In this document: positions 1 to 62,234 of the stretch, in pieces
Position numbering within the stretch: position 1 is the stretch's first letter
How the letters are laid out: the number at the start of each line of letters is the position of its first letter
Assembly (NCBI GenBank): GCA_964404705.1
Contig: CAYOLE010000001.1
Span: 1-62,234 of the forward strand
From: an uncultured Rhodohalobacter sp.
Lineage (GTDB): Bacteria; Bacteroidota; Rhodothermia; Balneolales; Balneolaceae
Length of the DNA: 62,234 nucleotides
Direction of reading: 5' to 3'
Translations under genes and position numbers: made by a program
The notes under the pieces: model-generated
The model's database searches: none
What the model was told of the DNA's origin: nothing
Seen by the model: the letters and a program-made list of their open reading frames with translations, nothing else

Positions 1-173
1 ATAAAATTGTGATGACTTTGAATTGACTCATCCGATGACTCAAACCCGCCATTTCCAAGACTAAGAAAACAGATTATTTGAAAAGCGTAGGTTTCACATT
101 GATTGAATGAAAATCTATTTCATTCATATCCATATAGGTTTTCATAATAATTCCTTGACGGACAGCTGATAAT

Positions 174-1655
174 TTACGGTATTTCGATGGCAAAGAGTAT
201 CGGTTCCAGGATTGATGGTGTGTAGATTATATAGAAGAGAATTCCAAGGATGAGCAGCAGATGGATCCCCGCCGTGAGTGATACAAAGAGCACTTTTGAA
301 AGTGCAGTTTCCAAAAATTTTGAGCTGTCTATCACCGCAATATTAAAACTGAAAAACCAGATCATGATAAAAATCACTCCAAAAAATAAGATCAGATACT
401 CATTAAAGCCCACCTGGTTAAATACGATTAAAAGTGTAACTACAAGAAGATTAAGGTGCAGCGGCCAGCTGTAAAGATTTAATACCTGGCTAAATGCGGT
501 GAGTTCGGGATTGGCAAAATAAATCCATAAAACAGAAATACCCTGTAAGATTAATGCCAGTAATATGCAGGCAACAAATAAGGAGAAAGCATGGTCACCA
601 AGCATCATTATACCGGGGAAATGGTAATCAAGAACCGCCAATCCTTGATCTGATAAAATTATTTCTGCAGTGGCAAATGCAAACAGACCTGTGATAAAGG
701 CATGTTGAATCAACAAGTAAAAACCGGGGAGGACATTCCGCAGCCGATGCTCATATACATCCGTAACAAAGAAACTGTGATTGGTAAAATATCGGATTAC
801 GGATTGACCATACACAGGCTGGAACCGTAAATGAGCAGCAAAACTGCCCCAAAGTAACAACAACAGAATAATGCTCCAGTTTACAGAAGGTTGCTGCTGG
901 GTTTGTGCCGGCAATGGCAATTCTATTGTTCTGCCTTCGGTATAATCCTGAAACACATACCGAAGTTCGCTTCTTGTTTCCAGTTGAGAGAAAAACCAGG
1001 GGGCGGGCAAAATCAGGATTGACTCATTAAATTCCTGAAGCCGGTTCATGGTTTGATTCAAATAGTAATATGATTCATATAGATTATTCGAGGGCACAAA
1101 ATGAATCACTGAACCATCAGCTGGAAGGTCCTGGCCGGGATAAACACGTTCTGAAATGAAGTTAAAACCACCAGGCCGGAAATCTAAAGAGAATCCTGCT
1201 GACCGGTAATATATTGGAGTCGGGATCGCCTGAGAGAGAGAATCTACCAGAGATTGTGCCGTTCTGGTAAAGCTGGGATAACTTTCAAAAGGATACCCTA
1301 ATATACTGGCGGCTGCAATTCGTTCCGGTGCTTCATTTTCGAACATTCGATATCGCTCTGCAATTTCTTCTGCAATAGCGCTGATATCTTGGGACAAGAG
1401 TCCGGGGACTGCATATTGAGGGCCAATTTGTACAAAGAAATTAAAGCGGTTTCCAGGGAAACTGCGAAGTTGCGCGGGATCAGAAAGTTCGAACAGTGTA
1501 ATGTTCAGCTCATTCGCAATGGCAAGTTGTTGTTCATCTATGTCAAACCCATCAGGTAAAGAAAGCACGATCCGATGTGCTTGTTGCTGATCCATATCAG
1601 GAATAAGTTCTGCGAAAGCCAGCAAAGTAAGCAGCACCGATAAGAGCAGTGGCAC
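174..1655 (-). CDS. Membrane protein with a signal peptide, a soluble N-terminal domain and a C-terminal multi-TM domain resembling DUF4271
   Basis: 493-aa ORF with a hydrophobic N-terminus, about 240 soluble residues, then about 6 hydrophobic helices; family call from overall architecture only. Confidence 0.55.
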   Translation of the reverse strand: MPLLLSVLLTLLAFAELIPDMDQQQAHRIVLSLPDGFDIDEQQLAIANELNITLFELSDPAQLRSFPGNRFNFFVQIGPQYAVPGLLSQDISAIAEEIAERYRMFENEAPERIAAASILGYPFESYPSFTRTAQSLVDSLSQAIPTPIYYRSAGFSLDFRPGGFNFISERVYPGQDLPADGSVIHFVPSNNLYESYYYLNQTMNRLQEFNESILILPAPWFFSQLETRSELRYVFQDYTEGRTIELPLPAQTQQQPSVNWSIILLLLLWGSFAAHLRFQPVYGQSVIRYFTNHSFFVTDVYEHRLRNVLPGFYLLIQHAFITGLFAFATAEIILSDQGLAVLDYHFPGIMMLGDHAFSLFVACILLALILQGISVLWIYFANPELTAFSQVLNLYSWPLHLNLLVVTLLIVFNQVGFNEYLILFFGVIFIMIWFFSFNIAVIDSSKFLETALSKVLFVSLTAGIHLLLILGILFYIIYTPSILEPILFAIEIP

Positions 1656-1665
1656 GTAGGATAAT

Positions 1666-2145
1666 CTATTTTTTAACGTTTACAGTTCGTTCAATCGGCA
1701 GGGAACGGGTTTCCTTAAAACTGCTGAGAACAATATTCGACCGCGTTCGTGTAACACCTTCCCATGATTGAATGAGTGAAAGTAATTTCTCAAAAGATTC
1801 TGTGTTTTTAGTCCGGACTTTCAGAATATGCGATCCGTCACCGGTGATTGAATGACATTCCAGAACCTCAGGATGCTCCGATACAAGATCTACAAAGTTG
1901 TTGTACATTTCTGAACCATCCACTTCTACAAAAATAAAAGCTGTGATGTCGAAGTTGAATTTTTTTGAATCCAGTATGGCATTGTACTCAGCTATGAGTC
2001 CTCTCTGTTCAAGCTTGCGCATGCGTTCGGATACCGAAGGAACCGAAAGATGGACAATCTCGGCTATAGTATTTCTTTGTGCCCGGCCATCTTTTTGAAG
2101 ATGATTCAGAATTTTAATGTCAGTTTCATCAAGTTGATAATTCAT
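1666..2145 (-). CDS. Lrp/AsnC family transcriptional regulator
   Basis: LDETDIKILNHLQKDGR...LSVPSVSERMRKLEQRGLI HTH and ECHSITGD RAM-domain motif; start moved to the ATG at 2145. Confidence 0.93.
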   Translation of the reverse strand: MNYQLDETDIKILNHLQKDGRAQRNTIAEIVHLSVPSVSERMRKLEQRGLIAEYNAILDSKKFNFDITAFIFVEVDGSEMYNNFVDLVSEHPEVLECHSITGDGSHILKVRTKNTESFEKLLSLIQSWEGVTRTRSNIVLSSFKETRSLPIERTVNVKK

Positions 2146-2346
2146 AATTAGCACCAGCCTAATATTTCTAAATGATTACCTGTTTATCTTAAATAAATTA
2201 GGAAAAATTCCTCAAATATGCTTGATAAGATTTGTTAAAAAGAAATCTTGATTACGATTAAATGATTTAAAAAAATTTCATTCATGCAGGTTACACTATT
2301 ATCTTTGTTATTCTCTTAAACTAATTAAAAATGTAAGAATTACATT

Positions 2347-3615
2347 ATGCTGGATATCACTTTTATTCGTGAAAATGCAGATCTCGTAAAAGAGGGGATG
2401 AAAAATAAAGGTGAAAAAGAAACAGAAATTGTAGACGAAGTAATTTCTAAATATGATGAATGGCGCAGAGATGTTACGGAAGCAGACAGGCTGAGGGCAG
2501 AGAGTAACATCCGTTCCAAAGAGATTGGAAAGTTAATGGGCCAGGGGAAAAAAGAGGAAGCCCAGAAAATTATTAAAGAAACAGGGGAGAGCAAGAAAAA
2601 AATCAAAGAACTGGAAGAAACCACTTCTGATCTGCGGTATGAATTGGATCAGTTGTTGTATAAAATTCCTAACGTGCCTGATTCTTCAGTACCTGTAGGG
2701 CATTCCGAAGAAGATAACAAAGTATTTAAAACCTGGGGCGAACCGGCAGGAAGTGATGATAAAGTGACCCACTGGGAAATTGCCGGGAAAAAAAAATGGC
2801 TGGATTTTGATCGCGGATCAAAAGTAACAGGCGCCGGGTTTCCCTTCTACCTGGGTAAACTGGCTTCTCTTCAGCGTGCGCTGATCAACTTCTTTATTAA
2901 CGAGGCGGTAAAAGCCGGGTATCTGGAGATGCAAACTCCTTATTTTGTAAATGAATCATCAGCCCGTGGAACCGGACAGATACCGGATAAAGAGGATATG
3001 ATGTATGAGATTCAGCGCGATCAGTTTTTTGTGATCCCGACTGCTGAGGTGCCGGTTACAAATTTTCACCGGGATGAAATACTGGAGCTGAATGAACTGC
3101 CACGTAGGTATGTGGCGCATACACCCTGTTGGCGGCGCGAGGCAGGTAGCTACGGCAAGGATGTGCGGGGATTAAACAGGCTGCACCAGTTTGACAAGGT
3201 GGAGCTGGTAAACATTGTTCACCCCGGCCAATCGGATGAGGAACTGGAAAAATTACGTTTGCATGCAGAATCATTACTCGAAAAACTTGAACTTCCCTAC
3301 AGAACATTGTTGATGTGCACCGGCGATATGGGCTTTACCCAAACAAAAAAATATGATCTTGAAGTCTGGAGCCCCGGACAGCAGCGCTGGCTTGAGGTAA
3401 GTTCATGTTCAAATTTCGGATCGTTCCAGGCGCGGCGGATGCAGCTTCGATACCGCGATGATAATAACAAAATTGATATTGCTCACACTCTTAATGGATC
3501 AGGACTGGCGTTGCCCCGTGTTGTGGCTGCCTTACTTGAAACGTATCAAACCAAAGAGGGTGATGTTAGTGTACCCTACATCTTGCAGTCGTTTATGGGA
3601 GTTGAAAAAATTTAA
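2347..3615 (+). CDS. serS: Serine--tRNA ligase
   Basis: MLDITFIREN N-terminus, PTAEVP, RREAGSYGKDVRGLNRLHQFDKVE, EVSSCSN and HTLNGSGLA class II motifs. Confidence 0.99.
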   Translation: MLDITFIRENADLVKEGMKNKGEKETEIVDEVISKYDEWRRDVTEADRLRAESNIRSKEIGKLMGQGKKEEAQKIIKETGESKKKIKELEETTSDLRYELDQLLYKIPNVPDSSVPVGHSEEDNKVFKTWGEPAGSDDKVTHWEIAGKKKWLDFDRGSKVTGAGFPFYLGKLASLQRALINFFINEAVKAGYLEMQTPYFVNESSARGTGQIPDKEDMMYEIQRDQFFVIPTAEVPVTNFHRDEILELNELPRRYVAHTPCWRREAGSYGKDVRGLNRLHQFDKVELVNIVHPGQSDEELEKLRLHAESLLEKLELPYRTLLMCTGDMGFTQTKKYDLEVWSPGQQRWLEVSSCSNFGSFQARRMQLRYRDDNNKIDIAHTLNGSGLALPRVVAALLETYQTKEGDVSVPYILQSFMGVEKI

Positions 3616-3892
3616 TCTGAGGCTGATAAATTTTGATATCTCAAGATCTGTCCTGTACAGTCTGTAGCTTCAGTAAGAAATTATTTAAATGATATGTGAT
3701 ATTTAACCGGCCATAAAATGCTTAATCTTATCTGACCATATCTGGTATTGAAATAGCACAACTGCGACTCGAAATCTTCTATAGTAGTTTTTGATGACGG
3801 TTAATGATCATCTTATTCAGACTCTTTCTTTTATAAATGTACATCTTTTTTACCTTCACACCTGATATTTAATAATCTACTTTACCTTTTAT

Positions 3893-5134
3893 ATGAAAGA
3901 AGCCAAAAAGAATCTTTCTTACCCGAAAGAGAATATTAAAATCCTGCTGCTTGAGGGGGTCCATCCAATTGCAGAAGAGATTTTCAGAAAGCATCACTTT
4001 ACAAATATTGAGACTCACAAAATTGCGTGGAGTGAAGAGGAGTTGTTGGATAACATTGAAGATGTTCAGGTTATTGGAATCCGGTCCAAAACACAAATTA
4101 CAGAAAGAGTGCTGAAAAATGCGTCAAAACTAAAAGCGATCGGCTGTTTTTGTATTGGAACAAACCAGGTTGATCTTGATGCGGCCATGATAGCCGGTGT
4201 TACGGTTTTTAACTCCCCCTATTCAAATACCCGGTCTGTTGCAGAGCTGGTGATAGCAGAGTCTGTAATGCTGATGAGAAGAATACCACTCAGAGATAAG
4301 AAAGCTCACGAAGGTGTGTGGCTGAAAGATGCAAACGAGAGCTATGAAGTCCGGGGCAAAAATATCGGAATAATCGGGTACGGCCATATCGGCTCACAGG
4401 TATCTGTACTGGCAGAAAACATGGGCTTAAACGTTATATACCATGATATTGAACCAAAACTGCCGATGGGAAATGCTACAAGAATGGAATCGCTGGACGA
4501 ACTGCTCGAAGTATCTGACATAGTAACTCTGCACGTTCCGGCAACTCCTGACACAAAGATGATGATGGACGCAGATAAAATGGCCAGGATGAAAAAGGGT
4601 AGTATACTACTTAACCTGTCGCGTGGATCTGTTGTGGATATTACTGCGCTAAAAAACGCCATCCAATCAGATCATCTTTCAGGTGCCGGTATTGATGTGT
4701 ATCCTAAAGAGCCTGAATCAAAAGGAGAGCCTTTCATATCGGAGTTGCAGAATCTTCCAAACGTGATCTTAACGCCTCACATAGGAGGTTCTACACAGGA
4801 AGCTCAGTATAATATTGGAATAGATACCTCAACAAAGCTCATTCAATTGGTTGATAACGGCACCACGGTTGGATCTCACTCGCTGCCTCCACTCAATCTC
4901 CCTGTACAAAAAAATGCACACCGAATTTTGCATATTCATGAAAATAAGCCAGGCGTTATGTCTGAAATTAACCGCTACCTGTCAGATATGGACATAAATA
5001 TTTTAGGACAGTATCTGAAAACAAACGAAACGATCGGCTATGTTGTACTGGATATCGACAAACATCACGGTAATAAACTGATTGAGGAACTGAAAAAAGT
5101 GAAGCATACCATAAAAACTCGAATTCTTTACTAA
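3893..5134 (+). CDS. serA: D-3-phosphoglycerate dehydrogenase with C-terminal ACT domain
   Basis: GIRSKT, GCFCIGTNQVD, NSPYSNTRSVAE, GYGHIG, LTPHIGGSTQEAQ and HENKPG motifs. Confidence 0.97.
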   Translation: MKEAKKNLSYPKENIKILLLEGVHPIAEEIFRKHHFTNIETHKIAWSEEELLDNIEDVQVIGIRSKTQITERVLKNASKLKAIGCFCIGTNQVDLDAAMIAGVTVFNSPYSNTRSVAELVIAESVMLMRRIPLRDKKAHEGVWLKDANESYEVRGKNIGIIGYGHIGSQVSVLAENMGLNVIYHDIEPKLPMGNATRMESLDELLEVSDIVTLHVPATPDTKMMMDADKMARMKKGSILLNLSRGSVVDITALKNAIQSDHLSGAGIDVYPKEPESKGEPFISELQNLPNVILTPHIGGSTQEAQYNIGIDTSTKLIQLVDNGTTVGSHSLPPLNLPVQKNAHRILHIHENKPGVMSEINRYLSDMDINILGQYLKTNETIGYVVLDIDKHHGNKLIEELKKVKHTIKTRILY

Positions 5135-5258
5135 GAAATTGAATGCGTTTAACCTTTATAGCAGCAGCAATTTCACGCGTGTTCTTTTGGCATTATCACA
5201 AAATGTTTTTTTCCCCTGCCAGATTGCTTCTCATAAACTTCTAATCTTCGGTTCTTGT

Positions 5259-7277
5259 ATGAAACGTTCTCTTCTGATTTTTATAACTCTGCTTTTGTTC
5301 TTTTCAGTGACACTAAACGCCCAGCAGCGGGCTATGACTACTGATGATATCATCGACCTAAACGGACTTGAGTCTGCGATGATTTCACCTGATGGTGAGT
5401 CAGTGATTTTTGGCAAATCCACTCTGGATTGGGAGGAAAACGAACGCAAAACCAAATATTACTATGTGCCGGCCGACAGTGGGCATACGTATCAGTATAT
5501 CGGGGAAGATGGCGGATCTGATCTGAAATATTCGCCTGATGGTAACTACATTTCGCTGAAGAGAACCAAAGATGAGAAAACACAGCTTTTCTTACTGCCA
5601 ACGTCCGGTGGAGAAGCCGTTCAGCTAACGGAACATGAAACAGCAATTGGCCGCTACGAATGGGGATCCGACAGCCAGTCGATATATTTTGTTGCCGATC
5701 AGCCTAAATCTTCTGAAGAGAAGAAAGAATACGAGGCAGGGTACGACCATCTATTTGTTGATGAACCACCGCACGGCCAACGTGAGGGGGCATGGCATAC
5801 CCTCTGGAAGATTAACATTGAGAGCAAAGATACTACCAGGTTTACACATAATGATGTGCGAATTGGTGACTTCGCCGTTTCTCCCGATCAGCAGAAAGTG
5901 GCCTACACCGGCCGTTTCGAAAACAGGAGAAATCAGCAGTATATGTCGGAAATATTTTTACTTGAAACCGGGGACAGCACAGCAGTTCAGTTAACCGAAA
6001 ATGAAGTTCCGGAAGGTAACCTGCAATGGATGCCCGACAGCCGGCATATAATTTTTTCAGCCGCCGATGATGAAGAATGGGATCTCAAACAAAGCAAGCT
6101 GTGGTCAATGGACACCAGTGACAAAAGCTATCGGTTGATATCAGATCAGTTCGAAGGAAATTTGCGAGACTATGTGATTTCTGAAGATGGCGGCACTATC
6201 TATTTTACGGGATCCTACCGAACGGATACCAATCTCTATTCACTCGATTTAGCTACAGGAAACGTTAGCCAGCACACGGAAATTAACGGAACGCTTCGCG
6301 TAATTGATTACAGTAAAGACCGGGATCGATTACTTATCCGAAAAGAGAATGTTACCACGCCGCCGGACTTGTACACCACTAACCTGGAAAATCCGGATGA
6401 GCTGACACGCCTTACGGATCTGAACCCGATCGTTCGCGACAGTCTTGAACTGGCTGAATTTGAAATTGTGACCTGGGAGAGTTATGACGGTCTGGAGATT
6501 GAAGGAATATATTACAAGCCGGAAGATCATGCTTATGACGGCTCAGCACCGTTTTTGCTTCATATCCATGGTGGGCCTGCCGGAGTTTTCTCTAACAGTT
6601 TTCAGCCTCAAAATCATGTTTGGGCGGGACTTGGTTATGTACAACTCGCTCCGAATGTACGTGGAAGTACAGCGTATGGAGATAGTTTGCTGAGAGGTAA
6701 TATGTATGATATTGGAGATGGTGATTATGAAGATCTGATGAGCGGGGTAGATATGCTGGTGGATAAACAATCCGTAGATCCGGAAAAACTGGCGGTTCGC
6801 GGGTGGAGTTACGGCGGTATACTTGGCGGAACAACTATAACAAAAACCGACCGGTTTAAAGCTGCCTCGCTCGGAGCCGGTGTGTACGACTGGGTATCTG
6901 AATATGCAATGGGTTTCAACCATGATGTGCGTTTGTGGTATATAGGTGAGGAACCTTGGACAAATCCTGATGACTATCGACAGCGCTCCGCCGCTATGGA
7001 TGCAGCAAATGTGACAACGCCAACATTGTTTATTCACGGCGAACGCGACAGGGTGGATACACCGCATCAAAGTTTAATATTTTTTACGTTTTTGCAGGAT
7101 ATTGGTGAAGTTGATACGCGATACGTCTTTTTAAAACGTGAAGGGCATGGAATAAGAGAACCGCGAAATCAGCGAACACGGGATATTGAGGAGATCCGTT
7201 GGATCCAAAAATATATAACCGGCGAGGAGTGGGAGCCCTGGGAACGCAAAGAAGAAGAGGAGGATGAAGAGAAATAG
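5259..7277 (+). CDS. Secreted S9 family peptidase (acylaminoacyl/dipeptidyl peptidase-like)
   Basis: Signal peptide from ATG 5259 (MKRSLLIFITLL), beta-propeller repeats, HGGP, GWSYGG nucleophile motif, HGERD and EGHG. Confidence 0.92.
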   Translation: MKRSLLIFITLLLFFSVTLNAQQRAMTTDDIIDLNGLESAMISPDGESVIFGKSTLDWEENERKTKYYYVPADSGHTYQYIGEDGGSDLKYSPDGNYISLKRTKDEKTQLFLLPTSGGEAVQLTEHETAIGRYEWGSDSQSIYFVADQPKSSEEKKEYEAGYDHLFVDEPPHGQREGAWHTLWKINIESKDTTRFTHNDVRIGDFAVSPDQQKVAYTGRFENRRNQQYMSEIFLLETGDSTAVQLTENEVPEGNLQWMPDSRHIIFSAADDEEWDLKQSKLWSMDTSDKSYRLISDQFEGNLRDYVISEDGGTIYFTGSYRTDTNLYSLDLATGNVSQHTEINGTLRVIDYSKDRDRLLIRKENVTTPPDLYTTNLENPDELTRLTDLNPIVRDSLELAEFEIVTWESYDGLEIEGIYYKPEDHAYDGSAPFLLHIHGGPAGVFSNSFQPQNHVWAGLGYVQLAPNVRGSTAYGDSLLRGNMYDIGDGDYEDLMSGVDMLVDKQSVDPEKLAVRGWSYGGILGGTTITKTDRFKAASLGAGVYDWVSEYAMGFNHDVRLWYIGEEPWTNPDDYRQRSAAMDAANVTTPTLFIHGERDRVDTPHQSLIFFTFLQDIGEVDTRYVFLKREGHGIREPRNQRTRDIEEIRWIQKYITGEEWEPWERKEEEEDEEK

Positions 7278-7323
7278 TAGAAGTCAGAAAAAGACTCTCA
7301 GGCTTCTGCCCATAATATGTGTA

Positions 7324-8313
7324 TTACGCCACTGCATATAGTTTTTCCTCCTTAAAGTTCAGAAGTAGCTCGAGAACAGGCTGCATCTCTTTTTCCTGCA
7401 TAATAGCACCCCGTAATTTTTTCCCATTACGGATTCCTTTGAGGTACTGCCCATAGTGCTTTTTCATGATGATAACTCCGTACTGTTCACCGTGGTGCTC
7501 AACGGAAAGTTGTAACTGTCGCGCGCAGAGTTTAAGGCGTTCTTCGATAGAAGGATCTGGAATTACTTCGCCTGTAAATAGAAAATGTTTTGTCTGTTCA
7601 AAAATCCACGGATTGCCGATCGCACCACGGCCAATCATTACACCATCAACACCGGTTTCGTCGAGCATTTTTTTTGCCATTTGTGGAGAGGTTACATCAC
7701 CATTTCCTATGATAGGAATTTCAAGTCCCGGTGTATCTTTAAGATATTTCAGATATTCCCAACGTGCATCACCTTTATATTTTTGATGCCGGGTGCGTGC
7801 GTGAACGGTTAAGGCTTTTACACCAAGACGCTGCAACATCAGGCCAACCTCACGTATGCGGATGGTGGAATCATCCCAACCCAGTCGGGTTTTAACTGTT
7901 ACCGGTGTATCACCGGCGGCATCCACTACGGATCCGGCCATTCTCTCCATCATTTCAAGATCCTTAAGACAGGCGGAGCCGGCACCTTTTTTCACAATTT
8001 TATAGACCGGACATCCAAAATTGATATCGATCAGATCGGGATTATTGGCTTTTGCTACTTTTGTAGCTCCCTCCATCGCTTCTTCGCGTCCTCCGAAAAT
8101 CTGTATTCCGAATGGCCGTTCCGCTTCTTCAAAAGACATCTTATGCATGGCAATATCAACATCCCGTATAATTGCTTCGGAACTTATGAACTCAGTATAG
8201 ACCATATCAGCTCCTTTTTGTTTGCAAATCTGCCGGAATGGTGAATCTGTAACATCTTCCATCGGAGCTAATAAAAGGGCGTTTTCGGGTAAAGATATAT
8301 TATGAATATTCAT
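7324..8313 (-). CDS. dusB: tRNA-dihydrouridine synthase
   Basis: LAPMEDVTD, DINFGCP, TVKTRLGWD, VHART, IGNGDV and MIGRGAIGNPW motifs. Confidence 0.95.
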   Translation of the reverse strand: MNIHNISLPENALLLAPMEDVTDSPFRQICKQKGADMVYTEFISSEAIIRDVDIAMHKMSFEEAERPFGIQIFGGREEAMEGATKVAKANNPDLIDINFGCPVYKIVKKGAGSACLKDLEMMERMAGSVVDAAGDTPVTVKTRLGWDDSTIRIREVGLMLQRLGVKALTVHARTRHQKYKGDARWEYLKYLKDTPGLEIPIIGNGDVTSPQMAKKMLDETGVDGVMIGRGAIGNPWIFEQTKHFLFTGEVIPDPSIEERLKLCARQLQLSVEHHGEQYGVIIMKKHYGQYLKGIRNGKKLRGAIMQEKEMQPVLELLLNFKEEKLYAVA

Positions 8314-8525
8314 CAGTAAGTTTAGAAACTAAATGAAAAGTGACAGTGAATCGAAGGCAACTTTAAAAATATGGATTTTTTGTGTGTAAACCATCATTTT
8401 TCGCTTTTTACAGCAGGTGATTGAGTTGGAAGCGGTTCGATAATCAGAATGGATAGCCATTTGATACTCTATCACGTATATTCAATTTTATTAACAATAA
8501 TAAACAAAGTACAGGAGCTAAAATC

Positions 8526-9602
8526 ATGTCACTTGCTATATCAGGAATTGAAGAACTTTTAGACAAAGATGCAGACTCACTTTTAAATCATGTTTGTGAA
8601 ACAATTCCCAAAGAAGATCTCCACCTGCCCACTGATTCATACGTTGATAGTGTGTGGTATCATTCAGACAGAAATAACAGGGTACTCGCAAATCTTGAGA
8701 GATTATTTAATCATGGCCGGCTGGCCGGTACTGGCTATTTATCTATTCTGCCTGTAGACCAGGGAATTGAACATAGTGGCGGTGCATCGTTCGCCAAAAA
8801 TCCGGCTTATTTTGATCCTGAAAATATAGTGGAACTTGCCATTGAAGGTGGCTGTAACGCTGTTGCCTCTACATTTGGTGTACTGGCAACAGTATCAAGA
8901 AAATATGCCCACAAAATTCCATTTCTTGTTAAGATAAATCATAATGAGCTACTAACATATCCGAACACATACGATCAGATTATGTTTGGATCGATCGATA
9001 AAGCATACGATATGGGTGCTGCTGCAGTTGGTGCTACCATCTATTTTGGATCTGAAGAATCGGGCCGGCAGATTGTGGAAGTTGCCCGTGCTTTTGAACA
9101 TGCGCATGATCTCGGTATGGCCACTGTGCTTTGGTGCTATACCCGAAACTCAGCATTTAAAGTAAACGGTACTGATTATCACTCATCAGCTGATCTTACC
9201 GGCCAGGCCAACCACATTGGTGCAACGATTGGCGCGGATATTTTGAAACAAAAGCTGCCAACAAATAACGGCGGTTTCAAAGCTCTTAACACAGGCGACT
9301 CATCGTACGGTAAACTTGATGAACGTATCTATTCAGAATTAACAACGGACAATCCTATCGATCTGACTCGTTACCAGGTGGCAAATGGATATATGGGGCG
9401 TGCCGGGCTAATTAATTCAGGTGGTGCTTCCGGTAAAAATGACTTTGCCCAGGCAGTAAAAACTGCTGTGATTAATAAACGTGCCGGGGGTATGGGCCTC
9501 ATCAGTGGCAGAAAAGCTTTTCAGCGCCCTGTTGACGAAGGGGTAAAACTTCTTAACTATATTCAGGATGTTTATCTTAACGAAGATATAACCGTTGCCT
9601 GA
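8526..9602 (+). CDS. fbaB: Class I fructose-bisphosphate aldolase (DhnA/FbaB type)
   Basis: [30 protein letters not shown] and [10 protein letters not shown] motifs; AGGAG SD upstream. Confidence 0.96.
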
Positions 9603-9708
9603 TGCCATTTTTGTCATAGTCACCTCTTGTTCCCAGGCAGGAGGTGTTCTTTAAAAAATCTTGTAAATTCGGGACTGGATAATAGTTGAGAATCACCAAA
9701 TCTAATAT

Positions 9709-10785
9709 TTGTCAGCCAAGGTTTCACATAGCGACAGCACTACTTCAAGTTTAATATCCCTCAAATATCTTGCGATCTCCATAGCTTTAAGTGTTATAAG
9801 TATGGGAATCGTAATCTATCTGACCTACACACCCGGTGTGCTCGATCATCTGGCTCCTAAACGCCTGCCTGGATTACTTATCGCGTTAGGGGTAATACTT
9901 TTGAAGGTCTATTTTTCGGCTGCAAAGTTACGTTATCTGGCAGATAAGGAGATTGGCTGGATTGCAAGCACACGAATATCACTTACATGGGATTTTGCAT
10001 CAGCCGTTACCCCGTCTACGATTGGCGGTGCCCCGGTTGCTACGTATGCCATGACAAGAGAGGGTATTAAACTGGGAAAATCATCAGCAATTATTTTATA
10101 TGGCGTTCTGCTGGATCAGTTTTGGTACGCACTCGCTGTTCCAATTCTTCTGCTTGCCGGATTTTACTATCAGGTACTACCACCTGAAATCGGTTTTGTG
10201 GGAAATCTCACCATGGTGCTGATTTATTCAAGCTTATTATTATACGGCGGATTTCTCACCTATGGGTTAGTTGTTAATCCATCATCAATGAAAAAAGTTA
10301 TCAACTGGATTTTTAAATGGCCTTATCTCAATCGATTTTCAGAAAAGATGAGGTTAGAAGCTGATAATCTTGAAGGATATTCTTATGAACTGAGACGCAA
10401 GCCAGTAGGTTTTTTTCTAAAAGCTTTTTTCTTTTCCACCATGAGCTGGCTTTGCCGTATAGCCATTCCTGTTATTGTGATCCTGAGTTTGTTGCCTGGT
10501 CCTGAGATATTACTTGTGCTTAGAAGTCTTGCTATGAACCTGGCTTTCTTAATTATTCCCACTCCTGGGGGTTCGGGGGGCGTTGAAGGATTGTTTGCGA
10601 TTTTTATGGGGCCACTCATTGAGCGCACTGCATTTATCGGTCTTGCAGTTTTCGTCTGGCGATTTATCACCTACTATATAAGCATTGGGTTTGGTATAAT
10701 CGCTACAGCCTGGTATGTAAATCATAAAGTGGTGGAAGTGGTAAAATCATCAAATGATGAAAAACCCATAAAGACAGAAATATAG
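9709..10785 (+). CDS. Lysylphosphatidylglycerol synthase TM (UPF0104, flippase-like) membrane protein
   Basis: Multi-TM protein with SAVTPSTIGG, PTPGGSGGVEG and VWRFITYY motifs; TTG start uncertain. Confidence 0.85.
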   Translation: MSAKVSHSDSTTSSLISLKYLAISIALSVISMGIVIYLTYTPGVLDHLAPKRLPGLLIALGVILLKVYFSAAKLRYLADKEIGWIASTRISLTWDFASAVTPSTIGGAPVATYAMTREGIKLGKSSAIILYGVLLDQFWYALAVPILLLAGFYYQVLPPEIGFVGNLTMVLIYSSLLLYGGFLTYGLVVNPSSMKKVINWIFKWPYLNRFSEKMRLEADNLEGYSYELRRKPVGFFLKAFFFSTMSWLCRIAIPVIVILSLLPGPEILLVLRSLAMNLAFLIIPTPGGSGGVEGLFAIFMGPLIERTAFIGLAVFVWRFITYYISIGFGIIATAWYVNHKVVEVVKSSNDEKPIKTEI

Positions 10786-12140
10786 TGGCTAAACAAAAAA
10801 TTACGTTTGAATGCTCAAATTGCGAATACAGTTCTCCGAAATGGCTTGGTGTGTGTCCATCCTGTAATAAATGGCATACATTTGAAGAGAAAGCAGAAGA
10901 AAAAAAGCAGCAAAAGCATAAGGTTGATATTAGCGAGACCGAAGATCAGCAGGATGCTATTCCATTGACATCGGTTGCGAGCCATGATCAGGACCGGCAA
11001 TCCACCGGTATCGAAGAGCTGGACAGAGTATTAGGAGGAGGAATTGTGAATGGGTCTTTTCTTTTGCTTGGAGGTGATCCCGGAATTGGCAAGAGCACGC
11101 TAATGTTGCAGCTTGCTAAAACAAAACCGGACTGGCCGATACTGTATGTTGCAGGTGAAGAATCACCCTCACAAATAAAACAGCGGGCTGCCAGGCTGTC
11201 TGTAAACGGTGATCAACTCTACATCTATTCAAGCTCAAATATCGATTCTATCATTGCCCAGGCCAGAAAGCTGAAGCCAGTACTGCTTGTGATCGATTCT
11301 ATTCAAACCGTATACAGTTCAAACCTAACATCGTTGCCGGGTTCGGTTCAACAGGTGCGCGAATGCTCTGCAATGTTGCAACAACTGGCAAAAAAAGAGG
11401 GAATCACAACCCTGATGATTGGTCATGTTACTAAAGAGGGTGATATTGCAGGGCCAAGAATTCTTGAGCATATGGTTGACACCGTTTTGCATTTTGAGGG
11501 GAATCAGAGCCATTTCCACCGTTTGCTCAGATGTGTAAAAAATCGTTTTGGCCCTGCGCAGGAGGTTGGTGTATTTGAGATGAAACAGGATGGGCTGTTT
11601 GAAGTACCTAATCCATCTGAACTTTTTTTGTCAGATTTAGATACAACTGTTAGCGGAAACTGCATCACGTGCATTATGGAGGGATCCCGGCCGATTCTGG
11701 TGGAAGTACAGGCACTGGTAACGGGCAGCAGTTACAGTACTCCGCAAAGGACGGCAAACGGGTTTGATCAAAGACGATTATCACTGCTGATTGCGGTACT
11801 CGAAAAACGTGGCGGTATCTCTTTTGCCGGCCAGGATGTTTATCTGAATATTGCAGGCGGATTGAAAATATCGGATCCCGCAGCTGATCTTGCTGTCGTC
11901 GCGGCTTTATCATCAAGTATAAAAGATCACCCCATACAGAAAAGTGCTGTGTTTATCGGGGAAGTGGGACTGGGAGGTGAGATCAGAAGTGTGCGGTACA
12001 GGGAGCAGAGAATTCGGGAGGCTGTAAAAATGGGTATAAAATCGGTAGTTGCACCTCCCGGACAAATGTCGATAGATGCGGATGTAGAACTGATAGAACG
12101 AACCTACATCACACAAATAGACAAAAAGTACAGTGCTTAG
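10785..12140 (+). CDS. radA: DNA repair protein RadA/Sms
   Basis: CxxC...CxxC zinc finger, GGDPGIGKST Walker A, KNRFG motif, Lon-like C-terminus. Confidence 0.98.
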   Translation: MAKQKITFECSNCEYSSPKWLGVCPSCNKWHTFEEKAEEKKQQKHKVDISETEDQQDAIPLTSVASHDQDRQSTGIEELDRVLGGGIVNGSFLLLGGDPGIGKSTLMLQLAKTKPDWPILYVAGEESPSQIKQRAARLSVNGDQLYIYSSSNIDSIIAQARKLKPVLLVIDSIQTVYSSNLTSLPGSVQQVRECSAMLQQLAKKEGITTLMIGHVTKEGDIAGPRILEHMVDTVLHFEGNQSHFHRLLRCVKNRFGPAQEVGVFEMKQDGLFEVPNPSELFLSDLDTTVSGNCITCIMEGSRPILVEVQALVTGSSYSTPQRTANGFDQRRLSLLIAVLEKRGGISFAGQDVYLNIAGGLKISDPAADLAVVAALSSSIKDHPIQKSAVFIGEVGLGGEIRSVRYREQRIREAVKMGIKSVVAPPGQMSIDADVELIERTYITQIDKKYSA

Positions 12141-12331
12141 TAATTTTCTCTTTGTCGCCTTCGCTCTTCACGTACGCTCTTCTTCAGTGCTTCTCTTCTT
12201 TCCTCAGAAGGCTTCGTGTACTGCTGGCGATCTTTAAATTCATTTAAAAGCCTTGAGCGTGTAACCATTTTTTTAAAGCGGTTAATTGCGCGATCAATGC
12301 TTTCATTATCTTTTACGTTGACTCCAATCAT
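12137..12331 (-). CDS. rpsU: 30S ribosomal protein bS21
   Basis: MIGVNVKDNESIDRAINRFKK...YTKPSEERR pattern, 64 aa, basic. Confidence 0.95.
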   Translation of the reverse strand: MIGVNVKDNESIDRAINRFKKMVTRSRLLNEFKDRQQYTKPSEERREALKKSVREERRRQRENY

Positions 12332-12461
12332 ATCATTTATATAGTTTGTATTTGTTAACAGACTCCAAATATAAGTAAATTTCTATCTCTATAACAGCCT
12401 GCCGCTTCAAAAAATTTCATAGTCTGTAAGGGTAGGTTATTGTGAATAAAATGAAAGAATC

Positions 12462-13130
12462 TTGAACAAATATATTGAAACAGTTCGATCTTTATTTTCA
12501 GAACCCCGTAAGGTTATTGATAATTTTTTGAAGGGAGGCAGAACAGGGTACAGTCACCCATTTATTTTTTGCTTGACAGGTGCTGTGGCTGTGATTTTAC
12601 TGAACACTCTGTTTGTTGATTTCATTGTTTCTCCCCAGGTAGATGAGGTTGCATCCAATGGTGAGGACCTGCAGCAATTAGCAGAGCAAATGCAGATTAC
12701 ATCTGTTCGCGCAGCCACTCAGTTTCTTCCGCTTTCAATGTTTTTACTTTTAATAATCTCCCTGTCCATAGGCGGTATTTTATTTTTACATGAAAAAACA
12801 GAGGGATATTATGATCAGCTGATTATTAACAGTTATGCAACAGGTGCCTCATTTTTAACACTTCCAATTCTGATACCTATCTGGCAATTTTCCGGGCAAT
12901 CACTTCTTGATCCTTTTATGAATACAACGTTACCCGCAATGGTGATTGCCGGAGTAATTTTATGGATTTACAGGCTCTATTATAAAGTCGATTCATTTAT
13001 AGACTGGATAAGGATACTCTCTTCATATATTACAGGATATGTAATTTTTGTTATGCTGCTTGGTGTATTGTCGGCCGTAGCAGGATATATGATTTTTGTA
13101 TTTGAGCGTTTGTTTGAATTATCCGGCTGA
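12462..13130 (+). CDS. Hypothetical membrane protein, DUF3667-like
   Basis: TVRSLFSEP...GRTGYSHPF motif followed by 4-5 TM helices. Confidence 0.6.
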   Translation: MNKYIETVRSLFSEPRKVIDNFLKGGRTGYSHPFIFCLTGAVAVILLNTLFVDFIVSPQVDEVASNGEDLQQLAEQMQITSVRAATQFLPLSMFLLLIISLSIGGILFLHEKTEGYYDQLIINSYATGASFLTLPILIPIWQFSGQSLLDPFMNTTLPAMVIAGVILWIYRLYYKVDSFIDWIRILSSYITGYVIFVMLLGVLSAVAGYMIFVFERLFELSG

Positions 13131-13131
13131 T

Positions 13132-13971
13132 CTAAACTTTATTAAGATGAAATCTGATCGGCAGATTATAGTTTAAAGCCCCAATTCCGAAAAGAGCATA
13201 ATCATATCTTGCGGGATCATCGGGGCTGAGAATTGCGAGAGTTTGCGTGAGTTGGTTAACGGTTTTCCAGTCATTCGTTCTGCGTGTTAAAAGACCAAAT
13301 TTCCTGGCTTGACGTGCAACATGAACATCAAGTGGAATCAGTAGTTCTGATGCAGGCATGAAAGACCAGATACCCGTATCTACCAAACTGTTCTTTCGAA
13401 TGGTCCATCGCAAAAACATGTAGAGCCGCTTACACGGACTTCCTTTTTCCGGGTTTGATATGTGTTTACGTGTTCGTTCCGAAAGATCGGGACAGTAGCT
13501 AAAAAACCGTTCGTTAAAAATAGCTAAAAGAGGCCTGTTTTGATTCCTTCCCATATCGTAACAGTCACTCCAGAACGATTCAAAATCAGTGTGAGAATTA
13601 TAAATTTCCTGCAGAGTTAACACAAGGCCGTGCAGATCAATCGGTTTAAACGTTCGATGTTTGAAAGATTTAAATCTATTAAACATAGATTGATTATATC
13701 TCATCACAAAATGATAGGGCTCATAATCCATCCGTTTCAGAAGCTCATTTACTTTTGAAACAACAACATCACGTCTTCCCCAGGCCATGGTTGCTGCAAA
13801 GAATCCCGCAATTTCCTGGTTTTTCTTCTCCTCAAATGCGTGCATAAACTGAACAGGATCAAGCGGAATATAATCCGGTTGTTCAACTCTGTCGCTGATC
13901 GTGTCGAGAATGGGTTTTAACTGGAGGAGCGTATCATGTGATCGCTTTCTTAAAAGCGGCTTCTTAATCAT
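13132..13971 (-). CDS. TIGR02757/DUF2400 family protein
   Basis: DPVQFMH, EIAGF..ATMAWG, SPCKRLYMFLRW, IPLDVHV and DPARYDYALFG motifs. Confidence 0.9.
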   Translation of the reverse strand: MIKKPLLRKRSHDTLLQLKPILDTISDRVEQPDYIPLDPVQFMHAFEEKKNQEIAGFFAATMAWGRRDVVVSKVNELLKRMDYEPYHFVMRYNQSMFNRFKSFKHRTFKPIDLHGLVLTLQEIYNSHTDFESFWSDCYDMGRNQNRPLLAIFNERFFSYCPDLSERTRKHISNPEKGSPCKRLYMFLRWTIRKNSLVDTGIWSFMPASELLIPLDVHVARQARKFGLLTRRTNDWKTVNQLTQTLAILSPDDPARYDYALFGIGALNYNLPIRFHLNKV

Positions 13972-15064
13972 AAGTTAGTGTTCCTTCAGATATCGGATGG
14001 CCTGTTTTCTGCAGTTTATCAATTATCATTTTGTTAGCCTTTGGAAATGGATATTCATTTATCTCATTAATAGTTACCCATTCCAGGGCATTGCTCGATT
14101 TTGGTTTTGGAGTTCCGTGTTCAATTGTACACCAATATGCATGAAGCGTAATTTTAAAGTGAGAGTATGCGTGCTTTACCACCATGAATTTTTTATTCAC
14201 TTTAACTTCAACATCCAGCTCTTCTTCAAGTTCACGGCAAACCGTGTCTTTAATAGACTCGCCTGACTTCTGCTTGCCGCCTGGAAATTCCCACAAACCC
14301 CCGAGCATCACATCGTCAGGCCGCAGGGCAATTAATAATCTCCCGTTTCGATCTGTAATAATGCCCACGCCAATTTGATGGTGTGGGATCTTTTTCTTGG
14401 GTGATTTATAGGGAATTATATCAGTTTCTACCGAATTAAACGCAAAGCAATTCACCGAAAGCGGACAGTTGGTACAATCTGGATTTTTAGGAGTGCAAAC
14501 CATGGCACCCAGTTCCATAACTGCCTGGTTAAAATCGCCAGGATAATCTTGAGGAATAATTGCATCTGCCAGTTGCTGTATTTCATTTTTAACAGCGGAG
14601 CGCCTGATATCATCTTTTACTCCAAAATAGCGGCTTAAAACCCTGATGACATTTCCATCAACAACAGCCTGTTTCTCTTTATAAGCAATGCTGCTGATGG
14701 CGGCAGCGGTATAGGGCCCGATTCCTTTCAGTTTGATCAATTCTTTGTAAGTATCCGGAAAAACACCTTCAAATTTGTTTATAACCTCCTTCGCGGCTTT
14801 ATGCATATTCCGCGCACGGCTATAATAACCAAGGCCTTCCCAGATTTTTAAAACCTGTTGGGGATCGGCCTCCGCGAGATCTTCAACAGCAGGGAAAGTG
14901 CCAAGAAATCGTTTATAGTAAGGAATTACAGTATCAACTCGTGTTTGCTGAAGCATAATTTCTGATATCCAGATTCGGTATGGATCAGATGTATTGCGCC
15001 ACGGCATGTCGCGTTTATTTCGATAATACCATTTAAGAAGAGGGTGAACCGGAAATTCAGTCAC
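13964..15064 (-). CDS. mutY: A/G-specific adenine glycosylase with a C-terminal NUDIX domain
   Basis: SEIMLQQT, GLGYYSRARN, HhH LKGIGPYTA, VDGNV, C-X6-C-X2-C-X5-C [4Fe-4S] motif and HAYSHF. Confidence 0.97.
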   Translation of the reverse strand: MTEFPVHPLLKWYYRNKRDMPWRNTSDPYRIWISEIMLQQTRVDTVIPYYKRFLGTFPAVEDLAEADPQQVLKIWEGLGYYSRARNMHKAAKEVINKFEGVFPDTYKELIKLKGIGPYTAAAISSIAYKEKQAVVDGNVIRVLSRYFGVKDDIRRSAVKNEIQQLADAIIPQDYPGDFNQAVMELGAMVCTPKNPDCTNCPLSVNCFAFNSVETDIIPYKSPKKKIPHHQIGVGIITDRNGRLLIALRPDDVMLGGLWEFPGGKQKSGESIKDTVCRELEEELDVEVKVNKKFMVVKHAYSHFKITLHAYWCTIEHGTPKPKSSNALEWVTINEINEYPFPKANKMIIDKLQKTGHPISEGTLTYD

Positions 15065-16635
15065 TGCGAATCAATCACATTTTGTATTTGTGGATCTTCT
15101 GACTCCTCTACCTCTGCTACCCGGAGTTCGAATTCCTGTGAGGCGGCAGCACCAAACTGGTCTGTGGCAATTACACGAAATGTATGTGCCCCGACCTGCC
15201 GGATGGTGGGAGTCCATCTGAATACACCTGTTTGTTCATTTAGTGAAGCGCCAGAGGGCAGATCAGCACCAAGATATCTGATCAGGTCGGGATGCGTGCC
15301 ATCCGGATCAAAAGCAGATATTTGCTGTTCAAAGGCTTCATCAGCCGGAATGGTTTGCGGCCGGGTGGGAGTGAATCGCGGAGGAGAATTAAAAGGTCTT
15401 ACATCTACTGTAAATTGCATTTGTGTACTTTGCCCGGCAGGTGTAGTTGCAGTAACCTCAATTTGCTGCCGGCCGGTATCGGAGGCTCCAGGTTGCCAGA
15501 AAAGTGAATTTCCACGAACTTTTATATTATTGATCGAGCTTTCCACACTAAATGTAATATTAGAATCATCTCCGGCGTATCCTTCAATTTCAAGCGGAAG
15601 AATCAGCGGTTTTGGAAATGGAAGGGTAACTGTCTCGATCTGTTTAATGGCAAAACGATCGGCCTCATCACCTGCACCGGTACTTCTGCCTGGATCTGAA
15701 GTTCTGATAACCGGAAACAATGAGTTTGACTCGGAGACCAATAACCGGTCTTTATTAATCGTAAAATGGTTACCCGCGCGTTCGTTTTCTTTCCATTTGA
15801 TGATTTCTCCGTCAGGATTTCCAATCCATAATACATTATTTTCAGTTCGAACAACGATTTCATTCCCCCAATAACCAAGTTTTTTCACCGGAGATTCTAC
15901 ATTTATTTGATGGCGGGTATTGCCATTAGAATCGATCAGAAAAATATCACCCTCGTTGTTTGATCCAATAAGTTCACTTTCTGTAAAAAAAATTTTATTG
16001 AGAGAGTTGCTTAACTCCACTTCACCGTCATGTATTAGCTCATCATTACTGGAATTATAGCGATAAATATCTATGAAAGATTGATCACTTAAAACGTAAA
16101 GTACACGGTTTTCATCCGTTGCAAGATCGTTTACAGTTCTATTTTCAAGACGATCAGGATCTACAGGAAGAGGATCAGTATCCACACTTTGTGGCGTTTC
16201 AAGACTAACGGATACAAGTTGGCCATTTTGCATTGCCACGTACAGATCATTTCCAATTCTGCGCACAGAAACCGGTGCTTCGGGCAATACAGTTGAGGAA
16301 TAAACACCAAGAACCGAGGTAGGTTCAATTACAGTTAAACGGCGCCCGTTACCGTGTAGATAAGCAAATCGTATGTCAGCATGCAGCTGGTTTCCTCTTC
16401 TTTGCATTCCTTTTGAGGAATACAGCCATTGTAAAGAATCTTCATAGGTTCTGAAAACTACGAGTCCTTCGCTTTCTGATAAAACGTAAAGATGAGAATG
16501 TGAACTTTCAACATCGAGAATATCCGGAATCTCAAATTCATTGCTGATGTCGTGATTTAATTGTGAAAACGCATCTTCGCAGTGCAATGCAAATAGAGAT
16601 AACAGTAGGATTGAAACTGCCAATATATATTTCAT
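15061..16635 (-). CDS. Secreted protein with an N-terminal beta-propeller-like region and two C-terminal Ig-like (He_PIG/cadherin-like) domains
   Basis: Signal peptide MKYILAVSILLL; LPSGASLNEQTGVFRWTPT...ATDQFG and NSPPRF Ig/cadherin-type motifs; start set at ATG 16635. Confidence 0.75.
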   Translation of the reverse strand: MKYILAVSILLLSLFALHCEDAFSQLNHDISNEFEIPDILDVESSHSHLYVLSESEGLVVFRTYEDSLQWLYSSKGMQRRGNQLHADIRFAYLHGNGRRLTVIEPTSVLGVYSSTVLPEAPVSVRRIGNDLYVAMQNGQLVSVSLETPQSVDTDPLPVDPDRLENRTVNDLATDENRVLYVLSDQSFIDIYRYNSSNDELIHDGEVELSNSLNKIFFTESELIGSNNEGDIFLIDSNGNTRHQINVESPVKKLGYWGNEIVVRTENNVLWIGNPDGEIIKWKENERAGNHFTINKDRLLVSESNSLFPVIRTSDPGRSTGAGDEADRFAIKQIETVTLPFPKPLILPLEIEGYAGDDSNITFSVESSINNIKVRGNSLFWQPGASDTGRQQIEVTATTPAGQSTQMQFTVDVRPFNSPPRFTPTRPQTIPADEAFEQQISAFDPDGTHPDLIRYLGADLPSGASLNEQTGVFRWTPTIRQVGAHTFRVIATDQFGAAASQEFELRVAEVEESEDPQIQNVIDSQ

Positions 16636-16640
16636 AGAAA

Positions 16641-17612
16641 TCAGAGCCAATTATGTTGTTTATACCAGTGGAGTGTACGAGAGATTCCTTCTTCCAGAGA
16701 AACTTCCGATCGATAGCCGAGTTCTTTTTCGGCTTTTTCCGAACTGCATGTCCATTCAAAAATCATTTCGCGAGCCTTTTCACGATTAACAACGGGATAT
16801 GAACCAAATAATGATGCAGTTGTTTCTATAAATCCCGCCACTTTTTTTACAATAGCTGGATTTAGTTTAAAAGCAAAGCTTTTTTTCCCCAGAACTGTTT
16901 CTGCGATCTGTATAATTTCTTTCCAGCAGGTAACCTGACCCGAAATAAAATAGGTGGATACCCCTTCTTTAGTAGATTGTGATGCATTTTCGATTCCACG
17001 CACCAGATCGGATACATATATTACAGATAGTTTTGGGCGGGTACCATTTCCCACAATGGGGGCAACTCTATAACTCATAATTTTAAAGAGAGTATAAATC
17101 TGTGCTTCCCTTGGCCCATAAACTGCTGGCGGACGTAAAATTTTGACAGACATGTTACCTGTGGTGTTTTCATGAATCATCTGTTCCATCAGTTTTTTCG
17201 ATTCGCCATACATACTGACTGGATTCATTGGGTCCTCTTCGGTTCTTGGTCTACCGTTACTGGGTCCGGCTGCTGCCAGGGATGATAAAATTACAATATT
17301 AGAAACGCCAGACTGAAGTGCGATCCGTAATAAATTTTCGGTTGCATCAACATTTGCAAGTGTAAATTGTTGTTTTGTAGGAGCGGAAACAATTCCAGCG
17401 AGATGAAATATCACATTAACATCAGAAAGGGCCTTTTTTATGGTAACGATGGAACTTAGGTCGCCTCTTACTTTAGTGTATGATTTATTCTTAAGCCACT
17501 TTTCGGAAGAGCGAACCAGGCATTTGACTTCTGAATAATCTTTTGATTGAATCAGGTGCTCGGTTAAATGGCTGCCAATAAAACCTGTACCACCGGTAAC
17601 AAATGCTTTCAT
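16641..17612 (-). CDS. Extended SDR (NAD-dependent epimerase family), putative ceramide reductase CerR
   Basis: TGGTGFIG, SSLAA, YGESK (YxxxK) and RPPAVYGP motifs; divergent from the GT4-GT4-spt-GNAT run. SDR call is secure, CerR role is inferred. Confidence 0.75.
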   Translation of the reverse strand: MKAFVTGGTGFIGSHLTEHLIQSKDYSEVKCLVRSSEKWLKNKSYTKVRGDLSSIVTIKKALSDVNVIFHLAGIVSAPTKQQFTLANVDATENLLRIALQSGVSNIVILSSLAAAGPSNGRPRTEEDPMNPVSMYGESKKLMEQMIHENTTGNMSVKILRPPAVYGPREAQIYTLFKIMSYRVAPIVGNGTRPKLSVIYVSDLVRGIENASQSTKEGVSTYFISGQVTCWKEIIQIAETVLGKKSFAFKLNPAIVKKVAGFIETTASLFGSYPVVNREKAREMIFEWTCSSEKAEKELGYRSEVSLEEGISRTLHWYKQHNWL

Positions 17613-17695
17613 TTAATTGTATATTATGTGGCTATAAAAGATCTGAATTATCAGATTTATTAAGATACGAAGTTGAACGCTGCATAGAAAACTGC

Positions 17696-18850
17696 ATGAG
17701 AAATTTGAAGGTTGCCCTTTTTACAGGCAATTACAACCATATAAGAGACGGTGTTTCTCTAACCTTAAATCGATGGGTGGATTATCTTCTAAAAGCCGAA
17801 GCAGAAGTGTTGATTTTTGGTCCTACTGTAGAAAATCCGGATCTGGATCATGTAGGTACACTTATAAAAATTCCATCCATAAAAATGCCAGGCCGGCCAG
17901 AATATCGTATTACTGTTGGGTTACCATCCATGGAAAAAAACCGGTTGGAGTCCTTTAGTCCAGATATTATACACATTGCAACCCCTGATGTTTTAGGTTT
18001 TCAGGCATTAAGATGGGGACGAGACAACAATATACCGTTGGTTTCATCCTATCACACTCACTTTACCAGTTATCTTAAATATTATCATCTGCATTATGTA
18101 GAACAACTCGGCTGGAAATATTTAAGGTGGTTTTATAGCCACTGCAGCCAAATTTATGTTCCAACGCAATCTATGATTAACGAACTTAAGGCCCATTGTA
18201 TAGGATCGAAAAATGACAGCCTGCGTATTTGGGCTCGGGGTGTAGATACCGAGCTTTTCAATCCACAAAAAAGAAGCCAGGAATGGAGAAAGGAAAAAGG
18301 TTTTGCCGATGATGAGATAGTAATCACTTTTGTTTCGAGACTTGTGTGGGAAAAAAACTTAAAATTATATGCTGATGTAGTCCGGGAACTCGAATCCAGG
18401 GAAAAACGTGTTCGTTCTCTTGTAGTGGGTGACGGACCTGCAAAAGAAGAGATGATGGAGATGTTACCCAATACGGTTTTTACCGGTTTTTTAAGAGGTG
18501 ACCAACTGGCCATTGCCTATGCAAGCAGTGATATTTTCTTTTTTCCCTCTGACACAGAAACATTTGGGAATGTAACACTCGAAGCGATGGCCAGCGGACT
18601 GCCATGTCTTGTGGCAGACGCTTCGGGAAGCAAATCTCTGGTGGAGCATGGCGTAAATGGTTTCTTAGTGGATGTTGAAAATGAAACAGCATTTTACGAA
18701 TATGCGAAACAGCTCGTGAAAAATGATCAGCTCAGAGAGGAAATGTCACAACAGTCTTATATTAAATCCGGAGATTTTACGTGGGATAAGATTAACAGCG
18801 GGCTATTGAAAAACTATTACGAATTAGTGGAACTACAGGATTTTTCGTGA
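17696..18850 (+). CDS. GT4 glycosyltransferase, putative glycolipid or ceramide glycosyltransferase
   Basis: ALFTGNYNHIRDGV, HIATP, SYHTHF, RGVDTELF and ETFGNVTLEAMASG (EX7E); start at ATG 17696 avoids overlap with the divergent gene. Confidence 0.9.
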   Translation: MRNLKVALFTGNYNHIRDGVSLTLNRWVDYLLKAEAEVLIFGPTVENPDLDHVGTLIKIPSIKMPGRPEYRITVGLPSMEKNRLESFSPDIIHIATPDVLGFQALRWGRDNNIPLVSSYHTHFTSYLKYYHLHYVEQLGWKYLRWFYSHCSQIYVPTQSMINELKAHCIGSKNDSLRIWARGVDTELFNPQKRSQEWRKEKGFADDEIVITFVSRLVWEKNLKLYADVVRELESREKRVRSLVVGDGPAKEEMMEMLPNTVFTGFLRGDQLAIAYASSDIFFFPSDTETFGNVTLEAMASGLPCLVADASGSKSLVEHGVNGFLVDVENETAFYEYAKQLVKNDQLREEMSQQSYIKSGDFTWDKINSGLLKNYYELVELQDFS

Positions 18851-19965
18851 AAATTTTATATATCTCACACTCACATCCACCCGATGAGCAGCCGCTGGAA
18901 AGTATTGGCGGCATGCAGAATGTGAGTATGCAAATGATGCAAACATTGCGAGTAAGGCCAGAAGTAGAATTAAAAACTATACTTCAAAAAACTTCCTGGA
19001 AAGGGATTGGTTTTAAAACATTCTTTTTTTTAGTGACTTTACTGTGGAAAATTCCCCAGGAAACAAAAAAATTTAAGCCAGATATAATCCTGTTTTCGTC
19101 TATGGTAACTGCCGGAGTTTTACCGTTTTTAATCAGAAAACCTAATGCCGCATGCGTTACTATAAATCATGGGCAGGACGTAACACTGCCTTTTAAAATT
19201 TATCAGCACTATTTGCCTATAGTATTTAAGAATTTGCAGGGAGTAATCTCTGTATCATCTGCTACAAGACAGGCTTGTATTGAAAGAGGAATGGATCCGG
19301 AAATAGGTGTTGCGCTGCCCAATGGATTTGTATTCAATTCTTCCGACACTCTTTTGGACAAACAAGCCGCACGCAGATTAATGGAAGAGAGGTTTTCGAT
19401 AGATTTGTCAGATAGTTTTTTGTTGCTAACTGTGGGTCGACAGGTTAAGCGTAAGGGCCATCAATGGTTTTTGGAACACGTTCTGGATAAAATAAAAAGT
19501 AGTGTGGTGATGTTGATGATTGGAGAGGGTCCGGAAAGTAATGCCATCATTGATGCGAGAGAGAAGAGTGTTAAACGCGATAGAATAATAATTGCGGGTC
19601 GGCAGCCGGATCAAATCCTGGAGGCTGCATACGCAGCAGCAGATCTGTTTATTATGCCGAACATTCCGGTGGAAGGAGATATGGAAGGATTTGGGATAGT
19701 ACTGCTTGAAGCGAATAGTGCAGAAGTTCCTGCTGTAGCTGCAAACCTGGAAGGAATAAAAGATGTAATTGAACAAGGAGTAAACGGATACAGAGTGCCT
19801 TCGAAAAATGCCGGTAAGTTTGCGGCTAAAATAGATCAGGTTCTTAGCAATGAGCTCCAAACGTTGTCTAAAAGCTCAAGAAAATTTGTTGCAGAAAAAT
19901 TTAGTTGGGATTTTGTTATCTCCCAATATTTAGATTTTTTAGAAAAAGTAAAATCGCGCAGTTAA
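18847..19965 (+). CDS. GT4 glycosyltransferase (PimB-like)
   Basis: GGMQN, GRQVKRKG and EGFGIVLLEA (EX7E); 4-bp overlap with the upstream GT4. Confidence 0.9.
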   Translation: MKILYISHSHPPDEQPLESIGGMQNVSMQMMQTLRVRPEVELKTILQKTSWKGIGFKTFFFLVTLLWKIPQETKKFKPDIILFSSMVTAGVLPFLIRKPNAACVTINHGQDVTLPFKIYQHYLPIVFKNLQGVISVSSATRQACIERGMDPEIGVALPNGFVFNSSDTLLDKQAARRLMEERFSIDLSDSFLLLTVGRQVKRKGHQWFLEHVLDKIKSSVVMLMIGEGPESNAIIDAREKSVKRDRIIIAGRQPDQILEAAYAAADLFIMPNIPVEGDMEGFGIVLLEANSAEVPAVAANLEGIKDVIEQGVNGYRVPSKNAGKFAAKIDQVLSNELQTLSKSSRKFVAEKFSWDFVISQYLDFLEKVKSRS

Positions 19966-20046
19966 TGTTCCGATTTTGTTAATTTGATGAAACAGTAATA
20001 CTGTCTATATTTGTTGATTCCCAAAGATTAAAATTAAAGTCATGTA

Positions 20047-21294
20047 ATGGGCCAATCGGAAGCCGATACACAGCAGCATCTATCGATATTTAATAAAGCC
20101 TACGACTTCACCAAAGCTGATGAAGTAAAAAAAATGGGTCTTTACCCATATTTTAAACCTCTGCAAGCTACGGATGGTACAACCGTTCAAATTGAAGGCC
20201 GCGAAGTAATTATGGCCGGGTCGAATAATTATCTTGGTCTTACCAATGATCCAAGAACTGTAGAAGCAGCCCAAAAAGTCTTATCAGTTTATGGAACCGG
20301 TTGTACAGGATCCCGCTATCTGAACGGCACACTGGATTTGCATCTTGAGCTTGAAGACAAGCTCGCAACATTTATGGATAAGGAATCCTGTGTATTATTC
20401 AGTACAGGTTATCAGACAAACGAAGGGTCAATTCAGACTATAGCAGGTAGAAACGATATAATTTTTTCCGACCGGGATAATCATGCCTGTATTGTAGTTG
20501 GCACGCAAGCTTCCAATGCAAAAACTGTTCGTTTTCATCACAGTGATATGGAAAATTTGCGCATGCATCTCGAAAAATCAGATCCGGAAGCCGGCAAGAT
20601 TATCGTAACAGACGGTGTTTTCTCTATGTCTGGAGTTATTGCAAACATTCCGGAACTTGTTTCTCTTGCGAAAGAGTATAATGCCGGATTATATGTGGAT
20701 GATGCCCATGCAATAGGTGTGATTGGAGACGGTGGACGCGGATCGGCGTCTGTGTTCGATTTAACCAGTGAGGTTGACCTGATTAGCGGGACGTTCTCCA
20801 AATCTTTTGCTTCACTGGGAGGATTTATCGTTGGAAATAGAGAAATCATTGAATATATACGCCATCATTCGCCTGCGCATATTTTCAGTGCGAGTATGCC
20901 GCCTGCAAATGTAGCGACAGTACTCAAATCTCTCGAAATTTTGCAAGAGGAACCATGGAGATTGGAAAGGCTTGAGGTAATATCAAATTACATGAGGAAG
21001 GAACTCCGCAATCTTGGGTTTAATGTATGGTCGAGCCAGACGCCCATAATACCTGTTGTGATTGGCGATATCTTCGATTGCTTTAAGTTTTGGAAAGAGC
21101 TTTTTGAGGAAGGTGTTTACTCTAATGCTGTAGTGCCCCCTGCTGTGCCGAAAAATCAGTCATTGTTAAGAACCAGCTATATGGCAACTCATACAGACGA
21201 ACAGCTGGATAAAATATTAAGCGCATTTCAAAAGGTGGGAATCCGCCGCGGCATCATAGATAAAAATGGACGTTCATTGATCAAACAGACTTAA
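20047..21294 (+). CDS. spt: PLP-dependent alpha-oxoamine synthase, most likely serine palmitoyltransferase
   Basis: LYPYF N-terminus, GSNNYLGL, GTGCTGSRYLNGT, DDAHA and GTFSKS (PLP lysine); adjacent to a bCerS-like GNAT. Confidence 0.85.
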   Translation: MGQSEADTQQHLSIFNKAYDFTKADEVKKMGLYPYFKPLQATDGTTVQIEGREVIMAGSNNYLGLTNDPRTVEAAQKVLSVYGTGCTGSRYLNGTLDLHLELEDKLATFMDKESCVLFSTGYQTNEGSIQTIAGRNDIIFSDRDNHACIVVGTQASNAKTVRFHHSDMENLRMHLEKSDPEAGKIIVTDGVFSMSGVIANIPELVSLAKEYNAGLYVDDAHAIGVIGDGGRGSASVFDLTSEVDLISGTFSKSFASLGGFIVGNREIIEYIRHHSPAHIFSASMPPANVATVLKSLEILQEEPWRLERLEVISNYMRKELRNLGFNVWSSQTPIIPVVIGDIFDCFKFWKELFEEGVYSNAVVPPAVPKNQSLLRTSYMATHTDEQLDKILSAFQKVGIRRGIIDKNGRSLIKQT

Positions 21295-21296
21295 AG

Positions 21297-22436
21297 GTGA
21301 ATAAAAAAGCAAGTACAGATGCTATTTCTGTTGTTGATTCGAAAGAGGATAAGTTAAAGTTTTTAGAATTTCCCTATCGGCATTATTCAGAAGATCAGTA
21401 TTGGGTACCACCTCTTAAGGTTGAGCAAAAAAAACTAATCGACACTAAAAAAAATCCGTTTTTCAATAATGCCGATATAGAATTTTTCCTTGCCTATCGC
21501 AATGATAAACTTGTTGGTAGAATAGCTGCCATTATAGATCACCGATATAATGAATATCATAACTCCAAGACAGGTTTTTTTGGGTTTTTTGAATGCATAA
21601 ACCGGGAACAAACAGCTGCTTTAATGTTCAAGGTGGTTGAGGATTGGCTCAGTTCCCGGGGAATTGAGCAGATACTTGGTCCGACAAATCCCGGAATGAT
21701 GGATGAGATCGGAATTCTTGTAAAAGGATTTGCCAAGTATCCATCAATTTTGATGCCTTATCATAAAGAATATTACGATCCACTTCTAAAATCAGTTGGT
21801 CTTAAAAAGGCGATGGACCTATACACGTATGAGGTAAATCAGGATAATGTGGATCGTGAGCGGATGAACAGAGCTGTTGAAATTGTATCAAAACGTTTGC
21901 CTGGCATAAAAATTCGGAAAATAAGACTCAACAGAATTAAAGAAGAGATTTTAATTATCCAAGAGATTTTTAATGCAGCATGGAAAAACAACTGGGGTTT
22001 TATTCCTCTGAGCACTGAAGAGTTTGATTATCTTGCCAAAGACTTAAAAAAAATTGTTGATGCTAATTTTGCACATATTGCAGAAATAGACGACCGGCCG
22101 GTGGCGTTTTCTGTTGCCCTGCCTGATTACAACCAGATTTTCAGAAAAATGGACGGCACGCTATTCCCCACAGGGATTTTTAAAATTCTTTGGAATCGGC
22201 GAAAAATATCCCGGGTTCGTACAGCATTGATGGGAGTAATACCGGAATACCAGGGTAAGGGGATCGATGCATTGCTTCACCGAGAGTCCATAGAAAACGG
22301 ACGCAAATTCAATAAATATGCTTCTGAAATTGGGTGGATACTGGAAAGTAATGTTCAGATGAATCGAGTTGCTGAGAAAATCGGGGGAGAACACGATAAG
22401 ACCTACCGCATGTACACGAAGTCGCTGGTCAGTTAG
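21297..22436 (+). CDS. GNAT-fold acyltransferase, bacterial ceramide synthase (bCerS)-like
   Basis: WVPPL, KNPFF, VGRIAA, GFFGFFEC, NWGFIP, GVIPEYQGKG and WILESN motifs; starts 2 bp after the spt stop. Confidence 0.8.
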   Translation: MNKKASTDAISVVDSKEDKLKFLEFPYRHYSEDQYWVPPLKVEQKKLIDTKKNPFFNNADIEFFLAYRNDKLVGRIAAIIDHRYNEYHNSKTGFFGFFECINREQTAALMFKVVEDWLSSRGIEQILGPTNPGMMDEIGILVKGFAKYPSILMPYHKEYYDPLLKSVGLKKAMDLYTYEVNQDNVDRERMNRAVEIVSKRLPGIKIRKIRLNRIKEEILIIQEIFNAAWKNNWGFIPLSTEEFDYLAKDLKKIVDANFAHIAEIDDRPVAFSVALPDYNQIFRKMDGTLFPTGIFKILWNRRKISRVRTALMGVIPEYQGKGIDALLHRESIENGRKFNKYASEIGWILESNVQMNRVAEKIGGEHDKTYRMYTKSLVS

Positions 22437-22514
22437 CACTTGTAATTTTTCTGATTGAGTGGTAAAAATCGTATATTCCGGCCCTTACAATAACCAGAAT
22501 AAACTTGCGAGCAG

Positions 22515-23906
22515 ATGAGTGAATATCGTGTAGAGAAAGATTCAATGGGTGAGGTAAAGGTTCCAAAAAAAGCATATTACGGCGCACAAACTCAACGTGC
22601 ATTTAATAATTTTCCCGTCAGCAATCTTACATTCAGCCGTGAATTCATATCAGCGTTAGGCCGTGTAAAATCAGTAGCCGCAAAAGTGAATACTGATCTC
22701 GAATTGCTTGATGAAGAAATTGCAAAATCAGTTCAACAGGCAGCTAAAGAGGTTATGGAAGGAAAGTTCGACCATGATTTTGTCGTGGATATTTTCCAGA
22801 CTGGTTCAGGCACGTCTACAAACATGAACGCCAATGAAATTCTTGCAAAGCGTGCCAACGAACTTTACGAGGGATCAAACGGCCCTATTCACCCAAATGA
22901 TCATGTGAATTTTGGCCAGAGTTCAAACGATGTTATACCCACATCGATTCGTGTAGCTGCGGTGATTGCCTGCCACGAAGAGCTGATACCGGCTTTAAAA
23001 CATTTGCAATCAACATTATCCAATAAAGGTGATAAGCTGAAACACGTTGTGAAAACCGGACGCACACACCTAATGGATGCCATGCCCGTAACTATCCAGC
23101 AGGAATTTAGCGGATATGCACGCCAGATTGAGCTTGGAATAGACCGGCTGGAATCTGCTTTAGTTCGGATGAAGGAATTGCCCCAGGGTGGTACCGCGGT
23201 AGGTACAGGAATAAATACAGATTCAAGATTTGGAAATTTGTTTGCCAGGGAGTTGTCGGAACAAACCGGGATCGAATTCAAAGAGGCATTAAATCATTTT
23301 GAAGCTCAGGCTACAGTTGATGCTCCCGTTGAGCTCAGTGGACAGCTCAAAACAATTGCGGTCAGCCTGATGAAAATAGGTAATGACTTCAGATGGATGA
23401 ATTCAGGACCTAACAGCGGAATCGGAGAAATTCAGCTGGAGGCACTTCAGCCGGGATCGTCGATTATGCCAGGAAAAGTAAATCCAGTTATCGAAGAATC
23501 ACTCACCATGGTGGCGGCACAGGTTATAGGTAATGATGCCACAATAACTATAGCCGGTCAATCGGGTAATTTTGAATTGAATGTAATGCTTCCTGTTGTG
23601 GCACATAATTTAATCGAATCGATTCGCATTTTGGCAAATGCCGCAGTAAATTTTGCCGATCGGTCTGTAAAAGGATTTACTGCCAGAGAAGAGCGGATCA
23701 AAAAAATGGTTGGCAAAAATCCTGTCTTGGTTACTGCTTTGAACCCACTTATTGGGTACGATAAAGCCGCCAAAATTGCTAAGAAAGCATTTGCTGAAAA
23801 CCGCTCAGTGATGGATGTGGCAAAAGAGATGACAGATTTAAGCGAAGAAGAGTTAAGCAATGCCCTTGATCCATTAAATATGACAAAAGGGGGCTTTATG
23901 GAATAG
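22515..23906 (+). CDS. fumC: Class II fumarate hydratase
   Basis: FQTGSGTSTNMNANE, KTGRTHLMDA and GSSIMPGKVNP signature. Confidence 0.96.
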   Translation: MSEYRVEKDSMGEVKVPKKAYYGAQTQRAFNNFPVSNLTFSREFISALGRVKSVAAKVNTDLELLDEEIAKSVQQAAKEVMEGKFDHDFVVDIFQTGSGTSTNMNANEILAKRANELYEGSNGPIHPNDHVNFGQSSNDVIPTSIRVAAVIACHEELIPALKHLQSTLSNKGDKLKHVVKTGRTHLMDAMPVTIQQEFSGYARQIELGIDRLESALVRMKELPQGGTAVGTGINTDSRFGNLFARELSEQTGIEFKEALNHFEAQATVDAPVELSGQLKTIAVSLMKIGNDFRWMNSGPNSGIGEIQLEALQPGSSIMPGKVNPVIEESLTMVAAQVIGNDATITIAGQSGNFELNVMLPVVAHNLIESIRILANAAVNFADRSVKGFTAREERIKKMVGKNPVLVTALNPLIGYDKAAKIAKKAFAENRSVMDVAKEMTDLSEEELSNALDPLNMTKGGFME

Positions 23907-24025
23907 AAAAGCGGTTTTATTAGAAAATCTCTTTGGTTTATCTCGGGGAAGATCTTATTATTCCGCGGCTGAAAATTGTGTGGTAATGACTGAATTAACT
24001 CTTGTCTTAACAATCAAATGGCATA

Positions 24026-26440
24026 ATGACGAAAACGAAAGACAAAACGAAAAGTAAATACTCAAAGAAACAGGTTAGTGATATTCTTAATGATTACAAT
24101 ATCGCCTGTTTAAGTCGTCAGATGTCAATTCTTGGAAGAAAAGAAGTACTTACAGGCAAGGCTAAATTTGGGATTTTCGGGGATGGAAAAGAACTCCCGC
24201 AATTAGCAATGGCAAAATATTTTCAAGAGGGGGATTTTCGTGCCGGGTACTACCGCGATCAAACTTTTATGATGGCAATTGATGGCATTACTATTGAACA
24301 GTTTTTCTCGCAGCTTTATGCCAATCCGGATGTAACCAGAGATCCAAATTCTGCCGGGCGACAAATGAATGCACACTTCGCCACTCGTCTTTTAAATGAT
24401 GATGGAACCTGGAAATCTCAAACCAAAATGAAAAATACGGCCGCTGATTTATCGCCTACAGCCGGCCAGATGCCAAAATTGCTGGGCCTTGCACAGGCAT
24501 CAAAAGTATATCGGGATAATGAGCTGCTGCACGACAGAACCAATTTTTCTATTGATGGTAACGAAGTTGCATGGGGCACAATAGGAGATGCAAGTACTTC
24601 GGAAGGTCATTTTTGGGAAACTATGAACGCGGCCGGCGTATTGCAGATTCCATTGGTGGTTTCAGTGTGGGATGATGGTTATGGTATTTCGGTCTCCAAA
24701 AAATATCAAACCATAAAAGAAAGTATTTCAAAAGCTCTCAGAGGGTTTAAGCGCACGAAAAATCAGCCCGGATTTGAAATTATTACCGTGAAAGCCTGGG
24801 ATTATGAAGCACTCCATGATGCATATAAAAAAGCATCCACTATCGCCCGCGAAGAATACTCGCCCGTCCTTGTTCATGTCACGGAGGTTACCCAGCCACA
24901 AGGTCATTCTACTTCGGGATCTCATGAACGTTATAAAAGTGAGGATCGATTGCAGTGGGAAAAGGAACGATGCTGCAATCGTCAATTCCGGTCATGGATT
25001 ATAGCTGAAGAGATCGCCACAGAAGAAGAGCTTAAAGCAATTGAAGAAAAAGCCGTTGATGAGGTGAAGCAGTATCAGAAGAAGGCGTGGAAAGAATTTC
25101 AGCAGCCAATACTGGATCAGAAAGAAAAGCTTAACGAATACCTTGAAAGTCTGATTGATACACATGACGATATAGCACGCCTGGAAGAGCTTAAAAAAGA
25201 ACTGAAAAGAAAATCTCGTCCATACCGAAGAGATATTGTCTCGACAGGAAGAAAGATATTATCTGTCTTACGAGAGGAACAATCAGATGAAATTGAAAAT
25301 TTTAAATCCTGGCTTGCAAATCTTAAAGAAGAAAATAAGGAGTTGTTTAATTCACATCTTTTGAGTGAATCCGCGTTTTCTCCCCTTTTGATAGATGAAA
25401 CGGAGCCTGTCTATTCGGATACTTCCAGAAAGGTGGATGGCCGTGTTGTGTTGCGGAATAATTTTGATGCCCTGTTTGCAAAATATCCCGAAACGCTTGT
25501 ATTTGGAGAAGATGCCGGACAGCTTGGCGATGTAAATCTTGGTCTTGAAGGTATGCAGGAAAAATATGGCAAAACCAGGGTGTCTGATACAGGCATACGA
25601 GAAGCCACAATTTTAGGGCAGGGAATGGGGATGGCGCTTCGAGGACTGCGTCCAATTGCAGAAATTCAATATTTAGATTATTTGCTGTATTGTTTCCAGG
25701 GACTGAGCGATGATTTAGCTACGCTTCGATATCGCACAAAAGGTGGACAGGCTGCACCGGTAATTGTTCGTACAAGAGGGCACAGACTCGAAGGGATCTG
25801 GCATGCCGGCTCACCTATGGGTATGATAGTGAATGGCATACGTGGAATGCATGTGTGTGTTCCCAGCAACCTGACAGATGCGGCCGGATTTTATAACACT
25901 CTCCTACAGGGTGATGATCCCGCCTTGGTGATCGAGCCATTGAATGCCTATCGCCTGAAAGAAAAACTTCCCGAGAATCTTGGTGAGTTTACGGTTCCCC
26001 TTGGAATCCCCAAAATTGTCCGGGAAGGTGAGGATATAACCGTCGTTTCTTATGGCTCTACTTTAAATTTGGTTCATTCTGTTTTACCGGAACTTGAAGA
26101 TATGGGTATATCGGTTGAATTGATAGATGTACGAACGCTATTACCGTTCGACAGAGAGCAAATGATTCTTGAGTCCCTGAAGAAAACAAACCGCATCCTG
26201 TTTGTTGACGAAGATGTACCTGGAGGTGCCACAGCTTATATGAGGCAAAAAGTAATTGGTGAGCAGAAAGGCTTTTACCATCTGGATTCCGAAGCAAAAT
26301 GTCTTACCGCAATGGATCACCGAACAGCTTTTGCAAGTGATGGAGATTACTTTACCAAACCCAATGCAGAAGATATCTTCGAAGCAGTCTATGGTATTAT
26401 GAGCGAAAGTAATCCACAAAAATGGATGCCGATTGGATAG
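24026..26440 (+). CDS. 2-oxoacid (likely branched-chain) dehydrogenase E1, fused alpha and beta subunits
   Basis: GYYRDQ, GDASTSEG TPP motif, GHSTSGSH, FGED, DTGIREATI and AEIQY motifs. Confidence 0.93.
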   Translation: MTKTKDKTKSKYSKKQVSDILNDYNIACLSRQMSILGRKEVLTGKAKFGIFGDGKELPQLAMAKYFQEGDFRAGYYRDQTFMMAIDGITIEQFFSQLYANPDVTRDPNSAGRQMNAHFATRLLNDDGTWKSQTKMKNTAADLSPTAGQMPKLLGLAQASKVYRDNELLHDRTNFSIDGNEVAWGTIGDASTSEGHFWETMNAAGVLQIPLVVSVWDDGYGISVSKKYQTIKESISKALRGFKRTKNQPGFEIITVKAWDYEALHDAYKKASTIAREEYSPVLVHVTEVTQPQGHSTSGSHERYKSEDRLQWEKERCCNRQFRSWIIAEEIATEEELKAIEEKAVDEVKQYQKKAWKEFQQPILDQKEKLNEYLESLIDTHDDIARLEELKKELKRKSRPYRRDIVSTGRKILSVLREEQSDEIENFKSWLANLKEENKELFNSHLLSESAFSPLLIDETEPVYSDTSRKVDGRVVLRNNFDALFAKYPETLVFGEDAGQLGDVNLGLEGMQEKYGKTRVSDTGIREATILGQGMGMALRGLRPIAEIQYLDYLLYCFQGLSDDLATLRYRTKGGQAAPVIVRTRGHRLEGIWHAGSPMGMIVNGIRGMHVCVPSNLTDAAGFYNTLLQGDDPALVIEPLNAYRLKEKLPENLGEFTVPLGIPKIVREGEDITVVSYGSTLNLVHSVLPELEDMGISVELIDVRTLLPFDREQMILESLKKTNRILFVDEDVPGGATAYMRQKVIGEQKGFYHLDSEAKCLTAMDHRTAFASDGDYFTKPNAEDIFEAVYGIMSESNPQKWMPIG

Positions 26441-26549
26441 AGATAAAGATTCAGGTAATCACACTTTTTCCCTTTCCATTACATATCCCATTTGCACCAT
26501 AGAGCCGTAGCCGCTACGAAAAAAATTCATTCAGAGGTGCAAAGACTTT

Positions 26550-27455
26550 TTAAAGAATTATCCAATCGGCAAATATGAAGATCCAGATCAGCGGAAGGTA
26601 TGCAAATGATGAGAACATAACCCCTTTTGCCGTAGTGATATTCCGTGAGACAGCGAATCTGATCCCATAGTAAAGAAACCCTAAGGTAGTTAACAATGCT
26701 CCTGCAAGGTAGATCCAGCTCACCAGATCCATCACAAAAAGTTTGTAAACAGTTGGAATAAGAATCAACATTGGAAGCACCACCCAGATAGAGGCCTTTA
26801 TTCCATGCGGGTCGTTTTTGGGAAGCATCTTAAAGCCGGCGTGTTCATAATCTTTTCTGCATACCCAGGCGATGGCAATGACGTGCGGTACCTGCCAGCA
26901 AAATACAATTCCAAACAGAATCCACATGCCATGCTCAAATACAGTTCCTGTAGCTGCCGCCCAGCCACCAACTACGGGAAGTGCTCCCGGTATTGCCCCT
27001 ACAAAAACATTCAAAGCGGAGATCCGTTTAAGTGGCGTATACGCAAACAGGTAGATAATTGTGGTAGCTAAAGAAACAATCCCGGCCACAATATTTACCA
27101 TGGTAAGCAGGTAGGCCAGGCCGGAAAAAATCAAAACAGAAGAAAAAATCAGGCTATTGCGGGTTGTAATCCTGGAATCGGGTAACGGCCGCTTGCTGGT
27201 CCGCTGCATTAAGCCGTCGAGCCCCCGCTCTAAAAACATATTGTGGGCAGATGTACCCGCGGCGATCAGGTAAGTTCCAAGAAGTGCGTGAAACATCAGC
27301 ACATGGTTGAGGGAGCCGGCAGTGCCCATAATGAAACCAATCAGCATGCTGGCAACTACACTTAAAGTAATTCCCGGTTTCGTGAGCTCATAATAATCCC
27401 CGACTACGCCAATAAGCTGCTGAAATGAAACTGATTTTACGCCTGTATTGCTCAT
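26550..27455 (-). CDS. ctaB: Protoheme IX farnesyltransferase (heme O synthase)
   Basis: LTKP, MQRTSKRPLP, YTPLKR, GAIPGALP and WQVPH motifs. Confidence 0.95.
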   Translation of the reverse strand: MSNTGVKSVSFQQLIGVVGDYYELTKPGITLSVVASMLIGFIMGTAGSLNHVLMFHALLGTYLIAAGTSAHNMFLERGLDGLMQRTSKRPLPDSRITTRNSLIFSSVLIFSGLAYLLTMVNIVAGIVSLATTIIYLFAYTPLKRISALNVFVGAIPGALPVVGGWAAATGTVFEHGMWILFGIVFCWQVPHVIAIAWVCRKDYEHAGFKMLPKNDPHGIKASIWVVLPMLILIPTVYKLFVMDLVSWIYLAGALLTTLGFLYYGIRFAVSRNITTAKGVMFSSFAYLPLIWIFIFADWIIL

Positions 27456-27641
27456 GAATATACTTAATAATGACAGCCTTAAATTTACTCTTTTTTAAGC
27501 TGAAATGTTACCTTAATATCCACTTCAAAATTTTGCTGTATAATATTACCTGCTTTTTAAATCAGAATGTGTACTTCTAATTATTTATTGAACCCGGAGT
27601 AGTGAACAGCCTTGAATTTGCCTCTTTATTGTGAATCCTGA

Positions 27642-28571
27642 ATGAAACTAAACACCTATCAAAAAACAGCTGTAACTACCGTAATTGCAACACTGGTATT
27701 GATCCTTATTGGGGGGCTTGTTCGTGCCGCAGGGGCGGGGCTTGGCTGTCCCGACTGGCCTCAGTGTTTTGGAATGTGGATTCCCCCCACAAGCGCAGCT
27801 GAGCTTCCTCCTGAATATGATGCCTCGCTGTTCAACCCTGTACACACCTGGCTTGAATATGTAAACCGTCTTGTTGGGGTGCTGATCGGATTTCTGATAA
27901 CTCTCACGTTTATATTTTCTTTCAGATACCGAACATCGGATCCTGTTATCACGATCTCATCCGGAGTTGCGTTTCTACTTGTTTTGGTGCAGGGATGGCT
28001 GGGCGGACAGGTAGTGCGTTCGGGACTGAGTGCAGGAATGATTACCATTCATATGGTTCTGGCGATGGTTATCGTGAACACGCTGCTGTTCGCGTCTTTC
28101 AGGGCAATGAGCGGACGTCTGGCAATCCGATTGAAACCGGAAAATAAAAAGCGGCTGTTGATTATTTCCGGAGCTATACTATTTGTTACATTGATTCAGC
28201 TTGTGCTGGGAACACAAGTTCGCGAAGTGATTGATGTAGCCAAAAATGTTCTGGAACTACCACGGGAGAGATGGCTTGACACCACAGGACTTCTGTATGA
28301 AGTACATCGAAGCTTTTCGTGGCTGGTGATTATTTTGAGTGGATACTTGCTGTATGAAAACAGAAGACTTCAGGCTCCCCGGAAACTGGTCACTGTTGGC
28401 TACTTTATTTTTGCCCTCATTGTGTTGCAGATGTTTATCGGATTTGGCATGGAACAACTAAATATACCCGGTATTTTACAATTACTGCACCTGGTTAGTG
28501 TTGCCCTATTAATCTGCACAGAATTTCTATATATGCTAATTGCCGGTTTTTCACAAACGAAAGGAAAATGA
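27642..28571 (+). CDS. ctaA: Heme A synthase (COX15/CtaA)
   Basis: GLGCPDWPQC, EYVNRL, QGWLGG and conserved His residues; 8 TM helices. Confidence 0.9.
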   Translation: MKLNTYQKTAVTTVIATLVLILIGGLVRAAGAGLGCPDWPQCFGMWIPPTSAAELPPEYDASLFNPVHTWLEYVNRLVGVLIGFLITLTFIFSFRYRTSDPVITISSGVAFLLVLVQGWLGGQVVRSGLSAGMITIHMVLAMVIVNTLLFASFRAMSGRLAIRLKPENKKRLLIISGAILFVTLIQLVLGTQVREVIDVAKNVLELPRERWLDTTGLLYEVHRSFSWLVIILSGYLLYENRRLQAPRKLVTVGYFIFALIVLQMFIGFGMEQLNIPGILQLLHLVSVALLICTEFLYMLIAGFSQTKGK

Positions 28572-28616
28572 AGTAAATCTCTTAAAACCTGGATTTGCAG
28601 CCGTTGAGATATGACT

Positions 28617-28949
28617 TTATAACTTTTCTAACAATTTATTTAGAAACAAGTTAACTTCTCTCAGATCTTTTTTCAGATCCACAGGAACAGATGTGTCATT
28701 TTTCTTTTGATTTTCGGAAATACCCTCTTCCACAATTTTTTTTGCACCGGCTGTGCTGTATTTTTTTGTCTGAATAAGTTCTTTCAAACGCAGAATAAAA
28801 GTTATATCCTCTTCCCGGTAGGTACGATTTCCGGCTTTATTTTTGCGCGGGGTCAGATCTTTAAATATCGTTTCCCAGTAGCGTAATACATGTGGTTCGA
28901 TTGCTGTGATCTCACTAACTTCACCAATTGAGTAATAGAGTTTCTTCAT
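28617..28949 (-). CDS. MerR family transcriptional regulator
   Basis: KLYYSIGEVS...HVLRYWE...GNRTY; start set at ATG 28949. Confidence 0.9.
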   Translation of the reverse strand: MKKLYYSIGEVSEITAIEPHVLRYWETIFKDLTPRKNKAGNRTYREEDITFILRLKELIQTKKYSTAGAKKIVEEGISENQKKNDTSVPVDLKKDLREVNLFLNKLLEKL

Positions 28950-29037
28950 AGCATTGAAATCAGTTATTTTCTGAGCGTCTTTAAAACACAATAGAATGAA
29001 AATATTCTAAAGAATATGCAAATCAATATGCAAATCA

Positions 29038-30012
29038 TTGAGTAAACATAATACAGATAAAGAACATAAATCTTCAGGTAAAACTCCGGATATTAGCGTG
29101 GTGATTCCTCTTTTCAATGAGGATGAATCGTTGAACGAATTGGTGTGTAACATAAAAAAGGCCCTTCCAGATTTTGTTTATGAGATTCTGTTAATCGACG
29201 ATGGTTCTAAAGATCGTTCCTGGAAAGTAATTGAGGAATTGACAGAAATGCACAACGAGGTAAAAGGAATTAAACTACGTCGTAATTATGGCAAAAGTTC
29301 AGCGCTTCAGGCTGGATTTGAGAGGGTTACAGGCAAATATGTGGTGACAATGGATGCTGATTTGCAGGATGATCCATTTGAAATTCCAGCAATGGTAGAA
29401 AAACTGAAAGCAGGAGCCGATCTCGTGAGCGGATGGAAAAAAAAGCGTCACGATCCGATATCAAAAACCGTACCGTCGCGATTTTTCAATACCGTTACCC
29501 GTTGGACAACCGGCATCAAACTTCATGATTTTAACTGTGGTTTAAAAGCATACCGGAAGGAAGTAATCAAACATATTCACCTCTATGGAGAACTTCATCG
29601 TTATGTGCCGCTGCTCGCGAAGTGGCAGGGATTTGATAAAATTGCAGAACAAGAGGTTCGACATCATTCACGAAAATACGGCAAAACCAAATTCGGTCTG
29701 TCACGCTTTATGAATGGATTTTTGGATCTGATAACACTGCTTTTTGTAAACCGTTACATGCAGAGACCGATGCACTTTTTTGGAACAATCGGTGTATTAC
29801 TTACTGTAGCTGGTGTGATTATAAATACGTATATCGCTGCTCTTAAGATATTTTATAATCAACCGATTGGAGACAGGCCGCTTTTGTTCCTTGGCATTCT
29901 ACTTGTTGTGATTGGAGTACAGTTCTTTTCAATCGGGTTCCTGGGCGAAATGGTAAACAAAACCAGGGTTCACAAATATATGCCCGGTATCGAGAAAAAA
30001 ATTGGGTTATGA
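29038..30012 (+). CDS. GT2 polyprenyl-phosphate glycosyltransferase (ArnC/GtrB-like)
   Basis: VIPLFNE, DDGS, RNYGKS, MDADLQDDP, DFNCGLKAY and two C-terminal TM helices. Confidence 0.92.
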   Translation: MSKHNTDKEHKSSGKTPDISVVIPLFNEDESLNELVCNIKKALPDFVYEILLIDDGSKDRSWKVIEELTEMHNEVKGIKLRRNYGKSSALQAGFERVTGKYVVTMDADLQDDPFEIPAMVEKLKAGADLVSGWKKKRHDPISKTVPSRFFNTVTRWTTGIKLHDFNCGLKAYRKEVIKHIHLYGELHRYVPLLAKWQGFDKIAEQEVRHHSRKYGKTKFGLSRFMNGFLDLITLLFVNRYMQRPMHFFGTIGVLLTVAGVIINTYIAALKIFYNQPIGDRPLLFLGILLVVIGVQFFSIGFLGEMVNKTRVHKYMPGIEKKIGL

Positions 30013-30833
30013 GTACAATTGCTTACGATCCGGTGAAAGATAAATTTTCAGCCATAATCAAAAACTCTCGTTTTTTAAGGCGAGTATTTTATTTTCTACT
30101 CGATCTTTTCTTTCTGAGAAGCTGGCATATTCGCAAATTGATAAAACAAGCTGGCGGTGATCTGGAAAAACAGGGAGAATGGAGAATGCTCGATGCCGGT
30201 TGTGGTTTTGGCCAGTACGATAGGTTTATACTTCAGCAATTCAAACATGTGAAGGTCGATTCAATCGATGTAAAAGAAGATTATTTGCGCGATAATCGCC
30301 TCTATTTTCAAAAAGATATAAAAGAGGGGAGGGTGCAATTTTACACGGCCGACCTTCTGGAATTCACCACTGAGCAACAGTTTGATATGGCTATCTGTAT
30401 CGATGTGCTGGAACATATCGAAGAGGACGTTAAGGTGATGAAAAACATCAGCGACACCTTGAAACCGGGTGGTTTTTTTTTGATGCATTCTCCTTCTCAC
30501 TATTCCGGGGAGGATGGTGATGAAGATGATACGTTTGTAGGCGAACATGCACGGCCCGGTTACTCAAAACAAGAGATTCGTGAAAAACTGGTAGCAGCAG
30601 GATTAAAACCTGAAAAAATCCACTATACCTACGGCTTTTGGGGACATAAGGCGTGGGTTTTCTCTGTTAAATGGCCAATGATCTGGTTTAACAAAATGGG
30701 TCTTGCTGCAGCAATTCCTCTCATATTTTACTACCCGCTTGTGATGCCGTTCTGTCTTCTTATGAATACGGCTGACCTGTACACAAAAAATAAAAAAGGG
30801 AACGGGGTGTATGCTTTGGCAAGGAAAGTTTAG
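30009..30833 (+). CDS. Class I SAM-dependent methyltransferase
   Basis: LDAGCGFG, DVLEHI and LKPGG motifs; overlaps the GT2 stop. Confidence 0.9.
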   Translation: MSTIAYDPVKDKFSAIIKNSRFLRRVFYFLLDLFFLRSWHIRKLIKQAGGDLEKQGEWRMLDAGCGFGQYDRFILQQFKHVKVDSIDVKEDYLRDNRLYFQKDIKEGRVQFYTADLLEFTTEQQFDMAICIDVLEHIEEDVKVMKNISDTLKPGGFFLMHSPSHYSGEDGDEDDTFVGEHARPGYSKQEIREKLVAAGLKPEKIHYTYGFWGHKAWVFSVKWPMIWFNKMGLAAAIPLIFYYPLVMPFCLLMNTADLYTKNKKGNGVYALARKV

Positions 30834-30900
30834 ATCTGAGGGATCACTTTCAGGTCTGATCTTCAACCATACTATTTCACTCTTACTTTAAAATAAATAA

Positions 30901-30929
30901 AAAAGCCCCGGTGGCGAACCGGGACTTTT
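30901..30929. terminator. Probable bidirectional intrinsic terminator
   Basis: AAAAG-CCCCGGT-GGCGA-ACCGGGA-CTTTT hairpin flanked by A and T runs between convergent genes. Confidence 0.75.
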
Positions 30930-30964
30930 CGAATTATGCATTATGATATTTCAGCCTGAACGAT

Positions 30965-32668
30965 TTATTTAATTAGCGTCATTCGTTTAGTCTGAGAAAT
31001 ATCACCAGCTTTGAGCATATAAATATATATGCCGCTGCTCAAATTACTGGCGTCAAAATTGACTGAGTGGGTTCCAGCCTGCTGAAAGCTATTATTTACC
31101 AGAGTGGCTACTTTCCGTCCCAGCATATCAAAAACATCGATTTGCACGTTTGAAGCTGAGGCAAGATCGTACTGAATGGTGGTAGAAGGATTAAACGGAT
31201 TTGGATAATTCTGCTTTAAATTAATTGTCTTTGGAATATCGCTACTGATAAATTCAGACGATGTGGCCATCCAATCCTCTTTAACAGAGGGAAACCAATT
31301 AAGATCACCTACCGGGAAGCCGTCAGCTCCTCCTGTATAAGCTTCTGAGTCGGTATTATAAGATGCATCAAAATCATTTACGTAATAGGTGATCGGACGC
31401 CGATCCATGTCCTCGGTTTCAGGATTCCAATAATCGTTGGGCGTGTCCTTTGTTTTTTCAGCCACCTCTACATAATAGGTCATCAGGCCCGTCATCAGGT
31501 CAGGTACATCAGTCATGTCAGGATCCTCGATCATAGTAAACGCATCATCTGCGGCATCACCTAATGCTTCCCTGATATAGATAGATAATGGTTCACCCAC
31601 AGTGATCTCTTCGTAATTATCAAAGAAAGCCTGTCCTTCTGCGGTTACTGAATAATAGTTATTCTCCACTACCCACTCCGTAGTTTCATTGGGATTTGCA
31701 AAAATCCATGCCATACGGTTGTTACCATTCTCATATTGCTCGCCAGTGTTTGCCCATTCTGCAGTTCGGGTGTCATCGGTAGAATCTTCACCGGCTGCAA
31801 AGGCATCAACAAACAGGTTGTTTGTGATTTCTATTTTATCCCCAACGGTACCAAGAGATAAAACGCCATGAAAACCCATACCATTAACAAATGTATTATG
31901 GTCAAATAAACCATAACCAATTTCACCAGTACCGGCTTCCGGGTCACCAAAATTATAGTGACGGATTGGACGATCCTGATAATTTACAAAGGTATTGTTG
32001 ATCATGATAAGAGAGTCTACGGAAGTTTCCCGAAGATCAATACCTTTACCTGCTCCAAAGTTTGAAGTGGAAAGGGACCCCAGGTTCGCAAATACCACAT
32101 CCTCAAAATGTATTTTTAATGTAGAACCTTCGGTTCTCAGAACCTGTCCTGCAATATTGGAAAAGATACTATTTGTCACTGTAATGTTAGCTCCTTCACT
32201 GTCAGTTCTCAGAAGGCCGCCCTGTACGGTGTATAATTCATCATATTCACCGTCTTCATCACCGGGTTCATAATAACCGGTCACGGCAAGCCCTTCCAGA
32301 ATTATATCTCCACCTCTTGAACGAAACAGATATCCGGGTGGATTTTCTGGATTATCACCCATGCCAGAGGGATACTGATAAATAATCGCTTTTTCATCAT
32401 TTGTCGAACGAATGTGCAGTGTTTCGTCTGCCTCAATATATTGTACTTGTCTGTTCAGATATACTTCACCTCCTTGTAATTCATAGATTCTGCCTTCTGG
32501 TATAACTCCGCCGTTTGCTGCAGTGTCTGCTTGTATCTGTTCAACAAGCCCTTCATTATTTACATTATAAGGTTCAAGCGTAACAACATCTTGTGCATGT
32601 GCTGCACTTGTTAACAATGATATTAGCACAATTGCTATACCTATACTGAAGTAACTCTTTGATATCAT
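30965..32668 (-). CDS. Secreted acidic protein with probable beta-helix repeats and a T9SS type-A C-terminal sorting domain
   Basis: Signal peptide, NNTFVN/HNTFVN/NNLFVD repeats, C-terminal LKQNYPNPFNPST...LSSGIYIY...KRMTLIK; strong GGAGGT SD. Confidence 0.88.
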   Translation of the reverse strand: MISKSYFSIGIAIVLISLLTSAAHAQDVVTLEPYNVNNEGLVEQIQADTAANGGVIPEGRIYELQGGEVYLNRQVQYIEADETLHIRSTNDEKAIIYQYPSGMGDNPENPPGYLFRSRGGDIILEGLAVTGYYEPGDEDGEYDELYTVQGGLLRTDSEGANITVTNSIFSNIAGQVLRTEGSTLKIHFEDVVFANLGSLSTSNFGAGKGIDLRETSVDSLIMINNTFVNYQDRPIRHYNFGDPEAGTGEIGYGLFDHNTFVNGMGFHGVLSLGTVGDKIEITNNLFVDAFAAGEDSTDDTRTAEWANTGEQYENGNNRMAWIFANPNETTEWVVENNYYSVTAEGQAFFDNYEEITVGEPLSIYIREALGDAADDAFTMIEDPDMTDVPDLMTGLMTYYVEVAEKTKDTPNDYWNPETEDMDRRPITYYVNDFDASYNTDSEAYTGGADGFPVGDLNWFPSVKEDWMATSSEFISSDIPKTINLKQNYPNPFNPSTTIQYDLASASNVQIDVFDMLGRKVATLVNNSFQQAGTHSVNFDASNLSSGIYIYMLKAGDISQTKRMTLIK

Positions 32669-32737
32669 AATGATACCTCCTTTTATTAGTTAATGTTAGC
32701 ATTCAGAGCAACGATTACTCTAAATAGTCTTTAGTCA

Positions 32738-35737
32738 TTACAGGTCAATTTGGATACCAAAATCGAATGTCAATCCATAGGTTTCTCTTGATCGAGGTGC
32801 TTTGTATCCTACTACCCTGTTATGCTGAATATTTCTTTCTTCTATATTCGTCAAATTGTTAACATTTCCAACGACAGTTAAATAATCTGTAAATCTGTAT
32901 TTCAGTGCCAGATCTAATCGTGTATAGGCTCCCTGGATTCTATCATTTCTACCTGACGGTGAAAAAGAACTATAATATTCAGATTGATGAAAAGCGGAAA
33001 TCCGTCCTGAAAATCCGGCTATATCGTATCCCAATGAGATATTTCCAAATACCTCAGGTTGATCCTGCATCTCCTGCTCAAATGTAATGGTACGCACAGT
33101 GTACTCTTCACGTTCACCTAAAATGGGATCGGGAACTAAAGTTACATCTGTAACAGCCCCTAACAAGGTTGTTTCTGATTTAACCAGGGAGGCATTGTAG
33201 CTTAAAACAAAGTTACCGAGTAATCCAGGCAACCAGGTAAAATTGATCTGGTGATCAACCTCCACACCATACACCTCCGAAGGTTCGGGAGAATTATAAG
33301 GGACAAATAAATTATAATTACCTCTGTGCGGTGAGCTCCAGTCAAGCCCTAAATCATTTATAATGGTGTCACCAGAGGTTGTAATACCATTCAGCATATG
33401 ATACATATCATCAATGCTTTTATAGAAAGCAGAAATAGTAAACAGGCCAAGGTTGTTACCATAGAAAGATGTATTTACTTCGTAATTCCAGGCTTTAGCT
33501 GTTTTTAATTGTGGGTTTCCAAGCACAAGAATTCTGTCGCCACCCGTTTCAGAATCACGCCAGGCAAAATAGGATAACAGGCGCATGTTAAAATCCGGAC
33601 GGGCTAAAGCACGAAATGCTGCCAGCCTGATATTCATAAAACTGGTGGGTGTAATATTTATATGCAGATGCGGCAGTATAACAGTTTCAGAATACGTAGA
33701 GCTGGTATCACGAGTGCTCCCCTCAGGTACAGGAAAACCTCCAATCTGCCGGGGTGAATAGGTATTACTATAATCGTGATTCTCATGTTCAATTCTGGCT
33801 CCGATTATAGAGGTCACCAGTTGTCCGAAATTAGTGGTGTTCATTAAGTAGCCGGCCGTCACAGATTCTGTAATATCATATGTATTGGCTTCTTGCGAAG
33901 GGTCATTATGATATTCTTCATTTGTACCGGCACGGTTTATCCCATCTTTATTAAGGCTGTACCACTGCCGCATCCGGTCCCTGTCAATAAGGGGATTCAT
34001 ATTGAAATCATTTAAAATGAATTTGGACTGTGGATCCCCGTGTAAAAAATCACTGAATGAGGGTTGTCTGGATCCTGGATTATTTTGAAACCTCTGATAA
34101 AAATTTTCGAAATAGGTACCTTCAAAATCCTTCAGGGCAATGGATCCATCCGGAAGCAATTCATTTTCGCGCCAGTAACCAAGTCGATAGGGAGCAAATG
34201 TTCGGGAATTGACATTTGTCCGGTCTTTGGAAGTGAATTTTCCTCCGCCTTTTAAAATCCCGGAAAATGAATTACTAAACGTATATTCCCTTGCCAAATC
34301 AAGTTTAGCGGTTAACTCTGCATCAGAATTATCCTGTGTGCGATAGTAGGCATCGCTAATGCTTGCATTGTTAAAATTGTTGTACGCATATTCTGTAAAT
34401 AACTCAGGATTTTCTTTGAGATTATTGGGAATATCTTGTTTCATGCCAGATACACCATTACCAGAAGGTTCAAAAAAAGTAGCCTGATAATCATATGGAT
34501 AGTGGGATTCTGAGCGGGAATACGACAAAATCCAATTCGAATCAAAACCGAGAAATGTATTCTCTCCCATTAGAGAATTCGTGAGCACATCGATTTGATT
34601 TTCCCGGTCCCGATAAGTGTATGTAACCCCGGCACGTGTCTGAGGATAATCACGGGAATGAGTCAAAAAATCCCTGGTAGTAGTGCTGTACATAGAGTTT
34701 AATTTGATATTGCCCCCATCGGGTGTATTGATATCAAATATTATCCCCAATCCTTTTCTTGATCTGTTTTCATCAACATATTCAAGATTCAGGTCGTTAA
34801 TATGGTAATTCAAATCTTCTGTTTCGGTGTTATAACCAATATCAATTCTTTCATTATTTCGGATTTTACTCTCGATATTTCCATTTACCTGAATCCCCAA
34901 AAGATTGTCGAAAACACGTTGGCCATATTTAAAGTTAAAATCATATTGGCCAAAGGAGTCCAGTATATTGTTATATCCGCCTTTAGCAGTAAGTCTTAAT
35001 TCACTCTCTTCGGGTGCTTTTCTGGTAACAAGATTGATTGAACCTGCAATGGCATCTGCATCTTTGTCGGGCGTAATAGCTTTATAAAGTTCGATGCCGG
35101 CCAGTGAATTTTGAGAAATTGAACTCAGATCAACACCACGGCCGAGTGCATCTGTAGCTGGGAGTTTTACGCCATCTACAGTTACATTCAAATATTTGTC
35201 TCCCAGCCCTCTTAATAATACTTTGTTTGCCTCACCTCCGGATCTGCTGAGAGATACACCAGGCAGACGGCCAATTGATTCGGCTGCATTTGCATCAGGC
35301 AACTCCCGGATTTTTTCTTCAGACACTATATTTACGATTGTATTCGATGCCCGTTGTTGATTTATAGCAACGATCTGTCCTAATGCCTGTGAAGTAATTG
35401 TAACTTCTTCTCCCTCAACCGAAGATGCCTGCAGTTCCACATCCAGCGTTACGGTTTCATCTTCGGGGATTGTTACGGTAAGGGTTTGAGATTCATATCC
35501 GATGTAGGAAAATCTTACTTCGGTATCTCCGGCTGGTACTCGCCGTAATTGGTACCTGCCTTCCATATTGGTAGCGGTTCCGTTAGAAGTACCAAGAATA
35601 ACAACAGTAGCACCTATTAAAGGTTGTCCATCAGCCTGATCTGTGATAACTCCCCTAAGAGTTCCTTGAGCAAATAAATAATTTTGGAAAAAAATGAAAA
35701 ATATTCCTGTAAATATGATTTTTTTTGGCGTCTGCAT
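32738..35737 (-). CDS. TonB-dependent receptor with N-terminal carboxypeptidase-regulatory-like domain
   Basis: Signal peptide, PLIGATV...SYIGY domain, LPDANAAESIGRLPGVS plug and IELYKAITPDKDADAIAGSINL; 999 aa. Confidence 0.95.
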   Translation of the reverse strand: MQTPKKIIFTGIFFIFFQNYLFAQGTLRGVITDQADGQPLIGATVVILGTSNGTATNMEGRYQLRRVPAGDTEVRFSYIGYESQTLTVTIPEDETVTLDVELQASSVEGEEVTITSQALGQIVAINQQRASNTIVNIVSEEKIRELPDANAAESIGRLPGVSLSRSGGEANKVLLRGLGDKYLNVTVDGVKLPATDALGRGVDLSSISQNSLAGIELYKAITPDKDADAIAGSINLVTRKAPEESELRLTAKGGYNNILDSFGQYDFNFKYGQRVFDNLLGIQVNGNIESKIRNNERIDIGYNTETEDLNYHINDLNLEYVDENRSRKGLGIIFDINTPDGGNIKLNSMYSTTTRDFLTHSRDYPQTRAGVTYTYRDRENQIDVLTNSLMGENTFLGFDSNWILSYSRSESHYPYDYQATFFEPSGNGVSGMKQDIPNNLKENPELFTEYAYNNFNNASISDAYYRTQDNSDAELTAKLDLAREYTFSNSFSGILKGGGKFTSKDRTNVNSRTFAPYRLGYWRENELLPDGSIALKDFEGTYFENFYQRFQNNPGSRQPSFSDFLHGDPQSKFILNDFNMNPLIDRDRMRQWYSLNKDGINRAGTNEEYHNDPSQEANTYDITESVTAGYLMNTTNFGQLVTSIIGARIEHENHDYSNTYSPRQIGGFPVPEGSTRDTSSTYSETVILPHLHINITPTSFMNIRLAAFRALARPDFNMRLLSYFAWRDSETGGDRILVLGNPQLKTAKAWNYEVNTSFYGNNLGLFTISAFYKSIDDMYHMLNGITTSGDTIINDLGLDWSSPHRGNYNLFVPYNSPEPSEVYGVEVDHQINFTWLPGLLGNFVLSYNASLVKSETTLLGAVTDVTLVPDPILGEREEYTVRTITFEQEMQDQPEVFGNISLGYDIAGFSGRISAFHQSEYYSSFSPSGRNDRIQGAYTRLDLALKYRFTDYLTVVGNVNNLTNIEERNIQHNRVVGYKAPRSRETYGLTFDFGIQIDL

Positions 35738-35828
35738 CGACTATATATTGATTGTAGCGGTTTTAGATTCCAGAAGTATTCTTGCTTGATTATTTAGGGT
35801 TTGTCATTCCGATACGAGGCTCATTCCA

Positions 35829-35851
35829 TAAGTTACTTAACCGATAACTTA
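35829..35851. promoter_or_regulatory. Candidate operator (inverted repeat)
   Basis: TAAGTTA-N9-TAACTTA about 100 bp upstream of the TonB receptor start. Confidence 0.3.
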
Positions 35852-36253
35852 ACTTGTGTAAAAAAACAATATGAGTCAAGAAATAATATTCTTGTTTATA
35901 AAATTGTCGTTCGGAATAATCTTATAAGTGTATTTCAAGGGAAGGGAACGGATACTATGAAATCTCTTTAAAGAATAATTTACTTATAAATCTTTACTCT
36001 ATAATTAATTGGTATGCAATAGCTTATAGAATCTGCAACTGTATTTAATGAAGTGGACATTATCGAGTTACCTCAGTAATTATAAAACTATACTAACTTA
36101 AATTTATAATTTAACGCCCGTTGTTAATTAAAATATTAGATAATTTAATCAACCTGATTCTATGTTTATTATTTATAAATGTTTACAACAATCTTAAATA
36201 AAGAGAATAGATGTTCTTTTAATCGGGTAGTCTAAAAAAAGGATGTGAAGCCC

Positions 36254-36326
36254 AGGGGGATCCGATCGGTGTTGAGAGTATACCGGGAAGAATTCCAAGG
36301 GTGTAATTGATCGGATCATGTACCCT
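36254..36326 (+). ncRNA. Candidate structured RNA (long imperfect hairpin) of unknown family
   Basis: Nested stems AGGG/CCCT, GATCCGATCGGT/ATTGATCGGATC, TATACC/GGTGTA and GGAA/TTCC; G-U wobbles favour the + strand; GC-richer than the AT-rich flank. Confidence 0.35.
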
Positions 36327-36361
36327 AAATCTCTGCAAGTTTAGTAAGAATGAAATGAATT

Positions 36362-36652
36362 TTATTCATTAAAAAACAATATTTCATCCACTTCCTGTAC
36401 CATTTTCCAGGAGAGAGAGGTGGTATCGAACACCAGATGGAAATAACGCTGGGTATCGGTTTTTACTACATAATGGTAATGGAATCCTTTCCCCACGCGT
36501 TCTTTGTGTGCCTGGCGGATCTGGTTTATCTGGAATGTTTCCCCGGCTCTTGTCTCAAACCGATAAGGTGTAATATGATGCTTTAGTTTCGGACTTGAAA
36601 ATCCGCGCACAACATTCAAAACATTAATAGGGGGATATTTTTCCTCTTTCAT
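36362..36652 (-). CDS. Small hypothetical protein, possibly DUF6504-like
   Basis: 96 aa from ATG 36652; beta-rich pattern ending YFHLVFDTTSLSWKM. Confidence 0.6.
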   Translation of the reverse strand: MKEEKYPPINVLNVVRGFSSPKLKHHITPYRFETRAGETFQINQIRQAHKERVGKGFHYHYVVKTDTQRYFHLVFDTTSLSWKMVQEVDEILFFNE

Positions 36653-36677
36653 AGACTCTTGTATTAGGAAATGCAAA

Positions 36678-36697
36678 ATTACACATATATTACACAT
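36678..36697. promoter_or_regulatory. Direct repeat with 11-bp period, candidate transcription-factor site
   Basis: ATTACACAT at 36678-36686 and at 36689-36697, 26-45 bp upstream of ATG 36652. Confidence 0.45.
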
Positions 36698-36911
36698 GTA
36701 TCAAAAAAAAAATTGGAGAGCCTTTAAAAGAAATGCGAGGGAAAATCAGTTTATAAGAGGGGCATAAAACCAAAGTAAAACAGAACTGATCACTGTTTAA
36801 TTCTCCCTATATATCTATCTATTATCTCTTAAGTAATGAACTAACTCGGGGTAGAGCCCAAGAGGTATCAACTAAGATCCCTTAACTTCAATATGGAATT
36901 AATTCTGGAGT

Positions 36912-37036
36912 GTCCCCCTTTTTGAAGAGGGCAATGGGGGATGATCTGAGATGCCTCATAGCCAAGAAATGGATAATTCTAAACTCAGAAAGTCATCCCC
37001 CTGCTCACTCCGTTCGCTTCCCCCTTCGACAGGGAC
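36912..37036. repeat. REP-like inverted doublet
   Basis: TCCCCCTTTTTGAAGAGGG...GGGGGATGA (36936-36944) faces TCATCCCCC (36993-37001)...TCCCCCTTCGACAGGGAC. Confidence 0.55.
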
Positions 37037-37050
37037 TTCTATCTTTCCGA

Positions 37051-37175
37051 GAGGCTGTCCAAAAAGTATTTTCTGTTTTAAATAAATTAAATGAATTAGG
37101 CTGAAACCTCCAAGGTTTCAAAAACCTTGGAGGTTTTACCTGTATTATTTCTATAATGACTTTTTGGACAGCCTC
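37051..37175. mobile_element. MITE-like element, 125 bp, with an internal perfect palindrome
   Basis: Perfect 17-bp terminal inverted repeats GAGGCTGTCCAAAAAGT / ACTTTTTGGACAGCCTC; internal 15-bp stem AAACCTCCAAGGTTT-CAA-AAACCTTGGAGGTTT at 37104-37136. Confidence 0.75.
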
Positions 37176-37244
37176 AATTAAACCACTTATGATTAAAGCT
37201 CAAACAGGCTGTGATAATTTGGCTGAAAGAGGGGCATTCAGATA

Positions 37245-37481
37245 TTAATGACAGTGTTGGTGAGCGTCTGACCAAACAGTACCCTGTGGACAATTCTGGG
37301 GGCTTTCTCCACCAGACAGAGCAATCCCTACTAATATAAGACCAAGAATCAATACGATCGCTATGCCTGCTATCCCAAGCTTTGATGAGATCTTCGTATT
37401 ATCTTTATCCTGACAGCAATTTTTATATTTTTTGCCGCTGCCGCAATAACAGGGGTCATTTCTTTCGGGTTTATTCGCCAT
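37245..37481 (-). CDS. Small SEC-C motif membrane protein
   Basis: RNDPCYCGSGKKYKNCC, one TM helix, C-terminal CPQGTVWSDAHQHCH. Confidence 0.85.
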   Translation of the reverse strand: MANKPERNDPCYCGSGKKYKNCCQDKDNTKISSKLGIAGIAIVLILGLILVGIALSGGESPQNCPQGTVWSDAHQHCH

Positions 37482-37506
37482 AAAAGTCCGGTTAATGTTA
37501 AGAGAT

Positions 37507-38175
37507 TTATTCGTTCAATTTTTTAGTGCTTTCTTCAGATTCATTCGTTTTAATCTGAAGAAGTTTATCTCGAATAGTGGCGATGACCATGTCGAGTGCA
37601 ACATAGTTTTCACCGCCTCTGGGGATAATTATATCAGCATAGCGTTTGCTGGGTTCTACAAATTCGAGGTGCATAGGCCGAACAAAATTTTCATACTGGT
37701 TTAAAACCCCTTCCAGATCCCGTTCCCGTTCCATGATATCCCGCTTTATCCTTCGCATAAGCCGTACATCATCATCCGTATCAACAAAAAGTTTTATATC
37801 CATCTGCTCACGAAGCTCACGTTCTGTAAAGATCAAAATCCCATCAAGCAGGATGATTTCTTTAGGAGCAATTTTTTCTGATTTATCCGATCGGGTATGA
37901 GCCGCAAAATCGTAAACGGGAACTTCTACCTGGTAGCCGCTCTTTAGAGCTTCAATATGGCGGATCATCAACTCGGTTTCGAGAGAGGAGGGGTGGTCAA
38001 AATTTTGCTTTTTACGCTCTTCAATCGGCAGGTGACTCAGATCACGATAATAGGAATCGTGTTGGATGAGTTGAATGTTTTCCCGGCCTATTCCGGAGAG
38101 TATGTGTTTAACAACAGTGGTTTTACCCGATCCGCTTCCACCACCGACTCCTATAATGAGAGGTTTTTTCGACAC
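37507..38175 (-). CDS. udk: Uridine kinase
   Basis: GGSGSGKTT, QHDSYY, NFDHP, RRIKRDI.ER and FVEPSKRYAD motifs. Confidence 0.97.
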   Translation of the reverse strand: MSKKPLIIGVGGGSGSGKTTVVKHILSGIGRENIQLIQHDSYYRDLSHLPIEERKKQNFDHPSSLETELMIRHIEALKSGYQVEVPVYDFAAHTRSDKSEKIAPKEIILLDGILIFTERELREQMDIKLFVDTDDDVRLMRRIKRDIMERERDLEGVLNQYENFVRPMHLEFVEPSKRYADIIIPRGGENYVALDMVIATIRDKLLQIKTNESEESTKKLNE

Positions 38176-39450
38176 TTATCGTAAAGAGGTTTGTCTGTTA
38201 TAGCTCCGGTCGTAGTTGAGCTTGAAATCCCGGATAGAACGGTATATTGCAGATGCTACAATGGCCTGCCCATATTCGCTGTTTAAAAACCTTGCTTCAT
38301 CCGGGTTGGAAATAAAACCAAGTTCGATAAGTACTCCCGGCATCGAGGCCTCATACAGAACCTGAAAACCAGCTTGTTTTACTCCTCTTGAGCGCCGTTG
38401 AGCACGTTCTCTGAATTGTCCCTCTATATTTTCGGCAAAACGCTGACTGGTAGACATGTTTCCCGCGTTAATTAGTTCATAAATCAGCAGGTCTTCTTCT
38501 GTGAGCTCTTCGATCTCACCGGATTCAAACTGTACCACACTATTTTCTCGTTTCATTACCTCAAGGGCAGACTGGCTTCTTGCCATCCCCAGAAAGTAAA
38601 CCTCAGCTCCGTTTACGCTTTGCTGGCGCACCCTGTTAGCATGTGCAAATGAATTTACATGAATCGAAACAAACAGGTCTCCGTTATTATCATTGGCAAT
38701 TTTTCCTCTGTCAACAAGACTCACGTATTCGTCTGTTGTTCTTGTATACACTACTTTCAGATCCGGGATGTTCTGTTCAATATATTTGCCGACTTTAAGC
38801 CCCACCTCAAGAGTAATATCTTTTTCATAAGCTCCATTAATTCCGCCTGCGCCCGGCTCCCATCCGCCATGACCGGCATCAATAACTACAACATCAAATT
38901 TGGAGTCATTTCTCCGTTCATCTTGTGGTGTCTCTGTGAAAGAAAATTCTTTAAGATCACCTGTAGATAAACTGTCTGTATAGAGATCCCACTGAATTGG
39001 GGCTATTTCTTCTGTTATTCCAGTAAGATTGTCGGGCGTTGTTTGTGTAAGTGCGAGTAACAAATCTTTCCTGTTTTTATCAGGATATGTGGAGAAATTA
39101 AAGTAATTATCTTTATTTAGTTTGATGTCTACAGCAACACCTGAGGGCAGGTTATAAATATTAAATTCCTCAAAAACATTTCCAGTTTCGGGGGGAATAA
39201 AATTTACGGTGTCAAGGTGTGGAGAATATAGCATTACCTGGAACAGATCGGTAGCGGGCTGCATAACTTTTGAAGAATCAATAGCTTCGGATAGATGAAA
39301 GCGCACAACATGGCCCTGCTCATCACTACGTTCAACTGCTGAAATTCTGTTTAGCTCGTTTTGAGCCCATACTTCAGGCAATGAAAGAAACCCCGAAAAC
39401 AGAAATAAGAAACAAATAATTTTCAAGAAATGTCTGTAGAAATGATGCAT
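38176..39450 (-). CDS. N-acetylmuramoyl-L-alanine amidase (Amidase_3)
   Basis: Signal peptide, IDAGHGG, EKDITL, FVSIHVN and LIELGFISN motifs. Confidence 0.94.
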   Translation of the reverse strand: MHHFYRHFLKIICFLFLFSGFLSLPEVWAQNELNRISAVERSDEQGHVVRFHLSEAIDSSKVMQPATDLFQVMLYSPHLDTVNFIPPETGNVFEEFNIYNLPSGVAVDIKLNKDNYFNFSTYPDKNRKDLLLALTQTTPDNLTGITEEIAPIQWDLYTDSLSTGDLKEFSFTETPQDERRNDSKFDVVVIDAGHGGWEPGAGGINGAYEKDITLEVGLKVGKYIEQNIPDLKVVYTRTTDEYVSLVDRGKIANDNNGDLFVSIHVNSFAHANRVRQQSVNGAEVYFLGMARSQSALEVMKRENSVVQFESGEIEELTEEDLLIYELINAGNMSTSQRFAENIEGQFRERAQRRSRGVKQAGFQVLYEASMPGVLIELGFISNPDEARFLNSEYGQAIVASAIYRSIRDFKLNYDRSYNRQTSLR

Positions 39451-39831
39451 GGATGTTCATATATGCTTTATTCGATAACCTGAGGGAATTTAATGAATAT
39501 TTAATGTTACATAAACATATTTTTTTCGAGTTAGATTTTATGATAAAAAATAATAATGGCTGCGATTAAAGTGATTTTCTGAAAATCTTACATGGGTTCT
39601 CGAATTTTTATAACCATTCGATTACATTAATCATCATTCATATGTATCCCGTTTCAAAAAAGCATAGTAAGTGGCGGTTGTGTGCGAATAACTTATCACT
39701 TTCCAAAATTTCTAACTAAATGGGTTGTGAATCAGACAATATTCTATTTTATTGTTTTGGAGTATTTGGCAAATCAATATTTGAAGTATTGGCAGGATTT
39801 CTACTACCACAAGCATTAAATTTTACGTTCA

Positions 39832-41232
39832 ATGGAAGATAATAACCGACCCGATTTAAGCAGAAAATCTTTTATTAAAAAAATTGGGGCGGCGTCAGCT
39901 GCTTTATCTGGTATTCCGTTGCTGGGAAAATCGGCCTCAAAAAATCACCAGATTCTATCTCCTAAATTATATAGTGAACGAAAAGTAAGCGCTAATGATA
40001 AAATCAATTTTGCAGTAATTGGAGCAGGGGGGATGGGACAGGGAAACGTAAACACAGCCTTGAACCATTCAGGAGTTGAGTTGGTAGCCTCATGCGATTT
40101 GTACGACAGCCGTTTAGAGCGATGCCGTGAGCTTTATGGCAAGCAAATTTTTACCACTACCAATTATAAGGAGATACTCGACCGTCCTGATATAGATGCG
40201 GTTATTATCGCCACACCTGATCATTGGCATATGCAGCAGGCTATAGATGCTCTGGAAGCCGGCAAAGCAGTTTATCTGGAAAAGCCGATGGTGCAGTATG
40301 TGGAACAGGGTAAAGAACTGATCGATGCTGAACACAGAACAGGCCGCCCTCTGCTGGTAGGTAGTCAGCGTACCAGCTCAATTATTTATGAAAAAGCGCG
40401 GGATCTGTTACAGGAAGGCGAAATTGGAAACCTTAATTTTGTTGAGGCGTACTGGGACCGTTTTTCAGCAATTGGTGCGTGGCAATACTCAATTCCCCCA
40501 GGTGCAGGCGAACATAACATAGACTGGGAAGAGTATCGAAGGGGGATGGAACAAATACCATTTAATGCCAAACATTTCTTCCGCTGGAGAAATTATAACG
40601 ATTACGGAACAGGGGTTGCCGGCGATCTGTTTGTACATCTGTTTTCAGGACTTCATTTCATTGCCGGTGCCAGTGGTCCGGATACAATAATGGCTACCGG
40701 TGGTCTCCGCTATTGGCACGATGGCCGCGATGCCGAGGATGTAATGCTCGGACTCCTTAATTATCCTGAAACGGATAATCATCCAAACTTCTCACTTTCC
40801 TTACGTGTCAATTTTGCTGATGGTTCGGGAGGAGGTTCCCGTATCAGACTGGTGGGTGATGAAGGCGAAATGGTTTTGGGCTGGAATCATGTTACACTTC
40901 GTAAATCGAAATTGCCGGAGCGGCCAGGACATACCATCGACGATTTTAGTGAAGATACACGCGAAGAATATCTTGAATATTACGAGGAGAAATATCCTGA
41001 GAGCCGGGCTCAGATAATTGAACCCGATGAGTTTGTTTACAGGACACCAGATGGCTATAATGATCGCTATGATCATTTTGGCTTTTTCTTTGATGCCATC
41101 AGAAATGGAACTGATCTGTTGCAGGATAGCACATTTGGATTGCGTGCAAGTGGCCCGGCACTCCTCGCGAACGTAAGCCATCGTGACCGGAAAATTATTA
41201 ACTGGAACCCCGAAGCAATGGAGATTGTCTGA
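39832..41232 (+). CDS. Gfo/Idh/MocA oxidoreductase with a Tat-like leader
   Basis: SRKSFIK leader, IGAGGMG, IATPDHWH, YLEKP and FFRWR motifs. Confidence 0.92.
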   Translation: MEDNNRPDLSRKSFIKKIGAASAALSGIPLLGKSASKNHQILSPKLYSERKVSANDKINFAVIGAGGMGQGNVNTALNHSGVELVASCDLYDSRLERCRELYGKQIFTTTNYKEILDRPDIDAVIIATPDHWHMQQAIDALEAGKAVYLEKPMVQYVEQGKELIDAEHRTGRPLLVGSQRTSSIIYEKARDLLQEGEIGNLNFVEAYWDRFSAIGAWQYSIPPGAGEHNIDWEEYRRGMEQIPFNAKHFFRWRNYNDYGTGVAGDLFVHLFSGLHFIAGASGPDTIMATGGLRYWHDGRDAEDVMLGLLNYPETDNHPNFSLSLRVNFADGSGGGSRIRLVGDEGEMVLGWNHVTLRKSKLPERPGHTIDDFSEDTREEYLEYYEEKYPESRAQIIEPDEFVYRTPDGYNDRYDHFGFFFDAIRNGTDLLQDSTFGLRASGPALLANVSHRDRKIINWNPEAMEIV

Positions 41233-41342
41233 TTAATCTCACATTAAGATATATAGACTGTACCAAAATAATAGGGCTGGATAAATTATACTTATCGGGA
41301 GCTATAGTAGCCTGATTTTCTTGAACAAATACTGCATTTAAT

Positions 41343-42098
41343 ATGGCTCTAAAACTATTGATAAAGATGTTATGCTTTTTTGCATCTCTTATTATACTTT
41401 CAGGATGTGAAAATGCTCATTCAAACATCGATACAGTTATGACGAACCAACTCACACAAGAGGAAATTGAGGATGGCTGGACTTCATTGTTTGATGGTGA
41501 ATCAACTAAACATTGGCGCGGTTACAATATGGATGATTTTCCTGATAACGCCTGGCACGTGGAAGACGGTTTGCTTGTGTATCGCCCGCCTGAGGGTGAT
41601 GAGAGTACAACCGCTCTGGATATCATAACCCGGGAGGTCTATTCTGATTTTGAATTCAAAATAGACTGGATGATAGAACGCGGCGGCAACAGCGGAATAC
41701 TTTATCACGTTCTGGAACAAGACAGGGCAATTTACTGGTCAGGTCCGGAATTTCAAATACTGGATAACGAAAATCATCCCGATGCAGATCAGGGCATTGA
41801 AGGCAATCGAAAAGCGGGATCACTGTATGATTTGATACCCGCTGATCCTCAGAATACCAATCAATTTAATGAATGGAATTCGGTTAAAATCATTTCCAAT
41901 GGACCGGTGATTGAGCATTGGCAGAATGGTGAAAAAGTTGTTGAGTTTGAACGCTGGACTGTCGAATGGTTTGATATGCTGCACGAAAGTAAGTTTAATT
42001 GCTATCCTGAATTTGGTGCCCTGCGAGGAGGCCACATCGGCTTGCAGGATCATGGTGATGTTGTGAAATTCAGAAATATCAAAATACGTGAACTATAA
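41343..42098 (+). CDS. DUF1080 (3-keto-disaccharide hydrolase family) lipoprotein
   Basis: Lipobox LSGC, GWTSLFDG, GNSGI, EFQILD, AGSLYDL and GHIGLQDHG..V.FRNIKIREL. Confidence 0.93.
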   Translation: MALKLLIKMLCFFASLIILSGCENAHSNIDTVMTNQLTQEEIEDGWTSLFDGESTKHWRGYNMDDFPDNAWHVEDGLLVYRPPEGDESTTALDIITREVYSDFEFKIDWMIERGGNSGILYHVLEQDRAIYWSGPEFQILDNENHPDADQGIEGNRKAGSLYDLIPADPQNTNQFNEWNSVKIISNGPVIEHWQNGEKVVEFERWTVEWFDMLHESKFNCYPEFGALRGGHIGLQDHGDVVKFRNIKIREL

Positions 42099-42174
42099 CT
42101 GTTTATATTTTAACCGATTGTATAACAATAAATTAATTAACAAGTTCAGATCAATATTATAAATCGAAGGACGT

Positions 42175-43872
42175 ATGAATCTAAATATAAAAGCCCGTCA
42201 AGAAAACACATACGATGCAATAGTTGTAGGAACGGGGATTAGCGGGGGTTGGTCAGCAAAAGAACTTACTGAAAATGGTTTAAATACATTGGTACTGGAA
42301 CGCGGTAGAGATGTGAAGCATGTTGAAGATTATCCAACAGCAACAAAAGATCCATGGGAGCTGCCGCGAGCCGACCAAATTCCATTTGAAGAAAGAGAAC
42401 ACTATGAAAAACAGTTGCGAACCGGATATACCATACGTGAATCTACAAAACACTGGTGGGTACGAGATACGGATCAGCCATACGAAGAGCGGAAGCGCTT
42501 CGACTGGATCCGTGGTTATCACGTAGGCGGACGTTCAATTATGTGGGGACGGCATAGCTACCGACTATCACCCATGGATTTTGAGGCCAACGAAAAAGAT
42601 GGAATTGCCGTAGACTGGCCGGTTCGATACGATGATTTAGCACCGTGGTACTCGCATGTTGAAAGGTTTGCTGGAATAAGTGGTGAGGCGCTCGGCCTGC
42701 CACAACTGCCCGACAGTGAATTCCTTCCTCCAATGGAATTGAACTGTGTTGAAAAAGTCCTGCAGGAATCAATGGCTGATACTTTTGACCGGGTTCTTAC
42801 GATTGGCCGGGTTGCAAACCTCACTCAGTCACATAATGGGCGCGGAGGCTGTGTGTATCGAAATCTTTGCAGCCGTGGGTGTCCATATGGTGCATATTTC
42901 AGCAGTAATGCCGCAACTCTTCCGGCTGCTGAGCGAACGGGAAATATGACTCTCAGACCGCACTCCATCGTCAATTCTGTTATCTATGATGAAGAATCAG
43001 GCAAAGCAACAGGAGTACGGGTAGTGGATGCAGAATCCGGAGAAATGTATGAATATTACGCACGAATCATTTTTCTGAATGCGTCAACAGTCGGTTCCAC
43101 TTCAATATTGTTAAACTCTACCTCTGATCGATTTCCAGACGGGATGGGCAACGACTCCGGCGAACTGGGGCATAACATGATGGATCATCATTTCAGAGTG
43201 GGTGCAAATGGTGAATTTGATGGACATGAAAATGACTATTATTATGGCAGACGACCAACCGGTTTCTACATTCCTCGTTATCGCAATTTGAATGGCAATG
43301 AGCGGGATTATATACGCGGATTTGGATATCAGGGAAGCGCCAGCCGCGAGGGATGGCACAGCGGTATTCGGGAACTTGCAATCGGATCAGAATTGAAAAA
43401 CCTTGTTACTACTCCTGGTAAATGGACAATGGGTATGACCGCTTTTGGCGAGATGTTGCCGGATCACAACAACCGCATGTGGCTGAACCACGATAAAACC
43501 GACAAATGGGGACAACCCACTGTTGTGTTTGATGTGGAGTTCAAGGAGAATGAATATAAAATGAGGGAAGATATGAAAAACGATGCGGCCGAAATGCTTG
43601 AAGCTGCCGGAATGAAAAATGTATCCACGTATGATGATCCCGGCGGACCGGGACTTGGTATCCACGAAATGGGAACCGCCCGAATGGGCCGTGATCCCGA
43701 TACGTCAGTTCTTGGAGAATGGAACCAGATCCACGCCGTACCCAACGTTTTTGTAACAGATGGATCGTTCATGGCATCAGCCGCATGCCAAAATCCATCT
43801 CTTACCTATATGGCATTTTCTGCCAGGGCAGCCAATCATGCCGCTGAACAACTTAAAAAAGGTGATCTGTAA
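42175..43872 (+). CDS. GMC family FAD oxidoreductase (glycoside 3-dehydrogenase-like large subunit)
   Basis: GTGISGGW FAD motif, Cys cluster CVYRNLCSRGCPY, HEMGTARMG and QNPSLT. Confidence 0.93.
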   Translation: MNLNIKARQENTYDAIVVGTGISGGWSAKELTENGLNTLVLERGRDVKHVEDYPTATKDPWELPRADQIPFEEREHYEKQLRTGYTIRESTKHWWVRDTDQPYEERKRFDWIRGYHVGGRSIMWGRHSYRLSPMDFEANEKDGIAVDWPVRYDDLAPWYSHVERFAGISGEALGLPQLPDSEFLPPMELNCVEKVLQESMADTFDRVLTIGRVANLTQSHNGRGGCVYRNLCSRGCPYGAYFSSNAATLPAAERTGNMTLRPHSIVNSVIYDEESGKATGVRVVDAESGEMYEYYARIIFLNASTVGSTSILLNSTSDRFPDGMGNDSGELGHNMMDHHFRVGANGEFDGHENDYYYGRRPTGFYIPRYRNLNGNERDYIRGFGYQGSASREGWHSGIRELAIGSELKNLVTTPGKWTMGMTAFGEMLPDHNNRMWLNHDKTDKWGQPTVVFDVEFKENEYKMREDMKNDAAEMLEAAGMKNVSTYDDPGGPGLGIHEMGTARMGRDPDTSVLGEWNQIHAVPNVFVTDGSFMASAACQNPSLTYMAFSARAANHAAEQLKKGDL

Positions 43873-44453
43873 TGAATACTGATGATAAAAAAATAGACAG
43901 AAAAGAAGCGATTAAACGAACCGGATTACTGTTGGGCGGTGTGATATTTGCACCAAATATTCTGGGTGTTTTAAATGGCTGCACCGCGACGCCAGGCGAT
44001 TGGGACCCTGTGCTTTTTTCAGCAGGTCAGGCCAGAGTAGTAACATCATTTACCGATGTGCTATTGCCGGCAGACGAAACGCCGGCAGCAAGTGAAGTTG
44101 GAGTTCCTGAATTTATTGAAACAATGGTAAACGAGGTGTACAGCGAAGAGCAGCGGCAGCTGTTTCTGGATGGCCTGGATTCATTTGCAGCAGACTACGA
44201 ATCAGAGCATGACGAGGAGTTTTATGATGGAAGTGAAGAAGATAAATACGAATTTACCTATCAAAAGAATCGGAACGCAATTGAAGAAAATTCCGACAAC
44301 GATCCATTCTTCTTGCAATTTAAGGAACTAACTATGCTCGGTTATTTTACCTCGGAAGTGGGAGCTACGCAGGTTCTTCGCTACGAAGCGGTGCCGGGTA
44401 TGTACGATGGTTGTATGCCGCTTGATGAGGTTGGGCGCACCTGGGCAACGTAG
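43872..44453 (+). CDS. Gluconate 2-dehydrogenase subunit 3 family (small partner subunit)
   Basis: DRKEAIK Tat-like leader, TPAASEVGVPEFI and GYFTSEVG; 1-bp overlap with the GMC gene. Confidence 0.9.
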   Translation: MNTDDKKIDRKEAIKRTGLLLGGVIFAPNILGVLNGCTATPGDWDPVLFSAGQARVVTSFTDVLLPADETPAASEVGVPEFIETMVNEVYSEEQRQLFLDGLDSFAADYESEHDEEFYDGSEEDKYEFTYQKNRNAIEENSDNDPFFLQFKELTMLGYFTSEVGATQVLRYEAVPGMYDGCMPLDEVGRTWAT

Positions 44454-44491
44454 GCAGTTCCGTCCTGAGAAGATGTAAACAATAATGTTAG

Positions 44492-44526
44492 AAGCACTCC
44501 GGATAAACAGAGTGCTTTTATTTTAT
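44492..44526 (+). terminator. Probable intrinsic terminator
   Basis: AAGCACTC-N10-GAGTGCTT followed by a T-rich tail. Confidence 0.65.
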
Positions 44527-44713
44527 AGGCTCACAGGAAAAAAATCCTTTTGCACGGTTTACAGCGGGCAGGTAAACTGAATAAAAAATCAAAACTCTGT
44601 ATCTTCATTCTCAATTCTACCTAATATTATTTGTCCTTGATCGGACGTAATAGAAATAATGAATCACTAAAACTGTTAAATTATAAGAAAGCCATTAATA
44701 AAATAGCGTGTGC

Positions 44714-47700
44714 ATGAAAGCAAACATGATTTTAGCAGTTCTGTTTTTATTTTTGCTGGCAGGTTGTGGCACTGATGAATCTGCAGAATCCGATGAACAG
44801 GCATACGAACAGGCAGTATCAGATTTTTATGTAAGTCTGGCGGCAAGTCAAACAGAGGAAGCGCGTTTTGCCTTTAATAAGATGAATGAGGTGGCTGCTG
44901 CTTTTCCAGATGAACCTGCTGCCTGGGCCAATTTAGGTGTGCTTGCTATGAGGCAGGGAAATTTTGAGCTTGCCGAAGACCGTTTTGATCGCGCACGTAA
45001 TCTCGCCCCAGACCATTCACTTATTCTCTATCTATCCGGGCTTTTTGAAAGCAGACGTGGTGCAACCGATACGGCAATCGGGTATTTCGAGCAAGCACTT
45101 GAATCGGATCCTGACAATCCGCAAATCCGGTTCTCAATGCTTCAGGAACTGGAGAGGCAAGATGAGCGTGCCAATGTTGATACCATCTTGAACCATCTTG
45201 AACACCTTCAGGAACAACTTCCCAACAATAAAGTGCTGATGTTTGAACAGGGCCGAATAGCGACCCGTGAGCAGAATTCGGAACTGCTTAACGACGCTCT
45301 GCAGAAACTTGAACCCACGATTGCTCGCGAGGATGCAGAATTTGTGGAACAATTTGAAGTTGTAAAGGATCTTGCCGAAGAAAATAATTTTTCTGAGCTC
45401 AATCTTGAGCTTACATTTTTGCGCAATATGGCAGAATCCAACCCGGCTTTTCAGGATGATTTACGTCAGCTCCAATCAGATCCCAATGAGGTTGGTTTCC
45501 TGATTACAGAATTCATTCATCTGCCGGTACCCCGCTTTCTGGCGGCAGATGCTGATGTTGACATGACATTTGAACGCACACGTCCTGAAGATCAGCCGGA
45601 ACACGCAGATTTTGTAACGTCGGCAACTCTTCTGGAAGATATGCCACCCATTCCGGTATCTGTAGTGGATGGATACCTGCAGATTGATGCAGATACGCGG
45701 CTCGAATTACCGGCCGGGACAAATCAGCGTCTAAACAAAAATACAGCGGCATTTATCGACTACAACTATAATTTCCGGACAGATGTTGCACTCGCCGCAA
45801 ACGATGGATTCCGTCTCTATCGCCAGGATGATAATCAGTCGTTTGAGGACATTACGGGTTCACTTGGTTTGAATTCTGCTACCCTAAACACTGCTTACAA
45901 AGGTGTATGGCCTGCCGATGTGGATCTGGACGGAGATCTTGATTTAGTTGTGGCACCAGCCGAAGGCGAAGCATTTGCGCTGAGAAATAATACGGATGGT
46001 ACATTTGATGTACTTAATCTATTTGAAGGCGCTGCTGAAATTATCGATTTTTTATGGGCCGATCTGGATGCTGATGGCGCGGCTGATGCCCTTTTTCTAA
46101 ATTCAGAAGGGGAGTTACAATTGTTCAGAAATCTCAGATCAAACAACTTTACAGCTGTTGATGATCTCCCGGTTAATGACCGGGTCGAAGCAGTGAGCGT
46201 GGCGGATCTTAACGCCAATGGATTGTTTGATATTTTGACGGTAACTCAATCCTCCGGTCTGCAAATGCTCACATACAATCAAAGATCTGATAACTGGGAA
46301 TCTTCAACTCTGTTGGAGGCCGCAAATATATCGGTATCACCCGACGAACAACACATGGAGCTTTTTGTTGCTGATATGGATAACAACGGCAGTTTTGATA
46401 TTATTTACAGCACTTCAGAATCAACAAGTATCTGGCTGACCGACAGCGATCTGAACATCACGTTGTTGGATGAAAGTCTGCCGGGCGGCGTATATTCAAT
46501 TTTTGACATTGATGGCAACGACAGGCTCGACCTGCTTGGTATTGACCATGAGGGAATTGTCTATAGCATGATGAACAGCGGCACCAGGGATTATCATGCC
46601 CGATCGATCAGGGCACGTGCTTCAGGTCTGGAAGGAGACCAGAGAATCAATTCCTTCGGCATCGGGGGCGAGATGGAGGTGCGTTCGGGTCAGCTTTATC
46701 AGAAACAGCTGATCTCCTCACCCATTGTTCATTTTGGCCTTGGCAGCTATGAAGAAGCTGAGATGCTGCGGATTATCTGGCCTAATGGATCTGTTCAGGC
46801 AGAGTTTGCCGAACTCGGTATGGGCTCAACTATTTTTAATGAGCAGGTACTGAAAGGTTCCTGCCCCTGGCTGTTTACAAATGATGGTGAAGAAATTCAT
46901 TTTATCACAGATATATTGTGGCGTTCACCGCTTGGACTGCGAATTAACGCACAAGAAACAGCTGGAATTATCCAGACGCTGGACAGGGTGAAAATACCGG
47001 GCGAATATCTCAGCCCCGTAAATGGGTTGTATGATTTGAGAATTACAGCCGAATTGTGGGAAACACATTTTTTTGATTACGTTGATCTGATCGCGGTGGA
47101 TCATCCCGAAGACACTGAAATATTTGTGGATGAACGATTTGTATTTCCTGCACCCGATTTGGCGACACGTGTTATGGATAAACCAAAACCGATTATCTCG
47201 GTAACCGATCAAACCGGAACTGACTGGACCGAAACTGTTTCAGCCGTGGATGGCAATTACATGAAACCGTTTCAGAGAACCAGCTACCAGGGTCTGGTGG
47301 AGAATCATTACATTGAAATTGAAATTGGAGAATCAACAGATTCAGACGAACCGATTTGGCTGATCGCCTCAGGTTGGCTGCGGCCTACAGACAGTTCCAT
47401 CAATCTTGCTCTTAGCCAGGGTAATCATCAGCCGCCACAGGGACTTCATGTAGAAATACCCGACGGAGATGGCGGATGGAAAACCCTTCATGAAAATTTT
47501 GGTGTACCGGCTGGTAAATCAAAAACGATTTTGATTGATATAGATCCCTCCGAATTTAATGATTCATCTGATTTGAAGGTCAGACTCAGCACTACATCAG
47601 AAATATACTGGGATTCATTTCAGTGGAGTACAGCCAGAAACATAGATGAAATTACAGAACAGTCGTTGAATCCTGTAAAACAGGAACTTCGTTATCGTGG

Positions 47701-48178
47701 TTACTCAGAATGGAACAGAGCCAATGAGATTTCTCCAGAACTACCCGAATATTCCTTAATTTCAGGTACTGTTCCACGGTGGCGGGATTTGATTGGCTAC
47801 CATACACGTTTTGGAGATGTTAGTGAACTCATGCGGGATATTGATGATCGATATGTTATTATGAATGCCGGAGATGAGATGGTTCTTGAATTTGAATCTC
47901 CCGGTGAGCCTGAGCCTGGATATACACGCAGCTATGTATTTGTATCAGACGGGTGGGTAAAAGACGGAGATTATAACACAGAAGCATCAAAAACCGTTAC
48001 ACCTTTACCACATCACGGGCAGGCAGATTATGAATATGGGGTTGACAGCGAGTTGGTAAATGATCCGGTGTATCAGCGCCATCGTGAAGACTGGATGCGC
48101 TATCACACACGTTATGTAACTCCGGAACCCTTCCGTTCCGCCTTGTTTTTTGGTAATGATCGAAGTAACAGACCATAA
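44714..48178 (+). CDS. Large lipoprotein with TPR repeats, FG-GAP/VCBS repeats, an ASPIC/UnbV-like domain and a conserved-looking C-terminal domain
   Basis: Lipobox LAGC, TPR (AAWANLG...), repeated DxDxDGxxD loops, VHFGLG...IIWPNG, GSCP and DGWVKDGD motifs. Confidence 0.85.
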   Translation: MKANMILAVLFLFLLAGCGTDESAESDEQAYEQAVSDFYVSLAASQTEEARFAFNKMNEVAAAFPDEPAAWANLGVLAMRQGNFELAEDRFDRARNLAPDHSLILYLSGLFESRRGATDTAIGYFEQALESDPDNPQIRFSMLQELERQDERANVDTILNHLEHLQEQLPNNKVLMFEQGRIATREQNSELLNDALQKLEPTIAREDAEFVEQFEVVKDLAEENNFSELNLELTFLRNMAESNPAFQDDLRQLQSDPNEVGFLITEFIHLPVPRFLAADADVDMTFERTRPEDQPEHADFVTSATLLEDMPPIPVSVVDGYLQIDADTRLELPAGTNQRLNKNTAAFIDYNYNFRTDVALAANDGFRLYRQDDNQSFEDITGSLGLNSATLNTAYKGVWPADVDLDGDLDLVVAPAEGEAFALRNNTDGTFDVLNLFEGAAEIIDFLWADLDADGAADALFLNSEGELQLFRNLRSNNFTAVDDLPVNDRVEAVSVADLNANGLFDILTVTQSSGLQMLTYNQRSDNWESSTLLEAANISVSPDEQHMELFVADMDNNGSFDIIYSTSESTSIWLTDSDLNITLLDESLPGGVYSIFDIDGNDRLDLLGIDHEGIVYSMMNSGTRDYHARSIRARASGLEGDQRINSFGIGGEMEVRSGQLYQKQLISSPIVHFGLGSYEEAEMLRIIWPNGSVQAEFAELGMGSTIFNEQVLKGSCPWLFTNDGEEIHFITDILWRSPLGLRINAQETAGIIQTLDRVKIPGEYLSPVNGLYDLRITAELWETHFFDYVDLIAVDHPEDTEIFVDERFVFPAPDLATRVMDKPKPIISVTDQTGTDWTETVSAVDGNYMKPFQRTSYQGLVENHYIEIEIGESTDSDEPIWLIASGWLRPTDSSINLALSQGNHQPPQGLHVEIPDGDGGWKTLHENFGVPAGKSKTILIDIDPSEFNDSSDLKVRLSTTSEIYWDSFQWSTARNIDEITEQSLNPVKQELRYRGYSEWNRANEISPELPEYSLISGTVPRWRDLIGYHTRFGDVSELMRDIDDRYVIMNAGDEMVLEFESPGEPEPGYTRSYVFVSDGWVKDGDYNTEASKTVTPLPHHGQADYEYGVDSELVNDPVYQRHREDWMRYHTRYVTPEPFRSALFFGNDRSNRP

Positions 48179-48183
48179 CCGTT

Positions 48184-49986
48184 ATGGAAAGACTAAAAAT
48201 TGTTCAGGTATTAGTTGTGATCTTTTTTATCTCGCTGTTGCTGGCACCGGCGGCTATAAAGCAGATTGAAAAATTCCAGGCTGAAGATCATCTTGAATTT
48301 CGTGAGGATATCGTTGATCGATACGGATTTTACCTGGAAGAAATTTCCGGGAATATCGGCATTGATTTTCAACATGTTAGACCAACTTTGGATCCGAAAT
48401 TAGAACATATCAGTCCTCAGATAGCTTCTGTTGGAGCTTCGGTCTCGGTAGTGGATGTGAACAATGATGGCTTTCAGGATCTGTATTTCACCAACAGCGA
48501 ATATGGAACTCAAAACGCACTTTATGTGAATCAGGGTGATGGTACTTTCATCGATATGGCCTCCGAAATGGGGATTGCAGATCTTAATATTGAAGGAACC
48601 GGGGTTTCGATGGGCGCTGTCTGGGGAGACATCAACAACAGTGGGTATGAAGATCTGTTCGTTTATAAATGGGGCAGACCCGAACTTTATATTAATAATG
48701 AGGGACAGGGATTTACAAGAGTAACCGACTCGGCAGGCCTTCCGGCGTGGATGAATGCAAATACAGCTGTATGGCTGGATTATAACAACAACGGCTATCT
48801 GGATCTGTTTATCGGCGGATATTATCATGAAGAAGTGGATTTCTGGAATCTTACTACGACCCGCATCATGCCCGACAGCTACGAATATGCCACCAATGGC
48901 GGGCGAAATTATCTCTTCGAAAATCAGGGAGATGGTACGTTCGTGGATGTTACTGAAAAAACCGGTCTTGATACCCGGCGCTGGACACTTGCCGCCGCAG
49001 CCGCTGACCTGAATGATTCGGGTTACCTGGATATTGTGTTGGCCAATGACTATGGAGTGGATGAGCTGTTTATCAATCAAAATGGAGAACGGTTTGTGAA
49101 CACGGGCGAGAGTGCCGGTATGGGCTTCATTCCCAAAAGTGGCATGAGCGTAGCATTTGGTGATATTTTGAACCAGGGAAATCTCAGTATTTACATTACA
49201 AATATCTCAGAAGCCGGGGTGCTGATGCAGGGGAATAATCTCTGGGTGCCAACGCGCCGTTCCACACCGGAACAGCTGCAGTTCAGAAACCTCGCCGGTA
49301 ATATGGGAGTCGATATTGGACAGTGGGGTTACGGTGGTCAGTTTGTTGATCTGAACAACAACGGCAATCTGGATCTTTATGTGGCGAACGGTTTTGTATC
49401 TGATCAGCCGGATACTGATTACTGGTATGACTACACAAAAGTGGTTGGCGGTAACCGTAACGTAATTATTGATGCAAACAACTGGCCGGCGATGAATGGT
49501 CGTACTTTTTCGGGATATCAAACCAACAAAATCTGGATGAACGATGGAGCCGGGCGTTTCAGGGAAGTTTCTGCTGCAGTGGGCGGGGCACTTGATCTCG
49601 ACAGCCGGTCAATCGCTTACGCAGATCTGAACAACGATGGTTCCCTCGATCTGATAATTGCCAATCAAAATGGTCCCGCCAAAGTGTACAGAAACCGGGT
49701 GGATGAATCACATAATTGGGTTCGGTTTAGCCTTGAAGGAACCCGAAGTAACAAAAGCGCAATTGGGGCAATTGTGGTACTTCACTGGGATGATAAGCAA
49801 AAAAAACAGTTTGTAAGTGGTGGCGATTCATTCAGCAGTCAAAGCCAGCGTCCGCTCCATTTTGGTTTAGGCAAGAGTGAACGGATTGAAAAAGTTGAAA
49901 TACGCTGGCCTTCCGGTACAACTCAGACTATTGACCGGCCGGAAATCAATAAGCTTCATATGATCACAGAACCCCTTGATATATGA
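48184..49986 (+). CDS. CRTAC1-family (FG-GAP plus ASPIC/UnbV) protein
   Basis: N-terminal anchor, about 7 DxNNxGxxD calcium loops, C-terminal SNKSAIGA...LHFGLG...IRWPSG. Confidence 0.92.
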   Translation: MERLKIVQVLVVIFFISLLLAPAAIKQIEKFQAEDHLEFREDIVDRYGFYLEEISGNIGIDFQHVRPTLDPKLEHISPQIASVGASVSVVDVNNDGFQDLYFTNSEYGTQNALYVNQGDGTFIDMASEMGIADLNIEGTGVSMGAVWGDINNSGYEDLFVYKWGRPELYINNEGQGFTRVTDSAGLPAWMNANTAVWLDYNNNGYLDLFIGGYYHEEVDFWNLTTTRIMPDSYEYATNGGRNYLFENQGDGTFVDVTEKTGLDTRRWTLAAAAADLNDSGYLDIVLANDYGVDELFINQNGERFVNTGESAGMGFIPKSGMSVAFGDILNQGNLSIYITNISEAGVLMQGNNLWVPTRRSTPEQLQFRNLAGNMGVDIGQWGYGGQFVDLNNNGNLDLYVANGFVSDQPDTDYWYDYTKVVGGNRNVIIDANNWPAMNGRTFSGYQTNKIWMNDGAGRFREVSAAVGGALDLDSRSIAYADLNNDGSLDLIIANQNGPAKVYRNRVDESHNWVRFSLEGTRSNKSAIGAIVVLHWDDKQKKQFVSGGDSFSSQSQRPLHFGLGKSERIEKVEIRWPSGTTQTIDRPEINKLHMITEPLDI

Positions 49987-50849
49987 ATAGAACCGCTATC
50001 AAGGGTTTCTTTAAAAATGGAATAACAGTTCCAAAACAATATTTTGCTCCTCTTCTGATAACAGGCATCCTGTTGGCCGCTCATATTTCCTTTGGAATTT
50101 TAGACAGCTACCAAAAACTTCTCACAGCTATTATTGTGGCTATAGCAACGGAAATGGTTTTACATAAGGCCGTTACAGGAAAATTCCGAAATGCGAGCAG
50201 TGCTTATGTATCAGGTATAAGTGCAGGAATATTGGTTCGATCTCCTCTGTTATGGCCGTTTGCGCTTTGTGCCGCAATTTCCATCGCTTCAAAATACGTA
50301 CTCAGATACAAAGGCAGACATATTTGGAATCCCACAAATTTTGGTGTTGTGGCTATTATACTTATTGCTTCCGACAGTGCGGCCATTTTAAGCATTCAGT
50401 GGGGTAACAATATGTGGGCGATGTTTGTGATCTGGATTATAGGTTTATTCGCATTATGGAAAATAAAAAGGCTCAATATTACATTAACCTATATTTCTTT
50501 TTTTGTCGTATTTGCATGGGTACGAAGTACTTACACAGGTGATCCATTTCTGTCTGAAGTTGCCCCTTTAACTGGGCCAATGTATCAATTGTTTGTATTG
50601 TTTATGATGACAGATCCCAAAACAACGGTAAAAAGCCGGAAGGGACAGAATGCCGTTGCGTTTACGATAGCCTTGGTAGAAATGTTTTTCAGATTAGGAG
50701 AAGCAGTATACGCTCCTTTCTATGCATTGTTCATTGTGGGACCAATTGCGCTTATTATTGAAGATCAAATACAACAAAGAAGAGAAAGACAGGATCAGAT
50801 ATCAAAAGATAAGATAGATAGAAAACCTGCAAATGCTATATTGGAATAA
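49983..50849 (+). CDS. RnfD/NqrB-like (UnbU-like) membrane protein
   Basis: ISIASKY, HIWNPTNFG and FMMTDPKTT motifs; about 9 TM helices; overlaps the upstream stop. Confidence 0.8.
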   Translation: MNRTAIKGFFKNGITVPKQYFAPLLITGILLAAHISFGILDSYQKLLTAIIVAIATEMVLHKAVTGKFRNASSAYVSGISAGILVRSPLLWPFALCAAISIASKYVLRYKGRHIWNPTNFGVVAIILIASDSAAILSIQWGNNMWAMFVIWIIGLFALWKIKRLNITLTYISFFVVFAWVRSTYTGDPFLSEVAPLTGPMYQLFVLFMMTDPKTTVKSRKGQNAVAFTIALVEMFFRLGEAVYAPFYALFIVGPIALIIEDQIQQRRERQDQISKDKIDRKPANAILE

Positions 50850-50918
50850 GAGTAGGACTGATATAAAAATAAGTATGATTTTGTAAGAAGTTTAGCTGTT
50901 GTTTTTAAAGATACAAAT

Positions 50919-50949
50919 AAAAAAAGCCATACCGGGGAGGCATGGCTTT
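50919..50949. terminator. Intrinsic terminator, best oriented for the minus-strand cold-shock gene
   Basis: A7-GCCATACC-GGGGA-GGCATGGCTTT hairpin between convergent genes. Confidence 0.7.
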
Positions 50950-50972
50950 AGATAAAGTTATAAAATAAGTTG

Positions 50973-51182
50973 TTATTCCATCCGTCGAACTTCGATTGCG
51001 CTCAGTCCTTTAGGTGTATCTTCAACGTCAAATTCTACCTCTTCTCCATCATTAAGGCCTTCCTGGAATCCCAGGTTCTCGATATTGTTTCGATGAACAA
51101 AAATATCTTTGCCACCATCCTCGGGCTCGATGAATCCAAATCCTTTTTCAGCATCAAACCATTTTACTTTTCCGTATTGCAT
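50973..51182 (-). CDS. Cold-shock protein (CspA family)
   Basis: [15 protein letters not shown] (RNP1) and DIFVH (RNP2); start at ATG 51182. Confidence 0.96.
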
Positions 51183-51774
51183 AACATTTACTAATTGTTG
51201 AAACCTGCCAAACCATGACAGGCGTATTGTGATTGAAGTCAATAATACAATTATTTAGTTGAAAAGCCTATTTATGATCAAAAAACTGGATATTTTTTTT
51301 CAAATATAAAAAGTAAAGAATCGGTCTGAGATTCCACCACCTGTGAGCAATCACTAAAAACTATAAATAGAGGTTAATCCTCTTAATCATTTCTTCTTTA
51401 TCCGCGCAAATCAGAGCGAATCATTTTCTTCAAATTTAGTTTGACAACCAGATAAACAGTAACATGATTTACTTGAGTTTGTAGGAAAACACAACATAGC
51501 CAAAGGAGAGTAACCTGAAAGAGTTTTCCTCTTCTTTTTTATCTTTTACCGGACACTACTGATTAATTACTATTAATTAATTACTATTAAAGTTCATTAA
51601 GGGTTTTTTCGAATTTACTGATGGGCTTCTGATCCGGTAAAATTATCATTTGATTTCTAAAATAGATCCAGAATGATTACAAAAGAGAGAAGTCGGAAAA
51701 GGTAAAAAAGGAGATAAGTTTGTAGAGTCATTCCGAGAATCAAAATACTTTATAATTAATATAAACAAATTGTT

Positions 51775-52311
51775 ATGGATTTAACTTGGATAAGCACAAC
51801 ATGGACAGCTATCGCGATGGTTATCATATCATCAATCGGTATTTACATTTCTGTTATTGTATTTACGAGAATTTCCGGACTTCGGTCATTCTCGAAAATG
51901 TCCAGTTTTGATTTTGCAATGACCGTTGCTGTTGGCTCTTTAATTGCAACGACAATTTTAATGGCAAACCCGCCGCTTCTTCAATCCATAGTTGCATTAG
52001 CAACTCTATATATTTTACAGATAGTAGTAGCAAAACTTCGTGGCAGATCGTCATTTATAGACAATCTTGTAGATAATCAGCCTGTTTTGCTAATGAGAGG
52101 AACAGAAATTTTGGATGATAATATGATAATTACAAAAGTAACATATGATGATTTGCGTGCAAAATTGAGAGAAGCAAATGTCACCCAGTTATCACAGGTA
52201 AAAGCAGTAGTTATGGAAACTACAGGTGATGTATCTGTACTCCATAACGCCGATCCCGAACACGAACTGGATGATGAATTGCTATCAAATGTAAAGGGTT
52301 GGGAATCTTAA
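51775..52311 (+). CDS. DUF421 (YetF-like) membrane protein
   Basis: RISGLRSFSKMSSFDFAMTVAVGS and METTGDVSV motifs. Confidence 0.92.
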   Translation: MDLTWISTTWTAIAMVIISSIGIYISVIVFTRISGLRSFSKMSSFDFAMTVAVGSLIATTILMANPPLLQSIVALATLYILQIVVAKLRGRSSFIDNLVDNQPVLLMRGTEILDDNMIITKVTYDDLRAKLREANVTQLSQVKAVVMETTGDVSVLHNADPEHELDDELLSNVKGWES

Positions 52312-52368
52312 ACACACTGTGTCTGCACAGCAAATGATCAAAATCAATCCTACCGTCTGGTTTGGTTA

Positions 52369-53646
52369 TTATGTTACTACTTTTGTTTTCTCTTTATTAA
52401 GTCTCACGTTTTCTATTATTAAACGGCTTTTTGGAATAGCTGGAAACCTGGATAAGTCTATACTTAAATCCTGCGGCGGCACATCATATTCCATTGAATT
52501 TGTAAGAAAACGTACAGCGTCTTTTAGCACAGCAAGTGTTAGCCATTCTCCCGCACAGCGATGATTTAAATAGAAATCCCCACCTCCTTGTGGTATAAGA
52601 TTAAATTTACCTGGAATCTGTTCCTGGAATCGATCGGGGTTAAATGTCTCTGGGTCATCCCACATACCCGGATGATGGTTGGTGCCATAAATATCCAGCA
52701 GAACTTGCGTCCCTTTCGGGAAATGATAATCTCTCCATTTAAATCCCTTTTTAACCCGTGCCATTGCAAAAGGGAAAAAGGGAAAAAACCGCCGTACTTC
52801 CTGAACAAAGTTTGTGAGATAATCCTCATCTCCGCTAACTATTTTTTCCCGGTTATCCGGATATTTATGCAAGGCAAGAGCCGCAAAAGTAACATAACGG
52901 GCTATAGCTACAGTGGGCCTTATAATATTGATCAGTTCTACGGCTACAATTCTGCGATCAAGTAAATTGCCCTCTATATCCCGATGCCAGGAGAAACGCT
53001 GCAAAGCATTCTGTGATTCTGATTCGCCTTTATCACTTGCTGAGCGAGTTTTATGAACGATACTTTCTATCCATTTTTCGGTTTTTCTCCGGCCAACTCT
53101 TCCCCTCCAGTGCCGTGCCCCTAAACTGCCGGCTCCTTCAATCATAGCTCCTACATCTTTGGTACGTGAATTTACTTCATTTTTATTCAGAGGAATCCCA
53201 GCCCATTCACATACGGATTCAAAAATCAACTTTTCGGCTTCATTGAAGAGAACTGCCTGATCTTGATCTTCCCATTTTTTAGCATATTCGATCCACTTTC
53301 CTTTCGTGATTTCAACTATACGAGCCAGATCTTCCCGGCCCATCAATGACATAAACATCTGCTTTCTGTGCCTGTGAGCTTCTCCATCTAATCCTTGCAC
53401 ACCTCCGTGTCCAAAAAGAGTGGATTTAACGAAATTGGGTGCCACCTTTTTTCTTTCGAAATATTCTGTGTTATAAAAAAGCTCTGCTGCTTCATTTCCC
53501 CTCATACAGATTGTTTTTTTAAACATCAGCCGGGTCGAAAAAATATCTGATTTAAGCTCCCGGCATTTTTCAGTGACAAACAGATATCCTTTGTTTGCAG
53601 CATCTAAAGTGGAATCAGGCATTTTGGTTTGCGGAAAATTTCTCAT
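52369..53646 (-). CDS. Cytochrome P450, CYP152 fatty-acid peroxygenase
   Basis: NIIRPTVA (Arg-Pro substrate motif), QEVRRFFPFFP (ExxR) and HRCAGE heme cysteine. Confidence 0.93.
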   Translation of the reverse strand: MRNFPQTKMPDSTLDAANKGYLFVTEKCRELKSDIFSTRLMFKKTICMRGNEAAELFYNTEYFERKKVAPNFVKSTLFGHGGVQGLDGEAHRHRKQMFMSLMGREDLARIVEITKGKWIEYAKKWEDQDQAVLFNEAEKLIFESVCEWAGIPLNKNEVNSRTKDVGAMIEGAGSLGARHWRGRVGRRKTEKWIESIVHKTRSASDKGESESQNALQRFSWHRDIEGNLLDRRIVAVELINIIRPTVAIARYVTFAALALHKYPDNREKIVSGDEDYLTNFVQEVRRFFPFFPFAMARVKKGFKWRDYHFPKGTQVLLDIYGTNHHPGMWDDPETFNPDRFQEQIPGKFNLIPQGGGDFYLNHRCAGEWLTLAVLKDAVRFLTNSMEYDVPPQDLSIDLSRFPAIPKSRLIIENVRLNKEKTKVVT

Positions 53647-53993
53647 GATAGTTAATTTAAAATTTAGAAATAGTTATCAACCTGCTGAATTTATCAGCAA
53701 AGGATGGGCAGGTTGTTCTCTGTGCATTTGCCTGAAATGAGTTATTTATGGGTACAATGTGTGATCAGATAAGCGCTTTAATGCTCCTTAAATTCATACA
53801 GGGATGCCTCATTTAAAACACATGGGTTGAATCCGCTGAAGCAGAAATATAAAAATGGCCAGCCTCTCTTTTGAATTTATATTAAACTAAATATGGACAT
53901 ATTTTCTCATAAATAATAAAAGAAAATCTTCATCAATTGGTATAGTTAAAAAGAATGTTTGTCTGGAGAGTTTTGAAAAAATTCAAAATAGCA

Positions 53994-54018
53994 GGAACCT
54001 CCACCGCATTAAATTGTT
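53994..54018 (+). promoter_or_regulatory. Possible ECF-sigma promoter (GGAAC-N17-GTT)
   Basis: GGAAC at 53994-53998 and GTT at 54016-54018, about 55 bp upstream of ATG 54072; short motif that may occur by chance. Confidence 0.3.
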
Positions 54019-54071
54019 TATAACAGTACACTTATGCATGTGTTAACCAAGAAAATCAGGAAGAGAAATTT

Positions 54072-54344
54072 ATGGCTCAACAAACTAAAAAAACAACAAA
54101 TCACGAGACTATAAAGAAATGGGCTGAAGCAAGAGATGGGAAACCTTCAGTAGTAACGAACAATGGTAACAAAACCGAACTAATACGACTTGATTTCCCT
54201 GGGTTTTCTGATGAAAACCTGCAGGAAATTAGCTGGGATGATTGGTTTGACATATTTGAAAAAAATAATCTTGAGTTGATTTACCAGGAAGAAACCAGCG
54301 ATGGGAAGACCAGTAATTTTAATAAACTGGTAAACAGAGAATAG
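54072..54344 (+). CDS. Small conserved hypothetical protein
   Basis: 90 aa; TTNHETIKKWAE..GKP, RLDFPG, ISWDDWF and YQE motifs recognised as a widespread uncharacterised family. Confidence 0.75.
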   Translation: MAQQTKKTTNHETIKKWAEARDGKPSVVTNNGNKTELIRLDFPGFSDENLQEISWDDWFDIFEKNNLELIYQEETSDGKTSNFNKLVNRE

Positions 54345-54543
54345 AGAAAGGTTGCTGTTGTTTAATCATCATTTGGAGAGCAGGTAGCAAATCGTGCTAC
54401 AAAAGTTTAGCATAATAAGCTACAGTAATAATGCAGATGAAGCATCAAATTAGCTTGTATGTACTAAGCATCAACTGATATTTATTTTTTTTACCTCATA
54501 TTTAATTAAGAGAGAAACCACTCATTTTTTAACAATTCAATGT

Positions 54544-55245
54544 ATGCAAACTGATTTTTCATCCCGAAAAACGGTAATAACAGGAGGCAGCTCAGGAATT
54601 GGAAAGAGTATTGTACAGAAATTATATGAGGCCGGTTCTGAGATTGCCAATGCAGATATCAAAGCTCCGGAAAAATCAGTTGGCAATTTTTTTCCTGTGA
54701 ATCTTACCCGCCCAAAGGAAATAGAAAATTTTGTAAAGGAAGTAATGGATACAATGGGTGCACCGGAAATTTTGGTCTGTAATGCCGGGCGCGGAGTACA
54801 TGAAAAACTTACTGAAGGCGATCCACAAACATGGGAGGATATTTTTCGCCTGAATGTATTCAGTGCGTTTCGTTTGATCAGGGCTTTTGTCCCGCAAATG
54901 ATGAAGCTCCCAGCTGCCGATGTTGTATTCATTTCATCGATCTCAGCTGATCATGCTCATCCTTATGGTGGAATTTATACGGCAACGAAAGCCGCCATCG
55001 AACAAATCGCGGAAACATTAAGACTTGAAGTACAACCTGATATCAGAATTACAGTTATCCGGCCTGGTGTGGTCAATACCGCCTTTTTTAAGAACATGAT
55101 AAATGGGAATCAAACTCCAGAAGAGATTGGCTGGGGATCTATTGATCCTGATCAGGTAGCCGACTCTGTGTTATTTGCTGTTTCGCAGCCGAAAGAAATC
55201 ATGCTGAATAAGATAGATATGAGACCTGCAGCACAGACAATGTAA
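54544..55245 (+). CDS. Classical short-chain dehydrogenase/reductase
   Basis: TGGSSGIG, CNAG and YTATK motifs. Confidence 0.92.
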   Translation: MQTDFSSRKTVITGGSSGIGKSIVQKLYEAGSEIANADIKAPEKSVGNFFPVNLTRPKEIENFVKEVMDTMGAPEILVCNAGRGVHEKLTEGDPQTWEDIFRLNVFSAFRLIRAFVPQMMKLPAADVVFISSISADHAHPYGGIYTATKAAIEQIAETLRLEVQPDIRITVIRPGVVNTAFFKNMINGNQTPEEIGWGSIDPDQVADSVLFAVSQPKEIMLNKIDMRPAAQTM

Positions 55246-55270
55246 ATTTTAAACATTTAGATTAAGAGAG

Positions 55271-56428
55271 ATGTCAAAAAAAATTTTGATAACAGGTGGA
55301 GCCGGTTTTATTGGTTCGCATTTGGCCGATGAATTGATTGATCATGATTACGAAGTTAGAATTCTGGATAGCCTGGTAGAACAAGTACACGGTACCGGGC
55401 AGAAAAGGCCGGAATATCTAAATAGTAAGGCAGAATTAGTGGTAGGGGATGTCCGGGACAAATCTCTATTGCTCCAGGTATTGAATGGTATTGATGCAGT
55501 ATATCATTTTGCCGCACGTGTTGGGGTGGGGCAAAGCATGTACGAAATCAGGGAGTACATGGAAGTAAATAATATCGGCACTTCTATACTGCTGGAAGCA
55601 TTAATTGAAAAGCCTGTTGAACGGCTTATTGTTGCTTCAAGCATGAGTATTTATGGTGAAGGATTATACCAGGATTCCAGCGGAGAAATTTATCAAAATG
55701 TGAATCGAAATCATGAGCAGTTTACACAGGGGGAGTGGGAACCCCTGGACGAAATAGGCAAGCCACTGAAACCTGTTGCAACTCCGGAATCTAAAACTCC
55801 GTCTCTGGCGTCCGTATACGCACTCTCTAAATACGACCAGGAACGATTGTCGCTGATTACAGGTCAGGCGTACAATTTTTCAGTTTCAGCACTTCGATTC
55901 TTTAATGTTTATGGCTCACGGCAGGCGTTATCCAATCCCTATACCGGAGTTTTAGCCATTTTTTCCTCGCGTTATATGAATGATAAACCCCCGCTGATTT
56001 TTGAAGATGGAAAGCAACAACGGGATTTTGTGCATGTAAAAGATGTAGCCAGAGCCTGTAGATTAACTTTAGAAGCACCGGATGCGGCAAATGAGGTATT
56101 TAATATAGGAAGTGGGAATGCCTGGTCTATCAAAGAATTGGCCGAAAAAGTAGGAGAGGCATTAAATAAACAATATTTAAAAGCTAAAATTACGGGGAAA
56201 TTCCGTACTGGAGATATCCGGCATTGTTTTGCAGATATTTCTAAAGCAGAAGCTTTGCTGGGCTATAAACCACAAATATCCCTTCAAGAAGGGATGAATG
56301 AGCTGATAAATTGGCTGTCTTATCAAACAGCAGAGGATCATGTGGATCGGGCTGAAGAAGAGTTATCACAAAATGGACTTACATTTGAAGGCGTACGTAG
56401 GAAGGATGGAACATTTATTGAGCAATAG
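55271..56428 (+). CDS. NAD-dependent nucleotide-sugar epimerase/dehydratase
   Basis: TGGAGFIG, ASSMSIYG, YALSK, LRFFNVYG and RDFVHV motifs. Confidence 0.93.
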   Translation: MSKKILITGGAGFIGSHLADELIDHDYEVRILDSLVEQVHGTGQKRPEYLNSKAELVVGDVRDKSLLLQVLNGIDAVYHFAARVGVGQSMYEIREYMEVNNIGTSILLEALIEKPVERLIVASSMSIYGEGLYQDSSGEIYQNVNRNHEQFTQGEWEPLDEIGKPLKPVATPESKTPSLASVYALSKYDQERLSLITGQAYNFSVSALRFFNVYGSRQALSNPYTGVLAIFSSRYMNDKPPLIFEDGKQQRDFVHVKDVARACRLTLEAPDAANEVFNIGSGNAWSIKELAEKVGEALNKQYLKAKITGKFRTGDIRHCFADISKAEALLGYKPQISLQEGMNELINWLSYQTAEDHVDRAEEELSQNGLTFEGVRRKDGTFIEQ

Positions 56429-56479
56429 TAACATTGCTTCAATTCACATATTAAATCAGACATTTAATAAAGGGAGAGT

Positions 56480-58480
56480 ATGGTATCAGGAAAACTTAAA
56501 CAATCTAAAACAGGAATCCTTGAATGGTTTCATATGGGCGATAAAGCCCATGTAGAATTAGCCATTAGCCAGGTTAAGGAGTTGGGAATCAGAGAACTTC
56601 GAACCGGGATCTCCTGGGCGGATTATCATACCGAAGAAGGAGCTAAATGGCTGGAATGGTTAATACCAGAACTTTCAAAACATGTCCAAATTCTTCCCTG
56701 CCTGCTCTATACTCCTCCTTCTATTGGTCTTGAACCTAAAACATCAGCTCCGCCAAAATACCCGGAGTATTTTGCTGATTTTACCGATAAAATCCTGAAG
56801 AAATATGGATCCTATTTTGAATGGATTGAACTTTGGAATGAGCCAAATAATACCAGCGAATACGATTTCCGGCTGGATCCTGACTGGAATATTTTTAATG
56901 ATTTTATAGGTGGAGCTGCTGAGGTTGTTAAAAAACACGATAAGAAGGTTTTGTTGGGCGGAATGAGTCCAATTGATCCCGGATGGCTTCATCATATGTT
57001 TGATATCGGCCTGATGGATAATATTGATGCAGTAGGAATACACGGATTTCCCGGCACCTTTGATAACCACTGGAATGGGTGGGAGTATGTTATTAACCAG
57101 GTTCAGGATGTTCTGAATCATTATAAAGGCCACCAGGAGATTTGGATTACAGAAGCCGGTTATTCAACCTGGCGGCAGGATGAACAAAGGCAGGTAAAAG
57201 AATTTGTCAACCTGCTGGGAGCACCCGCTGAGCGGGTGTATTGGTACTGTTTGAATGATCTGCATCCCCAAAAATCAACCGTTGACGGATTTCATACCGA
57301 CGAACGTGAATATCATTTTGGACTGGTTGATAGCAATGGCAGACAAAAGCTCCTTTATCGTCTGTTGAAGAAATATGGTGAAGATCAGTTAGATCGCTTT
57401 CCCTGGATCATTAAATCCCATAATAAAATTCCCAGAGAGAAAAAAAGTATCCTAATCACAGGGGGAGCGGGTTTTATAGGAACCAACCTGGCAGATCATC
57501 TGCTTAGTGAAGGAAATTACGTTACCATTTTTGATAGCCTTCAGCGGCCTGGTGTAGAAAATAATTTAAATTGGTTGAAACGTAAACATAGTTCAAATCT
57601 CAGGATTGAAATTGCTGACATCCGTAATCAGTTTAAAGTCCGTGAAGCTGTAAACATGGCGGAATTTGTTTTTCATTTTGCCGCACAGGTTGCTGTTACT
57701 ACCAGTTTCGAACATCCTTTTTATGATTTTAATACGAATGCTTTGGGCACTATGAATGTGTTAGAAGCTATTCGTAAGACCGCACATCAGCCCCCCCTTC
57801 TATTCACATCCACTAATAAGGTATATGGTAATTTGGCAGATAAAGATCTGGTAGCTGATGACCAGAGATATATCATGGAGGGAAAGGATATAGATGAAAG
57901 CCAAAAGCTCGATTTTCATAGCCCTTATGGTTGCTCAAAAGGTTCTGCAGAATCATATATCCGGGACTATGCCAGAATCTACGGCTTAAAGACCGTGGTA
58001 TTCAGGATGAGCTGCATCTATGGTCCTCACCAGTTTGGCACTGAAGACCAGGGGTGGGTGGCTCACTTTCTAATCCAGGTGTTAAAAGGAAAACCTTTAA
58101 CTATATTCGGTGACGGAAAACAGGTACGGGATATTCTCTTTATAGATGATTTAATAAATGCCTTTGAATTAGTGAGGGAAAAAATTGATAATCTCCCAGG
58201 AGAGGAATTCAATATAGGCGGAGGATATGATAACAGTATCAGTCTGAGAGAATATATTAAGCTTATCGAAAATATTACCGGAGAAGAGGTTACAAAGCGT
58301 TATTCCGACTGGCGGGATGGCGACCAGAGATATTATGTCTCTGATACTTCCAAATTTAATTCTAAAACCGGCTGGTCTCCGAAAAATAATATTTCTGAAG
58401 GAGTGGATAAACTGTACCAGTGGCTTCTGTCCACAGATGAGATTGAAATTCGTAAAACGGTTAAATCCATGATCGCCTGA
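56480..58480 (+). CDS. Fusion of a clan GH-A glycoside hydrolase-like TIM barrel and a CDP-paratose 2-epimerase-like extended SDR
   Basis: N half has WNEP and WITEAG; C half has ITGGAGFIG, AAQVAVTTS, STNKVYG, YGCSK and FGTEDQGWV; one uninterrupted 666-aa ORF. Confidence 0.88.
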   Translation: MVSGKLKQSKTGILEWFHMGDKAHVELAISQVKELGIRELRTGISWADYHTEEGAKWLEWLIPELSKHVQILPCLLYTPPSIGLEPKTSAPPKYPEYFADFTDKILKKYGSYFEWIELWNEPNNTSEYDFRLDPDWNIFNDFIGGAAEVVKKHDKKVLLGGMSPIDPGWLHHMFDIGLMDNIDAVGIHGFPGTFDNHWNGWEYVINQVQDVLNHYKGHQEIWITEAGYSTWRQDEQRQVKEFVNLLGAPAERVYWYCLNDLHPQKSTVDGFHTDEREYHFGLVDSNGRQKLLYRLLKKYGEDQLDRFPWIIKSHNKIPREKKSILITGGAGFIGTNLADHLLSEGNYVTIFDSLQRPGVENNLNWLKRKHSSNLRIEIADIRNQFKVREAVNMAEFVFHFAAQVAVTTSFEHPFYDFNTNALGTMNVLEAIRKTAHQPPLLFTSTNKVYGNLADKDLVADDQRYIMEGKDIDESQKLDFHSPYGCSKGSAESYIRDYARIYGLKTVVFRMSCIYGPHQFGTEDQGWVAHFLIQVLKGKPLTIFGDGKQVRDILFIDDLINAFELVREKIDNLPGEEFNIGGGYDNSISLREYIKLIENITGEEVTKRYSDWRDGDQRYYVSDTSKFNSKTGWSPKNNISEGVDKLYQWLLSTDEIEIRKTVKSMIA

Positions 58481-58533
58481 AAAATATTTTTGAAGCTTTT
58501 TAGGCTATAGTTAAATGAACAAGAGGATAAGGT

Positions 58534-59490
58534 ATGCAAGCAGCCGTAATAACCGCACCAAGAGAAATAAATCTCCAGAGAAGCAACATACCGGTACCTG
58601 GTGACGATGAAGTTCTGATTCGCTTAGAGGGATGCGGATTATGTGCTTCAGATATGCCCGTATGGGAAGGGAGAGAGTGGTTTTCCTATCCGGGAGCTCC
58701 TGGAAGCCCCGGCCATGAAGGCTGGGGAATCGTTGATTCGATAGGCAGTAACGTAAAAACAGTGAAACCCGGATATCGTGTAGCTGCACTTTGCCAGAAA
58801 TCATATGCAGAATATGACCTGGCTAAAGAAAAACAGGTAGTTGAGCTCCCGGATAGCTTTAAGAAAAATCCATTTCCGGGTGAACCGCTGGCATGCGCTA
58901 TGAATATATTTCGCAGAAGTCAGATTAAGCATGGGATGACAGTGGCTATAGTGGGTACAGGATGGATAGGATTACTTTTGATTCAACTGGCAAAAAATGC
59001 AGAAGCTGAAGTTATAGCCATTTCAAGGCGAAAATCTTCACTTGAGAAGGCTAAAAAATACGGAGCAGATCATCTGTTTTCAGTGTCTGAAAATGAAAAT
59101 ATTGTGGAACAGGTCGAGGAGCTTACAAAAGGAAAATTATGTAACTGTGTAATTGAAGCGGCCGGTAAAGAAGAAACCCTGAATTTGGCCGGAGAATTAA
59201 CAGGCATCAGGGGACGCCTTGTTATCGCCGGATACCATCAGGATGGAAACAGGAATGTAAATATGCAGTTATGGAACTGGCGCGGAATTGATGTAATTAA
59301 TGCTCACGAACGTGATCCCGCAGAATATATAAGAGGGCTTAGAGAAGCAGTAAAAAATGTAAACAAAGGAATTTTTAATCCTTTCCCACTTTTTACTCAC
59401 ACGTTTCCCCTTGATTGTATACAGGAAGCATTTGAAACTTTTGATAATAAACCGGAAGACTTCACCAAAGCTCTTATTACCCTTGGATAA
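58534..59490 (+). CDS. Zn-dependent medium-chain (polyol-type) dehydrogenase
   Basis: GLCASD, GHEGWG, EPLAC and GTGWIG motifs; lacks the 4-Cys structural zinc lobe. Confidence 0.88.
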   Translation: MQAAVITAPREINLQRSNIPVPGDDEVLIRLEGCGLCASDMPVWEGREWFSYPGAPGSPGHEGWGIVDSIGSNVKTVKPGYRVAALCQKSYAEYDLAKEKQVVELPDSFKKNPFPGEPLACAMNIFRRSQIKHGMTVAIVGTGWIGLLLIQLAKNAEAEVIAISRRKSSLEKAKKYGADHLFSVSENENIVEQVEELTKGKLCNCVIEAAGKEETLNLAGELTGIRGRLVIAGYHQDGNRNVNMQLWNWRGIDVINAHERDPAEYIRGLREAVKNVNKGIFNPFPLFTHTFPLDCIQEAFETFDNKPEDFTKALITLG

Positions 59491-60502
59491 TCAGGCAGAG
59501 ATAATTGAACAAACCAAACCAAATGTAGGATTTTGTGGTATCGGATGGATTGGCAAAAACAGGCTCTTAGCCATACATGACAACCATTCCTGCAATATTA
59601 AAGCAGCCGTTGATCCTGATACATCGGTGATTAATAAATTAAAACAGGAAATTAGTGATATCCAATCGTATGAATCCTTTGAAGATATGCTGGAAAGTGA
59701 CATTGAAGGAGTTGTTATAGCTTCACCCAGTGCACTGCATGCTGCACAAGCTCTGAAAGCATTAGAAAAGGGGAAGGCTGTATTTTGTCAAAAACCGCTC
59801 GGCAGAAATGAAAAAGAAACAAGAGAGGTAGTAAAAGCCGCACGTGAAAGGGACCTTCTGTTGGGAGTTGATTTCTCTTACCGCTATTCAGAAGCAGCGC
59901 AAATAGTGAAAAAGACGATTCAATCAGGAGAGCTTGGCAGAATATTTGGGATTAACCTAATCTTTCACAATGCCTATGGCCCTGGTAAAACATGGTATTA
60001 TGATGTCCGGCAATCCGGTGGTGGTTGTGTAATGGACCTGGGCATTCACCTGATAGACCTTCTTTTTTGGGTAATGGATGATCCGCAAATAGATAACATA
60101 CACAGCCATTTGTTTCACAACGGAAATAAACTTGAGAAAAGTGATAATGAAGTAGAAGATTACGCAACTGCGCAGTTTACTGTTAATGATAATGCCGCAG
60201 CCCAGCTTACCTGTTCATGGAATCTATCTGCTGGGAAAGACGCAATTATTGAAGCATCGTTTTATGGTGAAAAGGGCGGAATAGCCTTTCGCAACCGGGA
60301 TGGATCATTTTACGATTTCGTATCTGAAAAATATACAGGTACATCCGCACAGATTTTAACAGAACCTCCTGATTCCTGGCCTGGAAAAGCCGCCGTCCGG
60401 TGGAGTAACAAACTTGCTGAAAACAACAGGTACGATCCAGAAACAATGACGTATGTGAAAGTTTCCCGAACGCTTGATCTTATCTATAAAAATAGTTCCT
60501 GA
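59483..60502 (+). CDS. Gfo/Idh/MocA oxidoreductase
   Basis: GIGWIG, IASPSALH, FCQKP and GGGCVMDLGIH; start tentatively set at TTG 59483, overlapping the upstream stop. Confidence 0.88.
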   Translation: MDNQAEIIEQTKPNVGFCGIGWIGKNRLLAIHDNHSCNIKAAVDPDTSVINKLKQEISDIQSYESFEDMLESDIEGVVIASPSALHAAQALKALEKGKAVFCQKPLGRNEKETREVVKAARERDLLLGVDFSYRYSEAAQIVKKTIQSGELGRIFGINLIFHNAYGPGKTWYYDVRQSGGGCVMDLGIHLIDLLFWVMDDPQIDNIHSHLFHNGNKLEKSDNEVEDYATAQFTVNDNAAAQLTCSWNLSAGKDAIIEASFYGEKGGIAFRNRDGSFYDFVSEKYTGTSAQILTEPPDSWPGKAAVRWSNKLAENNRYDPETMTYVKVSRTLDLIYKNSS

Positions 60503-61635
60503 TGATAACATCAAAACCAGATACAATCCTGATGACGGCCGATACCATAGGAGGTGTATGGACGTATGCGATGGACATCTGCAGGGTCCTTCAGAAGCAT
60601 AACGTTGATGTGCATATTGCTACCATGGGGTCACCACTCAGCAAAGATCAAAATACAGAAGCTGCAGAATTGTCTAATGTTGAAATACATGAAAGCGATT
60701 TTTCTCTTGAATGGATGGAGAATCCCTGGAAGGATGTCGAAGAAGCGGGGGAGTGGCTTTTGCAGCTGGAGCACCAGGTTCAGCCGGATGTTATTCACCT
60801 CAATAATTATGTGCACGGCAATTTACCATGGCAGGCACCGGTATTGGCAGTTGGTCATTCTTGTGTTCTTTCCTGGTGGGAAGCTGTAAACGGACAACAG
60901 GCTCCTGAGAAATGGAATACATATAGAGAAAAGGTTAGGCAAGGGTTGCAGCAGGTTGATTGTGTGGTTGCTGTCAGCCATCATATGATGAAAAATCTTC
61001 AAAAATTTTATGGTCCTTTTACTGCAACCGAAATTATCTACAATACACGAAATGCGGAACAATATCATCCCAATGAAAAGGAACAAATTATTTTCAGTAT
61101 GGGACGTTTCTGGGATGAGGCAAAAAACATCGCTTCGATTGCGCAGATTGCTAAAAAACTATACTGGCCGGTAAATGCAGCCGGAGATTTCGGCGGGGCT
61201 TCAATTGCAGAGGCTGAAGACATAACTCTCCTTGGAAAAATTTCACAGGCAGCTGCTGCGGAATGGTTATCTAAAGCAAGTATTTATGTTATGCCGGCGA
61301 AATATGAACCTTTTGGTCTTTCCATTCTTGAAGCGGCCTTATCGGAATGTGCACTTGTAGTGGGGGATATTCCAAGCCTGAAGGAAATTTGGGGGGATGC
61401 TGCATCTTATGCTGATCCAGATAATCCGGAAGAGCTGCAATACAGGATAAATGAATTGATCGAAAACCCTATAAAATTAAAGGCAAAAGCCAAGGAAGCC
61501 CGAAACCATGCCCGCCGTTATTCAGTGGATCTTTTTGAACTCAACTACCTCAATTTATATTGCAAAATGATCTTTCTGGAGAAAAAACATCTTCAGCAGC
61601 GGAATCAATCTGAACCTATAAAGATGTCCACATGA
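60502..61635 (+). CDS. GT4 glycosyltransferase
   Basis: MTADTIGGVWTY, GRFWDEAKN and EPFGLSILEAA (EX7E). Confidence 0.92.
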   Translation: MITSKPDTILMTADTIGGVWTYAMDICRVLQKHNVDVHIATMGSPLSKDQNTEAAELSNVEIHESDFSLEWMENPWKDVEEAGEWLLQLEHQVQPDVIHLNNYVHGNLPWQAPVLAVGHSCVLSWWEAVNGQQAPEKWNTYREKVRQGLQQVDCVVAVSHHMMKNLQKFYGPFTATEIIYNTRNAEQYHPNEKEQIIFSMGRFWDEAKNIASIAQIAKKLYWPVNAAGDFGGASIAEAEDITLLGKISQAAAAEWLSKASIYVMPAKYEPFGLSILEAALSECALVVGDIPSLKEIWGDAASYADPDNPEELQYRINELIENPIKLKAKAKEARNHARRYSVDLFELNYLNLYCKMIFLEKKHLQQRNQSEPIKMST

Positions 61636-62234
61636 AAATACTTCTGTTTTATCACTCTTTGGTTTCTGACTGGAATCACGGGAATGCTCATTTTTTAAGG
61701 GGAATAACTACTGAGCTGTTAAAAAGAGGGCATAATGTACAGGTTTTTGAACCTCATGATGGCTGGAGTTATGTACATTGGAAAGAGGAGATTGGAATTG
61801 AAGGTATTAAGGGTTTTAAAGAAGCGTTTCCTTCTCTGCATACCCATTTTTATAGCAGCCCAAAGGATTATTATCAGGAATTGAAAGACGCAGATTTGGT
61901 TATTGCCCATGAATGGAATGAGCCAGATCTGATAAAAGAGCTGGGTGATTTAAAAAAAGAGTATCAGTATAAACTGCTATTTCATGATACTCACCATCGG
62001 TCTGTGACTTCACCTGAAGAAATAAAAAAATATGATCTGTCGGAATATGAGGGGGTTTTGGCATTTGGTGAAAAGATCAGAAACCAATACCTGAAAAATA
62101 ACTGGGCAGAGCGGGCCTGGACCTGGCACGAAGCTGCGGATACGAATCTATTTAAACCGGTGAAGAATAGAACCACTCAGGGAGATCTTGTTTGGGTAGG
62201 GAACTGGGGTGATGACGAACGAACAGAAGAGATC
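61632..62234 (+). CDS. CgeB-like glycosyltransferase, truncated by the window end
   Basis: Absent from the ORF track because it has no stop in the window; ATG 61632 overlaps the upstream TGA; reads MKILLFYHSLVSDWNHGNAHFLRG...FHDTHHRSV...WHEAADT...WVGNWGDDER. Confidence 0.85.
   Translation, partial: MKILLFYHSLVSDWNHGNAHFLRGITTELLKRGHNVQVFEPHDGWSYVHWKEEIGIEGIKGFKEAFPSLHTHFYSSPKDYYQELKDADLVIAHEWNEPDLIKELGDLKKEYQYKLLFHDTHHRSVTSPEEIKKYDLSEYEGVLAFGEKIRNQYLKNNWAERAWTWHEAADTNLFKPVKNRTTQGDLVWVGNWGDDERTEEI

What the first reader, a model, noticed from the sequence alone, without database searches (positions are those of the whole stretch)
16641..22436. Apparently complete glycosphingolipid biosynthesis locus (CerR-like, GT4, GT4, Spt, bCerS-like)
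Seen: a PLP alpha-oxoamine synthase followed 2 bp later by a 379-aa GNAT protein, preceded by two overlapping GT4 genes, with an extended SDR divergent across an 83-bp gap. Known: the Caulobacter ceramide pathway uses Spt, a GNAT ceramide synthase (bCerS) and an SDR-fold ceramide reductase (CerR), with separate glycosyltransferases adding sugars. Inference: all three core enzymes and two head-group enzymes are clustered here, predicting a mono- or di-glycosylceramide. I know of no characterised glycosphingolipid pathway in this presumed lineage. No ACP or acyl-CoA ligase is in the cluster. The nearby branched-chain E1 could supply iso-branched primers (speculative).
Basis: partly seen in the sequence, partly recalled or inferred. 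Interest (0 to 1): 0.82.

Follow-up and report, generated by a model that had tools for sequence, protein, structure and literature searches.

The report
Glycosphingolipid genes in lipid-A-lacking Balneolaceae
Five neighbouring genes in a salt-lake-type bacterium likely build ceramide and cap it with sugars by a pathway known from other bacteria, and because no lipid A genes were found in this bacterium or its class-mates, these lipids may help form the outer membrane instead.

Summary
The five ORFs and spacings are as described. The host is a Rhodohalobacter-like Balneolaceae. The PLP enzyme is Spt-type: best PDB match S. multivorum SPT (409 bits; cysteate enzymes 210-216), with Ala at the site where SulA has Lys; a true SulA lies on another contig. 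The GNAT is of the bCerS/YghO type. The SDR is CerR-like by neighbourhood only. GT4a groups (99/96) with Sphingomonadales GT4s that are probably Sgt1-type; the second GT4 slot varies. Spt, GNAT, SDR and GT4a occur in 121 of 121 sampled genomes of the class, so this is a core pathway, clustered in Balneolales. No characterised bCerS, CerR or Sgt sequence could be aligned directly, and no lipid was measured. Verdict: new member of the known bacterial ceramide/glycosphingolipid pathway (about 0.7). The larger point: LpxC was found in 0 of 121 class genomes, while LptFG and LptD are kept (5 of 5), so these lipids may replace LPS, as in Sphingomonas (about 0.4). The scan found this cluster before in other Balneolaceae genomes; the lipid A lead came from one such note and was re-tested here.

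The parts
16641..17612 (-). Extended SDR, CerR-like 3-keto(ceramide) reductase (inferred)
   Evidence: Pfam Epimerase/3Beta_HSD; TGxxGxxG, Ser and YxxxK motifs; three best plasmid hits by bit score all sit beside spt and GNAT; best genome hit of the Roseomonas and Klebsiella cerR-position genes; 121/121 class genomes
17613..17695 (.). 83-bp AT-rich divergent intergenic gap
   Evidence: sequence; no promoter signal above chance
17696..18850 (+). GT4a, retaining GT4, Sgt1/Cer-GlcAT-like first ceramide glycosyltransferase (inferred)
   Evidence: Pfam GT4; top 4 of 26 plasmid records are Sphingomonadales, 38-41%; clade with them 99/96; 121/121 class genomes
18847..19965 (+). GT4b, second GT4 of unknown donor; likely adds a further sugar
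   Evidence: Pfam GT4; 109/121 class genomes; adjacent to GT4a in 52 of 61 non-Balneolales class genomes; replaced by a different GT4 in some Balneolaceae
20047..21294 (+). Serine palmitoyltransferase-type alpha-oxoamine synthase
   Evidence: PDB best hit S. multivorum SPT 409 bits; NF047600 499.6 bits, under its 640 cut-off; Lys252 PLP site, Ala282 at the SulA-diagnostic site; 121/121 class genomes
21297..22436 (+). Tandem GNAT, bCerS/YghO-type N-acyltransferase (inferred ceramide synthase)
   Evidence: Model pLDDT 90.9, tandem-GNAT fold; 33-37% to YghO and to the cerS-position gene of Caulobacter-type clusters; 121/121 class genomes

Best explanation
The locus likely makes a glycosylceramide: the Spt-type enzyme is predicted to condense serine with a long acyl chain, the tandem GNAT to N-acylate the base, the SDR to reduce the 3-keto group, GT4a to add a first alpha-linked sugar (probably glucuronate) and GT4b a second. 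Shown here: gene order, families, Spt-type active-site residue, fold, distribution. Inferred: every activity, the donors, the order of acylation and reduction, and the acyl carrier (probably the housekeeping acyl-ACP or acyl-CoA, since no AcpR/AasR orthologue was found). Step-wise odds: Spt plus bCerS backbone about 0.85; SDR as CerR about 0.7; GT4a acting on ceramide about 0.7; GT4b second sugar about 0.5.
For: Spt: 409 bits to SPT against 297 to the next AOS and 210-216 to cysteate enzymes; Ala at the position that PMC9304779 gives as Lys in SulA and Ala in Spt, in all aligned orthologues; separate SulA with Lys on C37. GNAT: best genome hit (34-35%, E about 1e-67) of cerS-position genes in Roseomonas and Klebsiella clusters laid out like the Caulobacter cluster of PMC11324152; next to spt in 17 of 20 non-Balneolales class loci. 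SDR: spt-GNAT-SDR triads in two Nitrospirae, Rubrobacter, Streptomyces, Aureispira. GT4a: clade with Sphingomonadales GT4s; PMC6445935 says Sgt1/2 homologues outside Caulobacteraceae are closest in Sphingomonadaceae, and PMC13318209 Table S8 gives 38-46% between Sgt1 subgroups against 24-28% to the DAG enzyme. In 151 other genomes of the phylum, 51 of 52 with a strong GT4a hit carry Spt (39 of the 52 are one family). NDP-sugar dehydrogenases are present, 5 of 5.
Against: No characterised bCerS, CerR, Sgt1, Cer-GlcAT or AgcT sequence could be obtained, so all links are by position or proxy. Spt is under the NCBIfam cut-off and has class-specific changes near the dimer interface. The SDR tree does not separate cerR-position genes from HpnA and another extended SDR. 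GT4 homologues of ceramide enzymes also glycosylate diacylglycerol (bioRxiv 2023.05.23.541633); GT4a's best NCBIfam hit is a phosphatidylglycerol GlcNAc transferase, far under cut-off. Passages of PMC5167729 list DPG, PE, PG/PC as major lipids of Balneolaceae and say Rubricoccaceae have no glycolipids. Five Spt-negative genomes have weaker GT4a hits (E about 1e-50, 800-aa ORFs). Synteny in Balneolales includes unrelated genes.
Confidence: 0.7

Rival explanations
1. Ceramide is made, but the two GT4s glycosylate diacylglycerol (or another lipid) and sit here by chance of genome order.
For: GT4 lipid synthases switch acceptor readily. In 20 of 20 non-Balneolales class loci no GT4a/b lies within about 9 kb of spt. 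The whole Balneolales region is syntenic. Related GT4s occur in Pseudomonas, Bacillus and Chlorobi-type genomes.
Against: GT4a groups with Sphingomonadales enzymes to the exclusion of those relatives (99/96); the gene that replaces GT4b in the same slot also has Sphingomonadales GT4s as best hits (8 of 15 records).
Confidence: 0.15
2. The Spt-like clade of this class uses another amino acid (cysteate or alanine) and yields a sulfonate sphingoid or 1-deoxy lipid; the GT4s then act elsewhere on it or on other lipids.
For: Salinibacteraceae are reported to hold halocapnines of unknown biosynthesis, yet SulA-like hits were found in only 4 of 61 non-Balneolales class genomes, and 5 of 5 complete genomes checked carry one AOS only, the orthologue of this gene. 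The clade has an invariant His four residues before Ala282.
Against: Ala, not Lys, at the SulA site; all 51 other Balneolaceae sampled keep a separate SulA; the catalytic Asn, His, Lys, Arg and the GSR serine match S. multivorum SPT in the alignment. Which handles are Salinibacter is not known.
Confidence: 0.1
3. Only Spt and the GNAT belong together; the SDR is a nucleotide-sugar or other reductase of the mutY/Ig-protein operon and the product stays a 3-keto-ceramide or is reduced by another enzyme.
For: The SDR is divergent and overlaps the next minus-strand gene; identity to cerR-position genes is only 25-26%; tree unresolved; a KDSR route exists in Bacteroides.
Against: Its best plasmid hits are spt/GNAT neighbours in three distant taxa, and it is co-oriented with spt and GNAT in two Nitrospirae loci at 37-40%.
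Confidence: 0.15

Closest known systems
Caulobacter crescentus ceramide pathway: Spt (CCNA_01220), bCerS (CCNA_01212/CC_1154), CerR (CCNA_01222/CC_1164)
   Same: PLP AOS, tandem-GNAT acyltransferase and extended SDR; genes at those positions in Caulobacter-type clusters pick the window genes as best hits.
   Different: No dedicated AcpR/AasR (no orthologue found); no phosphoglycerate head-group genes or second LptFG in the cluster; cerS is coupled to spt here, whereas PMC11324152 states it lies in a separate operon in the clusters it describes; glycosyltransferases are inside the cluster.
Caulobacter Sgt1/Sgt2 and Zymomonas/Sphingobium ceramide glucuronosyltransferase (ZMO1957 type)
   Same: Two adjacent GT4 genes; GT4a groups with Sphingomonadales GT4s that are probably Sgt1-type; the alternative slot gene (GT4c) resembles a second Sphingomonadales GT4, probably Sgt2-type.
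   Different: GT4b is unlike either (20-30% local identity) and had no plasmid hit at 1e-20. This genome keeps its GT4c on another contig. No direct alignment to the characterised enzymes was possible.
Bacteroides fragilis Spt/CerS/CerR/AgcT (alpha-galactosylceramide)
   Same: Same phylum, Bacteroidota-type Spt, GT4 head-group enzyme.
   Different: Genes dispersed in Bacteroidota producers (PMC11334938 passage); AgcT is only about 24% identical to Cer-GlcAT (PMC9692976) and was not compared here; B. thetaiotaomicron has LpxC (control).
SulA/CapB cysteate acyltransferase (Alistipes, 7U7H; 28EH)
   Same: Same AOS fold and chemistry.
   Different: The window enzyme lacks the diagnostic Lys; the genome's SulA is G000:C37:441-1670 (480 bits to 28EH).
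Sphingomonas outer membrane with glycosphingolipids in place of LPS
   Same: Lipid A genes not found, Lpt genes kept, related GT4s.
   Different: Different phylum; no lipid data; Balneolaceae also encode SulA and, per PMC12971839, Balneolales have OlsF homologues, so other lipids could fill the role.

Membership tests
Bacterial serine palmitoyltransferase | Closer to SPT than to BioF, Kbl, HemA, SulA | tested here: met
   409 bits SPT, 297 BioF/Kbl-type, 266 Kbl, 216 cysteate enzyme, 193 BioF
Bacterial serine palmitoyltransferase | PLP Lys and catalytic Asn/His/Arg; Ala (not Lys) at SulA K281 position | tested here: met
   Lys252, Ala282; own SulA has Lys
Bacterial serine palmitoyltransferase | NCBIfam NF047600 curated cut-off (640 bits) | tested here: not met
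   499.6 bits; still the best family. The model is a Bacteroidota equivalog; the cut-off is not a defining feature of SPT activity
Bacterial serine palmitoyltransferase | Serine-dependent 3-ketosphinganine formation | not testable with these tools
   needs assay
bCerS (CCNA_01212 / YghO family) | About 380-aa tandem GNAT homologous to bCerS over full length | tested here: inconclusive
   Fold met; full-length 33-37% to YghO and cerS-position genes; the characterised protein itself was not available
bCerS (CCNA_01212 / YghO family) | Genomic association with spt | tested here: met
   2 bp here; 17 of 20 non-Balneolales class loci; Rubrobacter, Streptomyces, Aureispira
CerR (CCNA_01222) | Extended SDR with NAD(P) motif and YxxxK, orthologous to CerR | tested here: inconclusive
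   Motifs met; best genome hit of cerR-position genes at 25-26%; tree unresolved
CerR (CCNA_01222) | Reduces 3-keto-ceramide; periplasmic in Caulobacter (PMC11087976) | not testable with these tools
   needs assay; the Rossmann motif starts at residue 6, leaving no room for a classical signal peptide
Sgt1 / Cer-GlcAT ceramide glucuronosyltransferase | GT4 clustering with Sphingomonadales/Caulobacter Sgt1 rather than the Agrobacterium DAG enzyme | tested here: inconclusive
   Clade 99/96 with four Sphingomonadales GT4s; their Sgt1 identity is inferred from taxon, length, chromid position and identity ranges, not shown
Sgt1 / Cer-GlcAT ceramide glucuronosyltransferase | UDP-GlcA donor, ceramide acceptor | not testable with these tools
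   needs assay
SulA/CapB cysteate acyltransferase | Lys at position 281 (SulA numbering) | tested here: not met
   Ala282 in the window enzyme
LPS-less glycosphingolipid outer membrane (Sphingomonas type) | Lipid A pathway genes missing, Lpt kept | tested here: met
   LpxC 0/121; LpxB 3/121 weak partial hits; LpxK and LpxA over cut-off 0/3, WaaA 0/4 class genomes, present in 2/2 and 1/1 same-phylum controls; LptFG, LptD 5/5
LPS-less glycosphingolipid outer membrane (Sphingomonas type) | Glycosphingolipid is the main outer-leaflet lipid and essential | not testable with these tools
   needs membrane fractionation and genetics; taxonomic TLC summaries do not name such a lipid

The most novel reading that the evidence does not exclude
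The whole class that holds Balneolales and Rhodothermales has lost lipid A and builds its outer leaflet from glycosphingolipids made by this pathway and carried by the retained Lpt machine: a second, independent LPS-to-glycosphingolipid swap, sharing Sgt1-like and Sgt2-like glycosyltransferases with Sphingomonadales, with a variable second-sugar slot (GT4b, GT4c, both or none) setting the glycan.
Probability: 0.4. Interest if true: 0.8.

Novelty: new member of a known kind. Interest (0 to 1): 0.5.

Why it matters
As a locus it extends a known pathway to a lineage with cultured strains and puts backbone and head-group genes side by side, which makes it an easy heterologous test and offers an uncharacterised second glycosyltransferase (GT4b). 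If the lipids stand in for LPS, it gives a class-wide, culturable case of a diderm envelope without lipid A outside Alphaproteobacteria, and a test of whether Lpt moves sphingolipids. No paper reporting ceramides or lack of lipid A in Balneolales/Rhodothermales turned up in searches (listings read; open-access library only). The species list of Stankeviciute 2022 and the supplement of PMC11334938 could not be seen and may already predict sphingolipids here.

Tried and rejected
Sulfonolipid synthase reading: rejected for this gene. BioF/Kbl: rejected on scores. PDB sequence search with the GNAT gave one weak hit; with GT4a only distant GT4s. Single-sequence fold of the GNAT failed (pLDDT 34.5); the alignment fold worked. 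ESM Atlas with a homologue gave only generic GNAT clusters. Characterised reference sequences were not reached: cluster look-ups and the representative search returned no Caulobacter, Zymomonas or B. fragilis protein among the rows listed. Chlorobaculum MgdA (a DAG galactosyltransferase) as a relative of GT4a could not be checked (paper not held); the Chlorobi-type homologues fall outside the GT4a clade. The second GNAT paralogue does not track SulA one to one (21 vs 58 of 121). E1 subtype not resolved: all NCBIfam hits under cut-off. Promoter scan uninformative. The first, larger GT tree finished only in quick mode; the careful tree used 23 of those 59 rows, leaving out GT4b, GT4c, Rhizobium and near-duplicates. 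Papers not held: Stankeviciute 2022, Okino 2020, Masuda 2011, Baronio 2010, Corcelli 2004.
Full report
Observation. GC content is that of the window (0.39-0.43). Named homologues place the host in Balneolaceae near Rhodohalobacter (GNAT 86% to Rhodohalobacter sp. SW132). The class name Rhodothermia and the order names for unnamed handles are recalled GTDB usage; the tool gives only kinship ranks.

The PLP enzyme. Against the PDB it scores 409 bits to Sphingobacterium multivorum SPT, 297 to a BioF/Kbl-type enzyme, 266 to Kbl, 216 and 210 to cysteate acyltransferases and at most 193 to BioF. Its best NCBIfam family is SerpalmtaseCFB at 499.6 bits, under the cut-off of 640. PMC9304779 (passages) gives Lys281, thirty residues after the PLP lysine, as the mark of SulA, with Ala in Spt. 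The window enzyme has Lys252 and Ala282, as do all aligned class orthologues; the only other AOS found in the genome (C37:441-1670) has Lys there and scores 480 bits to 28EH. So this genome has both an Spt-type and a SulA-type enzyme, and the cluster holds the Spt-type. The clade shows fixed differences from other Spts (loss of an Asp and, in most, an Arg; an invariant His) whose meaning is unknown.

The GNAT. A 53-sequence fold gives pLDDT 90.9 and matches tandem GNATs. Full-length homologues occur in 45 plasmid records, including E. coli YghO (37%) and Roseomonas. The Roseomonas locus has ACP-spt, a DAG-kinase-like gene, a CDP-alcohol transferase, LptF/G, the GNAT, two nucleotidyltransferases and acyl-AMP ligase-SDR, matching the Caulobacter cluster as described in PMC11324152 (passages); Klebsiella has ligase-SDR-ACP-spt with a divergent GNAT. 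The cerS-, cerR- and spt-position genes of both pick the window genes as best hits in the whole genome (GNAT E 4e-67 and 8e-68; SDR E 6e-19 and 3e-22 against next-best 7e-9 and 8e-7). This is positional orthology; the characterised proteins were not available.

The SDR. It has the extended-SDR motifs. Of 32 plasmid records hit at 1e-20, the three best by bit score (Aureispira, Rubrobacter, Streptomyces) lie beside spt and the GNAT, and two Nitrospirae loci have SDR-spt-GNAT in one run at 37-40%. A quick tree of 23 SDRs groups it with the Aureispira and Nitrospirae genes (87-88) but does not separate cerR-position genes from HpnA. It is the weakest of the three assignments.

The GT4s. GT4a's four best plasmid records of 26 are Sphingomonadales (38-41%, 277-310 bits; next 237), and a careful tree joins class GT4a with them at 99/96, apart from Chlorobi/Ignavibacteria-type, Pseudomonas and Bacillus homologues (23 rows). 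PMC6445935 (passages) shows Sgt1 and Sgt2 are adjacent GT4s that glycosylate ceramide, not DAG, with closest outside homologues in Sphingomonadaceae. PMC13318209 (passages and supplement part 7) reports 38-46% identity between Sgt1 subgroups, 24-28% to the Agrobacterium-type DAG enzyme, and a 410-aa Sgt1b on chromosome 2; the Novosphingobium chromid hit here gives a 410-aa ORF. That makes the hits probably Sgt1-type, not certainly. The slot after GT4a varies among 44 informative loci: GT4b 32, a different GT4 (GT4c) 9, both 1, empty 2. GT4c's best hits are again Sphingomonadales (8 of 15 records, 35-40%), so it is probably Sgt2-like; this genome keeps a GT4c on C41 (59.5%). Against: GT4 homologues of ceramide enzymes make glycosyl-DAG in other bacteria (bioRxiv 2023.05.23.541633, passages).

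Distribution. In 121 class genomes, Spt, SDR, GT4a and GNAT are each found in 121, GT4b in 109, SulA-like in 58, the second GNAT in 21. The five-gene order holds in 20 of 20 more Balneolales loci. Outside Balneolales the set falls into two modules: spt-GNAT adjacent in 17 of 20 loci and GT4a-GT4b adjacent in 52 of 61 genomes (my count). In 151 other genomes of the phylum, 104 have Spt and 52 a strong GT4a hit (E<1e-60), 51 of them with Spt; six weaker hits were set aside, five in Spt-negative genomes. Kin are not independent: 39 of the 52 are one family.

Envelope context. An earlier scan note (e1-5273711) said the class lacks lipid A genes. Re-tested: LpxC 0 of 121, ringing in the four expected controls; LpxB three weak partial hits of about 105-130 residues, one just over the Pfam cut-off; LpxK 0 of 3, LpxA over cut-off 0 of 3, WaaA 0 of 4 class genomes, all present in same-phylum controls; LptFG and LptD in 5 of 5. 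PMC11087976 (part 1 of 4 read) notes that sphingolipids replace LPS in sphingomonads; a 2026 preprint on Lpt paralogues moving sphingolipids in Caulobacter was seen only as a listing. Against: passages of PMC5167729 give DPG, PE and PG/PC as major Balneolaceae lipids and no glycolipids in Rubricoccaceae; SulA products and ornithine lipids (OlsF homologues in Balneolales, PMC12971839 passage) are other candidates.

Mechanism. Most likely: serine plus acyl donor to 3-ketosphinganine (Spt); N-acylation (GNAT); reduction (SDR), in the Caulobacter order or the reverse; alpha-glycosylation, probably glucuronate (GT4a; NDP-sugar dehydrogenases present); a second sugar (GT4b or GT4c). No AcpR or AasR orthologue was found by tblastn, so a general acyl carrier is inferred. 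All activities are inferred.

Open conflict. Halocapnine sulfonolipids are reported in Salinibacter and Salisaeta with no known pathway, yet SulA-like hits were found in only 4 of 61 non-Balneolales class genomes, and five complete ones carry a single AOS, this gene's orthologue (one search lists their other PLP enzymes, not examined). Which handles are Salinibacter is unknown. The orthologue's substrate there needs an assay.

Verdict. Real, well conserved, most likely a glycosylceramide pathway: a new member of a known kind, already noted by this scan in at least three other Balneolaceae genomes. Interest 0.5, raised by the tested absence of lipid A genes. Other papers seen as passages only: PMC11334938 (supplement unreadable), PMC13028669, PMC11789144, PMC10865984, PMC9692976, PMC5897459, PMC6508672.

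Noticed in passing
G000:C37:441-1670 (L002): SulA/CapB-type cysteate acyltransferase with the diagnostic Lys; found in 51 of 51 other Balneolaceae sampled, so sulfonolipids are predicted family-wide alongside ceramides.
   Followed up: partly
G000:C114:1631-2773 (L001): Second bCerS-like GNAT (29% to the window one), in 21 of 121 class genomes, all of which have SulA; candidate capnine N-acyltransferase.
   Followed up: partly
G000:C41:5515-6678: GT4c (probably Sgt2-like), 59.5% to the gene that fills the second slot in Gracilimonas; here it is outside the cluster.
   Followed up: partly
G036, G042, G106, G114, G058 (L130-L134): Each complete genome has one alpha-oxoamine synthase, the Spt orthologue, and no SulA, BioF, Kbl or HemA hit at 1e-8; the enzyme for the reported halocapnines of this order is unaccounted for.
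   Followed up: partly
G038:C30, G080:C158, G066:C210, G046:C1:441589: SulA-like domains (48-49%) inside 1100-1170-aa open frames; possible fusion enzymes.
   Followed up: no
class-wide: Lipid A pathway genes not found while LptFG and LptD are kept.
   Followed up: yes
family f23 of the phylum sample (e.g. L110-L113): 38 of 39 genomes carry an Spt and 39 of 39 a GT4a-related gene; small genomes, probably green sulfur bacteria (inferred).
   Followed up: no
window 15061-16650 (-): 529-aa secreted-looking protein with putative Ig domains, overlapping the SDR stop and kept beside it across Balneolales; role unknown.
   Followed up: no
window 24026-26440; L078, L080-L083: Fused E1 alpha-beta 2-oxoacid dehydrogenase downstream; in three other Balneolales families a different 690-716-aa E1 lies just after the GNAT.
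   Followed up: partly
L100 (Rubrobacter), L101 (Streptomyces) plasmids: spt-GNAT-SDR operons in monoderm Actinomycetota, next to an LTA-synthase-family gene and a condensation-domain gene respectively.
   Followed up: no
window 9709-10785: Lysylphosphatidylglycerol-synthase-TM (flippase-like) gene 6 kb upstream; link to the cluster not tested.
   Followed up: no
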